Below are positions 1 through 55,434 of a stretch of DNA of 55,434 nt, in pieces. The DNA comes from Ionaspis alba (lineage: Eukaryota). The position numbers were made by a program, and so were the translations under genes. The first letter of the stretch is position 1; every line of letters starts with the position of its first letter. The stretch lies in the NCBI GenBank assembly GCA_964255285.1, contig CAXUUL010000031.1:1-55434 (forward strand), given 5' to 3'. Below the pieces are notes generated by a model. The model was not told the origin of the DNA, searched no databases, and was given only the letters and a program-made list of their open reading frames with translations.

Positions 1-72
1 CATAGCCCATCTCATCTCGTCCATTGGCATCTGATAGCAGTAGCAAAGACAGCTGTTGTCCAACATTCATTC

Positions 73-2069
73 TCATTCGAAATCCTCGTCCAACTTCGCA
101 AGTTGGCGCTGTCGGCGAGATCAGCAAAGCGCACCAAATACAAACAACTTATTTACCTTATATTCGCCAGCGAACCTCTTCCTCTGCTCAATCGATCGCG
201 ACTTCTCTGCTTTCTTTAGCTCAAATTCCGCACGCAATGCATCCTGCTTGCTCATGAGAACCAAAATTGGGCCGAACATGATTGCCACAAATACCTGACG
301 ACAACGGAAATCACCAATTGCCTCTTGTTCCTCCCGTAAAGCACGTTCTTCCTCTCTTGCCAGATAGGACAGCTCCGCCTTCATCTCTTCCACGCTCAAC
401 TTGCGACGTTTCAGCATGTTAGGACTACTATCATCGATGGCTAGCGTGTCTAGATTTCCAGAGTCCGCATAAACATCGTCGACAATTCTTTTCAATATGG
501 TGTGATTTGGCTCAGTGCCCGAGGTACCGACGTCCAGATGTTGATCGCCAGAATTGACCGGGAGGTCGCACCGGCTTTGGCGGCGTGTAGGACTGTCCAC
601 GTGTACTTCCTCAGGTCTAATGGCTGATTGGCTGTTTTCGTCGCTTGTAGTAGCTGGAGTTTGTGGACATGAAAAAGAAACACTAGAAACCTCAACTTGT
701 GGGGTAGGAGTTCTAGGCGGAAAGCTCGAGAACTCAATCCTCTCTTGTCCTGGAGAGGTTTTGAACCTTCGAGAGCCTATCGCACTGTTGCTTTCATTTC
801 TGTTCGTACTCCACAGTGTTTGTGGTGGTTTCCCACCTATACCATCATCGCCTTGCGTCATTGCTAATGGCTGCCTTTGCTGAGCAGTAGTACAGCTATT
901 CGGCGTATCGTTCTGTCCATTCGCCTCTGGTGCTGCACGTGCTGCTGTGAGTCGAGGAACAAGGAAGTTTTAATCTCCCACGTCAGTGGACAAAGCTTGT
1001 TCTCGTGGAGCCTAAATTGACAAGGACCTCTCCGTGTCGGGGTAGCTAGCGTTCTTGTAGGCTTTTTGGCTTTCTGTACCCGGTGAGTCCATACTTAGTA
1101 TCGATTCAGTCTCTTCATCGGAAGGAGAGCCTGGTCTGTCCGTTGTAAGTCGAAATGCCGGGTCAGGCACTATAATCCCAGCTTTCTGCAAGGCAGCTGA
1201 TTTGATGAGCCGAATTCACCAAACTTCTTCAAAGCTGGAGAAAACTTTGATTTGCCTCTGCTCCGGTAAAAGAATTTTTGTCCTCTCCAAGTGGAGAAGC
1301 CAGGCCGATTCCGATCAAACTTCCTGCGAATCGACTTCCTTGCTGACTCACTCAAGTACTCTTCGAATAGAAAGCTGGCTCTGCTTAGTCTAAGGTGCAC
1401 GATAGGATAGGGAAGCTACGAACCGAATATGCCTATCTGGTTCAGGGCCGGGAGTCCCATGTAGAGTGCCTAAGTCGTCCCAACCTGCGCGTCATCACAT
1501 GATAACACCTCAGAGGTGTGGTTAGAGGTACTATCTTGGGCGCGAAATATCCGCAGTTCGATCGCGCCGACGTCCGACTCTGCTCTAGACTGAAAGAATG
1601 TGGTTTGGCCTCCAAGAAGTTCAGTGGAGAGTTCCTGGAAGGTGAAGACGATATTGACTTACCCCAGGGTACTGCGTGGGCTGTCATGCGACCTCGATAG
1701 ATGGTCCTGCCGACATTGCCAATACTACTCTTAAAGTCACGTTTTCCTTTTCCATGACATTTTTTAAAGCTTGTCCTGGATTCTCTGAGAATGTCGTCCA
1801 CTAGAAGATCAATCTGAAATATCGCTGTTCCTGTTGCCCATTCTGTCTGGACGGTTATCGTTTCGCCGTCCTTGATAGCGATCCAGCACGAAATAATTTT
1901 CTTCGTGCGTAAGACTTCGTACTCTATACACTGTATGTCGTTGGCAAACACATTCGCTTCGACAAACGAGCAGCCTGCAATTCATGTAGAACGCATTGCG
2001 AATAAATGGCAGGCAGTGTTGTATTAAGTTACCACGCAATAGAGCACACCACCACAAGAGGGAAGGCAT
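73..2069 (-). pseudogene. Degenerate multi-exon gene resembling the fungal DUF7918-type family, with a long low-complexity region and a coiled-coil tail
   Basis: Manually spliced exons give ...IQCIEYEV..IISCWIAIKDGETITV...DVGAIELRIFRA...KFFYRSR/AALQKAGII, matching the family motif order as I remember it. Needs a frameshift near 1490 and has in-frame stops at 1012-1014 and 970-972. Confidence 0.5.
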
Positions 2070-2589
2070 TCAAGTATAACATTGTTGGGAAAAGTTTCGT
2101 GGTGAGGTTAGAGTAAAGTCGACATCTTTCATACGCTCAAAAAATAGCCCGAAAACGACTCCCCGTCTGCAAGATGTATGTACGGTACCTTGAGCCAAGA
2201 ATGCGTGGGCGAGTAAACAGTTCGTGCGAGGGAACTCGGTGTTCGAGTTCATTCCCTTTCAATCGCGACGTATGGTTTCTAAATTGTCAAGGAAGTGAGC
2301 ACCTCCAACGTCAAAGATAGTGCGATGGATGCAATGCCGGCGTATTGCGCTCGCGGGGTAGTCGTAGGAGACAGAATACGAACAGCCAGACGACAGGGAT
2401 GCTCGGAGAATGTGAAGATCATTGAGTCGAAACGCGAGCAGATACGTAAAGGGTGTCTCCAGTGAGGGACTGCTGACTCGCTGCTTACAATGCGGTCCAA
2501 TGATTATCCAGAGGCGATAGATCAAGGTACAGTTTCAGGCCGATGGGTATCATATTATGCAAATACTCTGGGGTGGAGAGATTCACAAT

Positions 2590-3159
2590 CTAAACGACAA
2601 ATCGAAAATTTTGGCTCTGAATGAGCCACTCTTTCGCAGGCCGCCGTCGAGTCCTCGAATTATGCGACTCAGGATTCGGCACGAGAACGAAACTCTCGCT
2701 GAAGCCTTTGGTCTCCGAATCTTTGATGGGGCCAACCTTCACAAAGCCACTGACAGCCACCAGTATGGTCATGTTCTGTCCGTCTGCACCGCTGCTCGAT
2801 GCTGTACCATCAGGTACGAAGTTCGGATTCAGCACCTGACAGTCGTACGACTGGACTTCATATTTTGTGGGTGGCATCTGATGCTCGAACATCTCCTGAA
2901 AAGCTGCTGCATTTGGAATGACATTGCCGTTGAAGACAATGGCTGGAAGTGGCTTTCCGTCAGGCATGGCGCTCTGAGGAGTGAAGAAAGACGCTATGGT
3001 GGATCGTGATGAGTCGAGTGCCCCATAGAACTTCTGGATGTGGATCTCCGCAACTACGGCAAAGCTACGGATCAGCGTGTGCGAACATAGATGAGTTTCC
3101 CTCGAATACCTACCATCCGTTGATACAGCTGTCATCAAGTCTTCTCGTATAGCAGGCAT
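2590..3159 (-). CDS. NXT1: NTF2-related nuclear export protein (NXT1/p15-like); one in-frame intron near 3055-3113
   Basis: NTF2-fold motifs QKFYGALD, IVFNGN, VQSYDCQ, VAVSG, GFSESFVL and WLIQSQNFRFVV. The ATG at 3159 is followed by a GTAGGT donor. Confidence 0.8.
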   Translation of the reverse strand: MPAIREDLMTAVSTDGRYSRETHLCSHTLIRSFAVVAEIHIQKFYGALDSSRSTIASFFTPQSAMPDGKPLPAIVFNGNVIPNAAAFQEMFEHQMPPTKYEVQSYDCQVLNPNFVPDGTASSSGADGQNMTILVAVSGFVKVGPIKDSETKGFSESFVLVPNPESHNSRTRRRPAKEWLIQSQNFRFVV

Positions 3160-3414
3160 GTCTGCTATGAATAGGAGGGATAGTCTTGGATTTGGGGTAG
3201 AGGGTGATCGTGACTTGCTGGTTATTAAAGCGAAGTTTGTGCTATTGAATTTGTTGGAACAGTAGAATGAAGATGAGGTTGATGGAATGTCGGAGCTTAG
3301 AAGCTTACTAACGGACTTAAGATGAGCTTTGTGGAGCTTGGGCCACACCTTAGTTCTACTGGAATCTTCGGCTCATATAGTCATGCGTTCGAGCAATAAT
3401 GTATTTCAGCTGGA

Positions 3415-5518
3415 ATGAAGCTTCGACCGGTGCTTAGCGCTTTTCAAAACGCAAGAAATAGACCACAAATTCCGTCTCTGTACGAATCGTTTCCGATTGC
3501 CCTCCATAAGAATGCTAGGCCAAGGCGAAACTTCTCGTCGCGACCATGTCTGCTGGAAAAGCCATACTATGTTACTACACCAATCTTCTATGTCAATGCT
3601 GGTACGAGAAGACGCCAAAAATTGAACGACCTAGACTAAATGGTGTATAGCGCCTCATATAGGTCATCTGTACAGCATTGTCCTCACGGATATCTTGAAG
3701 CGATGGCAGATTCTTCAAGGAAAGAAAGCTATACTGTGCACAGGAACGGACGAGCACGGCATGAAAGTCAGTCGGTCAGAGAAGAAACTCAGAGCTTCAA
3801 GCTGATCGCAGCTTTGATCAGATACAACAAGCAGCGTCAAAAGCAGGACAAGACGTGCGCTCCTTCTGCGATCAGAACTACAGAAGCTTTGAGGTGCGCC
3901 AGTTATATGATCTGCTGCGGAAATTATGCTAAAACGCTGAAGGATCTTGCTCGACAAGCGAATGTTAGCGCAGATCATTTCATCAGGACCTCAGAACCCG
4001 AACATCGATTAGCGGTTCAGCACTTTTGGGTTCGTCGGTGAGCCTGAGGCTTTTTCCAGTGGCTGGGAACTAATGAATCTGCCAGTTGATGCTCAAGGAG
4101 CGAGGACACATCTACACCTCAAAACATGAGGGATGGTATTCTATCAACGATGAGACCTTCTATCCACCATCAGCTGTGCAACTAACACTCGATCCCTCCA
4201 CTGGACGGAAATTCATGGTAAGACAGAAGATGGGCCGCAGGACCGCTCAATGTTGACACCAAATCAGGCATCCGTAGAGACGGGCCAAGAAGTTGAATGG
4301 ACGTCGGAGAAGAATTATCATTTCCGCCTTTCCACATTCAGAGACCGTCTGCTGGAGTTTTATGGAGCAAATCCAACTTTCGTGGTCCCGGCAACTCGAA
4401 TGGCGGAAGTAGTGCAAGCAGTGACAAATGGTCTAGAAGATCTCTCAATATCCCGTCCAGTTGAGAGGCTTACATGGGGTATACCTGTTCCGGATGACGA
4501 GACACAAACCATTTATGTTTGGCTTGATGCTCTGATAAACTACCTTACCAAAGCCAATTACCCCTTTCAGGTACCAGGAGAAGAGAATGCTGCCGGCTGG
4601 CCCGCAGACTGTCATGTCGTCGGAAAAGACATAGTAAGGTAAGTCCGTGGAGTATTCGATATGCTCGATGTATTGTCTCACGGTTTTCAGATTTCACTGT
4701 ATATACTGGCCCGCTTTTCTAATGGCCCTCGACCTCCCTCTTCCCCGGCAGGTCCTCACACATGCACACTGGACTATTGGTAGACTGAAGATGTCTAAGT
4801 CAAGAGGGAACGTCGTAAACCCATTCTTCGCACTCGACCGCTTCGGCGTTGACACAATGCGATATTATCTTGCTCTTGAAGGTGGCATCCGAGATGATTC
4901 TGACTACGACAACTTGTACATCATCGACAGGTACAAGAAGGGGCTCAACGGTGGTCTGGGCAATCTAGTCAGTCGTGTGATGCGTGGCAAGGGCTGGAAT
5001 GTGCAAAGAGCTGTCCAGTCCGCAGCTACCGGCCTTCAGCCAGCTGAAGGACTGTCCGCGGCAGAACATCGCGATCAACTGATGAAACTCCCCGAACTTG
5101 TGACAAGCAAGATGGAAGAGCTAGACTCGGGTGCGGCGTTGAAGGAAATTATGCGCGTCGTTTACAAGGCAAGATGTTCATGTCCAGGTCAACAGTATCA
5201 TGCTAACCTGAACAATAGACGAACCGTTACATGCAAGCAATGCAGCCATGGGATCTGCTTGGAACCGAAGACCAACAACCGTCGCTGGATTCAATCATCT
5301 ACCTCTGCGTCGAATCACTCCGCATCTGTGGCATCCTACTCCAACCATACATGCCTGACAAGATGAAGATGCTGCTGGACATGCTGGGGGTATCACAAGA
5401 CGCTCGAAAATATGAAAACACATTACTCGGCTCTGATCTGAGCTTTGGCAAGCCATTTATAGAGTTGGGAAAAGGGCGGGAAGGCGTCCTGTTTCCTCCA
5501 CTCCGTAGTGATTTCTAG
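3415..5518 (+). CDS. MSM1: Mitochondrial methionyl-tRNA synthetase; 8 exons (3415-3601, 3651-3766, 3822-3893, 3943-4029, 4086-4217, 4268-4638, 4691-5168, 5219-5518)
   Basis: [18 protein letters not shown] (HIGH motif), YVWLDAL, GKDIVRFH and KMSKS. The Arg/Ser-rich N-terminus resembles a targeting peptide. Confidence 0.93.
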
Positions 5519-5945
5519 CGAAACTTGCCCATGACCATCCCAGTGCAAATACCCACTGCGAGAGAGATCACGATGGTGTTCATGATCTTCAAACGTTTGA
5601 TCTGAGTCAAGATGTTGTGGTCGTGTTGCAGAAATCGATAGCGGGCATTAGCATCGTCCTTCATCTTCTCCAGCGTCCGAGCCTTGATGGCTTTAGCAAC
5701 GCTTGTATCTTCAATGAAATAAGACATCTGACATACCGTAGTCGCCAATTCTAGCGAGGCTTCTTTGACAAATTGCTGACGAGCACGAACACCTGCCTTC
5801 GTTTGTGCAACCTTCACATGTGAGAAACTCCATGGAAGACCTAGAGTGGACTTACATGAATACGTCGTTCTGCTTTCAGCACACGCTTCGTCCATCTGCA
5901 GCTATGAAGGCTCTGGATGATACCTCAGATATGGCCGAACTCATG
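5515..5945 (-). CDS. Hypothetical small protein with a C-terminal transmembrane helix (tail-anchored-like); 5' exon structure uncertain
   Basis: The open frame ends [19 protein letters not shown]. Upstream GTAAGT/GTATCA donors and CAG acceptors suggest several short exons. Confidence 0.35.
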
Positions 5946-6842
5946 CACGTATCGTCTTACCTTAGATGTCATCCGCTTCCTGATGCCATGGCGATTCTAA
6001 CGACATTAGTAAAGAAACAGCCCTTTCACTCTAGCAGTTATTACCCGGCTCATGCGCCGTCCCATGCGTTCCAGATCCTGACATGTCAGACACTAATCAT
6101 TTCAAAACAGTCTATAGAAATACCTTGGACGCTTCGACCAATGCAAGATTACGTGCAACCTCCATCTCGACGAGTGGATTAGCGAGTGTCTGAGATTTGA
6201 TGATTCGCGTTTGGTTGGCTTGTGATATTGAAGAAGATGCATCGATGTCGTAGCGGATCTAAAGAAAAGCCGGAATCCCCCGGTCAGCAAATCCACAACC
6301 GCTGAGTAAGGCCAACAAGGGAAGGGCAAGTAGATGTCTCGCCAGCAAGTAACACGATTGGAAGAATAACTCCTGATCATAATCAAGTGCATTGTGTGGA
6401 TGAAAGAAAGTACTGTGACTAATACTGCACGCCAGCATGGAGGAAGGTTCTCAACCGCAACGAAACGAGATGGGTGCAGCCAGTGTGGATCAACCGTCCC
6501 CTCACACAGGCTCAGGGTCCGAATGTAGTCTTTGTCCAGTGATTCCAACTGACATCGATCCCTGGGCGGGAAAAGGCTGGTGAGACAGGAAGAAGGGAGA
6601 GTTCAAACTTAAAATTCCTCTTGATCCCCGCTCCGAGCCCCAAACGGCCGCCGGCTGTCCATCAAACTTTCACGGAGAAGGTACCAACAGTCGATGCTGT
6701 TACGACTCGCGTGCTAGAATATGAACTTCCTTTCTGTGTCGAACACAAAGATTAAGATAGAGAGTTCTCAATTGAGAGTTCGTCTTCTGTGCTCACATCC
6801 CGCCCGTGCTATCATCTATTGACCAATCCGTAGCAGAAGGTC

Positions 6843-7328
6843 TTACAAAGCTTGAGAGCCTTGCAAGACCGGTGCTGAAAGAATGATGCACGATAGACGG
6901 CAGGAATCACAAAGACATAATTCAAGAACCAAAGCATGAAACTCCTCTCGACCAAAAGGTCGGCCGCAGTCACTTACTAATTGTTCTCTGATGCGCTCTA
7001 GCCTCATTAGATTTTGGTTTGAGAATCGCCAGTTGAAATACAACGCTTGACGAAGCTCATTCGGTGTGTCAGCTCCCTCACGCTTGTGGAAGTGTTGCAA
7101 GATTGAGACAAGGCAGTGGCGTAAGTATGTCTCATCAACCATGATCTCCATCCGTCCAGCCTGTTCAAGGACGTCAGAGTGGAACTCGTCTTTTAGATAG
7201 GCACGTAGCATCTTTGCGTCAAAGTTCCTGTAGTGAGGCTTGAGCAGGAAAGGTAGTTGGTAGCGTTGCTCGACGTCGACAGGCAAGCTACTGTTGGCAA
7301 GACGAGGTAAGTCCATGAGTGAAGCCAT
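6843..7328 (-). CDS. Hypothetical protein (first exon; likely continues after a GTAAGA donor near 6846)
   Basis: About 160 open codons with protein-like composition (MASLMDLPRL...ELCLCDSCRL). No family recognised. Confidence 0.4.
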   Translation of the reverse strand: MASLMDLPRLANSSLPVDVEQRYQLPFLLKPHYRNFDAKMLRAYLKDEFHSDVLEQAGRMEIMVDETYLRHCLVSILQHFHKREGADTPNELRQALYFNWRFSNQNLMRLERIREQLVSDCGRPFGREEFHALVLELCLCDSCRLSCIILSAPVLQGSQAL

Positions 7329-8720
7329 TTCAGAGGATGAAGATGAGGTAAAGAAGGTGGATCTGATCATATGAAAACAGAGTGAGCCATTATGATGGGG
7401 CACCATTGCAGAGAGTGTTGGACAAGTAAACAATAGACCTTAGCGTGAAATTTATGTGAGCAGCATAGCAGGGTAAGCTAACGTGACTTCCAAATTAAGT
7501 CATAGTCTGTCAACACTTAAGTCAAGTGTTGAAGAATACTATAACCAGATGCAAGTATTCGATGCACATGAGAGAGCTTCCTCTCATGGGGTACCTGAAA
7601 ACATGGAATTTCGGGATGCGGACCCAACGACTCTCAATGAATTTCAGTCGTAGTTCGCCCACAGTGAGTAATGTCATAAATTATATCGCACATGCTGACA
7701 TCACGGATGAAATAGAGAGATCATTCGCATCTACAACAGCTGTAATAACAAGTGCGAGAGCCTGCAGTGCTTGCATTGTATTGAAATCCTCGTTTGCTAG
7801 ACTCTGTCTTCAGATGCATCTTCAAGTCTGGGTGCGTTTCAACTTTAGCCACATGATACAGTATTGCCGCACAAGACAAGAGCGTTGCTACGAGAAAATT
7901 TCTTCTTGACCTACTACTAAAGATTCGAGAAGCCGCCCAGCGAAGAAACTGCCACCGTTCAACAAGGCAAGCTTTGAGTCCTTAGGGAGCATCGTGAATT
8001 GCGCAACAGCTCCATCATCAATCAGCGTGGTCTTTAGCCCCCTTCGAACGGTTACGGTTGCCAAACTCTGTGGGAATGAAGAGAGAGACCTCGAAGGGTC
8101 CTTCTCGTTTCCATAACTTGGAATTGTGGAGACAGCTTCCTTGACCATTAGGCGGCGCAGCAATCGATTCATTCATATATATGATGTCGATAGCGCGGGT
8201 ATCTAGGAGAGACTCGGTGAAGCTCAATTGTGTGTTCTTGATCAGATGATTGTCAAACGGGAGTGGTGGTCGTTGGTTGAGGATAATCATCTCTTGGCGA
8301 TACCTAGACGAGAAGACTATGATCTCCGTGAATAGCCGGTGTGAGTAAAACCTTATCGGAATAGGTTGTGATTTCCTTCAACCTTGACAGTATTTACGTT
8401 TATAAACATGACGCCCTGATCATACTCAAAGCTCATCCGGAAGACACCGCTGTGCTAGTTTTCCCCATTGGCGGTTGTGGCTCTTGAGTAGAATTCTTTT
8501 CCAATCCTCTTTAACACACAGTTCTGCCACCTGCTCCTGAGACCAGATTCTATGTTCATAGATTTTCATTGTTTCAATATTCGATTGGGCTCTCAGAGTT
8601 CCATTTCTTCGCAATAGCTCGGAACTCTCTTCCGAGAAGAGAATTTTTATGAAACCCTGGGTATAGGAACAAGCAAGAGACAGCACTGCCAAATTCCTTA
8701 GATATATTACATCAGTCGTC

Positions 8721-9776
8721 ATGGGCAGTCTAGGTAACGAAGAGTTCCCAAAGCCTTGGGTAGAGACTCCCCTTATCGAGTCTGCTGCTCTGTCGAAAGC
8801 CGCAGGATGCAGAGTCTTCCTTAAGATGGAAAATCTGCAGCCCTCTGGCTCGTTCAAGTCCCGTGCCGTAGGGAATCTTATCCTTCAAACTATACAGCGA
8901 AGGCCGCCTGGCACTCCTCTACACTTCTATTCATCCTCCGGTGGTAACGCCGGCATAGCTTCTGTGAAGGCTGCACATTCACTAGGCTACCCAGCTACAG
9001 TGGTTATCCCTGTGTCCACGAACCCAAGAATGAAAGCCAAGATCGTTGGAGCAGGTGCGACAGAGGTCATTCAAACAGGAGAGACTTGGCAGGAAGCTGA
9101 TCAATATCTTCGAGACGAGGTGATTGCAAAAGATCCCAATAGCATTTATGTCCCACCATTTGACCACCCGGATATCTGGGAAGGGGCGAGCGTGATGGTG
9201 GATGAGATAGCGAAGCAACTGAAGTGCAAACCAGACGCAATCATCTGCTCCGTGGGTGGTGGTGGTCAGTTCTGTGGTGTGATGCGTGGACTCGACAAAG
9301 CCGGCTGGGATGATGTATCCGTTCTTGCAATGGAAACACATGGCGCCGACTCGCTCAACAAGTCGCTGAAAGCAGGCGAGCACATCACCTTACCTGGTAT
9401 CACAAGCATTGCGACCTCATTGGGGGCAAGGCGCGTTGCCACGAAAACCTACGAGCACGGGCAACGTAAGAACGTTACCAGTGTAGTATTGTCAGATGCT
9501 GAAGCTGCCATGGGCTCCTGGCGGTTCGCTGATGATGAGAGATTTCTTGTCGAAGTTGCATGTGGAGTCTCGATTGCGATGTGCTATGATGGAAGATTGA
9601 AAGAGTACCTTCCAAAACTAACGAAGGACAGTAAGGTCGTTGTTATTGTCTGCGGTGGATCGAACATGACGATCGATATGCTGGTGGAGTATAGGAAGAC
9701 GTATGGGTACATTGAAAAGGTGGCTACGAAGGACACCGAGGTGCCGAGTACACTTAGCGCGCCACACGCGACGTGA
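8721..9776 (+). CDS. CHA1: L-serine/L-threonine dehydratase (PLP-dependent, fold type II), intronless
   Basis: LKMENLQPSGSFKSR (PLP lysine), SSGGNAG, CSVGGGG and IVCGGS. Confidence 0.92.
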   Translation: MGSLGNEEFPKPWVETPLIESAALSKAAGCRVFLKMENLQPSGSFKSRAVGNLILQTIQRRPPGTPLHFYSSSGGNAGIASVKAAHSLGYPATVVIPVSTNPRMKAKIVGAGATEVIQTGETWQEADQYLRDEVIAKDPNSIYVPPFDHPDIWEGASVMVDEIAKQLKCKPDAIICSVGGGGQFCGVMRGLDKAGWDDVSVLAMETHGADSLNKSLKAGEHITLPGITSIATSLGARRVATKTYEHGQRKNVTSVVLSDAEAAMGSWRFADDERFLVEVACGVSIAMCYDGRLKEYLPKLTKDSKVVVIVCGGSNMTIDMLVEYRKTYGYIEKVATKDTEVPSTLSAPHAT

Positions 9777-9969
9777 GCGTAATTACAAGGCATGGGTACC
9801 ACACTTTTAGGTGATTCAACCACACCTGAAGATATTGAGGGTATCATAAAACACCGGCTATCAATGACCACTAAACATGATTCCCAACCTCACCAAAAAA
9901 CAGGAGGAGAAAAAAACACCGCGCACTCCCCAGTGACCTGGTTCCCGCGCCATTGGATATGTCAGATAA

Positions 9970-11042
9970 TCATGCTCTAATCCCTCCTGTCTCTTTGCCC
10001 AACAATCCCTTCCGATACTCCCAGTAATTTTTCCGTATCGGATCATATTTTTCAGCCAACAATCCCAAGGCCCGCTCCGCCTTCTCTTTCTCTTTCTCCT
10101 GAGCCCAGATATCAGCCAGAAAGTCCAACGCATGACTACTCTTGACCTCATCTGCTTTATCCAAATCTGCAAACTCTCCAGCAAAACACTTCATGCCCTC
10201 CCACCCGTCATTTCTTTTCCTCAAGGCACCCCGTAGGTAGTTCCACGCCGACTGGTTCTGTGGCGCTTCCCATATCTTGCTCTTCGCAAACTCGATCTCT
10301 CGCTCCCATACGTCATTGGATACTGGGGACTCATCTTGATGCCCGAACACGACGAACCATCGATGGTTCCAAGCGCTATTGTTGCGCACGTCGGCGCTGA
10401 GGAGGGACTCGACGTAAGTGATTTCTGTGCTGGAGGGATTGGTAGACCAGAGGCCGAAATGTTGGACAAGCCATTGCCGGTAGGACCAGACGTGGTAGTT
10501 TTTGGCGTCCTTGGAGAGCATGCGGGCAAGAAAGGGGACTTCGTTAGTGGGGAGGGTGGGCAATTGGGACATGATTATTTGTCGGTGGTGCCTGCATAAT
10601 GTTAGAGGGAAAGACTGTTGATCCTTGGATGAGAGCAAGGGCAGGGACGGGCATACCATATCTGGTAATTCTTCAAGTGCTTTAGTGAGATCTTATTGAG
10701 CCACTCGAGCTCCTGTGATGGATCGCGCTTAAGAGTTTTGAGGGTTTGCGCTCTGTAGAGCCTATTGCCTCGCAACTATAAGCCCTGATATCAAATAAGA
10801 GTGCGATTCGAAATTGAAACTTACCAAACTGTGTAGTGCGCTGGGTTCATGCTGATGATATGCTCCGTAAGATCGAGCGCCCTTTCCGATACCTCGTTCT
10901 TTGCCATTACTGCGCGCAAGTAGGACATGGCTTCACTATACTCCTCGGTATATGCAATTGCTGCTAGAGGATTCGGACCGCCCTCATCTTGGGGAATGGG
11001 GACGACATCGGCCCATTCCTCGGTGCCTTCGTAATTACTCAT
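9970..11042 (-). CDS. RAM2: Protein farnesyltransferase/geranylgeranyltransferase-I alpha subunit; exons 11042-10825, 10761-10657, 10591-9970
   Basis: PPTA repeats NPAHYTVW, KNYQIW, DAKNYHVWSYR, DVRNNSAWNHR, PQNQSAWNY; ends DPIRKNYW. Confidence 0.93.
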
Positions 11043-11344
11043 TCTTTCGTACCTAGAGATCCTATTACGAAGCGCAAGTAGAGCTTCTGGTGCGACTAGC
11101 ACCTAGGAAAGATGAGGAGCTATGAAAAGAGGCTAATTATCTCATTGCTGCTCTAGGGCTTTGTAAAGCGAGGAACAATATCAATACAATAAGGTGTGGT
11201 CCAAGCTCGAAGTATTTATCATCACGCGCCTAATTCGCTTTCGCATCCGAAACTAATGCATTGCTCTAACCACATGCATAAACATTACATAACGTTATGA
11301 AGGCCCACGCACTCCCTATATATCCTCCTTCCCCAGTCGAGATA

Positions 11345-12761
11345 CTATGCTCTGGCCATTATTCTCGGTCCCACCTTCGCAATCCTCGCAGCGAGACAGA
11401 AAAGCGCAAAAATGACGAGTATGATAGCACACCAGGCTTGGAGGCCAGGCCACCCTCCCTGACCACGTAAGATGGCTCCAGCAATGGGCTCGCCTACCAA
11501 CGAGCCAAATCCAGCAATTACTAAGCCCATACCGAGCTGGATCCCTATCTTGCTTAGATCTGTCGACAAACTGATGACTGTGGAGCCTTGGAGAGATATG
11601 AACGTTCCGGAAAGAAAGCCGTATAGGGCACAGAAGGCCACAAGACCGGCTTTGCCTTTGATCCCGATCCAGCCGAAGCATAGTATAGCAGCTGCGAGAG
11701 CAAATGGTGTTTGGACGTTGAGCGGGCCTACCTTATCAGCAAGGAAGTTGGGCAGCAGCCGACCAAAGGTCGAGGTTGCATTGATGATGGAGAGGAGGTA
11801 CGACGAGAGTTCGATGTCGATGTCTGTTTGCTCTAGAGCATAGAGCTGGATATAGAAGAACACCACATAAACACTCAGGTAGCAGAAGAACGTGGCGGAA
11901 CTGAAAATCAGAAAAGGCTTTGCTCTGAAGGCAGCAAGATCCAGGAAATCACGCATCTTGGTGGACGGTGGCGTTCTTCGTCGCATTCCGAGCACCGGAA
12001 CCGCACATGTAACGAGAATGATGAAGGACATTACACGAGTGGCCCAACCAAACCCAATTCGTGGCTCGAGTTGACGGAAGGCAACGGGGAAGACGACACC
12101 TCCTACAGAGATTTAGTGATAGGCGCCACTGAATTTGGATGGACAACTCACCTATACTACCTCCCGTTGACACAATACCAGCAGCAAAGGCCTTCTTCGT
12201 AGTGAAATACTGGGGGACAATAGCCAAACTGGGAAGGAACAAGCAGGCAAAACCCAGACCGACCGTGACCCCTTGTGCCAAGAAAATTTGCCAATAAGCT
12301 GTGCAGAGGCTTGTCATCATCATGCCGAAGACGACGAAGAAAGTCCCAGAGACGAGCATGGACCGGAGGTACCCCATGTCAAAGAGTGGCCCCGACGCCG
12401 CAGCGCCGAACAACAACAGGAAGACTTGTGTGGAGCCTATCCAAGATATGTTGGACGGAGACTTAGCGCTTAAGAAACCAGTCTGGTAGAAAGTCTGAAA
12501 AACGCCATACGAGTTGACTACTCCCCTAGCTTTTGGTTCAGCCAAAGGCAACGTGCGCTTTCATTTCACCAAGCAAGCTCACCATGTATTGAAGAAAAGG
12601 AAAAAGGCTCCGGCTACTTGAAGCCACGCCTGGAAGCCTCCATTTGGGATCTCCGATTTCTCCGATATGGTTGTGGTCATTCCCTCTTCCGGCTGTTCTT
12701 CGAGATCAGTGCTACCGCCGTCATCCTGAGCGGTTGGTGGTTTAGTATTAGCCAAGGACAT
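11345..12761 (-). CDS. MFS monocarboxylate-transporter (MCT) family permease; 3 exons
   Basis: IPNGGFQAWLQVAGAFFLFFNTW, NSYGVFQTFY, SWIGSTQ, GPLFDMG, QYFTTKKA and GRLLPNFLADKVG. About 12 hydrophobic segments. Confidence 0.9.
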
Positions 12762-13445
12762 GATTTTGGCCTAGAGATAGTGAAGTTGTTGAACGAGGGC
12801 TCAATGGTGAGAGACTGTGACCAATACAGTTTATAGCAGAGATGAAGAAGGAATCTGGGAGCAACAACAATCTCGTTGACACGCTGGACGTGAGCCCATC
12901 CTCTCTGTGAAACCATACAATAGTCGGACGATGCTTAACGCCGATGATTGTATTACGCATCTTGACGCCCATGCAGAGCTCCATAAAGCACAGCTCGAGT
13001 CTGAGTACGAGGCATCGGGCCGTTATGGGGCGTGGTATCTGGATGTTTATTGCGTTCCGGCAGTTTTCTGCCATAATCGGTAGGTAGTACAGACAGTGTG
13101 CTTTGATACCGTTCCATTTGTTTGCGGTTGTCGGCTAAGTGCGAGGCATAGCTGCGGCAAACGCCTGTGGGGGGTCTTCCTGCGAGTCGAACGTTCAGCC
13201 AGTTTCGTCAATCTTAGCTGCCTTAGGTCTGGGGCCCCGAGCTGTAACCCCGTTATCTAGATCCTGACCTGCATAGGTACGTGCATGTACCTGCAAGCTA
13301 TGAGCTAAAGGTTGGAACTAACGACAGAAATTCCCCAACAAAGCCGATACGAGAAAGGTATCAAGTTCGGCGTAGATGGTATTGACTTGCATTTTGAAGG
13401 TAATTTTACAAAAACTAAATTCAAAACATACAAAACTTGGCTATT

Positions 13446-14756
13446 TCACTGAATCTCAACATCCTCCCGGATATGGATCCGATGCATTGGAATACCCGCG
13501 TCCAAATTACCGTATTCTGAAGGCAGCTTCTGCTTGACAGGAATAGCACTTGCCGAGTGGCTGGTTCCATCATGATCAAAAAATCTTTCCTCGGAAAATC
13601 TGCTGCCCAACCCATCACTTTGGAGCTGTCTGAAGCCTCTACCAGGAGCCTTCTTGCTGGGATCGATCGGGTTGGCGAGGCGGCCGATGTTCGATCCTCC
13701 AGGCCCACTCAAGGGCTTCGAAGCTTCTGCACCGTTGAAAATGGTTCTAAAGTTCTTGAAGGCGAAACGTTTGGCAAGTTGGAAGATGCTGGGAAGACAA
13801 CTGCTCACTAGAGCAAGCGGTAACTCAATAGTGACGAGGATTTGTGGAGTACTGAGATTCCCTACGATCACTTACTTAGCTTCAGAAGTCGAAGAGCTCC
13901 TTTAGCCATTGGGCCACATAGATGCACTTACAAGATATATCCTCGGCGAAGGAATTGCCAAGATCAAGAATGGTTTTCAATCGTAAGATAGAGAGCACAA
14001 TGACGCTATTTCGAAATTAGTCCTCACGTGAAAAGTATTGGATTCTGGACTTGACTGACAAGTATCCGGCCACGAAGACGCCGACCAACGCAAATTTCCG
14101 GGATCTTGACACTTGCAAGTTCCACAACATTGGGACAGGAAGGACGAGCAGGATGAAATCAGCCACCACATTTGAGATAGAAGCACCCAGGAATGTCTTC
14201 TGTTGATCAAGGCAATGGCCTGGGACATTGGACTGCCATGCCCTCTGCACAGGCACACAAGTGAACAGAGCAAGGAAGTCGATTGCAATCCACCAGCCCA
14301 CAAGAATAGCTCCTACGACATAGAGTGCGATCCGGTAAGATCTGACATTGCGAAAAACACGACTGTAGAACAAGAGCACGGAGATCTTGACTAGAGAAAT
14401 GCCTGTATTGTAGATGAAATTCTCAACGAAGAGAACAAAGCGCACAGATGACTTGCTACCGGAGATCTGGTTGATGTGTTTCCCTAAGCCGATGGAAACC
14501 CAGTAGATGGACAAAGCGGGGCTGGCAATCGCGAAGGGCTTTGGTGATGGATGTCAGTACCGGGTACGATGCCGACAGCTCGGACTCAACTCACAAGAGC
14601 GGCCAATGCGAACCAATCGTCCCACCAGAAACCGGCCTTTTTGGCAAGATATCTCGACCAGAATCGGAGAGCCACTGCGATGATGGATAGCACAATCATG
14701 GCTATACCATACCCATTTATCTCAGGACCTCGGTCTTCCACCGCAAGTGTGGCCAT
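13446..14756 (-). CDS. PTH11-like (fungal rhodopsin-domain) integral membrane protein without a CFEM domain; 4 exons
   Basis: VALRFWSR..GFWWDDW, GLGKH, LVKISVLLFYSRVF, TCVPV..AW....GHC, NVVADFILLVLPVPMLWNLQ..RK and IELPLALVSSCLP. Confidence 0.88.
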
Positions 14757-16084
14757 GACGAGAAAGGTGCGAAAGTGACTAAGCTAAGTGGGGGAATTGA
14801 AGCAAGTTTTTGGGTGTCGAGTTGACTGTTGCACGAGGAGGACGATGATACTGGAGGATTACAATGAGAAAGCTGCCACGCCGAGTATTCAGAAAGGACA
14901 AGACAAAGTCATCCCTCCACGACGGTTCAAGAAAGAGATAACAATTGCTTCTTACAGCATCATGGCGGAGGAGGGGAAACCTGAAACACCATTTGTGATC
15001 ATCGAATAGTCCTCCATTAGCCAGAGTCTGGAGAATGGTTACAGTAGTGAGTCCCATGCTTCCGGGCGGGACGCCACCTCGGCATTGAGTAGGCAATATC
15101 AATATAAACCTCTGGAAGAACCGTCGCAATTTGGAATTGGATGGGAATCTGAGACCGGGTCCCAGACTTCTGGAGGTCACATCTTCTGAGGTGGACGTCA
15201 TATCTGTGGTCTTGAGGCAACGTGCATGCTCCGGGTGTGGCTTTCCAATGACATGCAGGATACCTGGTTAGGCAGGTCGAGGATAAGACAGAAATGGAAT
15301 GGTAGTATTGCATGCACCTGGGGGTCAAAAGACATCGCAGTTATTCTGCTGCAGCTGTGATTGGAACGCGAAAGAGCACACAATGCTTTCCGATACGAAC
15401 TGTTGTCCAGTAGAGATTTGGGGATCAGGATCGTAGAGCAGGTGCCCACCAACAAAGCAATTGCTTGTTAATAGTGATAGCTATTGGAACGCTAGAGCGT
15501 CTGTAGTGCGAGTCGATGATTAGCATGAGCGATGCAACACTGCCGCGCCGGCGCGCGGCACGGCTCCAATGGTGTTGGACTGTGCTGGCCCGTCCCGCAC
15601 ACCTAACGTTTGATAATCCCACCACGACAGATAAAGCCATACCTAAACACCATGGCCCTGTGTCAGCATATTTCTGCAGTGACAATACCGGGTGCTTTGG
15701 TGATATAAGCTGCTTTCCGGACGCAGGGTCAGCCTAACATAGTTGTATCACATGCCGGGCATCGCGACATGCCCCGGGGTGTTTTGGTAATGACGCGTCC
15801 AAACCATGCTAATGGCAAAGCATAGTCAATATATGGAACGGTCGGCTGAATGCAAGTCATACTGTAATGCCGTCCTGCTACCCGGATATTATCTTTGTGG
15901 TAAGGAACTCTTCTCAACGATGTAACGTCGATGATCGACCAATAAGCTCTCTACGAATGGAAGATGTTTAAGCTTCACCGAGAGAGCTATACGTGATAGA
16001 ATATAGAGAACTTGTACTATATAAAAATCATTATACTAATCGATAAATCATCCTGCGACCAAATCGCGTGAGAAGGAAATCCAC

Positions 16085-18370
16085 TCATGCCAGCAACCCG
16101 CCATTCAAGCTTGGATATTGTTCTTCATGGTGTTTTCCAAGCATGTTAAGCCTTGACGACAAGAGGGAAGCGAGATCGATATTGACTTGAAAAGATCCTG
16201 TGTGACCTTGCGGAATATTGAAGATGAACTGGAGAGGGGGAAGCCGAAGCATTGCGTTGGGTGGCGTGGCCGGGGAGATCCCGTTCAGCGTGCCCTCAAA
16301 ACTTTGGTGTGTTGCGGATACAGCTGCAGAAGCAGATACTCCATTGGGCAGGTCTGTCCGGTTTCGAAGCTCCACTTCATCACGAAGGCCACAACTTTCC
16401 TCCATAAAGGCCGCCAGCTTTTCGATGCTCGGATAATCATAAATAGTCTTGTTTGAGATCGGCGAAGCACTCTCCCGAAAGTCCTTGAGGAGTACGTTGA
16501 TCTGAGTGACCAGCATGGGCACCTGAATGGAGTCTAGTCCGCAAGCGAACAAATCTGCCGAGTAGCTCAAATTATGCAGGTATGCGTTGCTGGATATAGT
16601 TTCAAACAGAGACTTTTGCAAGTTCCCACAACTGTCAGCAGTAGTGACCTTTGCTGTCGTTACAATGCCATTCGTAACAGAGCTAGGAGGACTGTATAGA
16701 GCCCTGAACTCCTTTTCGTAAAGTTCCAATGCGGCGTAACGCTGGACAGAGCCTTTGGAGGCCTTCGGCAGTGGCTTTTCCGGAGTCGTGAAGATAACGT
16801 AGTCTTTCATTACTCGTCCATGGGCAGGACACTCTCGGTTTGCCTGTACAACAGAAGACCATATGTCTTCGAGTAATCGATCCTTGTCGGCTTTAGTGAT
16901 AGGATATTCCTTTGGCTCAATCAATAGCGAGGCTTGGAACTCGCCGTGTCCACCAACGATCGCAGCGTTCACTGCAGGATGCGCCGAAATGGTGGTTTCC
17001 ATGGAGACCGGATTCAGTTTCTCAGCATTTGACAAGCAGATGATGTCGTCTGTCCTTGCTCTGAAGATGTGAAGTCCTGGTTTGGTAGGATGTTGCTCAT
17101 AAAGATCCTTCATAGGATATTCGTCAATGTTGGGAAACGTAGAGAATACACCCTGCAAGAGATCTAGCGTTTCATTGCGTACAACGACTAGCTCTTGGAG
17201 GTTATCCCGTGAAGGACGGAACTTGTGGCCCAGAAAGGGACTGATCGAAAGGTATTGCCAATCCTCATCTGAAGGATGGAGTTCCAGTGGAAGAAGCATT
17301 GTTTCAGTCGACCCAAAGAGCGTCATGAGTCTCGTTCTACTCGAGATATAGTTCCCAATCTCGGTTGGCAGAACACCTCCGACGTAAGTAACGAACTCCA
17401 TCCGATGGACCATATTCTCGACATACGTAGGGCTGTCAAACAGGTCAACGATCATGGATGGTGGGAGGAAGGTGCCATGGAGATTTCCATGAGTGTGTAT
17501 CAAGTCCACAACTTCAGTAGTCAAAGGCCCAGGCGGTGGGAGCACGCAGGTCACTCCAGAAAACACGTTAAATCCGATGGTGAAGGTAAGATTTGCAGCG
17601 TGGAACAAGGGGAATGCCAAGAACATCCGCTTGTCCTTGATAAAGTGGAGTGTTGTGGGCTTGCCACCGAGTGAAGGAATCAACTGGTACGCATCGTTGC
17701 CCGCAAAGGTGCCGTGAGTGACGAACACTGGCTTTGGGATCCCGGTAGAGCCTGATGTGTGGAGCACTACGAATGTCTTGTTTCTCATTTCATCGAAAGT
17801 TCCTCGAAATGGATATTGTGCGACTTCGCCACTGCCTTCAAGCATGAGATCATCCAGACCTGGCATCGAGAGCACCCGCATTGGTCGTTCTGTCAATATC
17901 TGTTTGGTGATTGAAGGCCCCCCGCTCGGTAGCAATATGGTGTGGCATTGCGTTGCTTCTAGAAGTGAGAGATGGGCTGAAAGACTGTTACGATGAGAGC
18001 TGAGGAAAGCCTGAAGGACATGTCAATTCAATTTACCAAGGCTTTCACATGTAGAGATGCCACATACAGCATGACCCGCTTTCGAAGCCGCAAGAAGTAC
18101 GACAATATATCGAATATCGGTAGGGCCGATGTAGAAGAGAGTCTTCGATATCAGGCTTCGCCCGAGTTCCTTCTCGATCCACCAGGCGCAACGGTCCACA
18201 GCTTTCGCTATTTCGCTGTAGCTGATATCCTTGTATCCGTCCCGTAGATCTTGAGATTTTGGAATGGAAATGAATGGCCGATGAGGATCTGACTGTGCGA
18301 TCTCATCCACGAGAGTTGGAATAAGTCGTCTACCGCAAGAAGGCGGAGCTTCGTGAATGGATAATTCCAT
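16085..18370 (-). CDS. NRPS-like adenylation-thiolation (A-T) protein related to fungal carboxylic-acid reductases but lacking the terminal reductase domain; exons 18370-18068 and 18010-16085, about 742 aa
   Basis: A-domain motifs VLHTSGSTGIPKP, FGSTET, MKDLY, RTDDII.LSNAEKLNP and PKASKGSVQR. Phosphopantetheine site DLFACGLDSIQ. No TGxTGxLG reductase motif before the stop. Confidence 0.88.
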
Positions 18371-18948
18371 TGGCGCAAAATAGCGATGGTCTGCCTCAAT
18401 TGAGAATGTGCATCAAAGCATTTGGCTGCGGCAGTACTATCGAGGAGAAGTAGCAATTGAAGAGTATTTTATACTTTGATGATACAACAACTTCGCCTCA
18501 AGTATTGACGAAATAAAAACTCGTAATGAACTAGCCTTCGTATATTTTGCAAACCATTATCGATACAGCTGCACTGCGATGTTTCACACACGATGCATCG
18601 GAGAGGCGTAAGCTTTGGGCCCGCAGCTACCCCTGCTTACCGAATTCCAGTCACCCACCACAACCATCCACCCTTTCAAGCTCGGACTTTATCCGAATTG
18701 AGATACCTTATTTGCGGCGTAATGACTGACGACCAGGATCTTTACGGAGCATTCTTTAGATCGGAGTCCGACGAACTATCAGAGAGGGCCTAGACTCACA
18801 TCAATACCCACATTTGAGATTCAACAGGAATACTTTTCGTGTTGACTTAAGGTTAAGTTCATTGTCAGATCTTCCAAGAGCTTCTTGACTCGTCCTTGGG
18901 ATTCCTACCACCAGCAATTCTTCCTCAATCACTCCGTGGTGATCGTCT

Positions 18949-20220
18949 ATGATGGATCGAACATCCGTTATCAATCGTTTCCGTCCAGATCTCAAGCCTT
19001 TTGAGCAAGTCTATCGAAACATCCATCAGAATCCGGAACTCTCAAAGCAAGAGGTTCTTACCGCCTCTCTTGCGGCAACTCACCTAAAAGCGCTCAGCGG
19101 ATTTGTGGTCCATGAGAGAATCGGCGGCTATGGAGTTGTGGGTGTGCTCGAAAATGGCGTCGGACCAACGGTTCTATTACGGGCAGATATGGATGCTTTG
19201 CCTCATCTCGAGAGTACGGGTCTCGATTATGCCAGCACGAAGGTCGTCACCGGCAACGATGGGAAGCAGACGCCTGTGATGCATGCGTGTGGGCATGATA
19301 TGCATGTTGCATCCTTAATGGCAACTGCAACGCTGCTTCACGCGGCCAAATCGCAATGGTCCGGGAGTCTCATCTGTTTGTTCCAGCCTGCCGAGGAGAC
19401 TGCTTCTGGAGCTCGGGCCATGGTAGCAGATGGTCTGTATGAGAAATACAACATCCCAATGCCTGATATCGTTCTCGGCGAGCATGTCCACGCCTTGAAG
19501 ACAGGCATTGTCGCTATCAATGCAGGTCCAGTATTGACAGCCGTGGACTCCTTTGATGTTCGGATCTTTGGCAAAAGTGGTCATATATGCCGCGCGGATC
19601 TTTGCGTCGATCCGATTCTCATCGCCAGCCAGATTGTTGTGCGATTACAAAGCATTGTCACCAAAGAAGTACGACCGGAAGAGTTCGCTGTCGTCGCTTG
19701 TGCGAGTATCCATGGGGGCAGTGCCGCCAACATCGTTCCTGATTTCGTTGATATGAAGATCTCTATTCGCTCTTATCTGCCAGCGGTACATGAAAGACTC
19801 ATCACAGCCGTTAAACGGGTCGTGCGCGCAGAATGCCAAGCCTCAGGCTCAGAGAAGGAGCCAGAATTTAAGACCATCATGCATGCTCCATCAACCATCA
19901 ATGACCCGCAGAATACCGAGATCCTCAAGACGGCATTTACAGAGCACTTTGGAGACAAGGCTACCGAATCAGACCCTTTTGGAGCAAGTGAAGACTTCTC
20001 GGAACTAGCGAAAGCTTGTGGGGCACCGTACTTGTTCTTCATGTATGGATGTGTTGATGAGCAGAAATGGGACGAGGCGGAGAAAGCTGGTAGACTCAGC
20101 GAGATTCCCCACAATCATTCTGCTTTCTTTGCACCAGTAATTCAGCCGACAATGAAGACCGCCGTCGATGCTTTTGCTGTTGCTGCTTTAACTTTCTTCG
20201 ATAGATCTCTCAGTCGCTAG
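18949..20220 (+). CDS. M20 family amidohydrolase (hippurate hydrolase/aminoacylase-like), intronless
   Basis: HQNPELS, LLRADMDALP, MHACGHDMH, FQPAEE, GASEDF and HNHS. Confidence 0.92.
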   Translation: MMDRTSVINRFRPDLKPFEQVYRNIHQNPELSKQEVLTASLAATHLKALSGFVVHERIGGYGVVGVLENGVGPTVLLRADMDALPHLESTGLDYASTKVVTGNDGKQTPVMHACGHDMHVASLMATATLLHAAKSQWSGSLICLFQPAEETASGARAMVADGLYEKYNIPMPDIVLGEHVHALKTGIVAINAGPVLTAVDSFDVRIFGKSGHICRADLCVDPILIASQIVVRLQSIVTKEVRPEEFAVVACASIHGGSAANIVPDFVDMKISIRSYLPAVHERLITAVKRVVRAECQASGSEKEPEFKTIMHAPSTINDPQNTEILKTAFTEHFGDKATESDPFGASEDFSELAKACGAPYLFFMYGCVDEQKWDEAEKAGRLSEIPHNHSAFFAPVIQPTMKTAVDAFAVAALTFFDRSLSR

Positions 20221-21155
20221 AAGATCCCTTACTGCGGGGGAATGTGACTGGAGCAGAATGATGGAAAAGAAATATTTTGCTGTTAGGGGTGAGCCTCGAC
20301 TAGGATACGATGAATTGAGCAAGAAAAACTTCCAAATGCAAGTTGGATCGATGATTCCCAGAGTATTTTGGAAAGACCAGAAAAACCGTGCTGGTACAAC
20401 TTGATTCCACGTACAATAAGAAAAGCTGTGTGGAGTCTCCTAATTCAACTTTTGCATGCTCACGCACGCCCTTCAGACCGAGTAATACTTGCTCCAGCTA
20501 TAGTATTGTAATCGTGCTTATACCCTCGCAATCTCCAGCACACGATGGCAACGTCCCGAGTCATTGCTGCTCTTGCTATCATCCCAAAGGACCTTAGAAA
20601 TTCGAGCCATTATAGTCGTGATACTTTGTTGTCCTTTGTCGCGATAGACGATCCTTCGATCAGAGCTGCCCTCGAGGTAGCTACCTGGCGTAAGCATTTT
20701 TGCACGCGTGAAGTAGTTGATACCGGACGTCCTTGACCGAGTGAGGATCCTGGCAAGGCTGGATTGATCCCTGCTTCTTGGCCGCCGAGCCGAGCTAGGA
20801 AACGAGGCTTGGTCCAGTTTCCTTTCTAACCCACAAGCCAGTCCCTCCATCGATTTGACTACGACTTGCGCTCTGAAACTCAGAATCAATTAATATCATG
20901 TCTAGGTAAAGCTCAGTTCTTTCTCCTAGGTTAGTACGACCCAAAAGAGATCAACAGGACTGCATGAGTCGAGGCTTTACTTGCTATTTCCGATCTTGTG
21001 TTGTTTTGAGTCACTTATGACAAGTGCCATCTGTGTGGCTTGACTATTCACTCAGTACCATATGCATTAGGCATTTTACGAAACCGCGTCATTAATTGCC
21101 CTTCCAGCCTTGTGTACTTTTGAAACCTCGTACTCAATCCCAAGCTTCATTCACA

Positions 21156-23582
21156 ATGCCTTCCTCCTCCGATTCAGACTCATTTTACAGCAATCCTCAG
21201 AATTTCTTCGCGAGTCTCAATCCAAACATCCCACAACCAACCGGGTTTCCTAGCAGCAGAGAAGTTAAGAAAGAAGCTTATGGGAGATCGCAGAAGATCT
21301 TCTCGGACTGGACATCGTTACATGACATCCTGGAACGTTACGAGGAGCTATTGCGGAAACGATGGATGAAAAAATCACAAGAGCAGCGAAAGAAGCTTCT
21401 GCTTGCTGCCTGGCCCACTATGTCCGTTACCCATCGTCCCGACTTCGGAGCCCTTCTACGAGAGACACCCGAACAACGGATGAAGGGAACAAAGTTCAAA
21501 GAGGCCTTTATGTGGCCATATATCAATGTTGAAGATGTGACGAAAGGGAAGTCCATGCTCCTTTTTCTCAACTCTAGGGGGCGCCACCTTCCCCATGTAT
21601 TTGCACACGCCGACTATGACACGGCACATATAGGAGAAACAAGTGGCGCAATCCGTTCACCCTTTCTCAACTCGTACACCATGCTTCTTCGCGGGCAGAC
21701 AACGCCAGAGACTTATGGTCAGCTTGTTGCTTGGGATGAGGATGATAACGCTTTTGACTGGCTCTATTCTGGACTTGGTTTTCACCCAGGGCATGGCCTT
21801 ATAGTGCTAGAGATCCAGCAAAAAATGCTGCAATTCCTTGTCACGTGCTGCTTTCTCATTCTACATGACTTGTCGGCGAACAGCTTGACGGACAAAAGCG
21901 TTCCAATCCAAGCTGAGCCTCCACCCGTGTCGAAGGATGAAACTGAATATCCTTCGCTAAGAGCCTTCGCAGCTGAAGCTCCATATAAAGTCCCAGCGCA
22001 TCTGGATTTCGTGCGGCTGAAGGCGATTGTCGCGGCTAAGCGGGCCGGAGCCGAAGACCATATATGGTCGTTAAGAGAAGATCCTGGGTACTTTTATGAC
22101 ATCGTTGGAGACTGGAGTGAGCACCGCCAGGAGATCATGCTGGACACAAACGGAAAACGACATCCTGCATTGAAGGAACCCTTATTCTGGGACCGTGTAC
22201 TCGGTAATGTGGTTGTGAACGCTTATGGGACTTTCCTAGTGTGGGAAGAAGTCTATCGACAGGTCGCAGTGTTGACAGTGCAGGCGCAAAAAAATTCTAA
22301 GCTCGACTTCTGCAAAAGCAGTTTACCAGCAGCATATGAGAAAGCTCTTCACAACTTCAGGTATCTTCTAGATCAAGCGAGCAAAGGTCCAATCGCCAAT
22401 CTAAAAATGGGGTTCCCAGCCTCACCTCCCATACGCTCACTATTTGTTCGTGAGCCACAACAGCCGGGTTCAACCAGGATCCAGGTCCACACAAAGAGTG
22501 CGATGGGCAAAGATGAGCTACTTTTGATCTTTGATAGCCTTTGCGATGACCAGAAGCGATTCTTGTGTGGTCTGCCGGATCTACTGGACGAGTTTGAACG
22601 CCTGACCCAGGAGAATTCTAAACACAAGGCGAGAATATCGTCCTGGGTTGCCAATGTCTTTTCCGATTTAGCTGTTATTGCTCAAGCACGCCATCAGTTA
22701 GCATTGTATCATCCTGTACTATCAATGTATAACGAGAACGATACTGAAGATATCAAATCCCATTATGCAAAACTATTCCCCGAGCTGGCTGAACTTATCA
22801 ACAAATTCGAGGGCGTGTCACTGTCGCGGGTTGGCTCGATTGGCGAGGGGAGATTCAATTATCCATCTGAAAAGCGTAGGACTCTACAGACCATCGAAGC
22901 TATGCGAAATGCGGAACACAACTTAGACGAATTCTGGCGTACAGCTGATGAGCAGATGGCCAAGAAGAGCGGGAAGACTCTTCATCAACTAGTTGGTCAT
23001 CTGCTTTCAGGGGATCGACAAATTCAGAGGACTCCGGAGTGGATCGAACCAACCCAAGACGAAATTCAAGTATCGAAGCACCAAACTCAAGAGACTCTTT
23101 TCAGACCCTTTTCCTATATGCAAACCGACAATGATGAGCATACTCAGCACGCCACAGACTCAGAGGAAATCCTGCCTGCCAAGGCTAAGGTCAAGACCCG
23201 CGGCGTCGCGTTTCTTTCGCGTTCAGATGCCTCGAACGAGCAGATCGAGGCGCACCAACCAGATAAGCAGCCGAAGCTTATTGTCAGCAAACGGGCCCTG
23301 AAGGTCTTCTCCGTACTTTTCCACAGTTCAGCACAATCGGATACGCCTGGAGAGATAGCCTGGTCTGACTTCCTGCACGCCATGGTCGCTACTGGATTTG
23401 CCCCAGAGAAGCTCTACGGATCTGTCTGGCAGTTCACGCCGACAAAGCTGGACGTAGAACGTAGTATTCAGTTTCATGAACCACACCCACGGAAGGAGAT
23501 CCCGTTCCGGACAGCGAGGCGACATGGTCGTCGTCTCAATCGAGCTTATGGGTGGACTGGTGATATGTTCACGCTAGCTTAG
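21156..23582 (+). CDS. Uncharacterised fungal protein (808 aa, intronless) with a C-terminal HicA-like domain
   Basis: Long ORF with conserved-looking PYINVED and LREDPGYF motifs. C-terminus reads GEIAWSDFLHAM..GF....GSVWQF....IQFHEPHP..IPF..ARR.GRRL..AYGW. Confidence 0.8.
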   Translation: MPSSSDSDSFYSNPQNFFASLNPNIPQPTGFPSSREVKKEAYGRSQKIFSDWTSLHDILERYEELLRKRWMKKSQEQRKKLLLAAWPTMSVTHRPDFGALLRETPEQRMKGTKFKEAFMWPYINVEDVTKGKSMLLFLNSRGRHLPHVFAHADYDTAHIGETSGAIRSPFLNSYTMLLRGQTTPETYGQLVAWDEDDNAFDWLYSGLGFHPGHGLIVLEIQQKMLQFLVTCCFLILHDLSANSLTDKSVPIQAEPPPVSKDETEYPSLRAFAAEAPYKVPAHLDFVRLKAIVAAKRAGAEDHIWSLREDPGYFYDIVGDWSEHRQEIMLDTNGKRHPALKEPLFWDRVLGNVVVNAYGTFLVWEEVYRQVAVLTVQAQKNSKLDFCKSSLPAAYEKALHNFRYLLDQASKGPIANLKMGFPASPPIRSLFVREPQQPGSTRIQVHTKSAMGKDELLLIFDSLCDDQKRFLCGLPDLLDEFERLTQENSKHKARISSWVANVFSDLAVIAQARHQLALYHPVLSMYNENDTEDIKSHYAKLFPELAELINKFEGVSLSRVGSIGEGRFNYPSEKRRTLQTIEAMRNAEHNLDEFWRTADEQMAKKSGKTLHQLVGHLLSGDRQIQRTPEWIEPTQDEIQVSKHQTQETLFRPFSYMQTDNDEHTQHATDSEEILPAKAKVKTRGVAFLSRSDASNEQIEAHQPDKQPKLIVSKRALKVFSVLFHSSAQSDTPGEIAWSDFLHAMVATGFAPEKLYGSVWQFTPTKLDVERSIQFHEPHPRKEIPFRTARRHGRRLNRAYGWTGDMFTLA

Positions 23583-23858
23583 ATGGATCAAGGTATGTTA
23601 TCTGTGTCACAAGCAGCGTGATCTCTTGTCTTTTTATCCTAAAAGTCAAGAGCACTAGCAAGAGGACTTCGCGTGGTAAGCAGGTTCTGAAGTGGCTGGT
23701 AAATCAATAGAGTCTAGGAGTAATGAAATCTTAACATATATCATCAAACGTATCTAACCACAAAATTGAACTCTGTAACAGCCTGAACACTCTATCTCCT
23801 CCCAGTACTCGTCACAGAACGTTGCGCCAATCATTACCAATTTTGAAGCCCCGATCCC

Positions 23859-25484
23859 TCAACGCCAAAATTTCCAACCCTCCCTCTTTTCATGCACCCC
23901 GACCCCAACCAATTTCTCCACGCCCTCCCTTCCCACAGCATTGAGGAACTTTTCCTGATCAATCTCCTCGCCTCCCTCCTCATCGGTCCCATTTTTGAGA
24001 ATCGCGGGCCACAGTACCCCAACGCCATCACCCCCCAACAGCGTCTCATACACTTCAAAATTCTCAGCCTCTAAGCGTGATTCTAAATCTTGACGAGCTT
24101 CGAGAGCGGTATTAGGATTGAGAAGCGTGATTACACATCCGCCTCCACCTGCTCCCGTGAGCTTGGTCCAGCCTGCACCAACGATGTCGACCAATTCGCG
24201 TATACGCTCAAGGCGGGGATGTGAAACGCTAAGGGAAACAAGGAGGCCATGATTGAAGTTGAAGAGCTCGCCAATCTGACGAATGCAGTTCTCATTTTTT
24301 TCATCAAAATCTGGAGATGCGATGAGCTCGAGTGCGGATTCTGTGATCCTGTCCATTGCTTCGAGGATCAAGTTCGTCACGACCGGTTGGCTTTTCTTTA
24401 GAGCCCCGACTTTGGCTACTTCGGTGGCGGTCGATCGCGCTTGCTTCGTATTGACTAGCAACAATGGTAATTCCGGAAAGTCGCGCAGTGCTTTGACTTT
24501 GGGCTGTTTCCCGTAGTCTTCGCGCTTGAATATCACGGCTTTACCTCCTGCGGCGACGGTATTGTCCACTCCGCTGGGATTACCGTGAATGCACATCTCG
24601 CCCACAAAGGCCCATCGATTGATGCGTTCGATCTGTACCTCTGACTCCTCCCGGGGCTGATCGGGGTGAGGCCCTGCCAGTGTTCTTATCTGAAGCAGGA
24701 GTGCAGCGCTCAGACACACACTTATGCTTGCGCTGCTACCTAAGCCTGCGCCGATGGGCAAGGTGGATCGCAGGGTGTATATGCAACCAGGGAATGATTG
24801 GGAGCCTAAGCAGAGGAAAAGGTACAAAAAGGCCGAAGCTGCCGCCTGATGAATCTTGCGCACCTCAGGCGAAGCTTTTGCTGAAACCGTTGTGATATGT
24901 GGCTGCATTGCTTCCACTAGATCGGGGTCCAACGTCGTGACAAGATCATAGTAGAACTTCTTCTTGTCCGGATGCGAGAATGTAGACCAGGGTAGGGCAT
25001 CAATCTCCCAAGTATGACTAAGGCCAATGTCAGGAAATCGTAGCGATATTGTACGCCGTGTTTTCGAAAGAGCAGTGACCAAGAGATAGGACCTGAGAGA
25101 TATGGACGCAGCCATTGCGGCTTTCCCATGTACCACTGCATGTTCGCCAAAGACTATGACCTTCCCCGGGGCAGATGTCATGAAGGCAGGCATCATTGGG
25201 GAAGAGTACTTGCGGGTGAGAAAAGCATGTGGTTTGGTCGCAACTCCATTGATGTGTCGGTCTTCGCCATTGATGTTGACAGTGCGCATGTCATCTTCAA
25301 TTGGGCTCAGTGGTTTGTTGCGGTCCTTCGTGGGCGAGCCTAACTCCATCCCAGGGAACGAGACAGGTCGAGTACTCGAGGTGAGCGGGCTTCTGGGGCT
25401 GATAACTTTCTCTGATCCATCCTTGGCCCCTTGCTTCTCCCGAATTCCAGTTTTGAGCTTCCTGTTGACCTGCTCTGTAGACAT
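23859..25484 (-). CDS. ERG12: Mevalonate kinase, intronless, with an N-terminal low-complexity extension of about 100 aa
   Basis: GHMP motifs SAPGKVIVFGEHAVVHG, LPIGAGLGSSA, HGNPSGVDN and KLTGAGGGGC. Confidence 0.96.
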   Translation of the reverse strand: MSTEQVNRKLKTGIREKQGAKDGSEKVISPRSPLTSSTRPVSFPGMELGSPTKDRNKPLSPIEDDMRTVNINGEDRHINGVATKPHAFLTRKYSSPMMPAFMTSAPGKVIVFGEHAVVHGKAAMAASISLRSYLLVTALSKTRRTISLRFPDIGLSHTWEIDALPWSTFSHPDKKKFYYDLVTTLDPDLVEAMQPHITTVSAKASPEVRKIHQAAASAFLYLFLCLGSQSFPGCIYTLRSTLPIGAGLGSSASISVCLSAALLLQIRTLAGPHPDQPREESEVQIERINRWAFVGEMCIHGNPSGVDNTVAAGGKAVIFKREDYGKQPKVKALRDFPELPLLLVNTKQARSTATEVAKVGALKKSQPVVTNLILEAMDRITESALELIASPDFDEKNENCIRQIGELFNFNHGLLVSLSVSHPRLERIRELVDIVGAGWTKLTGAGGGGCVITLLNPNTALEARQDLESRLEAENFEVYETLLGGDGVGVLWPAILKNGTDEEGGEEIDQEKFLNAVGREGVEKLVGVGVHEKREGWKFWR

Positions 25485-25740
25485 TGTCAGTGTACTCGTC
25501 TTCGAAGGCGAGGCATTACAGAAGAAAATTTTATGGTAAGAATGAAAACGGCGTAGTCGGAGAAGAACTTGGCATTTAGAAGATAAATTCGATGCTAAAA
25601 TTGTTCCTGCGTAACATCGGGCCTAACCGTCGCCGATCAGGCCACCTTCCTCTGCGACGTCGCGGCTGACAACCAGGATATGTCATTAGTGAGCTGTCAC
25701 TCTTCCACAAAACTACCGTGATCTCTATCTAGAGCTCAAC

Positions 25741-27267
25741 ATGGATTTATTACAGGTAAGTCTTACATCTAGCTACTGCGTCACAAGCTGACAAGACTCG
25801 ACAGCGCCTTGCGCGATTCCTAGACCGGCCTGCTTTCCCATGGAAGAACTTGATCGTCGGATTCTCCGTCGGCCAATACCTATTCGAGGGCTTTTTATCC
25901 TTACGGCAGTACCGAATATTACAACAGAAGAAGCCCCCCAAGGTGCTTGAGAGTGAGATATCGCAGGATGTCTTCGACAAAAGCCAGGCTTACGGGCGGG
26001 CAAAGGCGAAGTTCGGCTTCATTTCGTCCCTGTATGGTCAGGTTCAGAACATTGCCTTCATATACGGCGATATACTTCCCAAACTCTGGGCTCTGACTGG
26101 AATCTGGTTGACTAAGTTCGTACCGGCGAAGTACTCGGGCGAGATCGTGCACACACTCATTTTCTTCTTTACTTTCAATCTTATTACAACTGTCCTCAAC
26201 CTGCCAATATCTTATTACAGCACGTTTGTTTTGGAAGAAAAATTTGGATTCAACAAACAAACGGTCAAGCTATGGGTCACGGACTTGATCAAAGGGCAGG
26301 CTCTTATGGTGGTTTTCGGTGTTCCGCTTCTCAGTGCCTTCCTGGCTATTATCCAAAAGACTGGGAATGGGTTCTTCTACTACCTATGGCTTTTTGGGAT
26401 TGGAGTCCAGGTTTTTGCGATCACAATATACCCGATTGCCATTCTTCCACTGTTCAATAAGCTATCGCCGCTGAAGGAGGGATCCTTGAAGACAGGAGTT
26501 GAAGGACTTGCGAAACGTCTTGAGTTTCCTCTCAAAGAACTATATGTCATTGATGGAAGTAAGCGGAGTGCACACAGCAACGCCTATTTCTACGGACTAC
26601 CGTGGAAGAAGCATATCGTCATCTACGATACCCTCATCGATAAGAGTGAAACCGAAGAGGTCGTTGCTGTATTGAGTCACGAACTTGGACATTGGAGCTT
26701 GAGCCACACGACGAAGCTTTTTGGAATCTCACAGGTATGGTGACTGATTGACCGTCCCTGGGCTTTGCTGACGCTGGATTAGTTTCATATGTTCTATCTT
26801 TTTGCACTATTCTCCGTTTTCATCAACAACCGCTCCCTATACCAGTCCTTCGGCTTCCACAACGAATTCCCAATCATCATCGGCTTCATCCTCTTTTCTG
26901 ATGCTCTAGCCCCCATGGACACCGTAGTGAAGCTCCTCATGAACATTCTAAGCCGCAAGTTCGAGTTTGAAGCAGGTTAGTCGCCGAAGCGTACCAACAC
27001 CTGAGACCGCTCGCTGATTGTTTCTTCGCAGACGAGTTTGCTATGAAGCTCGGATACACGAAAGAGCTTGCGAAATCTTTGATCAAACTCCAGGTACAGA
27101 ACCTGAGCACAATGGATGCGGATTGGATGTATGCTAGCTACCACTTCTCCCATCCAATTCTTCCGGAACGCCTCGGAGCATTGGGATGGACAAGCGACGA
27201 AAAGGTAACGAAGCGGAAGGAGGAGGATAGCGAGAAGCCTGTCAAGGCTGCAGATCGCGAGCTCTAG
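25741..27267 (+). CDS. STE24: CAAX prenyl protease 1 (M48 zinc metalloprotease); exons 25741-25755, 25805-26734, 26783-26975, 27032-27267
   Basis: FVLEEKFGFNKQT, DGSKRSAHSNAYFYG, HELGH (HExxH), SRKFEFEAD and SHPILPERL. Confidence 0.95.
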
Positions 27268-27387
27268 TCGGACGAGTCGATATAGACGATACCATTAGAA
27301 AATTTGATTGAATGGTTTGGAGACGTTCTGGTCACATTGCCGCATCCGAATGATGCTTCTCAGCCAGATCCATGGAGTAAAAGTTCC

Positions 27388-28032
27388 TCATCCCAGGGTT
27401 CCCTTTCCCTTCTTCGACTTCTTCTTCGACTTTTTCTCCGTCAAGGTCTCATGCTTCCGCTGTTTCTCCTTCCTCCGCCGTTCCTTCTTCCTCTGTCTCC
27501 TGGCTTCCTTGTCCACTGATGTAGCGGTGCCCTTTACCTGCGGCACTTCCTCATCTTCACCAGAGAGGATGGCAACAGCTTGGCTTCGATCTCCAACTTC
27601 TCCCACGGTATCCTCCTGCTCGCGTTCAAATTCCAACTTGTCCTTCCATCCGTCCTGCCCCATGTCCGCCTCCGGTCCTTGCCCTTCTAGATCAACAGCT
27701 CTTGCAGTACTAGGCCCGACCGTTTCCCCATCCGTGACGCCCTGTAATTCTGATACGCCCTCCCCTCCAAACTGTGCAAGCGAGAGATCTGCGCCAAGGT
27801 GCTCGCCCCGTAGACCGGCTTCGACTCTTTTCAGGTTGTGCAGAACGAGGCCTGTGTTCGAGCCAGAAGTCGCAGATATGGGTCCACTCTCAGTGAGGAG
27901 AGCATTGGGATGTAACGATGCATCTGTAGCTGTTGCTTCAAGGAAGGAAGAGAGCAATTTTAGTGCTTCTTCTTGGTTGATTCTGTGGGAGGATTGAAGG
28001 TGATGCGGCGGATAAGCATTGTAGGACGTCAT
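27388..28032 (-). CDS. Small nuclear protein, probably RNA polymerase I subunit A14/Ker1-like, with a Lys-rich tail
   Basis: INQEEALKLLSSFL and LHNLKRVEAGLRG resemble the A14 helices (yeast LSQLKRIQRDFKG). An acidic linker is followed by a poly-K/R C-terminus. Confidence 0.6.
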   Translation of the reverse strand: MTSYNAYPPHHLQSSHRINQEEALKLLSSFLEATATDASLHPNALLTESGPISATSGSNTGLVLHNLKRVEAGLRGEHLGADLSLAQFGGEGVSELQGVTDGETVGPSTARAVDLEGQGPEADMGQDGWKDKLEFEREQEDTVGEVGDRSQAVAILSGEDEEVPQVKGTATSVDKEARRQRKKERRRKEKQRKHETLTEKKSKKKSKKGKGTLG

Positions 28033-28265
28033 CCCAATGGTCAACGCATACGCTGCAAAACCCAAATCAGCGTGAGGAATGGTAAGGTTGTGCTGCTTTC
28101 AGAAAATTATTCACAATGCGTTTGCACAAAGTTGTTTAATATATGCATAAAATGGTAAACGCCAGTCAAGCACCTGCGCCAAGATTGAGACTCGCTTTCC
28201 ACTTCGACACTGAACTGTTAGGAGGCAGAAGTCAATTAAACTGCGGAACACCTCGAAACAATATA

Positions 28266-28725
28266 ATGCTTTGCCTACGAGTGATGCGCTCAATTGCGCT
28301 GGCTACAGAGTCATCCACCTCGGCTTCAATCAAGCAGCAATCCTTTGCCTGCAGAAGGTAGTCCGGAACTTGCCCAAGAGCTTGAGGTAGACACTGACGT
28401 CCTTTTCAGAACTCTGACTTCTCGTGCCCTCGTGCGTCCCAGCATTCTGCCCTCTGTAGCAGCACATCAATCCGCCGAGTGTTTCAGACCCTCTGTGGCA
28501 CCTTCAGCACCCACTACCTTAGTACATATCGACGTATTACCAAAAGTCTCGTCACACCCAGCACTAGCAGGCATCCAAGTCCGGAATGGGCCCCGAAATA
28601 CTTTTGATCCGAGTCATCGCGTCAGGAAGCGGAGGGCGGGGTTCCTTGCCAGGAAAAGATCGAGGACAGGAAGGAACATCTTGACGAAGAGGAGGTTAAA
28701 GAAAAGGAGCACACTCAGTCACTGA
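28266..28725 (+). CDS. MRPL34: Mitochondrial ribosomal protein bL34m; exons 28266-28357 and 28410-28725 (135 aa)
   Basis: C-terminal L34 signature RNTFDPSHRVRKRRAGFLARKRSRTGRNILTKRRLKKRSTLSH. The spliced length of 408 nt is in frame. Confidence 0.9.
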
Positions 28726-29467
28726 AGCGGAACGGCCTCTGCGTGCACTATTACATCTCTGTAGCGACGGAATTATGCGGGTCTTATTGCTTCCGGTGCA
28801 AGGTGTTCTGGATATCATTTGATACAGTACCCCAGTCACACAGTGCTCGAAGTTCTCTCCTAGCAAACAAAATATTGCAGAAGCTTCGTAAGACAACATA
28901 TGAAAGGTTTAATTATGTCTTGGAATTTCTTTTTATGAACATATCTCTCAGCAAATTGAAGAAAAATCCTCTCCTGCCATTCGTTCCATTTGAGCTGTGG
29001 GACTGTCATGATACTCTTCGATACGACTCCGCACATTGATGTTCTCTGACGCTGTGGTGGTCTTAGTATGTTCAGTCTATCAATGCGATTCTTTGCTAGC
29101 AACTTACGAGCTGTGTACCATTTACACTTAGGATTGATTGCTTCAGGAAAGGTTGTTACACAGTTGAGTAGCGGGAAGGGCGATATATTAACGCAGTCCA
29201 CTTTACCACGGAAGCAGAAAGTTCAGTCATTGCATTGTCATTGTGCCTTGGCCAAAGGCCCTAAGGCGTCGAAATCTTCTCCGCGCGAGGAAGTGATGCC
29301 AAAATGCAACTACTGCTAATCTATGATCATACTCGATCCAGTCTTGAAGTGGGTGCCCAATGGCAGAGAAGTCAACATGACATTCAATACTGTTCAAAGT
29401 AGCGGTTGATAATCACAGTGGTTTTCAGAGGATGAGTGGATCGAACAATTTGTAGAAAGCAACCCTC

Positions 29468-32179
29468 TTATCTACTCCTAGCACTCCTCCTGATCTCCCC
29501 TATAGCTTTACGCCGATGTTCGGAGTCTGCAAACAGCGCTTCAATCAGATCAGTCAACTCTTCTGCTGAGAACTCCAACGCCAGTTCTCCTTCCGTCCAA
29601 AGATACTTGATATCCACCAAAGAGCTCTCAAGTATATTAGAAAGGTACTGGAACTTGAGCCAGTTGGGAGTGTACACAGCCGTCAAGGGAAGTGGCTGCT
29701 CAGCATCCGGAGCACTGTCAACTGGCTTTTCAGGCTGGAACAGATCCTCGAGAGTGGCGATCTGGTTGCAATACGCTGTGAGGCGCTGCGACTCCGGTTC
29801 AGAAATATCACTCATATCCTCGACGTCTACGATTATTTTGTTGATGACAGTTGAGACAAGAGAGCCGATGGATTGGAGCAGTGCCGAGTGAGAGAGAACT
29901 CCTTTCCATTGCTGATATACACCCCGTAGTCTGTCGACTGTGGAGCTGATTGCTAGGTCGCATTCCTGCGCGAATGGGTGCTCTGTACAATTTGCGAAGC
30001 CTTGAGCGCCATCTAGCAGATCTCCCAGGATCGTTCGTTGCAACTCCATCTCCTTGCCGTACGCTCTCTTGCCAAAGATTTCGAGTGCTGATACGTCCTG
30101 TTCAATATCGAGCGTACCCCCGGTGGGCCGTGACTTCTGATGCTCAGCGAAGTCTCGGAGCTGCTCAGCCATGTATAGACTGTCGTTGTAGAGAAACATG
30201 TTGCCGCTGATATCTCGAGTGTAGAAGTTTGGTGCACATGCTCTGTACATCGACACCAACACACCAGGGAGCGAATATAGACCTGTAGCAGCAGGAGAAA
30301 TAGGATTACTGGATCTACAAAGATCAGTGAAAAGACTTGGACCACGAAAGCAAGTAACTTACTCCGCTCGTCTAAGCGTCTCAGCATCGGAGACTGCCTG
30401 AATGATAATTTCGAGGATCTGTTCAGGCAGGGCCGTGATGCTGTACATCTCTTTCAGAGTCACTTCCTTCTGAGCTGGAGTCTTTCCAGGCACACCTCCA
30501 TCGCCTCTTGTAGCTTCTTGTGTCTTAGATGCTGGTGGAGGAGAAGCAGGTGAAACTAAGTTCTCATTCTCGTCTCCCCAGCCCCAAGCATCGGCTCCGT
30601 CGTCGTCCTTTGAAGACGCGGTCATGTCATCTTGGTCTTCAGTGGCAGGCTGAGCAGTATTGTCCTCTAGATCCCAAGCACTGACGTCATCTTCGTCTTC
30701 TTCATGCTTGCCATTTACTTCGCGTGTGTGCTTCGAACTTGGCCTTTCCTGCTTGATATCCTCGTTGTCGGACCATCCTGCGTTCCAATCATCATTACCG
30801 CTATCAGTGAACATTGTGTCTTCCCGTGAGACGACCTGGGTTTCAACTCGCTCCACCTCTCTTGGCTCACCAAGACCGCGTACGAGTAGTTGTCTAATTG
30901 TGTGGAGGCCTGCATCTGACCTCTTAGTGAGCCACATCCGTGGGGCATCGTTCACCCATCTCATCAGCTCCTCGCTTCCGTGCCATCCATGTGAGTCTAA
31001 AGACTTGGCGAAGTCTCTACCCTCCTGTAGTGTCGCTTGAAAAGTAGAGATGCCGTTAAGATCCGAAGGTACGGAGTTCGATAGAGGGCCAGCCACAAGT
31101 CTGGATATTAAGCTTGGTATGAGGATCTCTGATAGGGGCATGGCGACAGAGGCTGGAAGCTGTGTATCTAAGAAGTCTATGATCTTCCTAACATCTGAAA
31201 AGAGCTGTGCTGTTGAAGATTCGCGCCTATACCCAGATATCGCAATTTCCTGGGCATTTACAGTTATTGTTCCAACGGTGCCATCGGGCTGGGGATTCAA
31301 TCGAGGTGTCAAGATGACTGTATCAAAGGCTTTTCGGAACGCGACTATTTTGTTCTTAAGAAGATCAAGATCATCCAATGCCGTAAACACAACTTCGCCA
31401 TCTATCGATAGATTGCCTGCCTATCATTAGTTTGACAACGGTCTTCCAGTGAGCAACGTACCAAGTGTTTCTTGATTAATCGAAATAGTCGAAGCTTTCG
31501 GATCGACACATATAAGGGTGTTCCAGAGTTCTGTAAGCCTCGCCCCGAGGACTTCACGAAAGTCTGTCACCCTGGCTCTCATGAGCCCAGCAAGTCTTGT
31601 ATTCTCACATCCATGCAATGAGCTCAATTGACCTTCAGCCTCTTTCAAAGACGACACAGCATCTGCCAACCTATCCGTCTGTTGGAAGTCTTGCCCGACA
31701 TCTAATGTGTGCCGTAGATCTTGAATCTGCTGTAGGGTGCTGGCCAAATTTTCATTGAAAGCGACCTCATCTTTAAGGAGATGAACTTTCGCCGAGGCAT
31801 CGTCGGTTTGCACTCGAAGTTTCTCGCGATGCTCTGCCTCGGTCGTGATCTCTTCCGCCAACTTTTGCGAGTCCTCGATGTCGCTACGTAGTTTTCGGGC
31901 CTGAGATACCCAGCCGTCGATATCTGGAGCACTTAGCTTACTAAGCTCACGGATGCTTGCCTATTTAGCCCTTTTGTCAGTGGAGAACTCCCATCGCTGT
32001 ATATTGCTTTCTCACACCTTGACCTCGTTTCGAGCTTGTTCAAGCAACTTGGCCAGGCTTTCCAAAGCGGATGACGGCAGCTCTGCTGCAATGACCTGCT
32101 CGTCATCTGGATAGGACCCATCTTTGACAGACTGGAAGACAGCTTGACTCAAAGTCTCACCTGATATCTGCGACGGCAT
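29468..32179 (-). CDS. ZW10: ZW10/Dsl1 family kinetochore and ER-tethering protein; 4 exons
   Basis: Acidic Trp-containing loop (DDWNAGWSD, DAWGWGD), MFLYNDSLY, DISEPES, WLKFQYL..ILESSL.DI..LW and LIEALF.DS..RRKAI. Confidence 0.88.
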
Positions 32180-33001
32180 CCCAGCTAATCTTGACAATCT
32201 CGAAAATCAATAGCTGGCTGTCAAATGAGAGCATAATTGCAGCATCCCGCTAGTGCTGCAGTAGTGCATGGCTAAGCAAGTCTCCCGGAGCGGGTGCGAT
32301 TTACTTCCGGCCACATGCCTTTGAGCAAGTCCTTCTATCCTTTCATAATGGGTACGTTGAGGATCTTTGGTGTCTATTCTTCTTCTTTCTTGTGGGATGA
32401 GCAAGGATGAGAGCACTGCAAGCCATTCCATCTGTCAATCTGCCACCTCAGTTCTGTCTTACTGCACCGAGTGTGCTCGTGACTAACACGGACAACCAAT
32501 TTATCCATGAAAATGATGTATCATTTCAACCAAATTCAACCAATGGTATGCAATTCTTCAGCGATTATTTCCAAGTCCCTCTTCAGTGTGGGGTCACGCC
32601 TCCAACGTGCGTTTTCAATGTGCCTTTCTTCTGGCGTCATTTCCTTTCAACCTTGCCCAATTACGTTTTCTTCCTCCGTAGCCCAGCGGCGGAGCTTCTG
32701 CCACGCTCGACGCTGTTGGGCCAAGAGGGCAGAATTTGACTACTCGGATCCTCAAAGTTCCATTTCCATGTCGATGGATGTACCAAGTGTGGATCTATTA
32801 GGGCCTGAAGGAGCCATGCAAAGCCTACCACTGTGGTTGCACGGGGCGGCGGGCAGAATCCAGCCCCATATGCGTTCCAATTTGAGGTGAAAGAGGTTTG
32901 CTTTGTTTTCGACTGCGATCTCCTTTTTGCGAAGTATATAACGTCTCTTGCATCAATCTTAGAAACATTCCTAACTCCTACACATATTTGATATTCCAAA
33001 G

Positions 33002-33369
33002 ATGATGTACCGTTGTATTTTTTCATTGTCAATTTTTCTCCTAATTGCCCTTGTACATTCAGCATACGCAGTGGCAATACCAGCTCCTCCAGCAGGACAG
33101 GCGCCTCCCCAACCNNNNNNNNNNNNNNNNNNNNNNNNNNNNNNNNNNNNNNNNNNNNNNNNNNNNNNNNNNNNNNNNNNNNNNNNNNNNNNNNNNNNNN
33201 NNNNNNNNNNNNNNCAGCATACGCAGTGGCAATACCAGCTCCTCCAGCAGGACAGGCGCCTCCCCAACCAGTTCCTGATGGTCAAGGTGCTGCCCCGCCA
33301 CCTCTGCCTGCTGGAGGTCAACCGCTTACTGGGAGTTGGGTCGTCTCTCTGACGAGGATGGCCACGTGA
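33002..33369 (+). CDS. Putative small secreted Pro/Gly/Gln-rich protein spanning the assembly gap; downstream part may be decayed
   Basis: Signal-peptide-like MMYRCIFSLSIFLLIALVHSAYA followed by VAIPAPPAGQAPPQ. The frame is continuous if the duplicated gap flanks are collapsed. Confidence 0.45.
33115..33214. other. Assembly gap (100 N) flanked by an exact 55-bp duplication (33060-33114 = 33215-33269)
   Basis: The identical string cagcatacgc...ccccaacc lies on both sides of the N run. Confidence 0.95.
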
Positions 33370-34235
33370 GCGTTCTCGATATGAGTCTGGAGCCTTGGCA
33401 TTCTTAAAATTGTACTGACACTTATGGCTGCAGCCCTCCGACCTGGCCTGTTCTCAGTGGCTCGATAGGACTGGCAAAGCCAACTATAACGCCGTGATAG
33501 CACGTGGAGAGCAGAGATCCAGGCAGAGAACAGAGGTCTTCTCTGCTTGGTTGTCCATCACCAGAGATGACGAGCCTTAGTCAGAACATAATAGATCTGC
33601 ATGCACCATGTCCATAAGCCATACCATAACCGACTACCAATCGACTAAGAGGGTGGAGGTCTTCACGGCTGGCAAAGACAAGGCAAATAAGAAGCTCGCT
33701 AGGCTTGGTAGTAGGACTCGAGAAGGAATTGCGCTGTCTGGAGCAAATCTGCATATGGCGTCGACATCAATTTCGATCTCGTAGACTTTGCCACAAATGA
33801 AGAAACTTTTACCCGACCAGAGTTCCTATGTCCTCACATCTATAGTCCGCTAGGGAAGAGGCTCGTCCACAAGCAGGTCTGAAAGACGGAGAAGTCACTC
33901 TCCTAGAACGACTTCAGGCCCCTGATCTCGGAGATGATCGGTTCCTGATAGCCTTGGAAAGAAGCCAAGGGTTCAATCTAGCGCTCAGCTTGTGATCTAC
34001 CAACAATAGAGCAAAGTGCTGGAGACGTTTGTGTGTCTGTCCTAGTAGCGCGTGTTACCATCCTCAATCATCGTGCCAGCCCCTAAGAAATGAACATGTC
34101 TCGTCATTTTACAACATTGGACCGATGCTATCTACCGCGTAATGCCCATAAGTCGAGTGCCAGAGTAGAGTACATACCCACGAACACCCATATATACAGA
34201 CCACCTATCTTTCTGAGCCCAGTCCGGCGCTTCAA

Positions 34236-37200
34236 TCAAACATTCGACTCTCTAACCTCCCACCCCTCTGCCTCGCTAACCCAGTCCTTTTTCTCCCCCA
34301 AAACCACCAAATTCGCACCCTCCATCCCCTCCACCAGAAACTTCTGCGCCACATCCTTGACCTCCTCCCTCCCCACATCCAAGAGCCTCTCCCTCTTCAC
34401 CTGTTCCATCTCCTCATCAACTCCACTCAAGAACCTCGTCATGCCCTCCTCGCTCACGCTTTCCGGGGCATCAACCCCCTGGAAAACACTCAACTTCGCC
34501 TCCTCAAGATCCTGGTCACTCCACTCGCGATCTCGTGCCCAGCGTCCCGCATCGCGCATCACGGCGATCGTGTTTTGCGGATTCGGATCGCGGTAGCTGT
34601 AGAAGCCGGAGAGACCGCTGAGCCCCTTAGCATATGCGCCGCCGCCGTAGGCTCCGCCTTTTTCGCGGATCTCGTGGTGCAGATGTTTGTGGGTCAGGAG
34701 CTGGGAGAGGATGGAGAGGGCGGCGTTGGAGGGATGCGTGTAGGGGACTGTGGGGATGGAGAGCGCGGAATAGTAGACTTGGTAGGGAAGAGGAAAGAAG
34801 GTTTTAGTATTGCGTGGGTAGGATGTTGGTGGTGCCTGGGCGGTGGGAACGGATGACGAGGTTGGGAGTGTAGCGAGGAACTCTTCGAGTGCGGCTTCGT
34901 TGGAGGAGACGGATTCGGGTCCGCAGGTTAGTGCTGTGCGGAAGTTAGAGGACTTAGAAATGGCGAATTGTTGGATGGTTTTGAGCTTGGCGATGATGTC
35001 TCCGAGCCCCTCCTCCGCCGGGCGAGATGCTAGTCCTGTGACGTGGCGAACCTGTGTCAGTCCGCCGACCTGCTCACTCAATCTACCTTGCGGAGTCAAG
35101 CCAGCTTCTGCAAAGCGTCTAGCGTACGAGTGCCCTGAGCTGGCGACCGCGTCTAGCGCACCGCTGGCATCACCTTGGAGGAGCTGTTTAATCATGCTCT
35201 CTGCTTCGGGACTGTCGAAATATGTCTCCTGTAGAACAATACGAAGTAGTTCATACATGGCGGGCATGTTATGGTCCAAAGCATAGCCCGAGAATGAGAA
35301 ACCTTCCTTGACGGCCGTGATGTCTGTAGGAGATGTGGTTGAATAGTATGAAGCTTTGATGCCGCCAGTCTTGAGCTTCATGAGATCCTCTAGTTGTTCC
35401 ATAGTCTTATCCTTGGTTCCTAATCGCATGATGGAATCGGTGAAAAGTGGTATGAGCATCCTTAATTCGTCTGGAAGGCCGTCCAAGACATTGATGGCAC
35501 GGAAGTATGTCAGACCATTGGTACTGGCTTCACGCCATTGTACTTTGACATCACCGACTTGGGAGTCTCGGGTTAGCTTCTTCTCCATTTCTCTTGGTAT
35601 GTCTGCAGCCCGGACAGTGGGTAGGCAGCTCATATCCTGGCTTCTCGCCTTCTCCTGCACTTCGAGGAGTTCGAGCTCTCGGGCAGTGAGCTCCTTATGC
35701 GCTTCAGCTTCACTTCCGGCCAGTTTTGAGACCTCTGTGATCTTTCCTGCCAGCCTTGCAGCCTCTTCTGCAATCAACTCGTCTCCGTATGTCGCAGATG
35801 GTTCCATTGTAAAAGTTAGATTCTTATCGTTGAGGAGATATTTCTCCAGCAAGCTCTCCAAGTAGCCCTCTCTTGCAAATCTTCTCTTGAACTCAGTGAC
35901 GGTCTCGTCCCATGCCAACGCGTCAAATGGATCCACTCCATTGAACCAACCTGGCTGAAGACGCTGCATGAGTCCCATACCAAAATTCGCTGTCTTGTGC
36001 TTCAGACTTAGTTCGAGCTGGTGCAGGAGACCGTCGACTTTCCCCTTCTCAAACCCATTTCTGCGCATATCTGCAAACACCGACATCGTAGCATCCTTGA
36101 CTTTAGTGACATCGGCCTTTTTGACACCATTCAAGCCAATTGAAAAGATGCCCACCTTTCCAGCGCTGTCGAAACCTGTGTTGGGACTCCAGTCTGGACC
36201 AAGCCCGGCTTCTATCAGGCCTCGATACAGTGGCGAGCCGTAACCATCGAGTAGCAACGAAGACATGACTCCGAGGGAGAAGGTCTCTATAATGTCTGAG
36301 GTGTCTCCCATCAGCCACGACGTAGAGGTTTTGTACTGCATGGAAGGGTCTACCAAAGGATCGATAGGACCTTTGATAGTGATATTCTGAGGCCCATCAT
36401 CGAGATTGATTGGTAATTTGATAGTTTTGTCGGCTCGAATCTGATCAAAGGCGTCTAACTGTCGACCGACCTCAATGAGATGATCTGTAAGCGGCATGTC
36501 TCCATATGTAAATAGCTTAGCATTGCTCGGATGGTAATTTCGAGAGTGGAAGTCTTTGAGGTTTGCATAGGTTAAGTCTGTCATTTTCTGTGGGTCACCT
36601 CCAGAGTTGTTGATATCAGGGAATATGTGGTCTTGGAATTTGATGTAGTAGAGGTAGCTTGCGTCTGACATCTGTCCTTTCATTTCATTGTATACCACAC
36701 CTTTAAACACGAGCTTCTCATCTAAATGTTTATCGGAGCCTTCTGTATTTGCAGGTTTCGGGTTCTCTGGTCCTATCCTCCATCCCTCCTGTGTGAAATC
36801 TGTCTCTTTTAACAGCGGATGCAATGTGGCGTCAAGGTAAACAGACATTAGATTATTGAAGTCTTTCCGATTGGTAGTAGCAAATGGATAGCTAGTATGA
36901 TCCGACGAGGTAAAGGCATTCATAAAATTGGAGAGAGATCGGGGAAGCATTTTGAAGAAAGGGTCGCGCACAGGATATCTAGAAAACATTAGATATTTGC
37001 TTCTGAAGTAAAAACGGGAAGGCGTTACTTTTCGCTCCCACATAGTGTAGTATGCTCCAATATGTGAGGGACACCGGTATCATCCGGAGGGTTTGTCTTG
37101 AATCCAATAGAGAAGACATTGTTCTTGTCGTCCCTGGCCACATGTAGATACTCTGCGCCAGTCTTGTCGTGTTGCAAGTGGAAGGCTGTAAGCTGGAGTT

Positions 37201-37375
37201 CTGGGACATGTTTGGTACGTTTGAATGTGAATCCATGAAGCTGCTCCCCAGGTTTGGGATAGCTGCTAAGACCAGTCACTGATGCATACCCTTGCCGCCT
37301 ACAGCGATGATGTTGCGATCTGATTATTCGTGCACCGGAGCCGTTGAACCTCGATGGAGGGTTTCTGGGAAACAT
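34236..37375 (-). CDS. CYM1: Mitochondrial presequence protease (pitrilysin, M16C); exons 37375-37029 and 36978-34236, about 1029 aa
   Basis: [25 protein letters not shown] (HxxEH), [21 protein letters not shown] and SYRDPN. Confidence 0.96.
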
Positions 37376-38091
37376 AGATGGGGTGACAGTTAGTGGTGCA
37401 AAGTTCGTCTCTTGATCTACTGATTATTCCCTTCGATGGCACTTTTGATAGACACTACGCAATAATCCTTGTCGGATAGACCCCTGCCACCTTGTAAAGA
37501 GCCATGCATCATGCCTTTGCTGTCTTGGAGTACAGACGACCACTTCCTTGGTTCGAGACAGCTGAAAGTGCTTTCGACTTATAGGCTAATGTGACTGCTG
37601 TAGTATCACCCCAGATGGCAATTTCCTATATGAGAATTTCTATGTCGCGGATTCCTCCATTGGCCTGATGTATTGCGTCGATCATTTTCGTAACCGAGAC
37701 AATTAGGCCGAATCCTCAAGCACCGAATGTGGACCGAATCTATGCTGTCCTCCCCCCTCCTCCAATATCGATAATACCATTTCGCACAGTCTCTACGTCT
37801 GCCATTCCTTTCGTCAGCATCATATACCGTTACAGCTATCCAACGTTATCCACCGCTTGAATCCGTTTGACCGTTGACACTAGTCTGGCGTGGCGGAAGT
37901 GTGTTAACCTGGGATGCCAAGTCGAGAAACAGCACGAGTAACGAACACCATCGAGACCTCCGCGTAGAACAGACTCACGGAACCAGGCCATTCTCAAGGA
38001 AATTCAATTTCCAGACCGCTGAAGGAACATCTATGAGCTCGGCATAAATAGAGATCTAGTCGAGGCCCTACGGAGGAGCGGTTTGTGAGCC

Positions 38092-39776
38092 ATGGCTGCA
38101 GTGGCTTCTCAGCCTCCGACCGGACCAAACAGCTCTCGCTCGTCATCCGTAGTCAATGGAACTGCAGCCGTCGATTACATCAATGGCCATGGAGGTCTTC
38201 CAGATTCCCCAGCTTCGAATCTTGCGCCAGCCGTTGCGCCTCCAGCTCCAGCCTCGAAGAAAGCTAAAGGGAAGAAGGCCGTAGATCCTAACGAGACTGG
38301 AAAACTCCTTGCGGCCAAAATCAATCAGCTTGAACTTGATGCTGCTGGAGAGAAGGATCAAGAGCTCGAAATAGGTGGGTGCATCCTCATTAGATCGTGA
38401 GAAGATGGCATAGTGTATGGAGGGCAGAAACAGGCTGACGGTTCTCGACTACATCACAATATAGAACGCGAAGTTCGAAAAGCTACTCGAGATTTGAACA
38501 ACTTGCTGGCTGGTATGGGTACGCCCTTGGAACGTATGGACGCTTTGCAGAAAAGGAATGCAGATCTATTCGCAGATATGAAACGATTAGAAAGAGACCA
38601 CGTCAAGAGCAAGAAGCGTGCAGATCAGCTCCAGAAAGAGAAAGACTCCGGCCGTTCGGAACTCAATAAGACATTGAGCATGAAAGAGAAACTAGAGAAA
38701 CTCTGCAGGGAATTGACTCGGGAGAACAAGAAGATGAAGGTAGGTACATCAGGCAAATCCGGGACACTATATGGGTATCGTACACCTGGAGGAAACCTGC
38801 TAACATCTACGGTTTGTAGGAGGAGCATAAGAGGCTGGAGGATACAGAAAAGAAGAGCAGGGAGACCTTGAGTGAAAAGTATGAAAGTCTCTTCTGGGAT
38901 ATGGACGATATTATGGAACAGAAAGAGAATCCGGAGAGCCAAAAGCTCAACATGGAGGCGGATGAACTGTACGATAACTTCATTGCAGAAGTGCGTAGCT
39001 TCGATAGGAGCTGACTCATTCAATCCAGGTTTCGTCAAAAGTTCAAATCATTCATCGACCAATATGATCTTCGAGAACTCCACTTCCATTCACTCTCCCG
39101 GACGAAGGAATGTGAAGTACAATACAATCTAGCACGGTTCGAACACCAAAGAAAAATCGCCGAGAACGAATCCGCTCGCTCAAGGCAACTCAGCACACAG
39201 GTATCAACCTTCTCGCAGACGGAGACAGAGCTTCGAAGTCAGCTCAACATCTACGTCGAAAAATTCAAACAGGTGGAAGATACACTAAACAACTCCAATG
39301 ATCTGTTCCTAACATTTCGAAAGGAGATGGAAGAGATGTCCAAAAAGACCAAACGTTTAGAAAAAGAGAACCTTAATCTTACACGCAAGCATGACCTTAC
39401 CAACCGCAACATTCTTGAAATGGCAGAGGAAAGGACCAGAGTCAATAAAGAGGTGGAAACCCTACGAAAGAAAAATAACACCTTGGAGAGCGTCATCCGC
39501 CGAATGCAAGATCAAGGTCGAGGGCCTGCAGTCGGTTCAGCCTTGGAAGGTGAAGAGGAAGGGACTGAAAGCGACTACGACGAGGAAGAGTATGACGATG
39601 AGGAAGGAAGTGAAGAGGGTGAGTACGACGATGACACTGAGGAAGAGATAGCTTTGCAAGCTACTGCCAGTGGTCACCCTGCTTTCGGGCCTGTTCCTCC
39701 GCCTCTTGCAGGAAATCAGATCCTCGCGAACGGCAAGATTAATGGTGAAGTCAATGGTATCAAGCATGAGCATTGA
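38092..39776 (+). CDS. Taxilin-family coiled-coil protein; 4 exons
   Basis: KEKLEKLCREL, ELRSQLNIYVEKFKQVEDTLNNSNDLFLTFRKEMEEMSKKTKRLEKEN, and an acidic tail. Confidence 0.88.
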
Positions 39777-39935
39777 TCGCGTCTTTGTAGCGACTCAACT
39801 CGGCTAGATAATTTGATTGCAACCTCTGGCTTATTGTCGTTCATGGTAGTTTGTGCTGCAAAGTCTCGTGAGCGAAATAGGACCCTCGAGCCTGTGTATG
39901 GCTACTGTGAGCCTATATAGGCGCAAGGCACGTTT

Positions 39936-40997
39936 CTATAATTTACTTTCTCTTCCTCCACTCACATAACCACTTCCTAACCTTAGCATTCCTACGGCCT
40001 CCTTCACCATATCTTCCACAATCACCGCGGCAGGCTTGATATTCCCTATAACGGCTGCTACCTGTCCCATCAAGAAAGGGAAGTCAACCTCGTTGTCCTC
40101 ATCCATATCTTTCATCATTGGCACCACCCCACTCTCTGTTAATTTCTTGATCTCCTCCGGCTTCCCTTCCCATCCCTCAATATATTCATTCCTTTTTACC
40201 CTCAACGGCCGCCCACTAACCACCAACGTCCTCAACGTATCCCCAAATCCAGCACTAACAACCGCCTCCTTATGCAACCGACTACATCCAGCCTCCACAC
40301 TCGCCACAAACCTCGTCCCAACCCAAACGCCCACGGCTCCCATCACAAGGGCACTCGCCAATCCCCTCCCATCATAAATCCCTCCCGCCGCAACAACGAG
40401 CCCACACCTACCGCCCAGCATCGGCGGCCTATACCTCTTTGCCACATCCACACAAGCAGGCACCAAAATACTACTCCCCACTTCCCCCGTATGCCCACCT
40501 CCTTCTCCACCCTGCGCGCACACGATATCGCACCCCACCTCAAAAGCCTTCTCCGCATGTCTAGGCGCTCCCACCATATTCATGACGACCACACCACCCT
40601 CATGCAGTCTCTTCACAACTCTAGCAGGCGGCACCCCCACGGCACTCACAAAGAGCCTCGCTCCCTCCTCCACTACAACTTCGACGAGCGCGTCCAGCTG
40701 TCCGTGCGTGTAATCGTGGTTCGTAGCCCGGGCACCTTCGCCGACTTTCGGCAGGGCGAGATCCACGCCGAAGGGCAGATCCCGGGAGGGGAGAAGGGAT
40801 TTGAGCTCTTGGATCATGGCGCGTAGTTGTGTCGGGGTGTAGCCGAGTCCGCCGATTGTGCCGAGGCCGCCGGCCGCGGAGACGGCGGCGGCGAGGGGGG
40901 CAGTGGAGGTATGGGCCATGCCAGCTAGGAGGATGGGGTGCTGGATTCGGAGGAGGGTTGTTAAGGGGGTTGTGAGCGGGGGATTTGGGAGGGCCAT
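39936..40997 (-). CDS. Nitronate monooxygenase / 2-nitropropane dioxygenase family FMN enzyme, intronless
   Basis: HPILLAGM, AAVSAAGGLG, AQGGEGGGHTG, AAGGIYDGRG, GVWVGTRF and MGQVA. Confidence 0.93.
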   Translation of the reverse strand: MALPNPPLTTPLTTLLRIQHPILLAGMAHTSTAPLAAAVSAAGGLGTIGGLGYTPTQLRAMIQELKSLLPSRDLPFGVDLALPKVGEGARATNHDYTHGQLDALVEVVVEEGARLFVSAVGVPPARVVKRLHEGGVVVMNMVGAPRHAEKAFEVGCDIVCAQGGEGGGHTGEVGSSILVPACVDVAKRYRPPMLGGRCGLVVAAGGIYDGRGLASALVMGAVGVWVGTRFVASVEAGCSRLHKEAVVSAGFGDTLRTLVVSGRPLRVKRNEYIEGWEGKPEEIKKLTESGVVPMMKDMDEDNEVDFPFLMGQVAAVIGNIKPAAVIVEDMVKEAVGMLRLGSGYVSGGRESKL

Positions 40998-41449
40998 AGT
41001 CGTGGTTGTTGTCGGGAGGACTGGTGCCGTAGTGTTCGGAGAGGTTTATGTACCCTGGAGATGATAGAGAATGGCGATAGAGTGTTGACAGGACGAAGAC
41101 GGTTTGCTAGAGCGCATCATCGCGAGGTTTGGATCTTGCAGCAATGATGATGATTGAGGGGACTGGGTCTTGGCGACTGAGTTGCCGAGGTTGTGGTGAG
41201 CTAGGCTGGGCATGTTTGCCCAAATCACGTGAGCCGGAAAGGGATGGCATGCAGTCTCTCAGCTAATGTCGGAGGCCTTTGTATATATATGTGCTATTAA
41301 CCTTGCGATAGTAAGTTACGGAAATACGACTGTTAGTGCCAAACCTTGTCTTTCGTGTTTATCGCATTTGTCTCGCATGAAACGATTTGGGGAAGGTCGT
41401 GAACATTCTTGTTGTTATGTTATTCCGCGACGCGGTGGGAGGAGGTAAT

Positions 41450-41501
41450 TGTTGAGTCACAACTACGGAACCACCCCCTATTGCCGCATCTTGACCTAAC
41501 A
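41450..41501. mobile_element. 52-bp internally deleted solo-LTR-like element with a 5-bp TSD (GTAAT)
   Basis: TGTTGAGTCACAACTAC...CCTAACA, with GTAAT at 41445-41449 and 41502-41506. Termini match the element at 44982-45147. Confidence 0.75.
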
Positions 41502-41954
41502 GTAATGGTCTATTCTAATCATGTCAGCCGCCGGTATCGATGTCTATTAACTCTGAGGATGACCAAGGCACTGTTGAGACAATGATAATATGGCTTATCG
41601 TTGACATTGCTTCAATGTATGGGAAAAGAGGATTATTAGATGTCCGGATAAGGGACTCGTCTGAGATGCCCTTTCCAACATAAGAAGTCCCTACTTTCAC
41701 CCGCGAGTGTTTTACTTCAGAACCCCACTCTCGTTCATCTCTCGATACCCGCCAGTGCCTGTATAAATCTTTAATACATCCTCTCTTGTCGATCTCCATC
41801 CGTCAACGAAAAATTCGTTGATAGCTTCAACGTTTCTAATTTCTTCCAGATCGGTCTGAGTCTATATTGTTTACACTGTCTTCACTTTCTTTATTATCAC
41901 TACCATTTTTACCCTCGTAGCTGTGGCTATCGTGGTCTTCGTCGTTGTTATTTT

Positions 41955-42122
41955 TTGATTCAAGGTTTGGATGAAGACCCTCAGTGGGCACGCGTTCGCG
42001 AGCTGCTGACAGAAAATGATCGTCAAGAACAAGATGGAAATGGCGTTAAGCTGCCATTCGTCATACGACGCGACCTGATCTATCATAAAAAAGATGGGAC
42101 AGAGAAACTGCGTCTATGCATT
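41955..42122 (+). mobile_element. Ty3/Gypsy retrotransposon pol relic (region just upstream of the integrase zinc-binding domain)
   Basis: IQGLDEDPQWARVRELL...KLPFVIRRDLIYH....KLRLCI matches the G..DP.W....LPF...LIY....RLCIP pattern I recall from fungal Gypsy pol. Truncated on both sides. Confidence 0.55.
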
Positions 42123-42498
42123 ATTTTCTTCAGATCTTCGCATTCAGTTATCTTGACGTTTTTCAACGTGCCATTGACTATATATATTTGCGTCTAATCT
42201 GTTGTGATGTCTGGTTCTAATGCGGCTAAACGACCTTGGAATGATGAAGAGACTGAGCTACAGAAACGGAAACGGAGAGCCAAAGCAGAGTTGGCAGACT
42301 TGAGAGTTGAGGCGGATTTCATGGGAATCCCTACCAGCGGTTCTCGAGAAGTTTTGCGCTTCATGCGAAGACTCCTTTAAATCTCCAAAAACTCGCAGTA
42401 CCTTGATCCACCTAAGCCTTTCTTAGCACCCGATGACCTGTTCGACGTGTTCTCCATCCTCCCAAGCCACGTGCTGTTGAAAGCGATTCATAGACTCG

Positions 42499-43049
42499 CT
42501 ACAGAAACTCTGGAAATACCATGTCGGCCAATTGTTCTGTCTGGAGTTGACGTTCTGTTCCGTTTGTGTCAGATATTGGCCCCCCTTAGCATTCATCTAC
42601 TTACCAGCTCGAATGCTGTCGGTACTCCTGAAAGCAACAATTGCAGCTTGCGGGATGTTGTGGAGACACAGGAATTCTGTTACTTGCCTATCCAAGCCAT
42701 ACAACGGCATTGAGGAGGGATGGAAGACCCAGACCTCTTGGAACTTGGCTCCATCGATTTCTATGACCTGGCAGGGTTGGTTGATCCGTTGTTCCCTTTT
42801 GAGTGCCCAGTTCTCTGCATGTCTTTTGTCATCAAAGATGGAAATGAAAGGGCTGGGAATGCCTGAGTCCCAGTTGAGATGATCAAAGATTGATTGACAG
42901 AAATCGTTTATCGACGCACGGAACAAGACGGTGCGACTATCCGCAGCCTGAAAGCCTATCGAAGGACAGTATTGAGTCCAAGTCCCTTCGTATTGTACTC
43001 GATAGAATTTTCGCATGAGCAATGAAGGATGTACTCGGTGCTGATCCAT
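42499..43049 (-). CDS. Small DUF7587-like protein with an R-S-E ADP-ribosyltransferase-like signature; exons 43049-42605 and 42554-42499 (166 aa)
   Basis: KFYRVQ...GFQA...HLNWD..SPFISIF...HAENWA...VIEID...TEFLCLHNIP. A GTAAGT...CTGAC...CAG intron restores an in-frame end. Confidence 0.7.
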
Positions 43050-43793
43050 GTTTTGTAGAGATTGTGTTTAGGAGGAGACCACATGTATGAGGTGCCAGCA
43101 GAGAAGGAGAAGAAGAAACTGTTGGCAGAAATCTAAGACATATAATCTGGAGTACGATATGCATGCAAACGAGTCTCTTGGCTATGGTAAACGTGAACCC
43201 GCCATGGCCCTTGATGAGCGTTTGTAGCCTCCGACGCTCAACAAACCGATATTATATGCTTTGAGAAGACCGAAAACAAAACGCAATATACGATAGGGAA
43301 TAATTTTGATCACGGAGCTGTATTTCGAAACAGATACCTTTATTGCACAGATGGGTTGCAGGAGCATCATCTATGAGAAACTTCGCATCTGAGCAACTCC
43401 AAATAGCTGCAGTATCTAGCAAGTAACTAGTTCCGAGAGACCACCCGTGGGTAATACTTGCCTCCAACTAGTAATGGGACCATGCTATATGTCAGGGCGT
43501 AGAGCGGTGCAATTATTTGACATAGCTTTTCCCAAGAACATAGGGAGGTCTTCACAGATAGCAACAATCCAGATGCAAGTGAAGGCCATAGGAGTAGTGG
43601 CATATGGTAGTCTGCGTAGTGGAGGTCACCTCGAGAGGCGATGAGGAAGTTCTATAACTCCTTTCGATGTTTTGAGTGAGGTAGTGCGGAGCCTTCCCGA
43701 TTCGGATTGACCGCACATGGTCCTCGTGGGACATTCGTCCCTTCCTAAAATGGATTATTTACTTTGGCAGGGCTGACGTCCTTCATTAATCAC

Positions 43794-43940
43794 CCCTTGG
43801 TGGTCTAGTTGGGTCAGTATTACAAACCATCTTCAATACTTGTTCTGAGATTCACCAACTAATACTGAACAGTTATGGCACCCGGCTGTAATGGTGACCA
43901 GCTCACCGGGTTGTCGGCGGTTCGATTCCGCCCCAAGGGA
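43794..43940 (+). tRNA. tRNA-Tyr: tRNA-Tyr(GTA) with two introns: a 60-nt GT-AG intron in the D-loop (43813-43872) and a 13-nt canonical intron after position 37 (43892-43904)
   Basis: The spliced sequence CCCTTGG TG GTCT AGTTGGTTA TGGC A CCCGG CT GTA AA CCGGG TTGTC GGCGG TTCGATT CCGCC CCAAGGG A folds as a full cloverleaf. Acceptor, anticodon and T stems are perfect, C1:G72 and A73 are present, and the A and B boxes are intact. Confidence 0.88.
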
Positions 43941-43980
43941 TGAATACCTTGTCTGAGGCCCACCTCAGAATATGGAATCG

Positions 43981-43998
43981 TTTTTTATCAATTTTTTT
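43981..43998 (+). terminator. Probable Pol III terminator (T6 and T7 runs) of the tRNA gene
   Basis: First long T runs downstream of the tRNA, about 40 nt past the discriminator base. Confidence 0.55.
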
Positions 43999-44304
43999 GA
44001 TATATACCTTACATATATGAGCAGAGGCTTTCTTGCAGACACGCTTCCCTTGAGTATATACTCCTACATCATTATTGTTCCTGTCGCACTTCCAGTTTTT
44101 CGGAGGGGGTTCTTCGTCATGCCTTTGAATCCCGGGAGGCTCTCCCAGGGCACATTCTTACTTCTACAGTTAACATTGAAAACACATTTTACGATTCGAC
44201 AAAATAGTTACAGGGAGACCACCGATTTGGTCTTTAAACTTTTTGAAGTACACCTTAAACTTCCTACTATGGCGGCCGCCTCCTTCATACTTTCATCCTT
44301 TTAT

Positions 44305-44893
44305 AAATTTCAACAAGTCCACTTTCAAGGGCCCCAACCTGGCTGAGGCCATTCTATCTTTCAAACGCAACTCACAGCCATTACTTAAAGGGATCAGATT
44401 ACCCAACGAGATTAGAGAGTAAAGAACACTTCGGTCAGTATTTTGTTTCGTCGCTCAAAGAATTGTTAGTTATTTGATAGCTTGTGCTGGTAAAAAATGC
44501 TCTCTGGTCTTCCCTGATATGAAAGGTATGGTTCATCACCTTGCGAGCCACGCTGAGAGCGATGGAGAGGTCCATACCTGTTTAGTCGAAGGCTGCTCGC
44601 AAACTTTGAAGATCGATTCAGATAATCGTTGGCATTCGGTACGCATGCATCTGTATCGACACTACAATGTCACGGCAGTGAATTGTGATATCTGCGCGTG
44701 GTCTGGGTTCTCTAAGGCTGAACTACAACGGCATATGGAAGCGACACACCAGCAAGGGAACTACTCATGTGAGTTCTGCGGGCGGGACTTGCACACACTC
44801 CGTCAACTCCGATAACGTTATCTTACACATCAGCAAATAGAGGAGACAGAGGCGTTTGAGGAGTCTTTGCGAGAATTCGAGAGGAGGGCTTGA
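44305..44893 (+). pseudogene. Decayed C2H2 zinc-finger gene (about 4 fingers)
   Basis: CAGKKC..HLASH, CLVEGC..HLYRH, CDIC..HMEATH. The fourth finger, CEFC...LR*RYLTH, is broken by TAA at 44813-44815 and lacks the first His. GTCAGT...TAG intron at 44434-44480. Confidence 0.55.
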
Positions 44894-44981
44894 TATTCTT
44901 ACTATAGTGCGAGTGCTATTACTTAGCTGATCGGAGTTCGCCTTCTGCATGTTTCCATTCTTTTCATATATATATCAAGAA

Positions 44982-45147
44982 TGTTGAGTCACGACTACAC
45001 AACCATCCATGGGGGGGTGGTCTCTTGTAGTGTGTAACTCTGAGGCTTGATTGTAGGCTATAAAGGGTACTATATACAAGCGCTAGTCACGTGCACTAGC
45101 GTAGCTTAGCCCCTTGGCAATCCTTGGCCTGAGTCCCTGCCCTAACA
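44982..45147. mobile_element. 166-bp solo LTR with a 5-bp TSD (AAGAA)
   Basis: TGTTG...TAACA termini, AAGAA at 44977-44981 and 45148-45152, and internal TATA-like motifs. Confidence 0.85.
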
Positions 45148-46393
45148 AAGAACATTTGTAAGAAGAAGTCTCGCTCCGTATTCATATTGGTTTCGAGCAC
45201 ATTTGATTTTCACTTGCCGTGAATCCCAAACATTCACGACGGCCTTCATTATACCTTGTTGGCCACCCGGATAACAGGCATTGGAGAAGATACCGGATAA
45301 TGCCCTTCATATTCTTGTATTGCGGAACCAAACCATGGAAACTTACTTTTACAAAGCCATTTAGGATATTCCTAGAGGTCTTGCGGCTGTCTCACCTAGT
45401 CAGATATCAAATTGAACGATAGATGCATTTTTCCTGTCGAGATTCCTGCCCCTTGAAGTGCGACAGCAATGGTCATGATGTAGGAGTATATAGTTGGGGG
45501 AGGGTGCCTGCAAGGAAAACCTTTCCTCATGAAAAGCCGACTACAAGTCGGATTCTCTGGCTACGCATTCGTCGGAGTTAGTTGCAGCATATAATCTGCC
45601 GTTGGAGGTATTTGTTTGGTATCATGAGGGAGGAGACTTTGGGCTGGGAGGAGAACGCCGATGGATGATTTAGCTGCGACCTCAAAAGCTTGTATCAGGG
45701 TCCGGGGGCTGGGCAAGCAGGCATAATTATCCCCCATAAGCCTCACAGTGATCATGTATCAATGGCAAAAGACGACGTCCTCTGATGGTACTTGAACATC
45801 GTGCAATGCATCACGAGAATGTCCTCACATTTGCTGGACCTTTACCCCGCCACCAATTCTAGAGTTGTGCTGAGGATACTGCGCCATCTTCTGATCTAGG
45901 CGCTGTCGTCAGCGTTGTTGGTCTATTGCAAGCTGGCATTTCGATGCTGGCAATTCAAATGCCGCCGACGGGAGGTCAATTAGAACCGCTCGAACCCCTC
46001 TTCATGCTTGCTTTTTGAAGCCACCAGTCTCTCGGCTGAATGGTGCGAGCCAGTAACAGTGATGCCACCAAGTCATTTTCTTCCTCGCCTGTGGCAGGCT
46101 GAGGTCAATAGAACGCAGAACTGTAGCCGAGGATCCCTGTTTCAAGATCTGAGCTCAATCTGTTGCGGTCATGTTATCTCTCCTCACTCTTCAGCCAGGC
46201 ATTGAACAACAGATGTTCGATTATGTTGGTTGGATTATAGCCCATGTCATTATATCTTCTGCATCCTCCCCCTGCTCTTCCATCTTCATTGATATTGATA
46301 CAAATCTGAGATATCTTCCTATTCGTCCATTGTTTTGCCTCATGCCTGCGTTGGAATGTTATCTCCATTTCTAGTGTGGCGACACGATTGACA

Positions 46394-48885
46394 ATGGACA
46401 AAAGACGATTCCGAGGATTTAGCTTCACCCGCCGAGCAGCCAGAGCTCGTCGTGAGGAAGAAGAATTGCTACTACCCCCTGACGAGGAACATGCAGCGGC
46501 CTCTCCTCACGTGACGGATAATGGACAATGCCCACCGAACCCTCATGGCGATTTACCGGTTTATGCTACTATACACCGAATCCGTCGAGACGTCATCGCT
46601 AGTATAGATGATCCGTATACCTTTGAACAGCTTGCCGCGCCTAGAACAAATCTCTCGGTTGTACGACCTCTTGTTGACCATTTGTACGAGACGCCTGACG
46701 TATCCTTGATATACTGCCTTCTCGTCAACAGAATTCGATTTCTTCATGAGCAATCATACCATGCTCATAGACAAAGCGTCAACATATCTCGTGCAATGCT
46801 CTGCGAATTGGTGGCGTCCAAGATCTTACGTCGCTTCGACGAAGACAATCCCGGCCGTAAAGGCCTACTCTTACTAGCCAACATCCTCGTGGCAGGCTTC
46901 CAACCATTCCAGAATGCTCCAGATGAGATTGTTCAGGGGAACAGCCATGCTCTCCACTGGGCAGAGCAGAAGAATAATGGATTTGAGAGAAAGCTTACCG
47001 CATTAGAGCTCGCCATTATTTCGAAGAGCAAATGTGAGCATGGTAGGATCCGTGTGAGACGTCCAGCCACTGACGTGCAATAGTCTTTTTGAGTTCCTCT
47101 GCTTGCCAACGCGTGGTGGAAGCAATATACAAGGGACAAGGTATGTAAAAGCCATTGAAATCCTTTTTGTTTTCTTATACTAATGGTTCTTGTTTATCTA
47201 GTCGTCTACACACCCGGCTCTTTCCTCGATCTCCTACCCGATCCCTACAAGCATCGCCCAATATCGCTTTACGATCCAAGGAAAGCTCCTCTACTCAACC
47301 AATATCGATTGATCGTCCCTCGAACACGCAACCTGATAGAAGCTGGTCAATTCCTCGTGCTTTTGGTCTTATACATTCTTGTTATGACAAACCAGGACCC
47401 GACCGCATTCACGATTTCCGAGATACTTTTCTGTGTCTATGCAGCGGGATGGGGATTGGACCAACTTGCCTCTATGCTGGAGCATGGATGGACTGTCTAT
47501 ACACAGAATCTCTGGTCCTTCCTAGATGTTGTGTTCGCATTCGTGTTTGCGTTCTATCTCGTGCTTCGCCTTCATGGAGTGGTCACCAATGACATTGGGT
47601 CAAGTCAGCAGGCATTACGTATTCTAGCCATGGGAGCACCTGTCCTCGTCCCTCGGCTTGCGTTCGTTTTCTTTGGGTCGAACCTAATCTTCCTGTCTCT
47701 GCGGACAATGATGGCCAATTTCTCAGTTCTTACCATTATGGCTGTGTGGTGTTTCGGCGGCTTCCTCCTTGCAATGAAATGGCTTGGAAATGGTCAGCAT
47801 AACACTGTCACGATCTCTAAATGGATGTTGTGGGTGTGGTTTGGTCTTGACGGAACTGGCATTCAACGTTCTGTCGAGTTTCATTGGATATTAGGTCCAA
47901 CGCTTATGATCTTGTTCGCATTCTTAGGTAAGTCATCATAATTCCTCTCTACCTGAATTTTCTGAATACAATGCTCCTTGTACCAATACCGTGAGATACA
48001 TGAGTGGAAGTTGAACTAAATTTCTGGTCAGGTAACACACTCTTCCTGACCATATTGGTGGCTATGCTTTCGACCACCTTCTCAACCATCGCTGCGAATG
48101 CCAGCTCCGAAATTCAGTTCCGCCGTGCTGTCTTGACTTTCGAAGGAGTCAAAAGTGACGCCATCTTTGCCTATCAACCGCCGTTCAATATGTTAGCTCT
48201 TGTCATTATGCTCCCTCTCAAAAGTGTTCTTTCAGCTCGTTGGTTTCACAAAGTCAACGTTACCGCCGTCCGAATTATAAATGCGCCTCTCCTACTACTG
48301 ATAGCTCTATACGAACGTCGCTCGCTCTGGGCAGTCCCAAAGCACAGATACCACGGCACTAGAGGCCCTCTCGGACCAGCCAAAAAGCGGCGCCAGCGTT
48401 CTCTATTGGATCTCTCTGCCTTCTCTGTCCATGGTGATATCGAAGCCGTGTTCGAAGATGAGCCGCCACATTACATCCTGGGCGAACCCTCCCCAACCTT
48501 TGACTTCAGAAACACCCTCCTTGACTTTGCATTCCCAGGAGCAGGTAGCAAAAGCCGCCAAGGTTCAGCAGTGAGCCATCACCAGGTTTTCAAAAACTGG
48601 AAGCCACGCAAGGAGTCCGTAGACCCTTTCGCGCTCTTTGCCGATCATCTGCCGGATATGGTGCATGAGGCCAGCGGTAGTGACAGGGAGACTAAGAAAC
48701 GGCTCAGAGCCCTCGAAGCCTCGACGAAGCGCATCGAGGACCTTCTCAAGAGATTGTGCGAAGAGTCTGAGGGTAGCAGAACGGAGCATGGCTCCGAGAA
48801 TTCGAACACACCGAAGACGCCTACGTTTGTTCTTAATAATGGGGACACGATTGAAGAAGAGGATGAGGACAATATTAGCCCTTAG
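46394..48885 (+). CDS. YVC1/TRP-like non-selective cation channel; 4 exons (46394-47033, 47084-47141, 47202-47927, 48032-48885)
   Basis: RAMLCELVA, ALELAII, six or more transmembrane segments, GNTLFLTILVAMLS, VKSDAIFAYQPPFN and a C-terminal coiled coil. Confidence 0.85.
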
Positions 48886-49970
48886 AGGACAACTATCTTG
48901 TTTATGTGTTGTTGTACATTAAATGGAGAAAGCCAGCATCCCTCTCTATGGTCCGGCGCGGAGCCATGGACTATGATACCACGACGGACCGAAGCTGTTC
49001 CTACAGAAGTGACATAACATATACAAGGGCGGTCCGGCATGGAGCACCCAGTTCTGACTGCGTCTTGCTGCAGACCTCAACTCATATTGGTGGAGAGTGA
49101 TTTGTACCCATGGGAGACCTTGCAGCACGTGCCGACAATATATCCTGCTGCTGGTGGATCAAAATTAAGAAATTATGAGGCAGTCGGACTGGTCGATCTA
49201 CCCAGAGGTCATCCACCCGGATTCTATCTAATAACATTACCGCATCAGCATCTCGCTTGTAGCCTCAGACCGATCTGAGCGCTCATCTTCTATGCTCTGA
49301 GAATAGGGAAAGCTACTTTCAGTATCTGCACTGCCGGAGTGGCCTGTTCAAGGACGTCTTTGACAAGTCTGAGACCGTGTGGATTTTAGATCAGCTGACA
49401 GATGAGGATCGTTGAAACTTGTGCCATTAGGGAGCAACTGGATTTGGAGGGAATGTAAATTACCGAGAAGAACAAGAATGGGCGGCGACTTTCCGTCGAT
49501 TTGCCATAGGTTCCACGGTTGTCAGGTGGACTTCAAAGGGTGAAAGGGGCTTCTGGAACAAAACCAGCGGGATATGGGGCTCTACCTTCATTTCACCGAA
49601 CAAGGAGCGGCTTGAGTGGCAAAGTGCGTTCAGGTAAGATCATAGGCTCGAGATCTACGGGCTGGATCGACATAATATATTACAATTTCTGCTGTGTACA
49701 TGCCTAAACACAACCAAACGAATGAAAAGAATCGTGAAACCCTCCTCCAATGCACAGACTCCCTATCCAACAGAAACCACCACAGGACGTAAGATCCCTA
49801 TGCACCAAAACCCTGACACTTGAGAATACTTATCCAATTCTCTCTCCAAACCTATACATGATCATCCAAAACCAAGATTTCGTTCTTCCCCTCCATCCAC
49901 TTCATCATTATCCTCATCCCCTCAAATCCTCTCGAGTCCTTCCAGACACCACCCTCCCGCCTCATCACCC

Positions 49971-52121
49971 CTATCTTACAAATCTCGCACTCAAACTGGC
50001 AAAAGCATCCGGACTATGTCTCCCGCTCTCCATACTCTCCACACTAACATGTCTTCCCCTCGCCTCGCCTTGTCCCGATCCCGCATCTCCCGCCATCTCC
50101 GGTGACTTGGCCATCAGAAACGGATTCTTGCTCCCAGCGGCCAGAGAGGCGGGCATAGTGACGCTGCGCTGATTCTGGGCTATTGATGGGGCGTTGATAG
50201 CTCGGGAAGCATTCGCTGGAGGTGTGAGTTGAGGATTCGGAGAGGTGTCGGTGTTGTTAGGGTTTGAGGGATCGGAGGATTGTGGAAGTGGGGGTGGAGC
50301 TAGGTGGGGGTAGTTGTAAAGGGCTAGGATGCTGGATTTATCGATACGGCCAGTGCGTTGGGGAGTCAGGGGATATGGCTGCTGTTGTTCTTGGGTAAAG
50401 TAGGATTGAGAGGGGACGAATTGGGGGTGTGGTTGGGTGGAGGGCGAAAAGGACTGCGGATTGTTCTGTAGCGGTTGCTGATTCCAGACTTGCTGGATTT
50501 GCTGGGTTTGCTGGGGTTGGGGTTGAGGTTGAAGCTGATTTTGCTGCGGGAAGAACGAATTTGAGCTTTGTTGTGGGATAAGATATGGATTCGGTGCTGT
50601 GGCAGTCTGTTGTGGTGTAAAATACTGATTTGCCGATATGGGTGAAGACGATGATTGATTTGCATTCGCGAAGGGATTGTAGCTGGCGGTAGATTGTTGT
50701 GCATATGGATTCGTGGAAATGTATTGTTGCGGCATTTGTGGGACGGGTGTCATGGAGTACTGCTGTCTCGCTTGCTGCAACTGCTGCTGCTGGTTGGGAT
50801 AGCCTCCAGTAGCGTTAGGGAATAAAGGTTGTGTGACGTGCATGTTTTGGAACGCTTGCTCGAGAGGTGGTGGTTGCTGTAGTGGCGCAGACATGGGATT
50901 CATGTTTTCGAAAGGATTGTATGATTGTTGCTGGGACGATAGTGGTGGACTGGTAACAACACGATTGCGTACTTGTTGTGGCTCTTCAATCTGCGCAGGT
51001 CTTTGGAGCTGCCTTTGACCACTAGATGCATTAGAAGCTGCCTTCGACCGGTCGGTAGACAAATTTGGCGTCGAACGATTGACTTCCGGGAATGTGGCTG
51101 ATGCTGGTGTTCTTGGCTTCGATGCTGCTGTTGTTCCTTCTCCGAGTCTCACTAACGATTCAATAGCTCGCTCTAGATCACCGTTGAGGCCCTTCAGAAC
51201 GTTAGAGTTACGCTTGTCGTCTGGAAATCCCATTTCTTTCAAGGTCACCAATTTCCACTCCATGCCCTCCTCAGTCACTCCTATACTCGCGCCAAATACA
51301 CGTGATTGCTTGTTGACTCGGATAGGAGAAGGTAGTCGTGAAAGTTTTCGTGGAGGCTCCGGAGAAATGGGTGGAGGGTCCTGAGAGTGTCTAGACAGTG
51401 GCAAAGCCGATGACGCCGATCGAAGGCCGAATTTGAAGCGCCTTGACGGCTTCTCTAATTTCCCGTTTTTTGGTGGTGGTGGTGGGGGAGGATCATCGTC
51501 TGAGCCGCCTGTGAAGTGTGTAGTTGGCTGTCGGGAGGATACTCGGGGGGCATGACCCGAAAGTGTCCTTGAATCATACTTCTGACGTATGAATTTTTCC
51601 ATCGCTGAATCAACTTCGTCGACATCCAGGGGTATTGGTGGTTTTGAATTCTGAGGGTTGAAGGTACGGTTCGAAGCAACATTGCCGATCTTCTTCATAT
51701 TCTGCACCATCCATTAGCACCAGGAAATGGGCAGCGATTCGGATGAGTCGTACATCAACTTGGTCTGTCGTCCAGGTGTCCATACTCAAAGATTTGACCT
51801 TCGAGAGATGTGTGCCGAGTTTGCGATGCAGGGAGGCGCATCGCATGCACAGAAAGATTCCAAGCTGCAGTTCATCAATCTTATCAGCTATCTTCTTCCT
51901 TACCTGGCTATGAATTGGATTCCCATCGATGGTGACTTACGCTCCAGCTTGCCCATCCTGAGGTAGAGTTAGCGACTTAATGTCTCTGCTGGTTCTAAAG
52001 ACATACCTGGATTTCTAGCTTGACAGTCGGCGCACAGATCGTTCCCTGGCACTGTTCGTATCAAATCTTGCAAGGCCCTTTCATTCCGTGCTTGGTGACG
52101 CTTGCTCGATGTAGAAGTCAT
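49971..52121 (-). CDS. GTS1: ArfGAP-UBA protein (Gts1/Ucp3-like) with NPF motifs; exons 52121-52007, 51957-51941, 51866-51759, 51701-49971
   Basis: CADC..RNPGWASWS.GIFLCMRCASLHRKLGTH ArfGAP zinc finger, FIRQKY, UBA LKEMGF...GDLERAIESL, and a Gln-rich tail with NPF repeats. Confidence 0.88.
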
Positions 52122-52748
52122 TGCGCCAACAGTAACGATATTGGATTAGCACAGGCCAGTTACACAAATCCAAGGAGGTAACTCCGTTCTTATGGCAATT
52201 GGTGTGACTTTGCTGGAAACATCGAGGACGAGTGACTCCCAATATCTCAGAAGTTCATGTATTTGTTGGGCACTGGGAAGTGTCGAGTATAGGTGTGCCA
52301 ATTGACCGGATGGTTACATTACAGTGTCGAAAAATAGAACAAGCTTATGTGAGGTGAAAGGAGTCTATTTGCTTGATGGAATTGCAAGGTCCACCTGGCC
52401 GCTTGCCAAGCTTTCCGCTAGCTTCGGAGATTCATTCGGGTTTAGTGTTGAGTCGAGTGTGAAGGCTCGAGGCAGCCACCAATTATTGGCCAATCTTTGA
52501 TCGGGAATGCCTCTACTTCTTTGCATGCTCTGTTGGAGATAGGTCGGTGGGGTTTTGGGACTCTGAGCTACTACCACTTTTTATGATGTCCTCGGTGACT
52601 GCCAAATCGACAAAAAAGCATTTCAAAACGGTCTATCAATTTTTCGGTCCATCTATCAACCATTACATCCAAAAAGCAACCTCAAGCCCCGCAGAAAACA
52701 CCAAACACGGCATTGCCACGACGACCCGCTTGCTTTTCTCTGTCCGAC

Positions 52749-54102
52749 CTAGTACTTCAAAATGGCGGATGCGCCAGGCTCACTAGAGACGTATATAGCC
52801 TCGTGAATATCGGTAAACCCATTGAAGCGAGTAGCAGAGCACTTGGTATAGGCTCCCATCTCTTTGAAGTAGAGCCAATCCCCGATATCCAGCACCTCGC
52901 GGAAAGCGCAACTCTCGGTGATGCGGTCAATGCCATCGCAGGTAGGTCCCCAGATGGAGTACTCGGTCAAGTTTCGACTCGCAATACCAGCTTTGCTGCT
53001 CAAAATCTGAGGGACAGGATGCTGGTGGTCGAAAATGATGCTGGAGAAGTTTCCGTAGACGCCGTCATTCAGGTATATCATATAGGACTTGTCACCACTT
53101 GCCGGATCTTCGATATCACGCCGTGCGATGATGTTGCATGCCAGTGTGAATGCCGATGCAACATAATACCGTCCAGGTTCTCCGATGACACGAACGCTAG
53201 GGGGGAAATAGTCGTCTAAGGCCTCGCTCAACACGGCTGCCATTTCGTCGAAAGTGTCGCTAGAGAAGCCGCCTCCGACATCCAAAATCTTTAGGTTATA
53301 CCCAAGCTCTGTGGCCTGGTCGAACACTGTGCGGGAATCCTGCACAGCCTTGACGAATGACTCGGGGTCAGAGGCACCGGAGCCAACATGGAAGCTCACT
53401 CCAGTGACGTTAAGATCAAGATCCCGAGCTAACTGCAACAACTCCTTGGTGCAATCCAACGATGCGCCAAACTTCAAGCTCAATCGACAAAGGCTAGAAG
53501 AGTCGTCCGTGAGGATGCGAAGGAAGAGCTCCGCATCAGGAAATAGTGCTTTGATCTTATGCAGTTCGTCCGCGTTATCGAAAGTCATCTGCTTCACTCC
53601 TTGCTGTGCTGCGTGACGAATATAGGACTTGGTCTTGCATGGTTGTGCATAGATAATGCGAGTAGGATCGACGCCGGCTTTCAAGACGAGGTCGATCTCT
53701 ACTTTGGAGGCGCAGTCGAAGCCGGTTCCGAGGGCCGCAAGTAGACGAATGACTTCCGGGTCAGGATTACATTTGACGGCTGTCAGATATTAGTATTTTG
53801 GCAATCATGACCATTGCGAAGTGCTCACCATAGTGAGGCTTCACCCTCTTCAAATTCATCTTCCAACGAAGATGCTGTCTATAGACCTCTCCCAGGTCTA
53901 CCGCAAAGAAGGCATCTTCCTCGCCGGCCTCGCAGATTTCTGTATCGATAGTTGCGATACGATCCTTCAGTGTTTTCTTCACCAATTCTTCAGATGATGT
54001 AGACCCATAATGGCCATGATGATCGAGGTCCAATGATTCTCCGCTGAGAATAATTGATGCATTGTTTTCGATATATGTAGTTGCCGATGGTGCCATTCCC
54101 AT
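52749..54102 (-). CDS. SPE1: Ornithine decarboxylase; 2 coding exons
   Basis: PHYAVKCN (PLP lysine), FDCASK, SFHVGSG, LDVGGGF, GEPGRYY, WGPTCDGID and MGAYT. Confidence 0.96.
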
Positions 54103-54567
54103 ACAAGAAAACTGTATGGTATTGATTTGAATTTCGGGGTCTGAAGAGTCCTGTTAGGGTGGTCTGAAGCGATCAGCACCGAGACTGATCTGACGAGGCC
54201 TACTCGACTCTTCCTCGTGAAGAGGAAGAACCTCTAGGGACGTCCTATGCGGCAGCTGAGGTGACGATTCTAGCAGTGGGGTGTTTGGTAAGGTCTCGAG
54301 CAGGATAATCTTCGGAAAGTTATCGGTCTGCAGCAGGAGGTGGTAGATCGTTAAGAATGTCTCGTTGTGGGCGTGTGGACGGATCTTGAAGAGAGAACTG
54401 TTTCAAGGCTGCGGGAGCCGTTTTGAGGGTTGCACTGGAATAACCACAAAGATTTGTGGTGTGTAGGCGGCAGAAATCTATCACGACTCTGACGGTCAGG
54501 CATATCAGGTCAGCTTTCGTCCGAAATGGCAATTTATGCCTTGGGTGGCGAAAAGAAGTGGACTCAC
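54103..54567 (-). promoter_or_regulatory. Long ODC 5' leader with an intron (54567-54489) and candidate non-AUG uORFs
   Basis: GTGAGT...GCTGAC...CAG intron. No ATG in the about 385 nt between the acceptor and the ODC start. Confidence 0.6.
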
Positions 54568-55021
54568 TCTTTGAACTATTGATTAGAAGGCGAGATTGAT
54601 GGCATGAAAGGTTTGGTCTCTCTGCGTGTGTAGAGATTGTAGAGTTGAGATAGATGAAAATTGTGACGAGGGCGAGATATTGAAGTGCGCGAAATAAATT
54701 TCACCGCAAGTCCATGCCAAGCCATGACATGCGTTTCGATCTGTTTCGCCTCAATGCAGGAACCGGGGTCAACTCCCGATTCTACCCTAAGTCCCAAAGT
54801 TTAGGCGAGCTATTTACCGTTTGTGGTCATACAAATTGATCTGTAGAGGCAACTTAACCTCAAATGTCTATAATTATGCAGAGCAATTCCATATCGGAGC
54901 ACGGTATGCTATCTCTGAGATTCTGTTGCCCTCCTATATATTACCAGACTCGGACCTTTGAAAAGCCGACTCTCTCTCGAATCATGACCTCTATAGTCAT
55001 AATGATCTGTGTAGTTCTCCC

Positions 55022-55434
55022 TTATGACTGAATATTGGCCCCGCTCCCTCGTGGTCTAGGTCCTAATCCTTCCTCGTTTTTGATCTCTATTCTTTGCCGT
55101 TCCCCGTTCACAAAAGTAGGGATATTGTCCCTTCGATAAAAGCTGTAAATGTCGACATGCTCTAGCTCCTGTCCCTTTTGGTTGCGGACATCATCAGGCA
55201 GTGTAAGCGCAGCGTGCTCTACTGGTACGAGGCCGGCATCTGACATCAACTGAAAGAAGACGGCTTCACTAGAATGTCGAACTTTCATAGACACGATTAT
55301 GAGTGTTCCTGGAGACTGCAGAAGTATGCCATCTAATGTCTGTCCAAGTGCCGGTAGACTGTCTGAATTGTATGTGCAGTCGGACACAAGTACTAAGTCG
55401 TATTTCGTGTCCTTTATCTGGGGAGGAAGTTGAC
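55022..55434 (-). CDS. 3' end of a METTL21/Methyltransf_16-type protein methyltransferase (truncated by the window edge)
   Basis: YDLVLVSDCTYN motif followed by LPAL..TL and KVRH..E..FF. Confidence 0.8.
   Translation of the reverse strand, partial: QLPPQIKDTKYDLVLVSDCTYNSDSLPALGQTLDGILLQSPGTLIIVSMKVRHSSEAVFFQLMSDAGLVPVEHAALTLPDDVRNQKGQELEHVDIYSFYRRDNIPTFVNGERQRIEIKNEEGLGPRPRGSGANIQS

Follow-up and report, generated by a model that had tools for sequence, protein, structure and literature searches.

A tRNA-Tyr gene of a lichen-forming fungus with a spliceosomal-type insert in the D-loop

Anatomy of a twice-interrupted tRNA-Tyr gene

On the forward strand of the window, i.e., the whole stretch of 55,434 nucleotides analysed here, lies a tRNA-Tyr locus with a precursor span of 147 nt (43794-43940), which consists of three exons separated by two inserts (Table 1). 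With 43813-43872 taken out, it is a clean eukaryotic tRNA-Tyr(GUA) gene with a 13-nt intron at position 37/38: ARAGORN then reports a 74-nt tRNA-Tyr(gta) whose anticodon loop holds a 13-nt intron, and removal of both inserts returns the identical tRNA-Tyr. The 74-nt molecule has the GUA anticodon, C1:G72 and A73, an acceptor stem with seven of seven Watson-Crick pairs, and anticodon and T stems that are fully paired (five of five in each). Its D stem comprises two Watson-Crick pairs, one G.U pair (U11.G24), which is slightly weak, and one U.U mismatch (13:22), and the D-loop has a normal length of 9 nt once the 60-nt insert is removed. We found no disabling change in the 74 exon positions, in the A and B boxes or in the terminator. 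An earlier note on this DNA had read the locus as a tRNA-Tyr that emerges when both inserts are out, with the larger one directly after G19 in the D-loop; the ARAGORN call, the fully paired acceptor, anticodon and T stems, the coordinates and the cloverleaf bear this out.

Table 1. Coordinates of the features of the tRNA-Tyr locus in the window.
Feature	Position	Strand	Remarks
tRNA-Tyr exon 1	43794..43812	+	acceptor 5' strand, U8 G9, D-stem 5' strand, D-loop to G18 G19; holds A box
60-nt insert, U2-type (GT-AG) spliceosomal in kind	43813..43872	+	between G19 and U20, D-loop; sense with respect to tRNA
tRNA-Tyr exon 2	43873..43891	+	remaining D-loop (UUA), D-stem 3' strand, A26, anticodon stem 5' strand, loop through GUA A37
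Canonical 13-nt tRNA intron, position 37/38	43892..43904	+	ARAGORN; register in text
tRNA-Tyr exon 3	43905..43940	+	A38, anticodon stem 3' strand, variable loop, T arm, acceptor 3' strand, A73
A box TGGTCTAGTTGG	43801..43812	+	intact
B box GGTTCGATTCC	43919..43929	+	intact, within T arm
Donor-like hexamer GTCAGT	43813..43818	+	same hexamer opens MSM1 intron 3767-3821
Branch-like ACTAAT	43858..43863	+	branch A 10 nt before insert 3' end
Acceptor-like CAG	43870..43872	+	sequence
5' arm of perfect 9-bp stem, TCAGTATTA	43814..43822	+	overlaps donor; intron positions 2-10
3' arm of perfect 9-bp stem, TAATACTGA	43860..43868	+	overlaps branch motif; intron positions 48-56
3' trailer, 40 nt, then T6	43941..43986	+	6-bp hairpin 43953-43968; T6 43981-43986 is first terminator-like run
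T7 run	43992..43998	+	second terminator-like run

The smaller insert is an ordinary member of the canonical tRNA-Tyr intron class in its position, its short length and its pairing with the anticodon region, where its CAGC can form pairs with GCUG at positions 31-34. In the ARAGORN call it lies one base further right, which is an equivalent register. This 37/38 intron of tRNA-Tyr is described as the most conserved eukaryotic tRNA intron (PMC12168002), and its class leaves the 60-nt insert in the D-loop unaccounted for.

The layout of the locus is compatible with transcription by Pol III: both boxes are intact, a search of 43780-43980 for runs of T4 or longer found none, and a terminator follows downstream, the first T4+ run lying 40 nt beyond the gene. 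The whole A box and the insert free of T4 had both been pointed out before. The missing T4 in the insert is weak evidence of function, because 83% of the 60-mers of the window and four of the six introns of the MSM1 gene also lack it (the other two MSM1 introns carry T4+ runs). At 106 nt, the A-B box spacing is unusually long beside that of ordinary tRNA genes, as is the 40-nt trailer. The locus sits in a promoter region, within the 1.3 kb that separate a DUF7587 ORF on the minus strand from a C2H2 ORF on the plus strand. A contig of a public sequencing run, which may be the assembly's own data, spans 43704-44050 without a gap and with two differences, both in the trailer.

Splice signals and folding of the D-loop insert

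The larger insert is bounded by GT and AG, and its exact excision restores the 74-nt tRNA-Tyr with no base gained or lost. Removing 43812-43871 instead gives the same product, and GT..AG is found only in the register 43813-43872. Such an exact GT..AG excision yielding a textbook tRNA-Tyr bears the signature of an inserted intron, which is not that of a transposon or repair scar. All the splice signals that the earlier note had attributed to the insert, viz., GTCAGT, ACTAAT, CAG and a typical length, were found at the coordinates in Table 1. The combination of GTNNGT, CTRAY (6-30 nt from the end) and YAG occurs in only three of the 110,748 60-mers of the window on both strands, one of the three being the insert itself, and in 25 of 2,000,000 cases in random sequence of the window's composition. 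This improbability by chance bears on the origin of the insert, not on its present function. An intron of an antisense transcript was rejected, as GT-AG is readable on the tRNA strand only. As for a DNA transposon, MITE or introner, which we also discarded, the insert has a 9-bp inverted repeat but no target-site duplication, and it is single-copy in the 55-kb window.

The MSM1 gene in the same window, modelled with six introns and a frame open for 546 codons, allows the insert to be set beside mRNA introns of the host. These six are 49-56 nt long, against 60 nt for the tRNA insert; GTNNGT is present in three of them and strict CTRAY in two, with GTCAGT and ACTAAT in one each. The sharing of GTCAGT with the MSM1 intron starting at 3767, noted before, is supported by this six-intron open-frame model. 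ACTAAT is present in MSM1 intron 4030-4085, the one intron with direct Pfam continuity (the profile positions continue 105/106 across it), and in a candidate intron at 31461-31417 (minus strand). A heuristic list of introns in the window (25 rows) ranges over 41-140 nt, with 45-90 nt for the most plausible, and the length of the insert fits the host range given by MSM1 and this list. The resemblance of the insert to the host's mRNA introns implies that this tRNA-Tyr may need two splicing machineries.

The two ends of the insert can pair in a perfect 9-bp stem. A comparable terminal stem occurs in 26 of the 110,748 60-mers of the window and in none of the six MSM1 introns; it is not predicted by a spliceosomal reading and, lying over the donor and the branch region, could hinder the binding of U1 and U2. 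The 147-nt precursor has an MFE fold in which the acceptor, T and anticodon-plus-intron arms form and the insert makes a side arm of the D region, with its 3' junction inside a helix, not a bulge. The local fold is about as stable as that of shuffled sequence, and no more so (z = +0.32). A canonical BHB, with a fully paired central helix of 4 or 5 bp, was found in none of the 384 arrangements tested. The best BHB-like arrangement has a 3-bp central helix (43808-10 with 43868-70), bulges GG/GU and AG/U (the slash marking the junction), and helices of 8 bp (outer) and 2 bp (inner), each junction lying past the second base of its bulge. The 9-bp terminal hairpin, which is absent from the earlier note, brings the local fold close to a BHB without completing one.

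Host lineage and searches for related loci

For the neighbouring NMO protein, the best relatives that carry a name are from Xylographa, Lambiella and Lignoscripta, at 81-82% identity. By their similarity, the flanking proteins place the window in the lichen-forming Lecanoromycetes, near Xylographa and Lambiella, and an ectopic spliceosomal intron gains plausibility from this lineage. An organellar or algal origin of the locus was set aside, the flanking genes being fungal nuclear ones.

No second locus with identical 31-mers of the tRNA-Tyr exons was evident in the public run, and no paralogue or intron-less form of the gene was seen among those of its contigs that match the locus; the contig crossing the whole gene is unbranched and at single-copy depth, which is a weak hint. 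The matching contigs were DNA-like, and two more runs of the same study, from relatives, yielded no contig for the locus. Lichen fungi can have small tRNA gene sets, with 72 tRNAs given for Endocarpon pusillum (PMC3897900, Table 1), and spare Tyr copies may therefore be few.

A metagenome scan for AGTTGG+GTNNGT followed by a T-loop 78-108 nt later matched at least 119 loci. Among the matches listed, the word was merely upstream of a normal tRNA in at least 72, the T-loop was covered by no tRNA in at least 45, and a forced call spanned the word in at least two; a second tRNA split at AGTTGG/GTNNGT was not among them. Excision of at least 731 GT..AG candidates produced at least 43 ARAGORN calls across the junction; we judged these to be artefacts, due to a complete tRNA downstream or to a partial duplication, and none to be a eukaryotic split tRNA. 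The exact 24-nt word of the T arm and acceptor had no locus in the metagenome scan. The word of the 5' exon had no match in the viral contig collection and a single one in the genome contig collection, inside a bacterial protein-coding gene.

Candidate explanations and a possible maturation pathway

Introns in U6 genes are reportedly the subject of works by Tani and Ohshima in 1989 and Canzler in 2016. In S. pombe, the sole U6 gene contains an intron, one taken out by the spliceosome, and U6 RNA is made by Pol III (PMC5855946). The fungal U6 introns resemble the present insert in placing an mRNA-type donor, branch and acceptor in a small structured Pol III RNA with an internal promoter, and their proposed origin, reverse splicing followed by reverse transcription, is the one that we propose for the tRNA insert. 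However, U6 lies in the spliceosome's active site, which is why it is hit by introns, whereas the tRNA-Tyr has no such place there, bears a second intron of the endonuclease type and has a much shorter 5' exon (19 nt). Further, splicing has been shown for the S. pombe U6, whereas for the tRNA-Tyr insert it is predicted from the sequence.

The ectopic spliceosomal introns in the rDNA of lichen fungi, on which Bhattacharya et al. are said to have published in 2000, have been proposed to slow growth and to aid desiccation tolerance. Such introns have been described from lichen rDNA, and yeast spliceosomes removed one of them from a Pol I rRNA; like the insert, they belong to a lichen-forming ascomycete host and are short GT-AG introns (57 bp in Cladonia grayi rDNA) in a non-Pol II gene, and the available part of this source makes no mention of a tRNA case (PMC8527467). 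In contrast, their precursors are long Pol I transcripts processed in the nucleolus, whereas that of the tRNA-Tyr is predicted to be a Pol III transcript of ~200 nt.

Ectopic tRNA introns of the endonuclease type occur in archaea, Cyanidioschyzon merolae and nucleomorphs. In C. merolae, as here, a nuclear tRNA gene may contain more than one intron, with one in the D-loop, of comparable length and missed by standard scanners (PMC3728597). However, the non-canonical introns of C. merolae and archaea form BHB folds that are cut by the tRNA endonuclease, whereas the insert has no canonical BHB and a full set of spliceosomal signals, and the TSEN of animals and fungi, an alpha-beta-gamma-delta enzyme, is described as removing introns at 37/38 only (PMC10485636). 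Spliceosomal and tRNA introns are presented as separate systems in the accessible text of reviews (bioRxiv 10.1101/2025.06.17.660180; PMC10275265), and our literature search, which mainly covered sources outside subscription journals, found no description of a spliceosomal intron in a tRNA gene.

We tentatively favour the reading, judged from the sequence and held somewhat short of probable, that a working tRNA-Tyr(GUA) gene gained a genuine 60-nt U2-type spliceosomal intron between G19 and U20 and kept its 13-nt intron at 37/38. The exact excision, the splice signals, the sense orientation, the parallels in MSM1, the Pol III-compatible layout, the fold of the precursor, the lack of a canonical BHB, the precedents in U6 and lichen rDNA, the lineage and, weakly, the unbranched contig count for it. 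Counting against it are a 5' exon that would measure just 19 nt besides a short leader, bear no cap and be held in part within the acceptor stem, together with the stem that buries the donor and branch, the long A-B spacing and trailer, U11.G24, and the lack of a second example among the matches listed in the metagenome scan. Its main rival, which we consider unlikely though still to be reckoned with, holds that the same insertion struck a gene copy that has since died: an intron spliceosomal by origin would have entered by reverse splicing or intron transposition and now sit in an unproductive young pseudogene, with other tRNA-Tyr genes supplying decoding. The beyond-chance signals concern origin alone, and intact exons are expected after any recent event; the long A-B spacing and trailer and U11.G24 could mark a weak gene, the hairpin across donor and branch might block splicing, and the lack of T4 in the insert says little for function. 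Yet exons, boxes and terminator are free of disabling changes, lichen fungi can have small tRNA sets (72 in Endocarpon pusillum; PMC3897900), the unbranched contig across the exons is a weak hint against this rival, and an intron entering by reverse splicing is chemically able to exit from the same context.

The hairpin lends itself to a different mechanism, namely an ectopic tRNA intron cut by the tRNA splicing endonuclease at a relaxed BHB, or by another structure-specific nuclease, and joined by tRNA ligase, with the 9-bp stem as the outer helix. The improbability of that stem, the BHB-like arrangement with its 3-bp central helix and its junctions in the bulges, and the precedent of C. merolae, which has 14 D-loop introns and tRNA introns of 11-69 bp (PMC3728597), speak for this route, which is nonetheless disfavoured by the want of a canonical BHB among the arrangements tested and the described restriction of the fungal TSEN to 37/38 (PMC10485636). 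As the 3' junction also falls within a helix in the MFE fold, the local fold gains no stability over shuffled sequence, and GTCAGT, ACTAAT and CAG would be left as a pure coincidence of ~3 in 100,000, we consider it improbable. The recruitment of the spliceosome is normally coupled to Pol II (PMC8527467), and the tRNA could come from a longer Pol II transcript, with co-transcriptional spliceosomal removal of the 60 nt and release of the tRNA body by RNase P and RNase Z. The position in the gap between the DUF7587 and C2H2 ORFs and the long trailer would suit this, but the complete A and B boxes and the T6/T7 terminator pair point to a Pol III unit of the usual kind, and a C2H2 mRNA starting upstream of the tRNA would need a leader 650 nt long or more, containing many ATGs, making such an origin distinctly improbable. 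Very improbable, in our view, is an insert unrelated to introns, be it a gene-killing palindromic or foldback insertion (a MITE remnant or templated repair) or an arm kept in the mature tRNA. It would explain the perfect 9-bp terminal inverted repeat and the insertion point in the length-variable region after G19, but no target-site duplication and no other copy of the insert were found in the 55-kb window, and its boundaries match GT and AG to the base within a signal set expected about 3 times in 100,000. No tRNA that keeps a D-loop arm of 60 nt is known to us.

If the tRNA-Tyr does carry a functional spliceosomal intron, its maturation may call on both the spliceosome and the tRNA splicing endonuclease, the intron having come by reverse splicing and the hairpin serving as a clamp for the folding of a Pol III pre-tRNA; we hold this, too, as a plausible proposal that falls a little below an even prospect. 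From the anatomy, signals, layout and lineage observed, we infer its transcription, spliceosomal removal, order of steps, stem function and origin as follows. Pol III would start a few bases before 43794 by way of the intact A and B boxes, traverse both inserts and stop at the T6 at 43981. The spliceosome would recognise GUCAGU, ACUAAU and CAG, and the 60 nt would leave as a lariat, restoring the 9-nt D-loop AGUUGGUUA. The stem between the intron ends might hold the exon ends side by side, while the rest of the cloverleaf could pre-fold. The docking of G18 and G19 on the T-loop and the L-shape would be possible only after the 60 nt are gone, and the L-shape would then let the ruler-type fungal tRNA endonuclease and the ligase remove the 13-nt intron, with trimming of the ends and addition of CCA. 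Reverse splicing, as proposed for the introns of fungal U6, could have given rise to the intron itself.

If this reading is true, the insert would be the first intron of the spliceosomal kind in a tRNA gene. If the intron is spliced, the spliceosomal and tRNA-intron pathways would join on one small RNA, and tRNA would enter the short list of non-mRNA substrates of the spliceosome (U6, U1, U2, U5 and rRNA). It would also provide a natural example of intron gain by reverse splicing in an abundant RNA outside the spliceosome, and lichen fungi would have a second class of such ectopic introns beside that of the rDNA. Were this the sole tRNA-Tyr gene, the whole tyrosine decoding of the fungus would depend on the spliceosome.

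Splicing of the insert would also mean that catalogues of eukaryotic tRNA genes are possibly incomplete, because the scanners behind them allow introns solely at 37/38. With the full locus as input, ARAGORN at default settings reports no proper tRNA and, with introns allowed, its sole call is a forced 'Cys(aca), 62-nt intron' that covers this span. In a search against Rfam at a loose threshold, the tRNA model scored 16.7 bits, against a gathering score of 29, and the gene is missed, so that ARAGORN defaults and Rfam alike behave as the earlier note had expected of standard scanners. Two other Rfam matches at the locus, PhotoRC-I (16.9 bits) and sR7 (11 bits), lie far under their thresholds and were taken as chance.

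Layout of the tRNA-Tyr gene

Re-reading the sequence bears out the layout that the earlier note gave for 43794-43940, and the identity of the gene likewise: once 43813-43872 is deleted, ARAGORN reports a tRNA-Tyr(gta) of 74 nt with a 13-nt intron in the anticodon loop, and deletion of both inserts returns the same tRNA-Tyr. The stems that had been called perfect are so in the ARAGORN cloverleaf (acceptor 7/7, anticodon stem 5/5, T stem 5/5), with C1:G72 and A73 present, and the D stem is Watson-Crick paired at two positions, holds a G.U at U11.G24 and is mismatched at 13:22. The 60-nt insert, placed directly after G18G19 by the first reading, lies exactly between G19 and U20, and its removal leaves the D-loop AGUUGGUUA. 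An alternative register, 43812-43871, yields an identical product; GT..AG ends are found only in register 43813-43872.

Parts of the tRNA-Tyr gene and introns of the MSM1 model
Feature	Position	Strand	Basis
tRNA-Tyr exon 1, 19 nt	43794-43812	+	sequence
D-loop insert, 60 nt	43813-43872	+	sequence
tRNA-Tyr exon 2, 19 nt	43873-43891	+	sequence
anticodon-loop insert, 13 nt	43892-43904	+	sequence
tRNA-Tyr exon 3, 36 nt	43905-43940	+	sequence
MSM1 intron	3602-3650		six-intron model
MSM1 intron	3767-3821		six-intron model
MSM1 intron	3894-3942		six-intron model
MSM1 intron	4030-4085		six-intron model; direct Pfam support
MSM1 intron	4218-4267		six-intron model
MSM1 intron	4639-4690		six-intron model

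As the earlier note held, the A box (43801-12) is whole and the insert has no T4 run, the first runs of four or more T past 43780 being T6 at 43981 and T7 at 43992. The B box (43919-29) is also intact, 106 nt from the A box, a layout compatible with Pol III. This spacing and the 40-nt trailer are long against those of usual tRNA genes. Taken alone, the T4-less insert is weak evidence, since T4 is equally absent from 83% of window 60-mers and from four of the six MSM1 introns. The trailer (region 43941-43998) carries a 6-bp hairpin, CTGAGG/CCTCAG, at 43953-43968, ahead of the T6 and T7.

The expectation that standard scanners would miss the gene proved right: over the whole window neither ARAGORN at its defaults nor Rfam at gathering thresholds returned a tRNA, and when the cut-off was relaxed, the tRNA model of Rfam matched the 3' part with no more than 16.7 bits (gathering score 29). 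With introns allowed, ARAGORN filled exactly the same span with a forced call that makes no sense, 'Cys(aca) with a 62-nt intron'.

The insert beside the introns of the same genome

The insert starts with GTCAGT, carries an ACTAAT whose branch A lies 10 nt from the end of the insert, and closes with CAG. The combination of GTNNGT, YAG and a CTRAY placed 6-30 nt before the end occurs in three of the 110,748 60-mers on both strands of the window, the insert being one of them, and in 25 of 2,000,000 60-mers of random sequence of window composition. For comparison we used our own six-intron model of MSM1 (mitochondrial methionyl-tRNA synthetase), which is open through 546 codons; Pfam profile positions 105|106 abut across intron 4030-4085, and Pfam support for the others is loose. 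These introns are 49-56 nt long (n=6); GTNNGT is present in three of the six, strict CTRAY in two and ACTAAT in one, and the donor GTCAGT, previously noted at 3767, does begin a modelled intron. A cruder ORF-continuity screen adds candidate introns of 41-140 nt (25 rows). The signals and length of the insert are thus those of introns in this genome, and its signals are better than those of several MSM1 introns. The MSM1-like gene itself (3415-5366) contains no fewer than six introns, 49-56 nt in length, whose donors are quite degenerate (GTACGA, GTGCGC, GTAAGA); its modelled C-terminal part looks non-homologous after about residue 480, so at least one further intron was probably missed near 4950-5110.

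A feature absent from the earlier note is a 9-bp stem inside the insert, formed by its positions 2-10 (TCAGTATTA, 43814-22) and their exact reverse complement at positions 48-56 (TAATACTGA, 43860-68). Perfect terminal stems of at least 9 bp occur in 26 of 110,748 window 60-mers, and those of the six MSM1 introns reach 3-5 bp only. The MFE fold predicted for the 147-nt precursor (z = -1.84) contains the acceptor stem, the T arm and the intron-bearing anticodon arm, and its D region is drawn out into a long side arm, in which a 6-bp helix (43806-11/43870-75) leads to a GG bulge with the 5' junction and then to the 9-bp stem. Because it buries the donor and branch region, this stem is predicted to be awkward for U1 and U2 binding; it would also keep the exon ends together.

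Origin and processing

The insert coincides to the base with a GT..AG unit, lies in sense orientation and is accompanied by no target duplication or deletion; these facts point to a genuine spliceosomal intron inserted at the RNA level, for which the route would be reverse splicing, reverse transcription and recombination. We tentatively favour a productive gene, in whose precursor the spliceosome would remove the 60-nt D-loop intron before TSEN and ligase remove the 13-nt one. We infer this order because the ruler-type endonuclease needs a folded body, and 60 nt following G19 prevent a proper contact of G18/G19 with the T-loop. That the same insertion occurred but the copy is now dead appears rather unlikely.

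Ectopic D-loop introns of the BHB (bulge-helix-bulge) type are described in C. merolae (PMC3728597), but removal of the present insert by an endonuclease, through a relaxed BHB or otherwise, seems improbable. We enumerated 384 bulge/helix arrangements around the two junction registers; a central helix of 4 or 5 bp is fully paired in none of them, and the best, with 3 bp in its central helix, GG|GU and AG|U as bulges, and outer and inner helices of 8 and 2 bp, is a near-miss rather than a canonical BHB. The 3' junction sits within a helix in the MFE fold, and local fold stability does not exceed that of shuffles (z = +0.32). Moreover, TSEN of the alpha-beta-gamma-delta type is described as recognising the tRNA body and removing introns only at 37/38 (PMC10485636), and the endonuclease route offers no explanation for the splice signals. 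A Pol II host transcript as the source of the tRNA is more improbable yet, and we give least credence to a palindromic insertion unrelated to introns, or to an arm that is retained.

A full-text literature search, with most subscription journals outside it, turned up no account of a tRNA gene that contains a spliceosomal intron. If spliced, the intron would extend the occurrence of ectopic spliceosomal introns in non-mRNA genes, itself a known phenomenon, to a new class of substrate, and this tRNA-Tyr would be the first known case of an RNA that depends on both nuclear splicing systems.

Lineage, copy number and neighbourhood

The origin of the window matters because lichen fungi are the group known for ectopic spliceosomal introns in rDNA, and yeast spliceosomes took a 57-bp Cladonia grayi rDNA intron out of Pol I rRNA (PMC8527467). 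Further reasons are the sole U6 gene of S. pombe, which has a spliceosome-removed intron thought to have entered via reverse splicing, U6 alone among the spliceosomal RNAs being a Pol III product, and the spliceosomal introns recorded in U1, U2 and U5 snRNA and rRNA genes, in a list that, as given in the cited passage, does not include tRNA (PMC5855946).

A contig from the public sequencing run X1, which may be the assembly's own data, spans 43704-44050 gap-free with two differences, both in the trailer (43977 A>G; 43981 T>A, leaving T5 in place of T6). It passes the exons unbranched at single-copy depth, a weak hint that the X1 sample has no second locus with identical exons. An indirect hint that spare tRNA-Tyr copies may be few is that a lichen fungus of another class, Endocarpon pusillum, is credited with only 72 predicted tRNA genes (PMC3897900). 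Runs from two other organisms of the same study gave no contig for the locus, and no homologous tRNA appeared among the matches listed in metagenome scans or in genome-contig and viral-contig scans. Two metagenome contigs (L010, L083) matched the D-loop pattern by chance, being bacterial tRNA genes whose 5' part (acceptor and D arm) is partly repeated upstream of them. Over 43650-43733, X1 yields two alternative contigs (depths 81 and 41), one of which departs from the window at 4 positions out of 84, so that two genotypes or alleles are present in the sample immediately upstream of the tRNA gene.

The gene lies in a divergent intergenic gap of about 1.3 kb between a DUF7587 ORF (42597-43067, -) and a C2H2 zinc-finger ORF (44423-44815, +), within what Pfam shows to be an ordinary ascomycete neighbourhood (MetRS, PreP, taxilin, NMO and a YVC1-like channel). 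The best named relatives of the neighbouring nitronate monooxygenase, at 81-82% identity, are from Xylographa vitiligo, X. bjoerkii, X. pallens, Lambiella insularis and Lignoscripta atroalba; further lichen-forming Lecanoromycetes come next. Elsewhere in the window, 100 N at 33115-33214 mark a scaffold gap between the ORF at 32661-33453 (-) and the ORF from 34087.
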